In this document: positions 1-54,130 of the stretch, piece after piece
How the letters are laid out: each line of letters opens with the position of its first letter
How positions within the stretch are numbered: the stretch's first letter is position 1
DNA from: Girardia tigrina
Taxonomy: Eukaryota
Length of the DNA: 54,130 bases
Assembly (NCBI GenBank): GCA_001938485.1
Contig: MQRK01200470.1
Span: 1-54,130, forward strand
Direction of reading: 5' to 3'
Position numbers and translations under genes: made by a program
Notes under the pieces: model-generated
The model's database searches: none
Told to the model about the DNA's origin: nothing
What the model saw: the letters and a program-made list of their open reading frames with translations, nothing else

Positions 1-49
<49 letters not shown>
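1..49. repeat. (TA)n microsatellite; others at ~4577, 7022, 13670, 15920, 17946, 18794, 20289, 45523, 46083
   Basis: Directly visible; two tracts coincide with ~50-N gaps. Confidence 0.97.
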
Positions 50-662
50 AGAAAAGGAATCAATAAAAAATATTAATTTCAAAATTTAAAGTTTCAATTC
101 CAAATTCTTGACAGACTGTCTAATCTCTCATTCTATTTCTTAACGATGAATTTTCCTCGTTTTATCAGTTCCTATTAACAACACTATAGCAATCAAAAAT
201 CCAACTCGTGAGGAAAAAAGGATTAAAAAGAAGGGAGTCATCTTAAAACACAATTTATATTAAACCGAGCCCCATTAATTACAACCTTTATTTTTGAAAG
301 TACAGTTCTTTCAATCATTGTCATATAGTCTATTCCAATCCGTCAAATCTGTAACTTCATTTGATGACATTAAAAAGTACAGGTTTTTAGTTTCGTTCCG
401 TCAACTAAGGACCTTAAATTCCTTTATTTCTGGTATAAACTTTAAGACTTCTCCTACTCACTTTAATTCCTTCTGTTTAAGATTTTATTGGCTACATTTA
501 ACCATTGTTTCATTGTTAATTATAAAAAGTATTTTATACAAAATTTCTCTTAATATTAGGTTGTTCGATATGAAACGGGTCAAACTTCACACCTTACATT
601 TCAATCGCGTATAACTTAACTTTGAACTATCGTATGAAAATAAATAAGGTATTTCTTGACAG

Positions 663-1546
663 NNNNNNNNNNNNNNNNNNNNNNNNNNNNNNNNNNNNNN
701 NNNNNNNNNNNNNNNNNNNNNNNNNNNNNNNNNNNNNNNNNNNNNNNNNNNNNNNNNNNNNNNNNNNNNNNNNNNNNNNNNNNNNNNNNNNNNNNNNNNN
801 NNNNNNNNNNNNNNNNNNNNNNNNNNNNNNNNNNNNNNNNNNNNNNNNNNNNNNNNNNNNNNNNNNNNNNNNNNNNNNNNNNNNNNNNNNNNNNNNNNNN
901 NNNNNNNNNNNNNNNNNNNNNNNNNNNNNNNNNNNNNNNNNNNNNNNNNNNNNNNNNNNNNNNNNNNNNNNNNNNNNNNNNNNNNNNNNNNNNNNNNNNN
1001 NNNNNNNNNNNNNNNNNNNNNNNNNNNNNNNNNNNNNNNNNNNNNNNNNNNNNNNNNNNNNNNNNNNNNNNNNNNNNNNNNNNNNNNNNNNNNNNNNNNN
1101 NNNNNNNNNNNNNNNNNNNNNNNNNNNNNNNNNNNNNNNNNNNNNNNNNNNNNNNNNNNNNNNNNNNNNNNNNNNNNNNNNNNNNNNNNNNNNNNNNNNN
1201 NNNNNNNNNNNNNNNNNNNNNNNNNNNNNNNNNNNNNNNNNNNNNNNNNNNNNNNNNNNNNNNNNNNNNNNNNNNNNNNNNNNNNNNNNNNNNNNNNNNN
1301 NNNNNNNNNNNNNNNNNNNNNNNNNNNNNNNNNNNNNNNNNNNNNNNNNNNNNNNNNNNNNNNNNNNNNNNNNNNNNNNNNNNNNNNNNNNNNNNNNNNN
1401 NNNNNNNNNNNNNNNNNNNNNNNNNNNNNNNNNNNNNNNNNNNNNNNNNNNNNNNNNNNNNNNNNNNNNNNNNNNNNNNNNNNNNNNNNNNNNNNNNNNN
1501 NNNNNNNNNNNNNNNNNNNNNNNNNNNNNNNNNNNNNNNNNNNNNN
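663..1546. other. Assembly gap; further gaps at ~11717-11766, 13698-13747, 17988-18037, 40075-40303
   Basis: Runs of N. Confidence 0.99.
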
Positions 1547-2295
1547 TGTTGACAACATGGGGGGATATTTTGATTAAAAATAAAATGTTATTATTTAAAA
1601 AAAATCGATTTACATTTTACTTTAATTTTGACCCGTTTCATATCGAACAACCTAATATTTATTTATAGTTTTGTACACACTAAGGAGATTTACAAGACTA
1701 TTAAATAATTTTGGTTAGTTCCATTTTCTTAATAGACACAAATATATGTAATAATATAAATATAATTTATTTTATTAAACAATTGCACTAAACCTAATTC
1801 TTAAATCGATACATACTGTTCCATAACTATGGTAATTTACATTTATTAAAACTTCGAAAAAGAAGAAAATAATTTTTAAAGTTTTGAAAGAATATAAAAT
1901 AAAGTCTCAATAATTATATCAACAAGTACCGCGAAGACAGATTCAGGAGAGATTCCAAGGGGTTCTCGACTTTCGGTTAAGTAATACAACTGATGTGGGA
2001 ATATTATCTCTTTCCTTTACTCATTGTACGAAATGTGCTTACACAGTCAAAGCCCTACAGAATCACGGTACGAGGGATCATGACTGGTCCTTTCTGTTTG
2101 GGAAACCGAAACTCAAGAAACATTCTTGAATTTATTTATGGTTCCTATCCGATACAGAGTCTATGGCTCACTAATCTGTACGTCAATGCTGAAAATGTAG
2201 TCTCTACAATACTCAGTTATCCGTAACAAACTGAACTTAATATTTTTTTAATTTTAATTTATACAAATTTTATATTCACCTCTGAAGGTAATTTT

Positions 2296-2975
2296 TTTTA
2301 TAAAAACAACCACATTTTTCAAGCATTACCAATGCACTAAAAAGAGGAAAATAATTTTTTTCTAGACATGTGCGAAATTTTATACCTAACCAAAAACGTG
2401 GGGCGGATTTCTGAATTACTGCTATTAGTAACTGCTATTTCCTCTTTACTGCTTTTTAGTAACAATCTATCATTTCTATACCCCACGTTTTTGGTTAGGT
2501 ATAAAATTTTGCACGTCTAGAAAAAAAATTATTTTCCTCTTTTTAGTGCATTGGTAATGCTTGAAAAACTTGGTTGTTTTTATAAAATTTTTTTTTTATT
2601 AATAATATTATTTTACTATTTTTAGTTATCATTTAGGAATTCAAATCTTTCGATTGATTTCGAATAACAGAAATGATAATAAAACCAAAATAACAAAGTT
2701 TTATTTTAATAAAAGCAAGTTTTATTTCAAGATAATTTTTAAACCTAATTTTAATACTTCTACACTCAATTATCACTTGATTTTCACAATATTTGTTCAA
2801 TTTATTAATTTTTTCCGTATATCCGTAAAGTAAATGTTTTAAAATATTGTATTGTCATCGGAAGCAAGCCTGTATAAAAAAATTCAGCTCAATTGGATGA
2901 CTGAAAGTGGTCGAAAAATCAATCGCAAGATTTTTTCCAGACAAGAAAGCAAGCTAATAAAAATGTGGTAAAAAA
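2296..2975 (-). mobile_element. Rearranged copy of the HINE/DINE-1-like family at 39647-40420
   Basis: 2847-2975 is the reverse complement of ~39647-39792 (5' end). 2296-2403 and 2481-2586 are inverted copies of the 3' end seen at 40304-40390. Confidence 0.7.
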
Positions 2976-3328
2976 CAACCTGAATTATCAAATTCAAGCA
3001 TTAAAAATTTCAAAACAATGAAATCTTTATTTTATTTATCAACATTTATCAAATAGACATTTTAAGATGATTTTGTCAAAGAGATTTCGAAGGATTTTCT
3101 CGTTCTCAATCTAAAAACTTTCTAAATTTCCAAAATACAATCTTAATGAAGAAATAAAGACTCGAAAGTTGTCAATATATTATATTTTAATGATTTTTAA
3201 TAATCAATATGACAAAAAAATATTTAAAAGTAAAATTTGTCTTTTTACTAATATTATTGGACATCTAAAAACATCTACTTATATATAATATATAAATATA
3301 CTTTGATTAAAGCTTTTTTTATATAATT

Positions 3329-3370
3329 ATTGGACATGTTTCGATGTTTACATACATCATCTTCAGCAAT
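3329..3370 (-). ncRNA. Minimal type I hammerhead ribozyme (intact core, CUGAAGA variant)
   Basis: Reverse complement reads AUUG-CUGAAGA-U-GAUGU(AUGUAA)ACAUC-GAAAC-AU-GUC-CAAU. It differs from the + copy only at the variable N of CUGANGA. Confidence 0.8.
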
Positions 3371-3535
3371 TTCAATACTTAAAATTTTTAATTAAAATAT
3401 TCTTTTTGCCATTATTACCCAATAATGCTTTGATAAATAATAATAATTAATTTTTTGGTTACCTTTTAAAGTAAATATATCTATTAAAATTGTATTATTC
3501 AAACAATTCAATATTCATATATTAAACATCCGAAA

Positions 3536-3577
3536 ATTGCTGATGATGATGTATGTAAACATCGAAACATGTCCAAT
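3536..3577 (+). ncRNA. Minimal type I hammerhead ribozyme (intact core)
   Basis: AUUG-CUGAUGA-U-GAUGU(AUGUAA)ACAUC-GAAAC-AU-GUC-CAAU. Stem I AUUG/CAAU, 5-bp stem II, palindromic stem III ACAUGU. Predicted cleavage after C3573. Confidence 0.8.
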
Positions 3578-4415
3578 AGTTGTATAAAAAAAGCTTTAAT
3601 CAAATTATATTTTCGAAATACTAAACTTGCGTTCACAAGACTCAATATAATATATAAATAATATAATTTTAAAAACATTGTTTAAATGTGCGAAGTGTTT
3701 TATTTCAAAACGTATGTAAAAATTAATATAATAAATTTTGACTTTTTTAAAATTTATTTTTCTAAAAATTACCATCAAAAATATTGAAGAAAGAGTAATA
3801 TTTTTGTTAGAAATATGTTTTAATGAATTTTTGCTTTGTGGGAGGAAGCATTTACAGTCAGTTCAGTCTCATTTTGTCTGCATCGAAAATTTCCTTTCAT
3901 CTTATTTCTACATCAAAAAGTTATTAAAATAAAAATTAAAAATGATAGTTGACAACGATGCGGCAAAAGAAAAATGTCGAAATCCACAGAAAAATGAATC
4001 TCTAATAGGAAGAAACTTGTGATAAAAGTATATCAAAAGGAAAAATTAATTGAAAAAGAGTTATACGAGAATGAGAAAACTTAAATAATATGATCAATAC
4101 ATAGTGATAAAAATAATTGTGAACAATATTTTCGAAAATGTTAAAAATAATCACAAATGAGTTAATTATTTTGCTTATTTGTTTCTGATAAAATAATCTG
4201 TAATGCTTTAAACATTTTAAACATTAAATATGTAAATACATTAAATTAAATTATAATATTCTTTATTAATATCACCTCACACTATTGAATTTTTGGTATT
4301 TGAAGGTTGAATTGTTTTTGTGTATGTTTATTTTGGTGATTGACAAGCAAAGAAAATAGAAGAAAGAAAGGGCAAAGAAGGAGTTTCGAAAGAAAATATT
4401 ATTATTATATTACTA

Positions 4416-4572
4416 CTAGAAAAAGACCCGTCATATATGACGGAAGAACTAAATTTTCTTCTTTGAAAGTTTCTGTTTTAATTTTAAAATCGTAATTATT
4501 CTAATAATAATTATATTTTATATGCATGCGTTAGATACTATTTTAAAATTCTGAAATCGTTAGATCATTATA

Positions 4573-4615
<43 letters not shown>

Positions 4616-5590
4616 GTTCCGCAGACGCTGCTTATTTTTGGCTTGTAATTTCATATTAGCCGGAGTTATTATACATTGCTTAAAAAAATAGAAAAATTAA
4701 GCCGTGTAAAAGCAAGAAAAAAATTTGATCACAGCAAACTTTGAGTGTTACGCAGATAAAAATCTGGGCTTTTATATACGTAATTTTTAACAACTTTGTA
4801 TTATTGTGAACTTTGCTTCGTCATTATTTTTGCCAGCCCCCAGCTCATTTTCAAATAATAATTATCAAAATCAACGGGCAATCGAAAACTCGACTTTCAC
4901 TTCTAGACTCAATAATATCAAGAAAGAGCAACATCTTCTAGAAAGATGGTGAGTCAATGGAAGAGAAGTCTCAATAGAAGTAACCGCTGCTGTTAGTAAT
5001 CATTGCACAACGTATCACATAACCGCCCCACAGGAAAATCTAACTAAATATAATTCGGAAAAAAATAATAAATAAATAAAAGTTGTGTCAAAATTAAAAT
5101 TGAATAAATAAAGGGTGTTTCAAAATTCACACAAGAAGTAATTTTGATAGCAAACACAGGTTTATAATTAAAAATTGTAAATTTTTTATTGATTTATATA
5201 GTATACAGTATAGGGTTATGTATGGAATAGCATATCGAGTAAATGACCTCCGCGACTTTGCTGGGACATACACACTCTTGTTGAAATTTCCCATGATTGT
5301 TTTGCATAAATGTGGCTGATTTTCGTTGATATAGCGCTCAATTTCCTCCTTCAAAGCGTGAGTGATCGTGGGCTTATAGAGATTTGTGCCATTTGTGCGG
5401 TAAAGTATTGCCAAATAAAAAATGCAGCGTGACAGCTGATAGTTCAGGGTTATTAAAAATGGAATGCTACACAAAAGAAGTACACTGTGCAGTGAACTGG
5501 CCGTGTGTGCGTGTCAGTCTGACAAAAGGACACATACACACACGATGAGCATTACGCAGATGAAACTCTGGGCTTTTATATACATAATGA
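4416..5590 (-). mobile_element. Non-autonomous Helitron-like element
   Basis: Minus-strand 3' end has the hairpin CCGTCATATATGACGG (4428-4443) a few nt before CTAG|T. Putative 5' end TCATTATGTATATAAAAGCCCAG at 5590, with a near copy at ~4750-4783. The 5' boundary is less certain because the flanking base is not the canonical A. Confidence 0.65.
5110..5380 (-). mobile_element. 3' fragment of a rosa/DD41D-like Tc1/mariner transposon
   Basis: YKPTITHALKEEIERYINENQPHLCKTIMGNFNK resembles the C-terminus of DD41D/maT-type transposases. TIR-like AAGGGTGTTTCAAAA at ~5111. Confidence 0.6.
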
Positions 5591-5945
5591 AGTTATAAGC
5601 TTAGATAATCGAATTTATTGCTATTTTCCTTACCAACAGATTGTGTCAATGAAATTACTAACAGATCATCACTCTATTCGACGGAGTTTGACGATTGTAT
5701 TATTAATATTTATTTATTTTCCATAAAAAGCTCCAATCTCCATAGCAGTGTACAGATTGTTGATTACAGTGACAAGAAATCAGGATAAACTTATTTCCAT
5801 TCCTTGAAGAAAACAAAAAAACTGTTTATATATTCATATTCAAAAAGTATTGCACTAATTATTTGGTTTATGTTTAAAAAATAAACTCTAAAATTATCAA
5901 ATTATAAATTTATTTACAAAAAGTAATGGTAATGGTCATCCTTTG

Positions 5946-6398
5946 TGTTAAGAGAACTCACACATTTGTTACAACATTTAATACTATCACAATTTGGATC
6001 TTCTTTGTAATATAATAATTTTGGATCATCCTTAATAATGCCTTCGTTCAAGTTCATCTATCAATGTTTAAAACTTCTCCTCCAAAATCTGAACTAACTT
6101 TAATTTAATTTAAAATATTTACTACAAGTTTTATTGGATAAAATAAAATTATTATTAATCATTTAAAATATTAATTTGATTTAATTATTAACAAATTTAA
6201 AAAATAAAATTAATAAAATTAGTTTAAATTTGCAATCATAATAAATTATAAATTTAAATTTGAATAAATTAGTTTCAGACAATAAGAATTAAAATATTAA
6301 TCATCCATCTGGGTAGAGAGATACAATCACAAATCAACACACAACAATTAAACATACAAACAACACACAAAACATCAACATTCCAAATATTCCTGACA
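5946..6398 (-). mobile_element. Solo LTR (Gypsy family A)
   Basis: TG...CA termini, 453 bp, TSD CTTTG/CTATG (1 mismatch). Homologous to 14815-15277 and to the LTR at 10821-12625. Confidence 0.85.
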
Positions 6399-7039
6399 CT
6401 ATGTAACTTCAAAGAAATTAATATTCTTAACTTAAGTGTTCCACAATCATTGTACAAAAGTGTATTTCTCAGATTTATTATATTTTCTTTGGGACGTGTT
6501 CACATCCTCATCCACAGATACCTCCGAAACAGTTGCTGATCCAGAAGTGATAGTTTCTTATAAAATAACATCCGTGTACCCCATGTGGGAACATTTATTC
6601 TGCCCGACTTAATTTTCTAGAAATGCCATTTTATACATGACAGGAAAATCAGAAAAAAATTTGAAAAAGTTGAAGGGAAAATTAATGTTACTTTTTTATT
6701 ATAATAAATTTTGTCAATAATGTTAGTGTAATTATCAGTTTTAACCACTTTTTTATTGCCAAAACATAGAATTTATTGCTACAACACAGCATTGAAACTT
6801 TATTGTCCCACCTAAAATTAATTTTAGTTTCAATAGAATTTTTACTAGTATTAAAAAAAACTAAATGTAATTTTGTTTTATTGCATATTTTTATTAACAT
6901 TTATTTCTATTTAATTAATTATTTATAATAATTTTATGTTCCAATAAAATAGTAAAGAAACATTGAAATTATCCATATTTTACAAAATTCATCCGTACTT
7001 TTCGTATCATGATGTATGTGACAGTTATGGTAAAGAGCA

Positions 7040-7079
<40 letters not shown>

Positions 7080-7499
7080 TGTTAGGCTTGATAATTTCTT
7101 TTAGAAATCAATTTTATTTAATTTAGTGGTATTAAAATATGGTTTTATGTACAAAAAATTCACCACTCTATTTATTTCGGTTGAAAGTAGATTGCCATCT
7201 ACGAAGACCGCGAAGGGGTTAAACTCAACACTTGTGTCTGTTAAAACGAACAAATAAATCTTTCATCGACAGTTTATCCATTTCAAGAAAATCATTATTT
7301 TGAGACCGACTAAAACATTATTTGATTTTGACCTCCTAATGTAAAATCCTTTAGATAAAGAAAAGATTCCACAACTAGAAATTAGGCATTAGCAACGAAT
7401 GTTTCTCATATAACAATGTAGTAATATCTCATTCAGATGGAAGAACTATACTACAGGGGAATCCCCATAGAAAAAAAGAATGAGCAAAAACGAGCGGTT

Positions 7500-9070
7500 G
7501 CAGTTATAAACCAAAAACGTTTTTCCTGGGTTAATTGATCACTATGAAAAAATATGGATCTTTTATAAGTAGGAAAACTGTCATAAAATCTTGGTGGGGA
7601 TACATCAATGTATCAAACGTTTAAGTTCAACGCACATTGAACATTTGTAAACAATTTCATTCAATATTCTGGAATTACAAAGATGATCTTTAAGTCTTAT
7701 ATTACTATAAGAAGAGACTTTCAATGATGATTTGTGTTGATAGCAATTGGATTTCTAATCGCAGAGATTAAGCTGAAATATGGTGGATATCATCAAGTTC
7801 CCTATTTTATCAATAATATGCGTTATCATACAACAACCAAGTCATTTATAACTTTCGCGAAATGAGTTTCTAATAGGTAACAAATTCACCTCATCATGTC
7901 CATCTAGCTCCATTGAAATTCTATCTGTTTTATTAAAATCTGTTATTTATGGAAAGAATTACTCATCTGCTGAAGTAGTAGGATTTTTTCGTTACCAATA
8001 AGTCACGAACGTTTTTGAAGACGGCATAAATTGTCATTTTGTTCATTACTGCGAGCACCATGATTGATAACTCCTGTTTCTGTTGAATAAATATTGTAAG
8101 TAGACTAAACTGTCTTTACAATACTTTAAATTATTAGGCCATTAAGAATGCAATACGTAGATTTGTTAAGTAATGAATTTAAGATTAAATATTTTTCAAA
8201 TTTTGTAATGAAAGATTGGGATTTCGTAAAACCTTTCGAACTAGTCATCGTTTCGAATTGATAAATTTAATTCTTTTTTTAAACGTCTTATTATTTAAAT
8301 AATTTAAATTACAATTTATTTATTATACGATTTTAAAATAATTTACAATATAAATTACAAAATAGTATTAAGTATTTTAAAAAATATTTTAGATATATTA
8401 TTTATGATATATTAATTTAATTTTAAAGAAGGTTATTTAAATTTGAAAATTGAATAAATAATTCGGTGTTTCAAAATATTTAAAATATCAATCTTCCATC
8501 TGGTTGGGAGAACACAATCCTAAAACAACATAAAATACAAACCATTCAAAATATTCCTCACATAAATGATTCTTAAAACGAATAATATTCGATTGTCAAT
8601 AAGCTGTAGAAAGTGCCTTTCGCTATTTCATTGGCTCTCGTTCACAAGGCCACTTCCCTACAGACATAAATGATCTACTGATAAAGTTGCAAATGTAAGT
8701 TGATACTAAAGGAGCATATGTTTGAAGAAATAAAATTGCTTTTATAAGAATTATTATAAATCATTTTTTGAATCAAATCTTTGCATTTCATAGTTAAGGA
8801 CCTAATGAATGTTTTCTCAAAAATAGAAAAACAAAAGTTTAATATTCTTCTAATTAGATTAGAATCTAATCTGTAAACATCAAGAACATGTAGGTATCAG
8901 CATATTATAATAATAAATAATACGAAATTATATTTTATCTTATTGAAATTTTAATAAAATCTAAAACGTTCCGAACTAACGAACCTATTATTTATAATGC
9001 TCGTATAACGATGACGGTTAATCCGTCGAAATTAATAAACATTTTCAATTGGCTTTCGACTTTTAATTTT
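7500..9070 (+). mobile_element. Highly decayed Penelope-like element (RT remnants and 3' pLTR), interrupted by a solo LTR
   Basis: Frameshifted traces in the expected order (YG..K.HK-like ~7553-7587, GNK.P ~7876, FFRY ~7985, LVHKA ~8637), ending in the decayed hammerhead ATAACGA-T-GACGG(TTAAT)CCGTC-GAAA at 9005-9031. The protein traces are weak. Confidence 0.5.
8132..8562 (-). mobile_element. Solo LTR (diverged relative of family A)
   Basis: Ends ...AATATTCCTCACA like the other copies and shares the CCATCTGG core. Flanked by TAAAT/TAAAT; the other terminus is TA rather than TG. Confidence 0.7.
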
Positions 9071-10002
9071 AATGAATTGTCATTGTTTTTCAAATTCCTT
9101 TGCTATTACTTATATTTACATTTTCGAAGTATTATAATGTTTTTACTTTAATTTATTTGTTTTATTATATTGATATAATGCTTGAAATGTTCATTTTATT
9201 CTATAATAACAAAAATAAATCTGAACAATTATGATGATTTAAAAATATAATCATTTTGTTTCAATTATTTAATCCGGAAATTAATTTATGTTTTGTCAAT
9301 TATAGAAATATTAGATTAAATATCGTTTTTTAATTTTAAAAAGTAATTATAGCTTAAATTGTTTTTTTGTTTATTATTATAGATATATAAATAAAGTATC
9401 GGATATATTCCCCTTGGATGAATAATTTTTTTATAATTTTATAGATTACTTTTTCATGGGATTTTTATAAAGGCTTAATGTAGAAATAAAATACAACAAC
9501 AGATTTTTATATAAATAAATTTACTTAAAAAAATAAATAAATGCAATTTATTTACAAAAAAAATCTGTTATTAGGGTTTGAAAAGTTGCTGATAAAAAAA
9601 ATTAATATTTACTAAAAGAAAAATGAAACGAATTTATGATTCACTAAAGAAAATCAAAAGATAAATATGAGGCTTTAGAATAGTTCTAGGAGACGCGCAC
9701 AAATAAAACTTTCTAACAGCTGCAACGGCTTCATAAAGTTCTGCGATTAATCAAAAGCGGGTATTTCTCTTGCTTGAAAATGCTTCAGTGCGTTGTGAAA
9801 GGTTAACTCTAAGGAAGATTCATTGAAGTTCTCCCTTTCGTCTCATACAGTCCGCAAAATGTGCTTTCTCACTGTCAATCTTTTCAATCGTTTGATTATT
9901 TTTACAAGGAATAAGTTGTCCACAAAGTTGATTCTCTTTAGATAATATTTATTTGTTATTGAAGATAACGAGTTTCAATCAATCTTTGTCAAATCATCCT
10001 CT

Positions 10003-10515
10003 TCTAAACCAGAAGAAAGGCATATAAACAAACAAATTTGTAGCTGTTCAGGTGGTAGTTATGTTAGTGGACAGTTACGACAATGGGATGGCAGAAAATT
10101 TGGTCTATTTTTCGGTTTTTTTCTTAAAAAGGCCTACCTATAGGTAAGGATAGCCATGTGGAATAATAAAGTCTTTATGATGATTAGGTTAGTCGATGAT
10201 CTATACGTTGTATTAAACGTCGTGTCAAGGATGGGTTAAACGATATTCAAAGAAAAGTAAACAATATCCGCGGCGAGATATATTGACGGCTTACTTATTA
10301 GGTAGAGCTTTAGCAAAACAAACGAACCTTATGCTAGTATCTTACACTTCTTCAAACACAAGTCTAAACCAATATAAAGGATTGACTCAGATAAAGATAT
10401 GAGAATGTTTGGGTTGAACAAAGAAACAATTCGCAGTCGAGACATGACCAAGAGCTTGTAATCTGATGTCTTAAAAAATCAACAAGAGAAAAAATATATA
10501 TGGAATCTATGGGGC
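10003..10515. repeat. Unclassified ~500-bp repeat; inverted homolog at 13980-14470
   Basis: Collinear reverse-complement similarity, e.g. GCAAAACAAACGAACCTTATGCTAG and GACATGACCAAGAGCTTGTAATCTGATGTCTT. Confidence 0.8.
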
Positions 10516-10548
10516 AAGGTAATAAGCAGGGGTAATCAATAAACTATA

Positions 10549-12625
10549 ATGATAATATCACATTCGTGGAAAGATGCCAAGAAACAGAGTTGTGATAAGA
10601 AGGAAAAGAGCAAAAATACGATAGAGACAAAACGAATAATTCATATTGGGGACAAAGTGTTGATTAAGAAGAAAAATGCTACAAAGGAAGAAGTTCGGTA
10701 TATGGGTCCAGCCAACAGTAAAAAATCGAAGACATGAATGAAGTTATGAATTGGAGTTAGAGGATGGTAGAATTTTGGTCAGAAATGTTGAATGACTAAA
10801 GCCATATTAATCGATGGAGATGTGAAGAATATTTATTACGTTGATGTTTTTGTGTTGTTTGAATTTTGCATGTGGATATGGAATTGCGTCTCTCCTAATC
10901 AGATGGATGATCAATATTTAATTTCTTATAATCTGAAAATAATTTATTCAAATTTAGATTTAATATTCAAATTTTTAATTCATTATTTTTGTAAATTTTA
11001 AATGACTTTATTAATTTTATTATTGTAAATTTGTAAATACTTACAAAATCGAATTATATTTTTAAATGATAATAAAAGTAATTTTATTTTAACCAATAAC
11101 ATTTAAAGTAAATATTAGGTGTATAACTTAGTTTTTTGGATTTTCTAAGAGATGGTGTAACCTTTGTAATAAGCATTATTTTACAGTCGTACGTACAGAT
11201 TTTTAAATAGCTGAAATCGAGGCATTAAAATTAAGTAGGTCATTGACTTTAAATGCGTCATAAACCTATTTTTAATCACGTTTTAGCATGACAACTTTCA
11301 TACCAACAAAACAGCATTTGCGGGAATCACTACTTTTTTGCTTTAATCAAAAGAAAAAAGCTGCAGACAGTTTTCGGCTTCTTGAAGAAACTTATGGTCA
11401 ACATGCACCAACTCAACAGAGTTGCGAGAACTGGTATAAACGTTTCAAAAGTGGAGATTTCGACGTAAGTGACAAAGAGCGTTCCGGTCAACCAAAAAGA
11501 TTCGAAGATGAAGATTTGGAATCATTACTGAAGGAAGATTCTACTCAAACAGAGAAAGAGTTTGTAAAACAGTTACATGTTACTCAAGCAGTCATACGTA
11601 AACGTCTACATGCTATGAAAATGATTCAAAAAGAAGGAAAATGAATACCACATGAATTGAATCAAGCCAACATTGAAAGTCGATTACTGATATTCAATTC
11701 ATTGCTTACAAGACAANNNNNNNNNNNNNNNNNNNNNNNNNNNNNNNNNNNNNNNNNNNNNNNNNNTATTCAATTCATTGCTTACAAGACAACGAAGATG
11801 GTCGTTTTTGCATAATATTGTGACTGGAGAGGAAAAATGGATTTATTATGTTAACTCTAAACGCAAGAAATCGTGGGTTCATCCCAGCGAACCGTCTACG
11901 TCAACAGCAAAAAGAAACATTCATGGAAGAAAGGTTATGTTGTGCATTTGGTGGGATCAGAAAGGTGTACTGTACTATGAGCTGCTGAATTCGAATGAAA
12001 CTGTTAATGCAGAACGTTACCAACAACAGTTAATGAAATTGAACGATGCATTGAAGGAAAAACGTCATATTCCAGCCAACAAACAGCGCACAGTGATTTT
12101 GCTCCATGACAATGCTCGGCCACATGTCACAAAACAAGTAAAAAAAAGTTGGAAGCACTTAAATGTGAAATTCTACCGCATGCTTCCTATTAACCAGATT
12201 GTGCCCCATCAGATTATCATCTGTTCCAATCAATGCAAAGCGCTCTTCGGGACCAGCACATCAGAAACTACGAACATATAAAAAATTGCTGGAACAATGG
12301 ATCGCATCAAAAGACCAAAACTTTTTTTTCGATGGAATTCATAATTTGCCTAAAAGATGGTCGAAAGTCATAATTAACGATGGAAAATATTTTGATTAGA
12401 ATAAAACTTATTATGTCATATAAATAAACTTGTCTGTTCTGCAAAAAAATCCAAAAAACTAAGTTATACACCTAATATTTTAAATAAAATATATTGTTTC
12501 AAGTTATTTCAGATTTTGGATGAGAAATATTAAGCTTTGAGTGAAAGCATTAATACGGATTGTCATAGAGATGATTCAAATTGTGAATGTAATAAATCTT
12601 CTATCAAATGTGAGTTCTCTTAACA
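10549..12625 (+). mobile_element. 3' end of a Gypsy family A element: integrase C-terminus, PPT and 3' LTR (10821-12625, split by mariner)
   Basis: IGDKVLIKK...RYMGP...SYELELEDGRILVRNVE (GPY/F-type module); purine-rich GATGGAGA then TGTGAAGAATATTT; LTR ends GAGTTCTCTTAACA. About 442 bp once the mariner is removed. Confidence 0.8.
11115..12475 (+). mobile_element. Full-length inactivated mariner (Mos1/mauritiana-like)
   Basis: About 30-bp TIR TTAGGTGTATAACTTAGTTTTTTGGATTTT and TA TSDs. Transposase 11288-12399 has RFKSGDFDV, K*IPHEL, TGEEKW (first catalytic D replaced by E), HDNARPH, a frameshift and Y*PDCAPSDYHLF. Confidence 0.95.
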
Positions 12626-12689
12626 TCATTCTTTTCTTCAATTGTTTTATTTACACAAAAAAATTAATGTTCTATCAAGTGCACATCAA

Positions 12690-12880
12690 CTTTGTTGAAA
12701 GTTTTTGCGTCAAACAGTAATTATATAATCGATTATGTAATTGTCATTGGACGTATTTAAGCTTGGCAGCTAGGATCAAAAGTGTCTCAGGATGACGAAA
12801 TATAGTGACAAAATTTATTCATGGAAATAAATTGCAATAAAATTTGTTATCATAAAATGACGTATTTTAATTAATAAAAA
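12690..12880 (+). repeat. Penelope-like pLTR fragment, homologous to ~52005-52180
   Basis: Shared TTTGTTGAAAG...ATAATCGATTATGTAAT...CAGCTAG.ATCAAAA. The hammerhead region is collapsed to CTCAGGATGACGAAATATA. Confidence 0.6.
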
Positions 12881-13665
12881 TAATATAAAATTATTTTTTA
12901 ATCTTAGATTGTTTTACAAAAGATTGAAAAAAATTGAAGCTTTATTTTTAAACTCAAATCTTAATAATTTTGTCTGAAAAAATTTCAAATAAATAATCAT
13001 AACTAATTTTATTGAGATTTAAAAAAAAACAAATTCTAAAAATTTATTATTATTTGATAAAAAATTAAGATCAATATTATTTTTTTTATTTTCTTCAAAA
13101 ATTTAAGAGAGCAATTAATGAATTTTTAATTGGTAAGAAAATTATATATTTAAGTAAATAAATTTTGTGGTTGGAAATAAATTTTATTTTTATAGATAAT
13201 TTCATTTTTATATTTACCATTAAAATGAATAATTAATTAAAGTGATCTTACATAAACAATATTATCATGTTTAGAATGAAATTTAATAGTATAATCAAAC
13301 AACTGTGGGTGATCCGATGGATTGAAAGGGAATGGGATAATTTATTCTTTACTAAAGGAAGGTCAAGGAATAATAATAATAACAATTGTATCAGTTGACG
13401 AGATTCAGTTTCGATATAATTATTGTAATTTATTAAATTGAATATAATTACAAATAATATTTAATGCATAATAATATTTATAAGATAAAAAATCAGACTT
13501 AATCTTTTTTCGATGAAAATTATTCTTTTCCTTTTACTCAAATAATTATAAAACAGCGAGGTAGCTTTCGGGCAAAATTTTATTTGACAATAAAATTTTG
13601 CTTCACTAAAAATTATCATCAATATTAAAAATTCTGGATTTTATTATTAATATTAGCTGCTATAA

Positions 13666-13697
<32 letters not shown>

Positions 13698-13979
13698 NNN
13701 NNNNNNNNNNNNNNNNNNNNNNNNNNNNNNNNNNNNNNNNNNNNNNNTATATATATATATACATTTGTGCAAATTACATTAAAATTTTTACATTAATCAT
13801 TGTAGCTGTATTTTCAATTGAATTTGTATTCCCCTGTTGTTTCGTATTAAATCAATTTAAAAGACCCGCAATCCGATAACCTGTTGTGATGCAATAGAAA
13901 AACAAACATTCAGCAATTGTCATTTTACGTGTTATTGATATTGTCTAAATAGTTTAGTGATTTCTTTTACTCATTTCGT

Positions 13980-14470
13980 TCCCCTAGATTCCATAAAATT
14001 TTTTCTCTTGATGTTTTCTAAAGACATCAGATTACAAGCTCTTGGTCATGTCGCTACTGCGAATTGTTTTTTTATTCAATCCAAACATCCTCATATCTTT
14101 ATCTAATTCAATCCTTTATACTGGTTTACACTTGTGTTTGAACAAGTGTAAGATCCTAGCATAAGGTTCGTTTGTTTTGCAAAAGCTCTACACAATAAGT
14201 AAACGGTCAATATATCTCGACGCGGATACTGTTTACTTTTCTTTGAATATCGTTTAGCTCACCCCTGCTACGACGGTTAACACAATGTACAGATCAAAGT
14301 CTAACCTGATCATCATATAGACTTTATTATTGCACATGACTGCCCTTACTTATATAAGTAAGTCTTTTTATGAAAACAACCGTGAATATAGACCAAATTT
14401 TCTGCCCTCCCATAGTCGTAAATGAACAGCTACGAATGCGTTTGTTCAAAAGCCTTTCATCCGGTTTAGA
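13980..14470. repeat. Unclassified repeat; inverted homolog of 10003-10515
   Basis: Direct sequence comparison by eye. Confidence 0.8.
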
Positions 14471-14814
14471 TTTTTATCCTACATTATAAAAACACTTCAT
14501 TTTATCCACTGTTTTACTTAATTTTAAAAAACTAATTATCTTCACTGAAAATGTCATAGCTAAAGCACAAGGCTCTCTAAGTCGGACGATCATTAAAAAA
14601 CTTTCATCTTAAAATACTGAAATTTTCGTCAAACTGTATTTCTAAATCTTCCTATTTGATTTCGACATTTTAACTTTTCTAACACCAGTCACTGGAATAA
14701 AAACTTGCAATTTTATTCTATTACCACGAAATTTAGTGTACATATCATCACCTTCTACCTAGCTTGTAAATCCATGTCTGAGAATAATATCATTTTGAAA
14801 CATTTTGTAATCGC

Positions 14815-15277
14815 TGTTAAGAGAACTCACACATTTGACAGAACATTTATTACATTCACATTTTTGATCATCTATATGATAATCAATAGTATTGCTTTCA
14901 CTTAAATCTTTCACTCAATGTTTAATACTCCTCATTCCAATCTGAACTAACTTGAATAAAATTTTTTTATTTCAAATATTTAATTTAAATTTTATTGTTT
15001 AAAATAAAATTACTTTTATAATCTTTTTTAAACATTAATTTGATTTAATAATTTAAAAATTTACAAAAATAAAATCAATAAAGTCATTTAAAATTTACAA
15101 TAATAAAAATTAAAAATTTGAATATTAAATCTAAATTTGAATAAATTAGTTTCAGATCATAAGAATTAAAATATTGATCATCCATCTGGGTAGGAGAGAC
15201 ACAATCCCAAATCAACACATAACATTTAACCATGCAAACACTACACAAAAACATCAACACACCAAATATTCCTCACA
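14815..15277 (-). mobile_element. Solo LTR (Gypsy family A)
   Basis: TGTTAAGAGAACTC...ATTCCTCACA, 463 bp, TSD ATCGC/ATCAC (1 mismatch). Confidence 0.85.
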
Positions 15278-15916
15278 ATCACAATTGAGTTGTCCGATTC
15301 CATCGCATTTGAAACATTCGTTCAGTATTCGAGCCCGTTCCATTAAACGCATCGATGTTTGATGTGGTTTACTGCACCCACCTCTAATTAGGCCGTTAGG
15401 CTCAAAAAGGAAGGAATAGTCTACAGTTTATTTCCTTATTTGATATAGTCTTGAAACTGAGTGATAGTTTATTTAGATTTAATGAATGTGGAATTTTGCA
15501 AAGTTTTTCGGAGAAAATTAATGAAGAAAATATTAGTTCATCAAATTGTTTGAATAATCTTTTTGATGAGAAATGGCGGATAACGTGGAAGTCTCGTCTT
15601 TTTTATTAAACTTCCTTTTTTTCGAATTGATTATATTCCTTTTTCATTAAATTTATTTACAATAACTTCTTTATAATGTTCTTGTTAGTTGTAAGTTTGA
15701 GAGAAATAACCAGTTTTGTAGAAATTTAAAATTTTGTATGTTTTCACTCTCTTTAACTCTGTTCTTGTGAAGGTCAAATTAATTATCATTAAAAGATGAT
15801 AACAACTACAAGACACAAAATCCACTAATAGATGTAACAATTAGATTTATTTCAATAATAAATATTATCAAGACGGTTTTTCGCAAAACTGCAACATATT
15901 TATTAATTTTCTCCAC

Positions 15917-15949
<33 letters not shown>

Positions 15950-15952
<3 letters not shown>

Positions 15953-17943
15953 GGCTTAAATGCATGATAAAAGATTGAATCTAATTTGTTTTAATATTCA
16001 CGGATTTTATTCCTTTGAGCGCGTTATTGAAATTGTTAAATAAACGTTTGTGCGTGTATTCATTTATTCATTATTATTCGTGCTACATACTATCTTGGCA
16101 TGACGGAGATTAAATTAATTCTGGAAGTGTCGTCGAAGTTCAACGGGATCTATTCGGATGTCAATGTATTTTTCGATAAGTTTGAACTTGTATATTCAAT
16201 CCGAAGCTGCGACAAATTGGGAAAAATAGTACCGCTGCTATTTTATGATGAAGCGTACAACGTGTACGCAAACTTATCCGACGAAATCAAGGAGTCGTAC
16301 GAGAAAATCAAACTGGCACTGAAAAATGCATTTGGAATATCAAAAATTGCCACATATCGTAAGTTAATTACTAAACATATCGACAGGGGGAATCTGTAGA
16401 TGTATACTACAATTCAATAAAGTCACTTGGAAAAACCAGTGGAGATATAATCATGATAGCCTTCATCAACGGTCTACCTGCGCGTGTGGCGCAAGAATTG
16501 GTAAAAAAAGGAGTACACCGATGCCCAGCAAATGATCGATGAAAGTAGAAATTATTAGAAATTCACGACAGTAAGGAACTAGATTTCATCGGAAGTAATT
16601 AGACAAATATTACGGGAGAACGTGGTGGTGTAAGTGCTGGCCACTCTTATGCCTATAAAGTGCCGCAAAGGTTCAATGAACGTAGTGTTGTGGCGAAAGT
16701 TAGCCGCCAGAAAAGCTTTCATCAGCCATATAATCAAACAAGATGTTTCAAGTGTAATGCGGTTGGGCACATCGCAAGAAATTGTTCGAGAAAGGAGTTG
16801 GGAGATACAAATTAATGGGAACCGGTTGTATCTCGTCAAATAATGGTTCTATGATTTTTACCGAGGTAATTTATAAAGGTAGGCTGTTTAATGCATTGAT
16901 AGATACAGGGAGCAGTGTTAAAGGAGAGAGCACAGGCGCATGACGAGTGGATCGTAACACTAAATGGTGAGCTTTTAGGCAGAAAGAAAGAGAAAATTCA
17001 TATCCAGGTTGCTGGATGCAATGTCTTAACTGAGTGCGTGAAGGTAAATGAACTGCTTGCAGGGGTTGAGATAATCATTGGGCTAAACACCATAAATGAG
17101 TTGGGTGTGGTGCTGATTAGAGATGGCACGGCAACCTTTGGTAAGTTCAGTTGTGCGGCGGTGGTTAATAATGTCGACATGAACATTAGTGAGTCTAATT
17201 TTGTTGCACGGTTTAATGGTAAAAATTGGGAGGTTGATTGGCAGTGGAAAATGATATGAAACCGTCATGTGGCAACATGTATACTAATTATAGGCCGAAA
17301 CCTGAGGTTAAATGAGATTTCGAGCATGTTGTGGATGATTGGATAAGTAAGGGATATTTGGTGGTATATGATGAGAACAAATTAGGACAACCAAACGCTA
17401 CGATTCCCATTTTCGCTGTGATTCAAGAGACAAAAAACAAGCTGCGGCCGGTTATGGATTACAGAGCCTTGAATGAATTCATTTATGTCTATAGTGGGTC
17501 AAATCCGGTATGCCTCGAGAAAATTCGAAAACGGAAAACGAAGAGCAGCAGATTCGCACTCGTGAATTTGAAAGAAGTGTATCTTCAGATCAAGGTATCT
17601 GAGAAACTATGGCCTTATCAGACGGTTATTTATAAGGGACATGAAATGACGAAATTATTAAAATAATTTTCGATGATCTCATCTTTCTTATCTATCCGTC
17701 TTTGAATGGTCTCATTGGATTCTTTGAGCAGTCTCGCTACATCCTCCATCGACTCTCCGGACAAAACTAATTCGATAGATTATAATTGCTTTTTTATACT
17801 TTCTTCTTTTATATTTTCTTTATTGATTAACTTTTCACTTTGTATTTGATCTTCCGCCGATAAATTTGCGATTTCATCTGTCACAAAAGTGACGCTCCCT
17901 TCCTTTTTCTCTGTAACACCTGAGATTGTTCCTTGTTGTTTGG

Positions 17944-17987
<44 letters not shown>

Positions 17988-18037
17988 NNNNNNNNNNNNN
18001 NNNNNNNNNNNNNNNNNNNNNNNNNNNNNNNNNNNNN

Positions 18038-18091
<54 letters not shown>

Positions 18092-18794
18092 GAGCCGTAA
18101 ATAGACCAGCTGGAAACGGCGTCGTAGACAGAAATCATAGGTGGATTAAATCCATAGCTGAGAGAACAGGATAGTCAATTGAAACCGCTGTTTACTGGTA
18201 TAACAACACCCCTAATGAAAGCGGAATAATACCAAATGTTTCAATTTTTAATTATGATATCAGAGAACCAAACCTTTTAAACAATAAGGTTGTGGATGAA
18301 ATCGCTATTAACACCAAATTCTCCATACGTTTTCGTCAAACCGCATATGAAGACAAGGTGTGCTGCAAGATGGACTCCAGGGGTGATTACGGGTTACAAA
18401 TCGGATCAAACATACATATTGGAAACAAACAACGATTGTTTTCCGCGTCACGTCGCGGATCTTCGACCCGGCGGGAAGAGGAAGTCCACGGACTACCACC
18501 GGAAACATCAGAAAACAACATCGATGAAAGCCCAAGATTGACAGATGCAGTCGAAGGAGGTGGTTAAGCAACCAGACGAAGTTTGAGAGAAACCAACCGA
18601 CCAGTCAGGTTCAATGACTACATTATGGATGAAGAATCGTACGATTCTGGTGGGGATGTGGATTAAATGCATGATAAAAAATCGAATCTAATTTGTTTTA
18701 ATATTCACGAATTTTATTCCTTTGCGCGCGTTATTGGTGTTGATAAATAAACGTTTGTGCGTGCACTCATTTATTCATTATTATTCGTGTTTAA
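15950..18794 (+). mobile_element. Ty3/Gypsy LTR retrotransposon (family B), degenerate, with 138-bp LTRs
   Basis: LTRs 15950-16087 and 18657-~18794; PPT GGTGGGGA. gag from 16100 with zinc knuckle CFKCNAVGHIARNC (~16744); protease ALIDTGS (~16893); RT start KLRPVMDYRALNE (17331-17640); integrase GNGVVDRNHRWIK...YWYNNTP (~18093-18480). Stops and frameshifts present; flanked by (TA)n. Confidence 0.93.
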
Positions 18795-18818
18795 TATATA
18801 TATATATATATATATATA

Positions 18819-20287
18819 CTGAGTGACAAATTTTTTAAAACACTTGTATTATTTAAGAAATAAAAGAAAGTAAACATTATTTTGAGTAATGAATGTAGAG
18901 AATCAAATAGTTTTGTCAAGTGTCATGTTTAGTATAAATGGAAATGGATAAAGCATTTTGTTTAAATAAATCATTTGAATTTATTTATTATGTAAAAATT
19001 CAAAGTCGACATATTTTTTTAAATAGTAAGATTTTTTATATTATTAAACGATTTGCCCACTTTAATTGTTATTATTTATAAATTTATAGATATTTTCTTA
19101 AATTCTAGACAGAAATGAGAAGTAATTTTGAAAGACATTTGGTAAGGAAGTGGAAAACGGAAGGGTTGAGTTATTCAGAGATTTCTAGAAGATTATCTAT
19201 TTCTATAAATTCGGCAATTAATCTTTTTCGATATAATAAGAAACGATGTCTCAAAAATTCAGGACCGCGACAAAAATTAACAAAAAATATGAAGCTATCA
19301 ATTAAGAGGACGATAGAACATTTGCAGTCAAATTTTCAAAAAATTAATTCGTCCAAATTGATTGCAGAATGTGATTTAAATTGTTCAACTCGGACAGTAC
19401 AAAGATATCTGAAAGCTGCAGGTTACAAATATCAAAAAATTAAATCAGAAATATCGTTATCAAGGAAGCAGAAGAATGATAGAATTGGTCATATTTCTAG
19501 ATGGATTAGCGAAAACCACAGTTGGGAAACGACAATGTTTAAGGTTGAGAAAAGATTCACATTGGATGGGCCAGACGATTGGGGAACATATGTACAAAAA
19601 AATCAAAAATATATTCATCAAAAGCGACAATGTAATGGGGGTAGTGTTATGGTCTGGATGATGGTTCTGCCTAACGGATTTCTTTCATACAAAATCATAG
19701 AAGGAAAATTCGGATCTAAAGATTATAAGCAATTATGAATACATAATGCTATTCCTATCATAAAACTTAACTGTGGTGATAATTTATGAAAAAAAGTGAA
19801 ATTTCTGTGCTTAATTGGCCTGCGAAAAGTCCAGATTTAAATATTACTGATAACATGTGGAAGAAAATATCCGACATTGTTTACGATGGCCCTCAGTGTA
19901 AAAATTAGGCAGAATTATGCTTATCCATCAAAAATGTCATACACTTGATTAACTCATCTAGAAGACATATTGTTATCGAATTGTATAGGTCAATAAGAAG
20001 TCGGCTGTGCAAGATATTAAAAGTGAATGGAAATCTGTACAACAGTTTAATGTCCTAGAATAAATGTTACTGTTTTAAAAAATTTGTCGTTTTTAACTAT
20101 GCATGAAATTTAATTTTTCAATAATTTTTTTACCACAAATGCAATTTAATTAGTGCAAAATTTTTATTTACTTTTTCTTCAATTTTTTTTTACTTCAAAT
20201 TTAAAATAACACATAAAAATTTTAATATTTGTACATATCATTACGATATTAACTAAAGTGTAAGTGTGTTAAAAAATTTGTCGCTCA

Positions 20288-20288
<1 letters not shown>
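18819..20288 (+). mobile_element. Tc3-like (Tc1/mariner) DNA transposon, inactivated
   Basis: TIRs CTGAGTGACAAATTTTTTAAAACACTT / AAGTGTGTTAAAAAATTTGTCGCTCAG within (TA)n. ORF 19115-19738 has HTH regions, EKRFTLDGPD and GGSVMVW; downstream WPAKSPDLN. The first catalytic D is mutated and the region of the second is deleted. Confidence 0.92.
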
Positions 20289-20330
<42 letters not shown>

Positions 20331-21319
20331 TAATAAGCTGAGGTTATTATTCGTCTTGAGATAGAGGACAATTAAGAAAAAAGGAAAATGTATAAATAAA
20401 ATGATAATAGCTAATCATAAATAATTATACCGAGGTATTATCTCAAACTTCTGACTAATTTATTTGCTAAACCATCTACCTTGATGGTGAAACAGAATTT
20501 TTCGATCCATCTCTTGTCGTCTTCTCAACCATAAAATTTGTTCAGATTGTTTTTACCTCCCATTGCCACTATTAAGGACAACAATATTGATTTCCAAATA
20601 TTTATTTTATTCACAGTTTGAATTGTCTTTGACAATTCACAGTCAAGCTTTCATAATTTGACATCGTTCTAAATTGATACATTTTTGTTAATGTTTTGTT
20701 AATACACAATTATTCAAGCAAATTTTCATTTTAAATTATTCCTTACAGCCACGAAACTTAGCTAATTTAATAAATTATAAAATAACAAATTCTAAATTAA
20801 ACAGACATCATAATTGTATACAAAAAATATAATCACTATTTCAGTTATATAATATTTATTATTAACATTTAAGTATACATAATTATTAATCATTATTTTA
20901 ATTTAAATATTTTAATAATATTTCAATATACATTTTTTAATCAATATGAAATATGCTACATTCTCACAATAATTTAGTCGAATAATTATTTTTTTCAACA
21001 TTTACGGAATTGACAATTATCAACGACTGGTCGAGTTTCAAATTTGTTTATATTTATATTTGCGTCATTTATGTTGACAAAATGTCCTGTAATTTTGCTG
21101 ATAGTAAATGTACAAATTCCTAAAAATGCTAAACAACAAGCGTCTTTCAAATATGTTTTATTTGTAGTAGAAAGCATTCTCATAGTTGCAATTTTATTAG
21201 TATTATTCAAAAGTTAAATTAACACAAAAAATGAAGCATTCAGAAATTTTCTTTGTAGTTTAATTATTATTGTACAACACTTCAATAACTTCTGTTTCAA
21301 CATGCAATACTTATTTTTT

Positions 21320-21680
21320 GGACCTTAGCCGTTGGGCCGTGGGTGCACACAATTGTGCGCAAGCTTTGTGGTTTGGCATTTTCATATTTTTAATGTCTCA
21401 GTAGACAAATAACCTTCCAAGTATGGATGGTCTTTGACTCCATAATTAATCCCCATTTGATATTTTTTTGCTTTTCAAGCTGTTAAGTGTTCACACACCC
21501 TCTTCACTCAGGTTGCTTTTGGTGAGGGAGCCGTTTTAGTCACCAGCCATACGACACTAAGACATGTTTATACGGTAACTATTGCAGACATGCTTGCCTG
21601 ACCTAACCTGAATAGTCAATGGCCCCTCATATTCACAATCGGTCACCCGTATAAATACTAACTCGGTCGTTGGTGTAGTG
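21320..21680 (-). mobile_element. Probable 5S rRNA-derived SINE (SINE3-like)
   Basis: Reverse complement of 21630-21676 contains GAGTTAGTATTTATACGGGTGACCGATTGTGAATA, resembling the 5S internal control region GGTTAGTACTTGGATGGGTGACCGCCTGGGAATA, followed by a GC-richer body. Confidence 0.6.
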
Positions 21681-21994
21681 TATTATCTACCTTTCTTATT
21701 ATTTTTGTTCGACGTTTCCACTTTTTTTTCTTCATTATTTTCATTATTTTTTATTATTTGGTTTGCCTATAATAATTACTCCATGGATAATTAAAGTATC
21801 CATGGAATAATATTAAATTAAAAAATCAATAAATGAAATAATATTCATTAATTTGACGATAACTTTTAAACACTCGGCAGCCGACGAAAATATACGAAAT
21901 TTTTGGTTATCCGGCAAAGAAAATAACGAACCCATACAACAAAAAATAAACTGTTATTTCTCATCAAACCGAAACAATGAAACTAATACAAGAA

Positions 21995-22110
21995 TTTTCT
22001 ATCCGATTCAAGACGAAATATTATCTGAAACTAGGTGAAATATTATCCGAATCTAGTCGAAATTACTATCTAAAATCAGACGAAATTTTTATCTGTGACT
22101 AGACGAAATT
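21995..22110. repeat. Degenerate ~21-22-bp minisatellite
   Basis: About five units approximating GACGAAATATTATCTGAAACTA. Confidence 0.7.
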
Positions 22111-22989
22111 AACGTAACATTATTATATTATTACCGATAGCTATGTACTGACCTACTTCACACTACTGTGATCCCAGTTACTTTTTTTGTCTTCTTGATC
22201 TTTCCGTTGAAGTTTGTTATCTATTAATATAATATTATAATAGATCTAATTGTTATCATTATAAATTTAAATCAAGCTATTGTTATTAGATTCGATTGAA
22301 GGACACTTTGTTTTCCAATCGAGTTTCATAACAGTTGGTAGCTTAACTTTGGAGATCGACAGGATCCAGTGTAACCGACTTCGGCCATTGATTACATTAG
22401 TATATTACAAATGACATATATAGCACATTGACTATTACGCAAGTTATCGAGTTTAAAAAAGCTTTAATATTATTGGAAAACTAACTCTGGACCTTTAAGC
22501 AAGGTTTTATATTTTGTATTCATAATACCTTAGTGACTATCCATGAAATAATGTATCAAAATTTTACATCAAGACTGAATATTCAGACTTACAATTTACC
22601 TTATCGTTTTTGAATTTTTTTTTAATTTGATCAAGAATCAAGATATTTCTATTTGAGTATGTACAACTCTTCTAATTTGGAGATGATGATTTTTATTTAT
22701 TCTCTAATGTACAATGATTCACACTCGTGACATTTAAATTTATTTTATTTAAATTTTGTTTGATAATTTTGACATACAATGAAGTTTTTGATTTATCAGA
22801 GAAATATCTCGATAATTTATTCGTCATAAAAATTACCCTCAAGTTAAAACCTGAGGAAACCATTTTTGTTAATTTTTTTCTAAAGTCACATGTTCCTTAA
22901 GAATATTGCAATTTTAAATTTGTTTTTATTACATTTTTATTATCATTGTTCATCATTATCATTTTTTATTTGATTTTAATTCAATTGAA

Positions 22990-23290
22990 TCAATCGTATT
23001 TTGTCAAATTCAAATTAATAAAGCAATTAAAATTTATTATATTATGTAATAATTTTGACAGTTTAGCTGTCATCTTCAGATCAACTGATTTTTATAAAAG
23101 AAAGTTACTTATATATTGCCAGTAATGATAGTGCAATTGACTGTCATCAATAAATCATCTAAAAACTCTCAATGAAGTTACAGATTGTATTTCTAAAATT
23201 ACCTTTAGGATCAAAAGGTTTTGTCACTCTCACAATAATTCTTAATTTGAGTGCACAGAATTTTAAAATTACAAGTATTTATGTCCCTGT
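22990..23290 (-). mobile_element. Penelope-like 3' terminus with a decayed hammerhead (23045-23085)
   Basis: Minus strand has NFKIL..KLRII...KP-like endonuclease tail traces, then CTGAAGA-T-GACAG(CTAAA)CTGTC-AAAA (GAAA changed to AAAA). Confidence 0.6.
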
Positions 23291-23369
23291 ACAATAAATA
23301 TAAATATAATCTCCATTATCTAAACAATTGAAGATATACTTGACAATAAACCTTGAAATCTGTTGAAAT

Positions 23370-23710
23370 TGTTGTAGAGACCCCATTGTCACCCTATCAA
23401 GGTTTGTCGGACAATGATCCGCTCACTTGTTTTGCAAAAAAACCGAATTCGAAGTAGTCAAATGAGCTGATGAAATAACCAAAGACGAATTTGAACGAAT
23501 CACAACGATTATGTCAAACCCGTCAGTCTACAAAATTCCATTGAGGTTCTTAAACAGACAGAGACGTGAAAGACGACATCTTCGTGATATAAACATCCTC
23601 AATACAGCCATCAATATCCGATTGTTACAATCACGAAACTCCACAAGTTACATTATCCCTTAAGGTCCAGACCGAATACTATCGTCATTTCTTTGGCGAA
23701 ACAGAAAGAA
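23370..23710 (+). mobile_element. Possible CR1/L2-like LINE ORF2 C-terminal fragment
   Basis: FERIT...[18 protein letters not shown]...YIIP/KVQTEYYRHFFGE loosely resembles the post-RT tail of CR1-group LINEs. Confidence 0.35.
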
Positions 23711-24149
23711 AGAAATGTTTAGTAGTAAAAAATAATGAATTTAGAAGAACCTATTTAGAAGTATCTATAGAAATACTACCAAAATGTAATATTGATATAA
23801 TAAAAAAACGAGGTAAAAAGTTAAATTTATCATTGCCCCCTCACTATTTTTTGTAAAATTCCCATACGATGAATATTCAGACTAACAACGCGTGCTGATT
23901 GAATGCAGTCGTTCATCTTTTTAATAATTTTGCAAAACACTCTAAAAATATATTTAGAAATTTTGTCTAAAATTTGTAGACGAAGATTTTAGATTGCGGA
24001 ATTCATGAATAAATAATAGAATAATTTTATTATTGATTAATTAAATTGAATTTTCTATCAATTATAAAGCATAGCTATTATCCGTATTTTAGCTTCGTAA
24101 TATTCATTTGATTATTATTAAAATAATATTGTAGTTGTCGAGATAAATA

Positions 24150-25560
24150 ATCATTTATATGATTTTAGGAACCATTTTTTTCTTTCTTTTCCAATTTTTT
24201 ACAACGTTATTTTATTATATCAATATTGCATTTTATAAGTATTTTTGTTAGTATATATGCTCTTGCGTAAATTGAATTCTTTAACGGATGACTTTAGCTG
24301 AGAATTCAATTGGTTCGGTCTCTTCATCAGAATCAATCTCTAGAACAATTGTATCATTAACCATAACAACCAAATCTGCTTCATCGTGTTCTTCATCAAA
24401 CATTAGTTCCCCAATATCTGTCTCAGTCAAACTATCGAAACCTTCTCCAACTATTTGTGCCAACTCAACAATCTGAGAATATTCATGTTCCAATGATTCA
24501 GTCGTCTCATGTTCAACTACACCGGTCCATATGTTTTTCCAACAGGCTTTTAACGTTGATTTCTTAATGTTGAGATATGACAATGAAACATTTTTAATGC
24601 AATCCAATATTTTATATTTTTCCAGGTATTCATTAATGTCTAAGATTCATCGTTTTCCATTTATCTAAAACATACTTGAAGGTTTGCTTTATGTACAGTG
24701 CTTTAAAGGTTGAGATTATCCCTTAATATTGTGGCTGCATTAAGGAAGTCATATTCTTTGGTAAAAATTAAACATGCACATTTTCATGTTGGAAATCTTC
24801 AAGATGGCCGAGTGCATTGCAAAATAACAAAAGAACTTTAAATGGTAATCCCTTTTCACTAAAATACTTTTTGGCATCAGGAATAAAAGAATAATGAAAC
24901 CATTCTTTAAAAAGGACGGCAGTAACACATGCATTCTTATTGACCATCCAATAAACATGCAGGTTTTTGACATTAATTCCTTTAAACGCACGTTGTGTTT
25001 ATTGATTTGTTAATAAGCAATGGTTTTATTCTATGATCACCTGAAGCGTTCCTATAGAAAAGAATTGTAATGCGATCTTTCGCTGCTTTATGGCACTAGC
25101 TGTTTGTGAACTTTAGCTAAATAGGTTCTCTTTGGGATATTTTCCAAAAGAGCACCGTCTCGTCGGCATTGAAAACCTGGTGAGCAATGTATGAATTAAC
25201 AGTAATGATTTAAGCTAATTTTGCTGGATATTCTTGTGCTGCATTTACATCACCAGATGCAGATTCACCTTTCATTGTTAGATTATGTAGAGATTGTCTT
25301 TTTTTGAATCTGTCGAACCAATCATAACTAGCTGAAAACGTCGGTTTCTTGTCAGCTGAAGAAGTAGAGGGTGACTGTTCCTGAATTTTTTCATAAATCT
25401 GCAAAACCTGATTTGTGATTGCTTTCATATCAATTGGTAACCGTTTTTGAGTTTGGTCATCTATCCACAACATTAATACCTTTTCCATCACTTCAATCGA
25501 AATATTCATTCTTATAAAATTTGTTTTTGATTAATATCACACTCCATCGTAACTTTAAGA
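24150..25560 (-). mobile_element. pogo/Tigger-like DNA transposon, decayed transposase
   Basis: CENP-B-type HTH (MEKVLMLWIDDQ...FSASYDWFDRFKKR...GESASGD), VFNADET, HKAAKDRIT and STLKACWKNIW, with many frameshifts. TIRs not located. Confidence 0.88.
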
Positions 25561-28188
25561 AAGTCAGCGTTATATTCGGTGTATAAATTGTTGAGTCAGA
25601 TTGGAAATACAGGATGTATAGTGTGTATAGTGCTTAGATATTTAGATAAAATTTATATAAAGAAAGTTTATGGTCTTCAAAAATCTAATATCAGCCAAAA
25701 CTGAAATAAATAAAACCATAATCTACGGCTAATATGAAAATACATACATATTATGGCAAACGAGAAACCATGAAAATGAAATTATGTTAAAAGTACCTTG
25801 TAAATTTGGGTTCAAGTCTTTATAGAAATGTTTTGGTTTTTTCCTTTAATGCTTTATAATAAACTTATTATGTTATTAGTAAATATTTAATTGCAAAATG
25901 GAGTTGTCAAATTTTTTTTGTGAAATTTTCCCTTCTACAAAAGATAATAAAAAAATCTGTTGACCAAGCAGAGTTTTACCCGCATAATGAATGGATATAA
26001 ATAATTATTTTTTTTTAATTTATCAGTTAATTAACCTATTATATTTTATTTGTCAGTTAAAACAAAATAATTTCATTTTAATATTTTATTGTTGATAAAT
26101 GATAATGCTTGTGGTGCTCTGGTCAAGCAATAAAAAAACAATTAAAAAAAATCTACTTTTGTTTAATTAAATTAAACAAAAATAATTACTGAATAAAAAT
26201 TAAAACCTTGGAATTTTTCAAATAAATAAATGTTTCAAATAAAATCGAGGTTTTAATCTTTGTTTCACCGTTTGATTGATCCACAAATTAAACCGTTCGG
26301 TTCGGACCGACCGACGCCTTACTCGAGATATCGGTACACGGACGAAACACAAATCAATTTACCGATGAACCGATCATCATCCGATACGGGATCGATTACC
26401 AAACGGAGAGCGACACATAACAGGGAACCGCCACGAGTCGGTCGCGGGACCGATGTTCACTGGACCCGATCAGTACCCAGCCACCGTCGAACTGACACAC
26501 CGACCTTTCCGGGCACCGAGTCCAATACAATTAAGAGTCGCTGGTCGCCGCCACTCGGTCCTGCAGCCAATACATCATTGTCGAAGGTCCAAATGGAACT
26601 TCAAATAAATATTATCTTTTATCTACAATTTTTATAAAGGTTTTGTATTTGAAACTTGAAAAAAATAATGTTTTTATTTCGCGTTTTTATTTTTCAATAA
26701 TTAAACAAAATAAATTATCATTAAAAATAATTTTTTTAATTACTAATTTAATTTTGTAATAACACTTGTAATCATTTCTAATTTATTTGTTTTAAATGGA
26801 TTAAATGATATGAAGTAATATTTGCAATTAAATATGTAAGTTTTAAATTTAATAAAAATACAACAAAAGATTATGTTTTCATTTTTTATTATATTAATAA
26901 CGTAAAATATATTATATTTATTTACAGATTATATAAGATTTATTACTCAAATGAATCCAGCTGAATTTTATGACATTATAATCACTAAATATACTTAGCG
27001 AACAAATTAAGTATTCGTTTAGTCTAATATTTAAAATGTTTAATTCATATAAAATATAAAAAAATACTATTTTATAATTAAATAATCGATAAATAATTAT
27101 TAGAAAAATCGATCACAGAAACAAAGGATAAATTAATTAATGGATCAAAACATGAACTATTGGATTGTAAATTTTGGACCCTTTGGAGTACAGTAGGAAA
27201 TTGTAAAAAATCAATTTTTTAATTGTTTGCTCTTTATTATTTTAAAGTAAAAAAAAGATTTTAAAGATTTTAAAGTAAATCTTACGTGTATTAAACATTT
27301 GTAAAAACAAATGGCTAAAGTAGGAACTCTGAAAGAATTTTAAAGCTCCTCAGAGTTTTCAAAATACCATTAGTCATTTCAATTGAATGACTATGTTACC
27401 ATGGTGCAATGATTACAAGAATATACTCCTATGCAATAATATAATAAAATATAAATAAAATACTTATGCAATAATATACTCTCTAATTTCGATTATAATA
27501 CTCTTTCCAAATTATTTTTACTACCTCTAAATCATTCATTTAATTGACTGTAAATTAAAGTTATTTATTGTTAGAATCTTTTAAATAACGGATTTTTTAA
27601 TTTTGCAAAAATAAAATTTTATATCTTTAACATATATCTATCATTATACAGTAATGATTTTTTCATAAAATAAAGTTCTTCAATGAATTTGGTAGTGTTA
27701 CTGTCTTATTTTTAAGCACCAGGCTACGGTCTAAGTGCAGAGAAAAGCAGTTTTCAAAAGCGGAAATTGACAGATAATTTTGAACATTAGTCAATTAGAT
27801 ATCATTAAGTTTTAATTTAGTTTTTAAAAAATGGACGTATATCGAACTAAACAATACGACTCTTGTCTTTGAATGTAAAAAATATTCTCAGTTCAGGGAT
27901 ATACATTGACTTCGGAAGTAGAAAAAAAATATGATATCGAAATCCAGGTATTTAATAGATGCTCCGGAATTGGTACCCCTGATTATGACATATACACGCT
28001 ATTTAAAATAAATATTTCTTTCAATAATAACCAAGAAATTAGGATGGAAAGTACAATTAGATGGAAAGTATACTCCCAAAAAGTAGTACCCTGTCACTAA
28101 TTGAATTAAAGATTTATAAATTTTATAGCTCCTGAACATAATTCATAAAATTATCTACCTAAAAATTAATATTTGATTTTTTATTCAG

Positions 28189-28314
28189 AAATTACGGATT
28201 TCGGGAAGTGGCAAGCGTACGATGTCGCTGATATGATTAAATCCTATTTTCGATCTCTTCCAGAATGTTTGATGACAAATAAATTTTCCAATACCCTTAT
28301 ATCTATCAAAACGT
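28189..28314 (+). CDS. RhoGAP-START (DLC1/STARD13/cv-c-like) gene, internal exon A (RhoGAP domain)
   Basis: Not in the ORF track. Acceptor ttattcag, donor gttagt. Reads ITDFGKWQAYDVADMIKSYFRSLPECLMTNKFSNTLISIKT, matching the DLC-family 'AYDVADMLKQYFRDLPEPLMTNKLS' segment. The terminal T joins AT of exon B to give Tyr. Confidence 0.92.
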
Positions 28315-28430
28315 GTTAGTTAAGTTAATGAAATTTTTTATGTAATAGAACTTTGATTTAAACAAAATTATTTATTTTAATTTAATATAAAAATGTTATA
28401 ATAATAAAAAATGCTACAATAGGAACTCAA

Positions 28431-29086
28431 TGTAGGTGCATGATTGATTGTATGTATGAATGTGTTTGTGATTGTATGTTTGATGATGTGTTTGAAAATA
28501 TTCCTCTGGAGATGTGTAGATTAGATAATGAACCTGAAGAAGACGATGAAATATGTGCTATTTTAAATTTGGTATGTTGAAATTGGTTTGTTGAATGTTG
28601 TATGTTGAGTTTAGTATTTGGAAATGTGTTTCTCCCACCCAAATGGAAAATTGAGATTTTAGATGTTTACGATAAATAATTATTCGAGTATAATTTGCAT
28701 TTTAAAGTACAACATAAGATATTTAAAAACTTTAAAAATATTAAATCGTGTCAAATTTTCATATTAAAATTTAAATAAAGTAAATAGTTTTAACTAAGTC
28801 TTGAATTAATTACATGTTCTTTCTTTCCATAAAATAATTTTTAAATAAAATTAATATGTAAATAAAATTATTACTAAAATTACAAAATTTGAACTTTAAA
28901 AATAAAATCTGAAAATAATGAAAACTTTGTTCGAATAGTTGTTTATTAAAAAAACATTAACTAAAAGTTATCAATTTAGAACGATGTCGAATTACGAGAG
29001 TTTTTCTGAGAGTTGTCCAAAAATCAATTCTAATTGTATTGAAAATAAAAGTCCGAAAACCCATGTTGGTGTTCTTAATAACTAAT
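28431..29086 (+). mobile_element. LTR related to 8132-8562 and 52657-53169 (boundaries approximate)
   Basis: TG-rich 5' part, CCCAAATGGAAAATTG core and GTTCTTAATA near the 3' end. Lies in intron A-B. Confidence 0.6.
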
Positions 29087-30049
29087 AATTCTTATTAATT
29101 TTTCTTTATAAATTGTACATAATACAAAAATTAAATAAATCACAATAAACCCACGTATATTTTATATCTGCAAAGGTTTATTCTTTATATATTCTCTTCG
29201 TAATAATTACTGGTAGTAATCTGGATATTTGAACATCTTAATATGGAGTGTGGTTTAGATATGTCAAATGTTTTTACACTATCAAGACAAGTTAAGCTTT
29301 CCGTTTTGTCTTTTTGGAATTTGGTTACATTGTTCTCATTTGAAAATAAAAATAATTCCGCGTTTATAGAAAGATTTTCAAATTTAAGTCAGCGTGAATA
29401 AGGTTAAATGTATAAATGTTCGAACTATAATAATAATAATAATTTCTAGGCTCTCAAGAACTGGTTTGAAAAATTTTGAATATAATGATTATTTGAAATA
29501 TTAGTTTTTGTATTTTCAAAAATTAAATGTCATTTGAAATTATTAATCAAAGCGATGTAATAAGTGTGAAGTATTTTTTCCAACGAAAATTCACAAAATA
29601 AAACTCCTTAATAATAATATAATTTTTTGCGGCTTAGGATCGATAATAATTTACAAAAAAGATGTTTCTCAAATAATTTTGTGAAACTGTATGTTATTAA
29701 GAAAAGATTTTGTTTAAATACTGCCGATAAGGTGAGAAATTTGAACAGTGTCAATATAGAAATAAATAATTGTAAATTGTGTTGAAATAAAAATTTCTCG
29801 TCAATGACTTTTTTTATTCTGATTCAAGTGATGTACCTACTATATATTCATTTAATGTTTTTTGAAAAAATATTTGTTAAAGTTCTTTTTAAAAGATTAT
29901 TGTTGAACATGCTTTGATCAGGATATTTAATCCTCTTTAGCAATTAATATTTTGATAAAATCTAGAGTATATATGAAAACCAAAAAAAATATTGCCAATG
30001 ATGTTTAATGAAAACCAAAGACTAAGAACAATTTATTTTAATATTAAGG

Positions 30050-30415
30050 ATGCGGAACATTTCGACGACAGGACGTTTGAACGCCATAATTTTATTTTTC
30101 ATAATTGTTTTCTAAATTAGGATTCTTAGGAATTAAGTTAAATAATTTTTTATAAATTAGGATGTTGGGAAATAATATGAAATGAATTTTTATTAATTAT
30201 GAATTACTAGGCATAAAATGTAATAAAATTTTTTGAATTAGGATAATTAGATTGGCTATAAATTCCATATTATTTTTTTTATTTGTATGATGTATTCTTC
30301 TTGATTCTTCTTCAAGATTCTTCTTGAGTACCAGATATTTTGCTCTCAGAAATTCTGTTCTAGAAATCATGTCTTTAAAAAAAATTATTTAAGGCCGCGT
30401 CAAAGTGTCCTGCTT
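30050..30415. repeat. MITE-like element
   Basis: Imperfect inverted ends CAGGACGTTTGAACGC / GCGTCAAAGTGTCCTG around an AT-rich core. Confidence 0.4.
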
Positions 30416-31287
30416 TAGAATAAAATACCGAACAATTTGTTTTTTTTATCCTCAGTTTAATTTTAGAAAGAGATCATTAACAAAATCTATTCTTATTTTC
30501 TAAGTTTTTTTTAAATTAAATTCCCATGAGCGACTTAAATAAAATATGAATTTGGAAGATGGTAAAAAGAGGGTTAATAGAAGACTTAAAGTTGAAAAAA
30601 GTATGACTTTTGAACAGCGTAATGGGAAGAACTCATTATATCTAAGGATCAATTTATTGTCATTATGTTAGAAAAAATAACCTTGAACTAAGGTAAAAGA
30701 TCGAGAAATGCTTTCTATAAATCTTTGAAAATATTTTATAAGATATAAATGATACTATGATAAAATTTATCATTGTTTAACCGCTAAACAGTTTTACCCG
30801 AGCGCCGTTGGAGCAGCCCACATACTAATGTACTTACTTCTCCGAGTGTTACTCGGACAAAGGTTTTTGCAAGGTTTATACGAGTATGTGCATGTATAAT
30901 TGACTCCCATTTATTTCTTTCGACATTATGCTATTTACAACATTTTATTCAGTTTTCACAGTGGTTTACTGGTGGGTACATAACGAATTATTATTATGAT
31001 ATTTTATTGGTCTGTTAAGTGGTTAAGATAAAAATTTTCCATCAACATAACATAGGATAAGGAAAGATCTTTGAAATCAAAATAAGAAAATTTATTGAGT
31101 CTAATGATATTTCAAATGAAAAAAAAACTTCTGAAAATAATTAAATAATTAGATCTAAAATGAACCTTTTTTGAAAACAGAAGAACTAAGTTTTTTATGA
31201 GTTTTTATTTCATGTAAAAATTATTTTAATTTAATGCAATTAATAATTTTATTATGAAAAATGGAAATAATATAATTTATTTCAAAG

Positions 31288-31418
31288 ATATTCCTGAACA
31301 AAACTGGTTTGAAGCAATTCAATGGGTGATCATTAAGTTGCCAGATGAAAACCGATTGGTACTGCAGAGTCTGTTATACTTTTTAGCGGATCTAACAAAA
31401 CATTCAAACACTACACAA
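31288..31418 (+). CDS. RhoGAP-START gene, exon B (RhoGAP domain)
   Basis: Acceptor ttcaaag, donor gtactt. (Y)IPEQNWFEAIQWVIIKLPDENRLVLQSLLYFLADLTKHSNTTQ matches DLC-type 'LLPDENREVLQTLLYFL'. Ends in phase 0. Confidence 0.92.
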
Positions 31419-31559
31419 GTACTTGAATTTTTTGTTACGTTCAATTAAGTATAAAAATAAAAGATAATTCCAATAAATAGTAGATGCTTGTTGTATAATA
31501 ATAATTATATAAAATATTATTTTTCTGAACTTAATAAAATCAACTTTTAATGTTTTAAT

Positions 31560-32320
31560 GGCAAACTAATAATCATAATAAAAAGACAAAACGTCATTTT
31601 ATTCCAAATTTTATTATAATATACTGGTTTCGTCTTTACAGGCATTACCAGTACTAAAATATTAAATAAACAAAGATTTATCATCTATGTTTTTCAAAAT
31701 AGTCAATCAATTATTAACAATTTTTGCACCTCTTAGAATATTTTGATATGATTTGAAGAATCACTGTATATAAAGATGCAGATGTATATCGTGATGATAA
31801 CCGAAACGCCAATGAGAAAATCATTTATTTCCAATTTGTTGACTATTGGCAATTACAATTGTTTTAATGTGCTATTTCTAAATATTATTAGTGAGTTTGT
31901 TTTGAATAATAAAAGATTTTTATCGTAAATGGTTCGTTTTCTTTGTTGATCGTCACAACATAAGACTTAGTTTAAAATGCCTAATTAATAATGCTTCAGC
32001 GATTATTCTTTCATATTACGTATCAAAATTATCCAATTACCTTCGACATATATTCATTTTTAATGTTTTTTTACTATAAAAGAGACGCAAAAATGAAAAC
32101 AATCAATACCAACCATTTTCAATAGAGACAGTCTTACTTTATACCAATTCTTTCTTTCCAACTTAGAAAAGAATTTGTGATAGTCAAATATCATTTTCTG
32201 AACGTCATAGATTACTAGTTTTCACGATTTAATAATTTATAGCAACCTATTTTGTATTTAAATGCAAGAGATTCTGTATTTCCATATTTAGACTCAAACC
32301 TCTCGCTAACCAAACAAAAG
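31560..32320 (-). mobile_element. Penelope-like 3' fragment (GIY-YIG tail and decayed hammerhead 31616-31656)
   Basis: Minus strand ERIIAEALLIRHFKLSL (~31965-32015) is typical of PLE endonuclease C-termini; then CTGGTAA-T-GCCT(GTAA)AGAC-GAAAC-CA-GTA followed by AATAAA. Confidence 0.62.
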
Positions 32321-32419
32321 AAAAATGTATCATATGTTTTGAACGGTAGTAAATATGAAAAATAGAGACAGATAAATAAAGCTAAACAGATCTAAATATA
32401 CAATAACCTTAAGTAAGCA

Positions 32420-32930
32420 CCGCCTTTGCTTGCCATTGATGGTGGATTTATCCCATTCTTTGTCCTCATTTTGGCTCCGCAGCCCACGGCCTCGCCGGTT
32501 ATAGTTCGAGTGATGCGACCGATTTCTGTAATTTTTGTTTTTTGTAGCCGCCGCCGTCACGTTTGCCGGTTTACTGTTCACTGGTCCATTATTTTTTGGC
32601 AGTCAACGATGATTCCATTGCTGTCGCGTCACTTATCTTCCGCTTGTTGATGCACTTTAGCGCGCGTGTCATTGATATCAGTTCCTCAAGCGGAAATTCT
32701 TTCCTTATCGCCTCTGCCGATATTTGTTTTGCAATATCATCCGGTAGACCGCACAAAAAGGACTGCCTCAGAAAAAAATCCTGGGGCTCGTGAAAAATCT
32801 GCCCGTGAAAAACCGTTGTCGCTAGCCGTCGCAGATCAGATGTGAATTCTTCTACTGCTTCGTCTGATCGAAGATATCTCGAATGGAATTCTGCATACGC
32901 CTCTCTCGTAACTTATTGATTTCCATGGTA
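32420..32930 (-). mobile_element. Gypsy gag fragment
   Basis: Minus-strand frame EAYAEFHSRYLRSDEAVEEFTSDLRRLA...FLRQSFLCGLPDDIAKQI fits the retrotransposon capsid C-terminal pattern. GC-rich island. Confidence 0.75.
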
Positions 32931-32949
32931 GCATAAAACATGTTTAAAA

Positions 32950-34120
32950 TGAAAAAATGCAAAATCTCTGATTATTGATCGTGAAACATTGAACACGATG
33001 ATTAGGAAGCATACAAATGGTTAATGCTTTATCAGTACAAACCAGAAGCGATAATAAACATCCTCTCAGAAAAATGAAGAGTTTAATGAAGTTGATATAA
33101 ATATATTTAACGCAATCTCATGTAACAAAGCCGTAATTCAAAAATAATCTGCGATGAAATTAAACAGGATAACAACATGAGAATTTACCACCAAACAATT
33201 TTAAGAAAGATTAAAACAGGAAATTCACCAGGAAATGACTTTCTTTGAATTCTCTAGACCTTAACCCTTTAAACACTGTTGGTACATATTGTCCCAGAAT
33301 ATACCCTTTCAACACGATTTTTTTGTTTCAGTAATCATGGATTACTGAAATAAAGAAATCGTGTTGAAAGGGTTAATACACCAAAAAATTGAACAAGAAA
33401 ATTGTGTTCACTAACGAAATATATCGTGTTCCAAATCAAAATCTTATATTCCTTAATGAAACTGGTTTCAATAAACACAACAGAAGAAGTTACGGATATT
33501 TACTCGAAAATTCAAAAGTCAATATTAGCATTCACAGGAATAAAAATATTATCAAATGCTTACTATGAACAATATACGTACATAGAATGATTGTATATAA
33601 TTACAGATCTGGATTTTTCAATTCAAATTACTTTATTGAATTTGTATCTAACGTTCTTTTGCCATTTTTAAAGCAAAATCCCGACAAGATACTTGCAATG
33701 GACAAATCTAGGATTCACAAATCAGTACAGGTTATAAGATTCCTAATATCAAAAAACATTGTGTTATTAATTGTGATTAATAATTAATTCATTTGTTTTA
33801 ATCGGTTGTTTGTCGATGATGAGTTGATTTAAATAAATACTTGTGACGCATATTTATTTGTTCTGATTTAGACGACACATTGCTCATAAATTTCCTTTTC
33901 CTTGTTCTCCACAACTTAATCCCATTGAGGAATTTTTCAAAATGAAAAAAAAACTTGTTTTTAATCCATAAGAATACAAATGTCAGAATTATCAATCGAG
34001 GAATCTGTACATGTGATATTGACTGAAGAAAGTCGTTGTAAGGAGCAATAAAAAGAGTTCTATAGACATGTACGTGAATTCTTAGAGATAGCCAAACAAA
34101 AAGAACCTTTTATTTGACTC
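32950..34120 (+). mobile_element. Decayed IS630/Tc1-like (DD34E-type) transposase with internal insertions
   Basis: FLNETGFN (~33450), AMDKSRIHK (~33700) and PCSPQLNPIEEFF (~33900). Confidence 0.75.
33265..33372. mobile_element. piggyBac-type mini-MITE
   Basis: TTAA|CCCTTT...AAAGGG|TTAA with a near-perfect internal hairpin at 33304-33372. Confidence 0.7.
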
Positions 34121-34571
34121 AATCATATAATTTCGTATTTTGCAGCTGTTGCTTAAAAATGTACATGAGGTTTTATATTTTATGAAAAATTTTCTTTTTA
34201 ATCTTTAATAAATCATAGATTATAGTATTTAATCAATGGCGATATAAAATGAATATTTGGGGATATAAAATATATAATATATTGGGATATAAAAAAATCA
34301 ATTAATATTAATTTTATTATTTAAATTAATTTTAATTTCCTATTTTTCTTAATTTAATTTAATAATATGAGTTATTTAACATATATTTATCTGCATATAT
34401 ACAATATTTATAATTATCGCAAGCAAGCAAAATAATTCAGCAATTTTGTCATTCCGAGTCGAATATAATTCTGGTAATGAGAATAATGAAAAGGATTGAT
34501 TCTTGAACGTTCGAAGAGAATGATGTCAAATTATATATTATTTTAACAAATTATTAATATAATAATATAGG

Positions 34572-35035
34572 TGACCAGACAATTACGTACATAAACAATT
34601 GCGTAAGGGACAATTGCAGAAAGATTATTAAATTATTATTATTAATTATTATTAAATTATTGATCACTTTTTCAATGAAATGATGACACATATACAATTC
34701 AAATATTTCTCATATTCTGTTTAATTAACAGTTAATTATATTTTTAAAATAACAAGCTAAAAATCAAAAGAAATATAAATATTCATTAAACATATATTGA
34801 AAATTATTGTTAAAATTAATTTAATTAAAATTATAATTTTAATTGATTAAATTATTTTCCAATTTCCTCATATACTTGAGTTTGTCCCCCAATATTGTAT
34901 TCATTGACTTTAATCTGTGAAGGTTTAGGGTTAGAGTTATGTTTATGGTTAGGGTTAGGCTTACGGTTTATTTCATGATATTAAATAATCAATTTTTTAA
35001 GTTATAATTTTTTATGTACGCAATTGTCACGGAAC
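34572..35035. repeat. MITE-like element with internal TTAGGG-like repeats
   Basis: Inverted ends GACAATTACGTACA / TGTACGCAATTGTC; degenerate GGGTTA units at 34922-34967. Confidence 0.55.
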
Positions 35036-35147
35036 GAGTAATATGCTTTCGATATTCTGAAACAGTTATTATTATTTACGCATTTTATATTTAAATAAAT
35101 TTTCATTAAGTGAATTATTTTATAACAAGTATTAAATATTTTTACAG

Positions 35148-35342
35148 ATGACATCATATAATCTTGCAGTCTGTTTGTCTCCATCTCTGTTTCATTCGCC
35201 CCATTTAATTAACTCGACATCAATAAGTCCTATTCGAATGAGGAAAAGTATTCATGGTCCTGATCCAAGAAATTTAGAAGATCAAAAAGCCACGCATCAT
35301 TGTTTGAAATTTATGATTGATCATGCGGCATCACTGTTCCGA
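35148..35342 (+). CDS. RhoGAP-START gene, exon C (end of RhoGAP domain)
   Basis: Acceptor tttacag, donor gtaagt, 195 nt. MTSYNLAVCLSPSLFH...KATHHCLKFMIDHAASLFR matches DLC 'MTPTNLAVCLAPSLFH'. Confidence 0.94.
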
Positions 35343-36819
35343 GTAAGTCAAAATTATTATACATATTTTTATTGTTAAAAATATTCATGTTTACATAAAA
35401 CACTAGAATCAGATTAAATAAGTAATTTTATCAATACGAAACATTTAGCTTCACTACATATATAATTAAACAAATTTATGTCTCTTAAAGATTCAGAAAC
35501 TATCGTACCGATTCGAAACCAAATTTAGACACCAAAGAGAAGCTTTCTGAAAAAAACCTTTATTAAAATGTGTAGTGATCTGATAATCGATGGAAAACAA
35601 AAAAACTGACTTTTGTTTAATTTAATTAAATTAAAAATTTGTTAAACGTGGAAAATTTAAATTTTGTAATTATGTCGCTAAAAAATAAATGCTTTATAAA
35701 AATAACCGATTTCTGATTTTCTATCTCAATTTTTTAAATTGTAAACGAATTAAATCGAGCGGACCAGAGCTGCCGCCTCATTGTTCAGCTAATCGGCATC
35801 CGGACAACCCACTTGGACGCTTCGAGTGGACCACCGAGCCATTTATTGGGGGAGTTGCATTTGTCTGTAAAATATTCTGGGATGATTAAATGTGTGTTTT
35901 TGTCGTTTTATTGTTTCTATTGTTAATTCATTTTTTGTAAACTTTGTTGTTTGTTGTATTTTTTTGTTTATTGTTGTAACATTATTTCTTTCATTTTTTT
36001 TAAAAAGGATCTCTTCACTTCTGATATCAGTTTAAAAAAACTGGTTTATTCTCCCAATGAATACACTAATAAATTGATCGTATGAACTTATTCGAATAAA
36101 CCGATTTTTTATACTTTTATGATATAAAGAATGCAAAAAATAAACTTTTACGGTATCAATAAAATATATTAATACTACAATCATTATTTATTTATTATTA
36201 TTTTATCATTATTAAAAGTCCTGTTTTTTTCTTAAAAAAATAAACCAATTAAAACTGTCTTCAATAAGCCGGGATGGAAGGAATCCGACACAGTTAAAAT
36301 TGTTTTTGGATGAAAATAGCTTCAACACCCTGCAAGATTTGAATATGTCAGTTCGTATAAAAAAGGAAAGTCCAAATTTCACAAATACGTGAGTCTTGAA
36401 TATTGAAGACACAACTGTTCCGTCACAGACAAACAAATATCATATTCTTGGAACGTTAATAAATTAATCTGTGGTAACCAATAATAATGGTATTGATTAA
36501 TTTATTATCGGTAATTTAATGATTATTTATTTACAAATAATTATTATAGGTTAGAATAAATAATGCAGAGGAAAATATAACCCATGATATCTTTCTTCAT
36601 CTATCTTTGATTTTTTCTGTCTTCTTTAATTTATCTTCTTTAGTTTCTCTGCTTCTTAAAATACATAACCACAAAAAAATGATAAAAAATAATACAAATT
36701 ACATTTTTTAAATCACACTCATAACTGCGCCTACAAATAAAAGCAAAAAAATAATAAAATAAAAATAAAAAAGAAGATGCGGGTTAGCACAGTAATATTT
36801 GAATTTTTACGCCAAAAGA

Positions 36820-37290
36820 TTTTTTGCGCGTTGGTACCGAATTAAAATTGATAATTTTGACATCCTAGTGGTGTGATCCTCACATCCTATAAAGGTATTA
36901 AGCCCGAGGCATTTTAGGAGATATGAGACGCTTATGGCTTCAAAAAGCACTCTACACATGCGGGGGTTGACATGCTTAAGCTCCGCCGATGAACCGGTTT
37001 CACAAAATCCCATATCAAGATTAAAAAATCTTGAATCATTGTGATGCAATCGGTCACTCGACTAATCCACTAATCCCCACAGCATGACACTCAGATTAGG
37101 AAGCTAAGCCTTGTAAGTGGATTGCAAGCCCACTGGTACTACAATAATCTGTCGGCACAGATATCGTCTAGTTTATCAGACACTTTAGCCTAGAGGCGGA
37201 GTCGAACCCATCCTAGTTTCCCAGGAACACTACGTGGAAGTATGTCTGCATGGCTTGCACAGTTGATCCCAGTGGTGTACCCATCTCATC
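36820..37290 (-). mobile_element. tRNA-derived SINE copy
   Basis: Reverse complement contains CCTGGGAAACTAGGATGGGTTCGACTCCG with a B-box (GGTTCGACTCC). The head is shared with 47283-47382 and 48538-48630. Confidence 0.6.
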
Positions 37291-37840
37291 TCTTGGAAAT
37301 TTCCAGATGTCGAATTTAATAGTTGGACCAAATGGTAAATTGAAAAACATTTTACAGACAGCTTAGTTTTTTAACGCGTTTTTTTATTATAAAATATTTT
37401 TTTCCTTGGCAGCGGTAGTTCTTTATTGACAAAATAAAAAAAATACTTCTTAAGTATCAGTTTTTTCTTGTTTTAATTTTTTTTCAAGATTCTTGATTTT
37501 TGTAACATCTACTGTCGGAATAATTTTGTTTCCCCAAATGATAAACAATCAGATAAGACACATTTATCCTGATTCACAAAACAAATTCAATAAATCTTGC
37601 ATTCCCAGAGGGGTTGGGACTTTGTTAGGAAATTTTTATAATCTTATTTTGAATATAGTTCAAATATAACCGCTTAATTTAAACAGTCTGTCACAATGTT
37701 TTCCTTAAAATAACTACCTTTAGTCTCTTATTTTTATATTTTCCATCATCTAAAAATTTTAATAAATATGTTTAACAACTTAAAAGTTATTATAAAAATG
37801 AACATATTCATGAAACTTACATTATACAAAATGATAATTG

Positions 37841-38318
37841 TAAGTAGCGTTTATGCCACTTTCATTATTATCAAATTCCGAAGTCATAATTTAACACCAC
37901 AAAAATTTATTAATATCAACAATTCACATATTTAAACAAATTTCGCCCAAAATTAATTCATTAAATTTTTTCGATTAAATTTTGAAAATTTATAAAATTT
38001 AAACCTTAAATTATTTTACATTTTTTACGAAAATTTTATAAAAACTAATTAATTTAAATTTACAATAAACCCTTTTATTAAAAGAAATATTTCTTAAAAT
38101 TTTAATCCGTGAATTATTTATTTTAAAATTTATTTGAACTTATTTCATAAATTTTATTAAAATATATCAATTGTTATTACTATAAGCATATTTTAAATAA
38201 GTATTTATTTTATCATATTTTTACTCTACATTTTAATTTTTTAATTTATTTCTTTTAAATTTTCAAATTAAAAAAATAATAAACTATTTTGGCGAAAATT
38301 AAATTTAAACTAACCCCT
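37841..38318. repeat. About 480-bp MITE-like repeat; second copy at 48762-49254
   Basis: Both start GTAA.TAGCGTTTATGCCACTTTCATTATTAT and end TTTTGGCGAAA...AAATTTAAA.TA.CC. Confidence 0.8.
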
Positions 38319-38624
38319 CATAATAATCATCATAAATGTCATTAATCAAACTTTTCTATCTAAATTCTCCAATTAGTAAAAAAAATTTTTTTCTTTCAAA
38401 AAAGTTTACTCATTAAAACTTCAAAAAAGAAATAATATTAAAAATAATTGAAAACAATTAATAATAATTTTAATATTAATACGCAAAAGAATTTTGTTTT
38501 TTCCAATTTGTTTAATAAAAATTTTTTCTACTTTTAATTACACGAAATTATATTTTTTTGAAAATACATTTTTTCTATTTTCATTTATTTAAAAATAAAA
38601 TTAATTTTTTTTTAAAAAATTCAG

Positions 38625-38980
38625 CTTTCTGAAGATACAATCAGTAAAGTGCACATTCAATTAGAATTCGAAAGAACAATCTCTCTTTCCAAACTCCTTC
38701 AGGATTGTAATGACTGGTTTAATTGGATCCGATCAAGGGTCGACAATCTTATGAATGAATATAATCACAAATTCAAAAATTGGACTTCTTTAAGGAAAGA
38801 GATATTAAAGATTCATAGTGATAAAAGTGATATTTATCATGGATTTGAATTGTTTTACAAAAAAAATCCTCCATCATCGGATAAATCTAATGAAGGTTTA
38901 AATACAGTTGGAACATGGAGAATAACTGCCGAAATTGATGCGAGTGCTGCTTTCCTTTTGGATAAGATACAGTACAAAAG
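38625..38980 (+). CDS. RhoGAP-START gene, exon D (linker and start of START domain)
   Basis: Acceptor aattcag, donor AG|gttttt. Reads LSEDTISKVHIQLEF...HKFKNW...FELFYKK...WRITAEIDASAAFLLDKIQYK; the KFKxW, ELxYKK and WRxxxE motifs fit DLC-type START domains. Phase 2 fits exon E. Confidence 0.88.
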
Positions 38981-39574
38981 GTTTTTGAATTTTTGATTCA
39001 TTTAAGAATAAAAATTTTTAATTTTAAAGTATATATATTGAAAAGATCCCATCAAATCGACAACATACCCCTATGGAGCTCATAAAAATTAAAATAAGTT
39101 GTTTTATAAAATCAAATTATACTTTTTAAAACATGATATAATTATTTAGGCTTCCAACACTTTTTTTAGCCTTAAAATGGACATTATTTGACTCTTTTCA
39201 TAAAAATATTTTTTTTTCTTTTAGTTAGTGTTCTGGATTCGTCGAATTAAAAAAGTTTTTAAATTAAAATTCTGAATTTGAATCAAAAGTCAGAAATCGG
39301 AATTTCAATTTTATATTCAATACTGCATGTATACCATCCTAGCCAAAATGTTCCTGGGCACCTGATTTTTTTAATCACTTTTTGAAATAAATGAGTATAA
39401 AATATGAACCAATTGCACGACCTGTATAAAATAAAAACCTATTTATAATTTAAACCCAGTTTAATAATAATTTAGCAATAACAACTTGAAAGCTCTAAAT
39501 AATAAAAAATTATTTCAATCTGAAAACAATTTGTATCGGTTTAAGCGTCACCATGCAGACTCAAACGTCACCTG

Positions 39575-40680
39575 ACAGATGGCATATCCCCAAAACAACG
39601 ATTCCAAAAACAGCGATTTATCAAAACAGCGATTACCAACAAAGCATTTTTACCACGTTTTTATTAGCTTGCTTTCTTGTCTGTTTGTCTGTTTGTCTGG
39701 AACAAATCTTGCGATTGATTTTTCGACCACTTTCAGTCATCCAATTGAGCTTATTTTTATTATACAGGCTTGGTTCCGATGACAATACAATGTGATAAAA
39801 AACATTTTGAAAAAAAATAATTTTTTCTATTTTTTTTTGCAAAAAACCACTTACGATTATCTACAAATTTATACATTGTATTAAATAGCAATCTTTTCGT
39901 TTATTTTCATGAATGAAGTTTTACACAGGCTTGCTTCCGATGACAATACAATTTGATAAAAAAAATTTTGAAAAAAAATAATTTTTTCTAATTTTTTTTG
40001 CAAAAAACCACTTACGATTATCTACATATTTATACACTGTATTAAATAGCAATCTTTTCGTTTATTTTCATGAANNNNNNNNNNNNNNNNNNNNNNNNNN
40101 NNNNNNNNNNNNNNNNNNNNNNNNNNNNNNNNNNNNNNNNNNNNNNNNNNNNNNNNNNNNNNNNNNNNNNNNNNNNNNNNNNNNNNNNNNNNNNNNNNNN
40201 NNNNNNNNNNNNNNNNNNNNNNNNNNNNNNNNNNNNNNNNNNNNNNNNNNNNNNNNNNNNNNNNNNNNNNNNNNNNNNNNNNNNNNNNNNNNNNNNNNNN
40301 NNNTATAAAATTTCTCACATGTCTAGAAAAAAATTATTTTCCTCTTTTTAGTGCATTGGTAATGCTTGAAAAACGTGGTTGTTTTTATAAAAAAATTTTT
40401 TTATTAATAATATTATTATTTTAAATATGAATATGTATTTATAAAAGGATTTACAGTATATTTCTAAAAAACTATTTTTTAATAAATGATAATGAATTTT
40501 TATTACTATTAATATCTTTACTAATAAAATTTTCAGTTTAATATCAATATACTAAAAATTAAAATATTAAAAACTCTTTTTAATTATAAAAATAAAAATG
40601 GAATTTTAAATTTTTCATATTTAAAATAAAAATGCTTTATTGGAAAATTGCTGTTTTGGGAATCGCTTTTTTGGGGGTAT
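39575..40680. repeat. MITE-like element with AAAACAGCGATT-type repeats in its inverted ends; hosts the HINE-like insertion
   Basis: Left 39585-39650 and right 40630-40680 are imperfect reverse complements. Confidence 0.55.
39647..40420 (+). mobile_element. HINE/DINE-1-like non-autonomous element with an internal ~160-bp tandem array
   Basis: Subterminal inverted repeats ACCACGTTTTT (39652-39662) and AAAAACGTGGT (40369-40379); GTCT/GTTT microsatellite near the 5' end; hairpin GCATT-GGT-AATGC; T-rich insertion site. Tandem units ~39764-39924 and ~39925-40074 run into an N gap. Confidence 0.65.
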
Positions 40681-42264
40681 AAACTACTACACTTAATTGT
40701 GCGGTTATTCTTAGATCTCAATCAGATCGATGGAGTAACTTCTTGAAGTGCTGAACCCAAAAGCTCGACTACGAATCGATCAGATTGTTGAAAATTTCGA
40801 TTTATTCATATTCAAACTCAAGATAATATTGGAACAATACCATCAGTTTTAAATCTGTTTTATTTAATCTGTCAGGTTATACCCCAAAAAAAGCGTATTT
40901 TCGTATATATTTAGGTTCAAGACAACCGGGAGATCACGGTTGAGTTTCCAACTATTCGGTATAACTCAAAAAATATTTTACCGAATAATTTCACGTCGAT
41001 TGTTGATTTGGATAGCCCGGTCTCAAAAACACATTAAACAACCAAAAAGTTGTTTCCTAACTCGGGAAAACTTTTGAAATATCTCAAGTTCAAAAAATCA
41101 ATTTATAATTTTTAAAAATTCTTCATGAAAAATGTACATTAATATTGTTGAAAATTTGATTGATGTTATTTTGTTTTAATATTCACAAATTTTTGAAATC
41201 AAGCGAGTATTTGAAATTTGGAGTTAATAAACATTATTTTTATTTTCAAGTTATTCATATTCTACATTAAAGATATAATCAAATAAACTATGATTAATAA
41301 ATAATCCAAAGATGTTTTTATTACAAAAAATATTAAAACTTTATAAAGTTATAAAGATAAGAAAAATTATAACTGCCTTAGGGAGTAATCACGAATGTGT
41401 GTTTTGCCTAAAAAAAGAATAATTAATTATTCAAATAGTTAATTGATTGATTAATTGATTCATTACTTACACATTCATGAAATACTCATTCGGGAAAAAT
41501 AAGCTCAATCGGATCACGGGAAGTGGGTGAAAATTTTTATCAAGATTATCTGCCAGTATACAAACAGACGAATGAGTTAATATATGAAGTGGCAATAAAA
41601 ATAACTACAAATTTGAAAAATAAAATAATCAAAATTCAAATTGAAATTTTAAATGTGTAAAAATATAGTTTTAAATAGTTTAGGATTTAATAAATTCTTT
41701 AAATATTAATAATGTCCGATATGATATATTGTATAAAACAAGTAAGAAAAATATAAATTAAGATTACTATTAAATTTTATATACATAACTAAGTTTTGCG
41801 ATAATGAATATTTTTAATTTGCTTAGACAGTAAAAAAGAATTTTGATTAGAAAAATAATGTTGTTGATTCGGGGTACCGAACAGCTGAGAAGTAATTAGT
41901 AAATATCAACAGAAGTATTCTTATCTTAACTGGGAATATTATCAACCGTCGAACTCCGTAAAAGCAATTCTCTCATTTCACAAATCCAGCAACCATATAA
42001 TTAAAGAAAGAAAAATATTTTTATCATGAATTTTTATCTACAACCAGTCTTTTAAAATATGAAGAATCTAAATTTCTTTTTGATAAATAATAATAAATGA
42101 TGTTATTATTACATTATGCCTATAGATATACATTTTGTGAAAAAAAATCAGAAAATATTTATTTTATTATTTTTTGTTATTGATAATTATGTTGACATCT
42201 TTCTCTTCTAAAGTTCAAGTATCAATTGTATCACAAACCTCATTATCAAAATCTTAATTAAGAT

Positions 42265-42600
42265 AATCATTCTCAATTTTTCTAACATAAATTTATATAC
42301 AAGCATTGTTCGTTGTGTCATCACAGTTAAAATAAAATAACAGTTACTCTAATTGTCTACGTATAACCCGCATCTCAATTTTTGATCACTAAGTTCCTTT
42401 GAAAATGAAGTTTAAGTTAAATAAGTAAATTATGTATAACCGCATCCATAAATTTTTCGAAAAGTCGTCTTTCGTATTACCGTATTACCCGCAGGTTATC
42501 CACAGTAAATTAGGGTAATACCAAATCAAAATCAGCAAGTTCATGTCTCAGTGCCTCATTATTACATCAATCGACAGTTCTTCTATCTGGTTTTTAATGT
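42265..42600 (+). repeat. Unclassified ~330-bp repeat; direct copy 46480-46795, partial inverted copy 44198-44298
   Basis: Near-identical blocks, e.g. CTACGTATAACCCGCATCTCAATTTT...TATCCACAGTAAATTAGGGTAATACC. Confidence 0.85.
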
Positions 42601-43519
42601 CGATAATTGATTTTGTTTTCTTTGATTGCATATAAATATGTAAAAAATATATACGTATATAGTGTTTTAAATTATTAAAAAAAATTAAAACCAATTAAAT
42701 AATTTTATTTTGAAATTTAAAGTTGATGTGGATTGCTGAGTCATCTTTCTTTTATGCTGAGCAATCGTGATACAATTTCTCATTGGCCAGCCAATCAGAA
42801 CGATTTATTAGTCATCAATGATTTTTGAAAGTCTTTTTTAGGTTTGTTATATTTGTGTGACCTTGAAATGTAACCTATAATTCATTTTATTCTGAAAAGG
42901 AATTTGAGCCAAAAATGTGCGAGTTGGAAAATATTTTGTCATAGTGGTTTTAAAAATATTACAGTTGAATTATTTTGGGGCGAGTTATTTGATGTTGATT
43001 ATGATTTTTTTGTCAAGCGATTTGTTTTACCGAATTTATCAGTTGGAAGAATTTCAAATTTTTTTGAACAAGATGATTTTGAGCTGAAAATTTTTTGAAA
43101 TATAAGCCGAACCAATGTAATATATTTTTAATTCTGAAAAATATTGACCCATCACTATGATCTTTAAGGAAGTTATCTGAAACCCATTTTGATGGGAAAG
43201 GGATATTTATTTTTAATCTCTTAAGGATAGGAAGTATCTTTCAGTGCGTTTCAAAAATAAATATACTTTTCTAATTAAATTTATTTTATATATTTCTAAA
43301 TTTAGTTTTTAATGAATTACAGATAATAAAATTGTAATGTTTAGGATTGTGTAAAAAATGATTGCGGTTACTATAATTCATTTTTACTCTATATTTTCTA
43401 TGTAAATTTTTATAAATTATTTTATCGTAAATTATCCGTTTAATTGCCGAATTAATATTTTAACTTTTAAATGGTTTCACGAAATCTAATTAAATTCAAC
43501 TGAATTTAAATCTTATTAA

Positions 43520-43754
43520 CCCTTTCGCAGCGGCTTTCCGTTTTAAGTTATAGATAATTTTTGTTAAATATATAATGTTTATTCCGGTCTGAAATTTATT
43601 ATTTAAAAGTTTTTTTTTGGAAATTTATTCAGGGGGNGGGCTGGGGAGGTTGGGACAAATATATCCCATTCGTCTTTTATGATGGGTCATATATGTCCCA
43701 ACAGCCTTTTTAAACATTCACTGGGACATATGTGTCCCAGCAGCTGCGAAAGGG
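43520..43754. mobile_element. piggyBac-type MITE
   Basis: TTAA|CCCTTTCGCAGC...GCTGCGAAAGGG|TTAA with subterminal TGGGACATAT-type palindromes. Confidence 0.85.
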
Positions 43755-44305
43755 TTAAACCAAATTTTCTAAACTAAATTAATGTTTGTTTAAATAAACG
43801 AATTCGGTAGTTATTTTAAGATACCGATGGAGAAAAAGATCATTGATCTTTATTTAATAAATACATCTTTGTCAAGTGGAATTCAGCTTTCTAAATAACT
43901 TCGTTCGAGTATTAAGTCACATTATTAAGCAAAACATACGATTTTTGAAAAAAATTGTTGAAAATAAAAAACTTCAAAAATGGAACATGAAAAAATATAT
44001 TTAAGCAAGAAAATTAATTTTTAAAATAATACAAATAAAAATGAAATTTCTATTTACATCATTTATATAAAAGCAATAAAAAAGAATAAAAATCAAAATC
44101 GATTTCTTAATGAGATTTTATCAAAGACTCGAATTAAAACTATAATTTGGTAATCAATATAAAAGTTATTTTGAGAAGAACAATCTATATAGAAAACATT
44201 AAAAGCCAGATAGAAGAACTGTCGATTGATGTAATAAAGAGGCATTGAGACATGAACTTGCTAATTTGGATTTGGTATTACCCTAATTTACTGTGGATAT
44301 ATATA

Positions 44306-45518
44306 CTTAGGCTGTCCAAAAAGTCCTCAGGTGGCCTTTAAAAACACACTAATATTTTACCAAATTTAACCAAATTTGGACTGAATATTATTCAGACTGT
44401 CATAAATACTGTGTTAAAATTTCAAAGCATAAAATTAAAATAAAAGTAAAATTTTGTTTTATTAAAGTATTGAAATTTTAAAAGTGCAGCGAATTCAAAT
44501 CAAGCGGATTTTAACAATGGAACCAAATAAATGTTGCCAACGTTTTTTTGTTCTAAGTCAAACTAAAAGAGGATTCTCTGCTTCAGAAATTTTTCAGCAA
44601 ATTCAGCAGGCATGGGAAGACGCAAATTACCCAGCACTGAAAACTATTCAACAATGGTTGACTGATTTTAAAAAAGAAATGTGGACGTCCTTCGACGATT
44701 CATCAAGAAGTGGCAGGTCGTCATTAATAGACGATGAAAAGATTAAAGCAGTCAAAGAAGTGATTGATGAAGCTCCAAATGCGTCTTTGCGTTATATTGA
44801 AAATGAACTTTCTTTAGGCAAAAATACAAAAAAAAATACTGATAAAAAATCTCTTGTTTTCGTAACCGTTACTTGCAACAAACGCTTTAATGTAAAAGCA
44901 CTGCCATATGGTACCAAGATTGATTCAGAGGAGTATGTGAACTTTGTTCATGATACCGGTGAAAAATGGCGGAAACTTAGATCTAACAGCATCAATCTAA
45001 AGGAACTTAAGTGGTGGCATGATAAAGAAACAAATCTTTTTTTGAAAGAAGAAAAATTGAAAAAAAATATCAATCGCCCTATAGTCCAGATTTTATTCTG
45101 TGTGACAGATTCTTGTTTTCAGAAATGAAGAAAAGTTTTAAAAATCATGTTTTCAAATCACATTAAGAAATTGAAGAAGCTTGTAAATTCTTTTTTAATT
45201 CTTTACAAAAGAAACATTAAAAAATCAACTAGATAAACTTTTGAACTATTGTCAGTTGGTTATTGACAACAATGGTGAATATGTTGATGCTTGAGAAATT
45301 TTTAAAATATTTTTTTAAATAAATTTTTAAATTCGCTGCATCTAATTTTTTTTGTTGGTTAATAATATTATTTTTTTGGTAAGTTTCAAATTTTATGCTT
45401 TGAAATTTTAACACAGTATTTATGACAGTCTGAATAATATTCAGTCCAAATTTGGTTAAATTTGGTAAAATATTAGTGTGTTTTTAAAGGCCACCTGAGG
45501 ACTTTTGGGACAACCTAA

Positions 45519-45519
<1 letters not shown>
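44306..45519 (+). mobile_element. Internally deleted mariner-like transposon with ~131-bp TIRs
   Basis: Near-perfect TIRs at 44306-44436 and 45389-45519. Transposase remnant from ATG 44517 with mariner-type HTH (ASEIFQQI...DDSSRSGR), WWHD and out-of-frame QSPYSPDFILCDRFLF. Confidence 0.9.
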
Positions 45520-45556
<37 letters not shown>

Positions 45557-46479
45557 TGAAATAAACTAAAACTTTTTATGGCGAATATATTAAGAATAAA
45601 TTACAAACAGAACGAATGAAAAGGAAGAAGGCATCTAGACTAATAATAATCACTAAACACAGAAAATAGCATTAGATATTATCAAAGTTAAATAAAATAT
45701 CTAATGCCAAATCTTTCTGTAATTTTTGGAAAGAATGTTTTTTGTGAATTTCTTTTAAACTTCATCTTGATTGGCAAAAATAATTAATTTTGGATTGATT
45801 TCGAGTTTTCTTTTGTTATTAGAAGTTTGAAAATTTTTAAGATAATTATGTGATCAGAATTCGGAATGTTGGATTGAAGATTACGGATAAATTGTTGACT
45901 GAGTTTCTTTTTTTACGATAATATTTTTTCGTCTCAATGTTCTTCGATGCTAAGCGCTAAATAAATCAAACTTGGACATGGCATCAAAATTGTTGATGAC
46001 AAGGAATAACTAATGTCATCGATTTTTTATTTTTCAATCAATCAATTCTATATAATTCAAATCACACAAAATTGGCATACACTATATATATATATATATA
46101 TATATTTAAATAATTTATATACTAAATAAAAAATAAATATTAGGCTACTACATGTTTATTTGCATTGTCCATCCGATCAGCATTCATCATTTTGTTCCTA
46201 TCCCAACGATGAATCGAGAGTAAATCTGGTTTATTCAGTTGAAATTTTGATACATTAATTTGGATTTATAAAGTTTTTTTAACTGAGATTTTTGATCTCA
46301 GGTTTTACCGGTGATTATTTCATTGAAAATACACTTATAATTGAGCTTATTTTCGCCAATTTCATTTCTTAAAATTCTAAAATGTATTTCTTTTTATAAG
46401 TGGTAATAATTAATGTTCTATTCTTAATTAATGTTCTATGTCTCCTTTTTGTTGTCTCATATTGCTTCTGTTACAAGGT

Positions 46480-46795
46480 AATCATTCTCAATTTTTCTAA
46501 CATAAATTGATATATAAGCATTGTTCGTTATGTCAGTGCTCTCATAAAATAACAATTACACTAATTTTCTACGTATAACCCGCATCTCAATTTTCGATCA
46601 CTAAGTTCCTTTGAAAATGAAGTTTAAGTTAAATAAGTAAATTATGTATAACCCGCATCCATAAAATTTTCGAAAAGTCGTCTTTATCCACCATATTCCC
46701 GCGGGTTATCCACAGTAAATTAGGGTAATACCGGAAAATTCAAGTCTCAATGTCTCTTTATTGCATCAATCGACAGTTCTTCTATATGGTTTTAA
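46480..46795 (+). repeat. Second copy of the 42265-42600 repeat
   Basis: Direct sequence comparison by eye. Confidence 0.85.
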
Positions 46796-47282
46796 AGTTA
46801 ACTATCGAAAATTACCATTTTAAACAGCTTAATATAAAATGAAAAACAGTGTTTTAATTTTCAACTGTAATAATTTGTTATTTTATTTTATCTTTTTTGT
46901 TAACAGATCGATCAATTATGAAATTTAATTATATTTTGATTGTCATTTTAGATCTCCTAATAAACAATTCATAACTCTTATAAATATATAATATAAAATA
47001 AATAAATTTAAATGAACAAGAGGGAATAATTTATTCTAAATTGATATATCTTTAAAAATATAATTTAAACTAGGACTTAATTAATTTAAATTTAATTCAT
47101 TTTATTAATAAGGAACTGTTTGAGAGATCTCTCTTAATTGTGGATAATTTTTGATCAAAAAATATTTTTTTATAAACTTGCTTTGTTTCTGAAAACGTGG
47201 AATATTTAGAAATAACTATTTTCTGTTCATAATTTAACGAATTTTTCTTGAATTATTATCATTATTTATTATTTTTCTTAGA

Positions 47283-47795
47283 TTGTTGATCTCTTTGGGA
47301 CCATAGTTAGTCAGTGGGGTCACTTCCTCGAAGTATCCCTGGGAAACTATGTTGGGTAAAATTTTATCTCTAGACTAAAGTGCGCCATCTTTTATCGAAA
47401 AACGGTCTAACCTCTTTATTTACCACCATCCCAAATTTATCATATTTTCTTTGTATATGAGGCTTTTTCAGCAGAACACCTCTATTATTTACCAAACCTC
47501 TTTAGTTTTCCATTATTATAAAAAATATTTTCTGATATAGTAAATTTATGTATTAAATTTGACTATTAAAATTGAAATTGTTTTTATATGTGATCAAATT
47601 GTTTAAATATTATTTTTATAGGTTTCCATAGAGTAGAAGTACAACTCATCTAAATTTATATTAATTTTTGAATACAATATTTAAAATGTCACAAAAAACG
47701 CCCCTAAACTGTAAAATAACAGGCCAAAAATTAGAAATTATTATGTATGTAGTAGGAAGACCTGAGACCGGATACCGTAAGGCAATGCTTCCCCG
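47283..47795 (+). mobile_element. tRNA-derived SINE copy (interrupted)
   Basis: A-box-like TAGTCAGTGG at ~47308 and a decayed B-box region. The body block at 47755-47795 is the reverse complement of 48445-48487. Confidence 0.55.
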
Positions 47796-47955
47796 AAAAT
47801 AAAAAATCGTGAAGTCGAATGTTTTTTTTATATTTTTCATATATTATACAAATTTTATGACATTTTTGTATTATTTAATTTCTACTGGAGATCTCTAACA
47901 TCGACAACATATGAATTTTGATCTGAAAGTAGATCTTTCAATAGATTAAACTTAA

Positions 47956-48174
47956 CCCTTACATGCATATTTTTGAAAATTTGCAACATTCCTGTTTTAC
48001 TTAATTTTATCATAAAACCTACATGTATACGTTACTGAATGTACGTTTATGACCAAAGGCAATAAATATGAAAACATTTGACATTACTTTTGGCGGGTTA
48101 GGGTTTCCATAATCTATGACTCCGTTCCTATTTATGAAAATTTTTAATTAAAAGCAAAAATATAAATTTAAGGG
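47956..48174. mobile_element. Probable piggyBac-type MITE
   Basis: TTAA|CCCTTA...TAAGGG|TTAA; only short TIRs. Confidence 0.5.
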
Positions 48175-48409
48175 TTAAATAAAACTCCTGAAAAAATAAA
48201 AAATGTATAAAAAGTCTTAAAATAGAAAAGAAAAAATAAAAAATTTATTATTAGGTTATCCGGAAAGTTTTCAGGTTTTTCATTCGAAACGCCAAGTGAC
48301 TATATGTATCTATCCATCTAGAGGTCCTGTTATGGATATCTGAAGAACTAATGAATCTTTTTAAATTCTTGTCAGACTCGGCATCATGTTCGAATCGCAC
48401 CTAATATAT

Positions 48410-48630
48410 TATGGGCCCAGCCTTTGCGTTTTCACAATCCCTCTAGGGAATAGCATTGCTTTACGGTATCTGATCGCAAGTTTTCCTTTTTATTTCGATA
48501 CAAAACGACACACCAGTCAAGGTCAAATTTCGGGAACTTAAGTCTAGAGACAAAATTTAACCCAACCTAGTTTCCCAGGGATAATTCGGAGAAGTGACCC
48601 TCACTGACTAACTATTATCCTCAAGAGATT
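48410..48630 (-). mobile_element. tRNA-derived SINE copy
   Basis: 48538-48630 is the reverse complement of 47283-47382. Confidence 0.6.
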
Positions 48631-48761
48631 ATAACTTTCTTAACACTAACAAGCTTAATAACTATTTTTGCCCATGTGATATAAATCAATTTATTCCGTC
48701 AGTGGAAATTTTATGTTCACAATTCCATGACTCCGCTTTTGCTTAGTCCTACTTAGCAATT

Positions 48762-49254
48762 GTAATTAGCGTTTATGCCACTTTCATTATTATCAGCTTC
48801 AATACTCATAATTCAACACAAACAATTTTATTACATCAACAATTCACATATAGAAACAAAGTTCTTGTTAATTCAATTATCTCGCAAAAATTAATCTATT
48901 AAAATTTATTTTCGATTCAAATTTTAAAATTTAACAAACTTTAAAACTTTAAATTTATAAAATAATTTTTTCATTAAAACTAAAAATTTATTTTAAAATT
49001 TATATAAAATTATTTTATAACTTCTATAAAAAATATATCAATTGTTATGACTGTAAAATTATTTTTATTTATAAATAAGTATTTAATTTTTTTAATGGTT
49101 TGCTTTATTATATCATCTTTAATTTTAAAATATTTAATAGACTTATTAACATAAAAAATATTTTTATTTTTAATTTTAAACTTTTGTATTTTTTTAAAAT
49201 TTTAAATTAAAAAAATAATAAATTATTTTGGCGAAATGCAAATTTAAATTACCC
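48762..49254. repeat. Second copy of the 37841-38318 MITE-like repeat
   Basis: Direct sequence comparison by eye. Confidence 0.8.
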
Positions 49255-49624
49255 GTCATAGCAATAGTTTGGTCAACGATAAAGTTACCACAACCATTCA
49301 AAATGTTAATATCTCAAGTTGTTATGATCAAGGATAAGTAGTATTCATGTACCATATTTATTAAATCTTGTAGAATACGAGCGAAATAAATAAAATAAAT
49401 AATTATTCAAAGAAAATCAAAAAATGAATGTTCGACCAGATTAAATCCAGGTATTAAAAACGTCGTCCAGATTCAAACATTATTAATTATTAACTAAAAA
49501 ATAATAATAGAAAAATTAAAGCAGGCAATTTTCATTGGTAAATAAACTTTTGTTTATTTTAATGAATTATATTAACATTATTTATTAATAATTACAAAAA
49601 TTCATTTGTCATTTTGCTCAACAG

Positions 49625-49978
49625 ACACGAATGGGACCCTGAAATCGGAGTCATGCATATCAAAAGAGAAATATCAGACTCTGTAGACATTTGTTACATG
49701 GAAGTCGCCAGCAATCCTCCGCAAAGCAAGCGACAAATGAATTTGATCAGAGGATGCCAGCGCAATATCGATGGAAATACTAATGTATTGGTTACTCAAT
49801 CTGTTGATGATAATTTGCCGACAATTGATAAAAAACCATTGAAGCATTTATCATTATATGATCAAGAAACTGATACAGAGAAAAATATTATTAATGTTAT
49901 TCAAGATGATGTGATTATTGAATATTTTCCTAATTCCCAGAAGTCTCGGATCAATTGGTTGTCTAGAATTGATTTAAA
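49625..49978 (+). CDS. RhoGAP-START gene, exon E (START domain)
   Basis: Acceptor ctcaacag; AG+A gives Arg. Reads RHEWDPEI...DICYMEVASNPPQSKRQMNLIR...VLVTQSV...IIEYFPNSQKSRINWLSRIDL. Donor gtatcg. Confidence 0.9.
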
Positions 49979-50023
49979 GTATCGTTTATGATTGTGTTAT
50001 CACCACTGATACCTCTCTTTCAG

Positions 50024-50120
50024 GGGTCACTCCACCGAGTGGTACCTTCGACAATGGAGTCATGTTCTCATCCGGCGAATGATTCATTTAAAGATTGCCT
50101 GCGCTCAAATAAAAATTTGA
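50024..50120 (+). CDS. RhoGAP-START gene, terminal coding exon F
   Basis: Not in the ORF track. Follows a 45-nt intron (49979-50023, gtatcg...ctttcag). (K)GHSTEWYLRQWSHVLIRRMIHLKIACAQIKI* matches DLC 'DLRGHxPEWY'. TGA at 50118-50120. Confidence 0.9.
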
Positions 50121-51099
50121 TCTTTATCATATTTATTTTATTCAAATGAATCGTGATAAAAAAAACTTGAGATAAATTGTGTTATATATTTTGCTACTTA
50201 TACGTTTATCAAAAAAGATAATATTAATTGTAGCGGGTGATATTTTATTATTTTTATCTATTATTTTTTCCATAAAATTTGAGTATTTGATCTTATTGAA
50301 CAATTGAAAGAAATGTTTAAAATAGAAAATGGAAAATAATATTTTCCTTTTTTTATTTAAATTGTTTATTTTTATGTTAAACTTTATTTAAATGTGTATA
50401 AATTCATATATTATTTTCTTTTGACTTAATTCCAAATAAAAAAGAATTCGTATATTAAAATAACTTTACGGAAATATAAATTTAAATTATTATATTTTTG
50501 TTTAATTAATTTATATAAAGTTCTTTATTTATTAGAAAATCTTTTATAATCAAATAACTCTTCGAAGTTTTTTTTATGAATGTATTTTTACATTATCACA
50601 TTCGTCATACAAAATGACTGCAAAAATTAATTTTATTTTAATTTTTGAATGCAAGTAACAAAAATATATATTAAAAAAATCAAATATAACATAAAATGGA
50701 ATTAATGTAATTTATATAAGAAATAAATTTTCAAAATATTAATTATTCAGTGTTCATTTACTCATTCCTATCCTCATAATTTTGTTATATACAAATTAGG
50801 ACAAGTTTTTTAGAAAAAAATATGAAGAAGATTCGTGAGGCAGAAGTAAACTGCTCGCTTCCCCATAAGAGTCACCTTAAACTACATTTGTCTACATAGC
50901 AAATAATTCAGTCTCCTAGTAACATTTATCATGAAAACTTGGAGCACAACTAGTGAAAAATAGACTCCCCCAGTTAAAAACAACGCGTGAGTAGCAAAAA
51001 CAAGTTGGTAGTCCAACGCTAATGAAATAAAGAAGAGAAATTAAAATCAAGATTTATAACCCTCCATTTTGGAAGTGTCACAATGAATAGCCTGCTAGA

Positions 51100-52180
51100 C
51101 AAAATAGTTTGCTAAATTTCATGTGCAATCGATATATTGTACCTCTCAAAATTTTCAAAACTCTTTGCTTTATCATCCATAAAGCATTGTGATATCCCTG
51201 GTCATCTTCGCAAAGTTGCAATTTCTATCAAAGACGATCTAGTGGAAAGCCATCTAGTTTACTTTGTCACAATCTTTGGTAGATAGAAAAATTATGTAAC
51301 AGATAATAACGACATGTCTTTTATTCTGTTCTGCTCTCGTGAACCATCTAAAGTCCACACTTATGTACGGTTTCATGTTAACTGGCATAATAATGAAATC
51401 TATTTTGCACTAAATCCTTGATATTCTCAATTTCCGAATCATCGTTTTTTGGTGTATTTACAGTAAATTCTAGACTTAACGGCTGCTGCCAGAAGTACTT
51501 TTCATAACGGTACATAATTTTTATCCCTTTGACGAGCGGTTCACTTGAGGAACCTTATTATCAGTTACTTCCTCAAAAGCTTAGAGTATATAAGCCAGCC
51601 TTTTTTATTTTAGTGAAGTATAAAGAGAAGAGCATTGTGTATCGATACCGAAAGACTTTGTAAAATAGTGTGTTTGATTGACTTAACGACTTGCAACAGC
51701 ACCTGTGCAAGCTCTATGACTCCTAAAATCTTCCAATGTGAATCTGTCGGGACAATTTTATTGCAACTCTGGTAGAAATAAATGGTCGTGATTCACCTGT
51801 GTCTTTAAGACATAATTTATTGCTGTTGTGGATGCAACTCTCAATTATGATGGCAAAGTGATCAATGATCGAATTATTCAGACAAAATTTACAGTTTAAT
51901 TTTCGTAAAACTTATATTATATAAAAATGTTTATTATATTCATTCAAATTGGAATTTAAATATTGTTAATCGAGTATTTTTAAATGATTCGAAGTCATAA
52001 AACATTTTTGTTGAAAGTGTTTAAGTGTAACAATAATTACATAATCGATTATGTAATCATTGTTTTACCATGCTAATGTTAACAGCTAGAATCAAAATCG
52101 CCTGATGATGAAGGATATTCCGTCGGAATATACTGCTTTAATAAAAAAATAATTTAAAATGGCGTCTTTTAATTACTTAA
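51100..52180 (+). mobile_element. Decayed Penelope-like element 3' region with a hammerhead remnant (52102-52133)
   Basis: Traces of the RT C-terminus (NW...NEI...QFP) and GIY-YIG (IV...TCNST). CTGATGA-T-GAAGGA(TAT)TCCGTC-GGAA-TATA has one stem II mismatch and GAAA changed to GGAA. Confidence 0.58.
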
Positions 52181-52656
52181 CTGATGTTTAAATTCAAACC
52201 AAACTTTCTTTCTTATTTTTAAAAAATAATCACATAATAACTTCGATTTGTCATCTAAATCCGTGGCTTGAATTCCATCTATCAGTAAGTCCATCGATTT
52301 CGCTGTGGTATTGTTCTTTGGTTTTAAAGGTTAAAAAATTCCCAGTGCCCCTTTTTGAGTTTGTCCAGACTGTTAAAGTTACTGTCACGAAGTAAATCAT
52401 CATGGAACGGAAAAAAAGAGTTAACAGTACAAAGTTTAGAATTGAAGCTTTGTATAGAAGTTCAATCGTGTCAAGATTTTTTTTATCTTTTCTATGGGTT
52501 ATCTGGCGGCTTGTGGTAGTGCTATGAGTCTGAAACTCTAAAAAAACAAAAAGATGCCAATATGGAGTACATATGTGAATATGTAAGTTTCATTTTCGGA
52601 TTTCTTGAAATCAATACATGAGAACCCCTGTTTTGTTCTTTTCAATTTAATTTGAG

Positions 52657-53169
52657 TGTGAGTAATATTTTAAATTGTTTGAATGTGTAAATGTATGGAT
52701 GCTGTATGTTGATTTAAGTATGTTGAATTTAGAATGGTGATTCTGCAACCCAGATGGAAATTGGTATTTTTTTATTTAAATTTGAAGTAATTGACTATTC
52801 GAACATAATTAAAATAATCATTTTATAAGTTCATATTTTGTTTAATTTAACAATTAAAATTAAGTTTAATATTTTTTAGTAAAATTAAATTAAATGCATT
52901 TTTAATAATTTGATGATATTTTTATTATTTTGGATTTAATTGAGAAATGGTAAAAAATATTATTTTTAATTAATCATTTTTAAAAGTTAAATATTTTAAA
53001 AAATGACTTAGAAAAATTGTTCGAATAATCAGGATTAAAAATAGAAATAAGAAAACCAATTAGAATGATTAAAAACGATGAAAGACTTTCTGAGAGTTTT
53101 AATGGCTCTAAATGTAATTGCAATAAAGATTCATACGAGACTTGTTTAAATGTTCTTAATATCTTAAAA
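52657..53169 (+). mobile_element. LTR related to family A and 8132-8562
   Basis: Starts TGTGAGTAATATTT, has the CCCAGATGGAAATTG core and GTTCTTAATA near the 3' end. No clear TSD. Confidence 0.65.
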
Positions 53170-53644
53170 TAATGTTATTATATAACGTTGATTGTTTTTT
53201 ATTTTTTATTATCAATTTTTTGGTAGTTTAAAATGAATAAATATTTTTTTCTGAATAAGACATATAAGAATATTATAGAACTTTTTTTGGAAAAAGACTT
53301 GTATATTTTCAAATTTGAAAAATACTGAGATATTTCTTACTTTCATATTATTTTTAATTGTATCGAATGTTTCGAAATCACTTGCTAAATACCTTTTAAA
53401 AAAATGGATGAAAAATAATTCTGACGCTTTGAAATTACTTGTTGCAATGTTCTTTCAAAAAGAAAGCTTTTATCTAAAATTCCGAAAAATAATAATAATA
53501 AAAATAATTACTTTATGATAAATTTCTTGATTATTTTCTCTTCAGTAATGTAAAACATGTTTAACTGTTAAATCCAAACAATGAACTGACAAATCAAAAT
53601 AATAAAAGTATAAATTGGTCGCCAAATGCCACACCGTACACTGT

Positions 53645-54130
53645 AGTAGGGGAAAAATGAGAGTTCTGGACCACCCCCCCGGGGGGGGTCGGTAACTAGT
53701 TATCGCGCGGTTGCCATGGCAACGGTCACGGTTACCATGGCAACGGTCGTGATCACCTTAGAAACGCTTCTGATTGGCTCCTTGGTTCCCTAGCAACGGT
53801 CGCGATCACCATAGAAACGCTTCTGATTGGCCGACGGTTCCCTAGCAACGGTCGCGATCGCCATAGCAACGGTCGCGGTTACCATAGCAACGGTCGCGAT
53901 CACCACAGCAACGGTGCCGGTGATCGCCGGCATTCACTACAGCAACGGTCTGATTGGTTGACGGTTCCCTAGCAACGGTCGCGATCACCTTAGCAACGGT
54001 TCCAGTTCACATGGAAACGCTTCTGATTGGTTCCCGGCTCCTTAGCAACGGTTTCGGCCCCCCGGGTAACGGTAACCAAGGGACGTTTTTCATTAGCAAC
54101 GGATACAGTGATCCAAGGCGGTTGTAACCA
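53645..54130. repeat. GC-rich ~21-bp-periodic array of X-box-like and CCAAT motifs; probably the terminus of a large DNA element, truncated by the window edge
   Basis: Abrupt GC shift at AGTAGGGG; C7G8 palindrome; 12 GCAACGG half-sites including GTTGCCATGGCAAC (53710-53723); four CTGATTGG. Confidence 0.75.

Follow-up and report, generated by a model that had tools for sequence, protein, structure and literature searches.

Locus and anatomy of the insert

The window, i.e., the whole 54,130-nt stretch of Girardia tigrina DNA that was analysed, carries three RhoGAP matches (28170-28316, 31230-31445 and 35136-35375) and one START match (49566-49988), all on the plus strand, according to a Pfam search of 201 of the 235 listed plus-strand frames. 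This RhoGAP and START gene may encode a DLC/STARD13-type protein. Strict scanning of the first 27 kb for splice sites returned three candidates at two loci, among them a candidate internal exon at 4837-4948 (+) with AG and GT ends and one open frame. Pfam gave no match for this candidate and no family for 40 minus-strand frames between 143 and 8896 (of 136 listed up to 27 kb), while no homolog of the host gene was recovered among 190 candidates in a search that started from one exon. Because the candidate exon is without a Pfam match, a location of the insert described below in an intron of the RhoGAP gene is plausible but no firmer than that. Remnants of DNA transposons (Mos1-type HTH, Tc3-type HTH and DDE_3, Tc5 HTH, and HTH_32) are present at 11276-11641, 19109-19905, 25210-25527 and 44466-45125, and a MITE-like long inverted repeat with arms of about 110 bp was seen by eye at about 2295-2590.

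The insert lies between two copies of an exact 16-bp direct repeat that cannot be extended (Table 1). This 16-mer occurs twice in the whole window, and 0 of 200,000 random boundary pairs 362 nt apart shared a 16-mer within ±10 nt, with draws that contained N or hit the site itself being skipped yet still counted in the 200,000. The flanking direct repeat described in the first-pass annotation was confirmed, being exact at both independently defined edges of the insert. Inverted arms of 79 nt (3294-3372 and 3534-3612, 95% complementary) are separated by a 161-nt spacer and differ at four sites (sense positions 3544, 3579, 3582 and 3605). Within the left arm, 3299-3372 reads as the reverse complement of 3534-3607 and lies immediately next to the direct piece; it comprises a hammerhead and the first 13 codons of the parent ORF. 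Based on sequence comparison, this left piece was identified as a partial copy of the same pLTR in inverted orientation and lacking the tail, and the direct piece (3369-3644) as the junction of ORF end, pLTR and ORF start of an element encoding RT and GIY-YIG. Both edges of the insert are ambiguous because the AT-rich target resembles the template. On the left this concerns 5 nt, as 3294-3298 of the left TSD copy also extend the inverted arm, and on the right 2-8 nt, with identity to the relative P0133 (see below) continuing to codon 28 at position 3652, inside the right TSD copy. The earlier description of the element as lacking an ORF holds insofar as no long ORF is present; the insert does contain the last 8 codons and stop as well as the first 25-28 codons of the parent ORF. 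A stretch of 23 nt at 3242-3264, located 73 nt upstream of the left arm, is 83% like this arm (11 nt exact) and is either a chance similarity or an older remnant.

Table 1. Coordinates of the features of the insert and its putative target-site duplication (TSD).
Feature	Position	Strand	Basis or remark
Left TSD copy, 16 bp, AT only	3283-3298	+	direct-repeat and inverted-arm comparison
Inverted 5'-truncated pLTR fragment (copy of sense 3534-3607)	3299-3372	-	arm comparison
Minimal type I hammerhead motif, minus copy	3329-3370	-	C3 at 3366; predicted cut after 3333
4-nt microhomology at inversion junction	3369-3372	.	common to inverted-arm end and direct-piece start
Last 8 codons and stop of parent RT/GIY-YIG ORF	3369-3395	+	same C-terminus as L003 ORF
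Direct pLTR, non-coding, ORF stop to next ORF start	3396-3568	+	collinear with L003
Minimal type I hammerhead motif, sense copy	3536-3577	+	C3 = 3540, C17 = 3573; predicted
First 25 codons of parent ORF	3569-3644	+	protein identity to P0133
Tail at direct end only, 37 nt (32-45 given ambiguous edges)	3608-3644	+	absent from inverted arm
Right TSD copy, 16 bp	3645-3660	+	its first 2-3 nt also match L003

Hammerhead motifs

A descriptor scan of the 54 kb recovered exactly two putative hammerheads, which are the outward-facing cores, one per strand, proposed earlier. The same descriptor gave 2 matches in 200 order-3 Markov-simulated windows. Because a single sequence was duplicated to give both motifs, they count as a single event. 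The plus-strand motif consists of a core at 3540-3546, an extra nucleotide at 3547, GAAA at 3564-3567 and C17 at 3573, with a helix II of 5 bp closed by G-C, a palindromic 6-nt helix III and a helix I of 4 bp. The start codon of the parent ORF (ATG at 3569) sits in the palindromic helix III. As had been noted, the two copies differ only at the tolerated N, the sole arm mismatch within the motif being 3544 (N7).

The extra nucleotide after A9 (between 9 and 10.1), the G10.1-C11.1 pair, the short helix I and the small palindromic helix III are shared with the minimal hammerheads of metazoan PLEs (PMC4209133), whereas helix II has 5 bp here as opposed to 7-8 in Schistosoma. The same work describes dual minimal hammerheads about 100-700 bp apart on opposite strands, with most scattered motifs tied to truncated PLEs.

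Other computational tests added little to the motif. In a six-row alignment three of the five helix II pairs changed on both sides, a weak test because two rows had been chosen by pattern and two were the arms themselves. The Rfam hammerhead models, the check recommended in the first-pass annotation, did not detect these motifs: there were 0 matches at gathering score over the whole window, and the three matches at E<=10 within 3100-3800 included no hammerhead family. These three weak snoRNA matches (E 6-6.5) were rejected as chance. Free folding of four fragments of 56-86 nt resulted in z-scores of -0.9 to +0.5 relative to shuffles, so folding energy alone gives the motif no support.

A further stretch at 29866-29945 (-) is 72% identical to the arm over 83 nt with an altered hammerhead core; it is a decayed relative of the same pLTR and probably an old PLE relic.

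Parent element and copies in the host

Pattern scans returned three loci in metagenome contigs (L001, L002 and L003) and 0 loci each in viral contigs and genome contigs. The parent RT/GIY-YIG element that had been suspected was found as L003, which encodes an ORF of 549 aa with an RVT_1 match of 44.3 bits (cutoff 29.6) and a GIY-YIG match just below the Pfam cutoff (E 2e-4, 21.9 bits versus 22.6). GIY-YIG scored 28.9 bits in the relative P0007. Over 288 nt, positions 3369-3656 of the window and the 3' end of L003 share 92.7% identity, and the two copies terminate no more than 3 nt apart. In L003 this common block is preceded by 30 nt that equal the consensus of the loose contig ends at 3369 (see below), and 3369-3395 therefore represents the last 8 codons and stop of the ORF. 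L001 and L002 have only the hammerhead motif in common with the window, and no long RT ORF was seen in them; their minimal hammerheads (L001:5001-5040 and L002:1293-1332) agree with those of the window in core and helix III, differ in helix II and are embedded in unrelated sequence.

The 90% protein cluster of the L003 ORF has 15 members, one of which is P0133, an 836-aa protein with 97.8% identity over 506 aa. The first 28 residues of P0133 are those encoded from the window ATG at 3569 (tblastn: 28 of 29 residues, E 2.9e-11). The N-terminal 27-residue peptide produced no score against 60 distant full-length homologs, with shuffles doing better, and it is P0133 only that settles, at the level of protein sequence, the reading of this site as the ORF start. 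P0133 contains DKG and has no match to the extra cysteine cluster in the form C-x(2-5)-C-x2-C; by the criteria given in PMC8557442 this points to a clade of Penelope/Poseidon type as against Neptune, Nematis or Naiad, an assignment that rests on motifs. A scan for SAM-like motifs found none. No loci related to P0133 were detected among 129 genome and 9 viral candidate stretches. L003 and P0133 are from samples other than the genome of the window, and P0133 is known from protein alone. The C-terminal end of P0133 is unlike that of the other 13 listed cluster members and is without their last stretch. The cluster listing names proteins of this PLE family 'hypothetical protein' only.

Contigs of 4 of the 24 listed runs were placed on 2650-4400. 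X1 (20,223 contigs), from which the window itself may stem, and X2 (15,547) belong to organism A and one study; X15 represents organism A in a different study, and X3 (1,996 contigs) is organism B. Summed contig depth over 3299-3652 was 1.4-2.8 million in X1 and 1.4-2.7 million in X2, compared to 71-503 and 35-267, respectively, in the flank bins 3004-3239 and 3771-4400, where summed depth is not a copy number and overlapping contigs inflate the values. Depth dropped steeply at both direct repeats, and X3 and X15 covered the insert and not its adjoining flanks. From these depths we infer thousands of family copies in the host. Among the contig variants listed, none reached 5% at core positions, while loop II and the flanks varied and a helix II variant at 3560 attained 17% in X1. 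Directly upstream, at 2650-3003, lies another very high-copy repeat, whose summed depth in X1 is 0.85-4.4 million. This repeat and the PLE family are both present in organism B, which fits a relative; no horizontal transfer is claimed.

The unique left flank runs into the insert in X2 record 17 (2950-3319), as does the unique right flank in X1 record 8 (3640-4400). No empty-site joint was present among the joints listed from the contigs placed on 2650-4400. X2 record 21 (depth 35, 4 differences) has 45 leading letters that were not placed on the element end, which is a hint, and a hint only, of an empty haplotype.

The inverted arm of the insert stops at 3534-3538, the upstream edge of helix I. 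Among the joints listed, 5 of 15 fall at 3533-3536, and 4 of the 32 listed pieces begin at 3536-3537, but RNA starts are beyond what contigs can reveal. In X1, X2 and X3, contigs were also observed to skip 35-42 nt within 3493-3536, just upstream of the hammerhead, reflecting either subfamily variants or a hot 5' boundary.

Probable origin of the insert and its predicted consequences

The insert very probably goes back to one fairly young insertion of an endonuclease-positive Penelope-like retroelement, truncated at its 5' end and belonging to a family with very many copies in the host. The first-pass annotation had named two possibilities, one being a young and very truncated PLE insertion whose 5' pLTR is inverted, and the parent element together with the one-sided tail supports this one. 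The parent encodes RT followed by GIY-YIG in one ORF, the pLTR spans ORF end to ORF start including the first codons, a 5'-truncated inverted copy is adjacent at the 5' end, and the 37-nt tail falls within the 30-40 bp of the one-sided tails that PMC8557442 describes, along with inverted 5'-truncated copies, as general PLE features. The closest likeness is to Pen2a_Av and Pen2_Av of Adineta vaga (PMC3846280), which share the pLTR over the ORF start, the tail on one end, the AT-rich target, the adjacent shorter inverted pLTR, the TSD (putative in the present case) and a parent with RT then GIY-YIG. The Pen2a_Av pLTR holds the first 12 codons, or 22 with its 31-bp tail, and has a 9-bp TSD, compared to 13 and 25 codons, 37 nt and 16 bp here; the rotifer TSDs in that paper are 8-10 bp. 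Other differences from the rotifer elements are that only 27 nt of the ORF end are kept here, that the family is very high-copy, and that the junction consists of 4-nt microhomology and a 161-nt spacer between the arms instead of a palindrome. PAc, the Poseidon of Anolis carolinensis (PMC11167929), similarly has its ORF start inside the hammerhead, an AT-rich target and insertions ending shortly into the ORF at two tail-defining sites. In PAc, helix II is where the ORF begins, and reverse transcription initiates about 111-118 nt into it; in the present insert the ATG belongs to helix III, with the ends about 39 and 76 nt into the ORF.

A PLE protein has been shown to cleave both strands of AT-rich DNA and to extend them, the tail being defined by two internal RT starts (PMC11167929). 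By analogy, the protein of the present element would cut both strands of its AT-rich target 16 nt apart, and RT would start at two internal sites ~37 nt apart near the ORF start, one per target end. Early termination would leave cDNAs of about 276 and 74 nt, which may then be joined head to head via the 4 nt of microhomology, perhaps with two different pLTR templates in use. The use of two templates is suggested by the double copying of 3534-3607 and by the different family alleles of the arms: at 3579 and 3582 the left arm matches L003, and the right arm codes for the residues of P0133. We tentatively regard two templates as a simpler explanation of the arm differences than fold-back copying, and later mutation or gene conversion could also account for them. 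L1-type twin priming, which yields non-overlapping segments, on a single template stretch was ruled out, as 3534-3607 is present twice. Self-priming is the published alternative (PMC3846280), and the steps that produce inverted pLTRs and tails are described as unresolved in PMC8557442 and PMC11167929. Both ends of the insert exhibit 2-8 nt of target-template homology, in contrast to the priming without homology reported in PMC11167929; this homology is possibly chance, the DNA being AT-rich.

The second possibility raised in the first-pass annotation, a tiny non-autonomous ribozyme-bearing family, would correspond to a PLE fold-back derivative of fixed length that moves again as a unit of 346 bp, with an outward-facing RT start at each end. 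Precedents are available, since pLTRs alone can mobilise unrelated DNA in trans (PMC3846280) and non-autonomous PLE derivatives exist (PMC8557442). Depth was high and fairly even over the insert including the junction bin (1.79 million in X1), although copies with the exact junction are not countable from contigs, and the arms display stable differences. The left-arm depth is nevertheless explicable by allele-based placement of short contigs, and the behaviour of contigs at the inversion junction favours the parent-type arrangement. Among the rows listed, the loose end with the best support inside the element directly precedes 3369; it occurs in 39 (X1), 46 (X2) and 15 (X3) contigs with none listed for X15, and in these three of the four runs the contigs continue into the parent ORF exactly at the junction. 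In X1 and X2, no more than about 0.2% of family depth carries the window allele at 3427 and about 1% the one at 3522, and the 3' ends of other copies in contigs vary (3620, 3625 and about 3647). In addition, there is one copy only in the 54-kb window, and the sole metagenome locus of the family (one of the three loci) is parent-type. This reading is thus unsupported, and we consider it improbable.

Still less credible, and in our view very unlikely, is that the insert represents a non-LTR retrozyme, or else a host ribozyme co-opted to cleave RhoGAP pre-mRNA. The motif with intact core on the plus strand, which is also the strand of the RhoGAP-START exons, is of type I, and the family sequence occurs in X15, where unique flanks are missing. 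Non-LTR retrozymes (PMC7229834; bioRxiv 10.64898/2026.07.22.740005) are similarly small, non-coding-sized and PLE-related and carry type I hammerheads. The known ones are head-to-tail tandem repeats with mostly canonical hammerheads and circular RNAs, however, whereas the present insert is an inverted arrangement with minimal-type motifs and fragments of both ORF ends. One inverted pair and no direct-repeat unit was found in 2800-4200, the window contains two motifs, and the intronic position is no more than plausible.

Predicted RNA folds, all of which are equilibrium figures, bear on this reading as well. In its favour, the isolated 61-nt motif would form helices I and II with a probability of 0.86-0.99, but helix III has a probability of 0.0 as a monomer and would need a second molecule (predicted palindrome duplex -4.6). 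The two motifs are never both sense on one RNA and therefore cannot dimerise in cis. As they point outward, any transcript crossing the insert makes the complement first, and in read-through RNA of both strands all hammerhead helices have a predicted pair probability of 0.0. The plus read-through fold reaches -121 kcal/mol with a mean arm pairing of 0.95, as opposed to -61 with the hammerhead fold forced, and a transcript starting at 3380 is predicted to form helix II at 0.26 and helix I at under 0.1. The earlier suggestion that transcripts could self-cleave from either strand is disfavoured by these predictions, in which the read-through hairpin removes the ribozyme helices, and such cleavage appears unlikely. 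With the hammerheads locked in a 74-bp hairpin, double-stranded RNA would be the likelier RNA consequence of the insert. Minimal PLE hammerheads were reported to be uncleaved as monomers with low cleavage as dimers (PMC4209133). Hammerhead cleavage needed protein, was dispensable for in vitro insertion and was absent from RNA-seq read ends in PMC11167929, and siRNAs match inverted Penelope regions in transgenic flies (PMC3681739).

Chance motifs or an inverted duplication introduced by assembly have a negligible probability: the TSD is AT-only, the window holds assembly gaps (1264 N) and Rfam has no hammerhead match, but the arms differ at four sites, contigs from unique flanks enter the insert in X1 and X2 (same study, X1 possibly the source) and the homology to the parent is decisive.

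The PLE insertion that we favour is an ordinary, clean example of the published pattern (PMC3846280, PMC8557442). Its ribozyme motif was doubled by the backward insertion of part of the element's end, a pattern known for PLEs, and the hammerheads are passengers of the pLTR. If the fold-back alternative were true, the parent's protein would copy a fixed fold-back unit in trans, using either strand, and this unit, with its two pLTR alleles, would seed double-stranded RNA when landing in introns. Such a family, of which no example was found in the literature searched, would be the inverted-repeat counterpart to tandem retrozymes. For the insertion itself, the young, very high-copy family with its two common pLTR alleles would allow insertions with arms from different templates to be counted, and it would also be suited to mapping where inverted arms stop relative to the hammerhead. 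If the two-template explanation is true, allele differences between arms would record two templates per integration and provide a genomic test of the two-strand, dimeric RT model.
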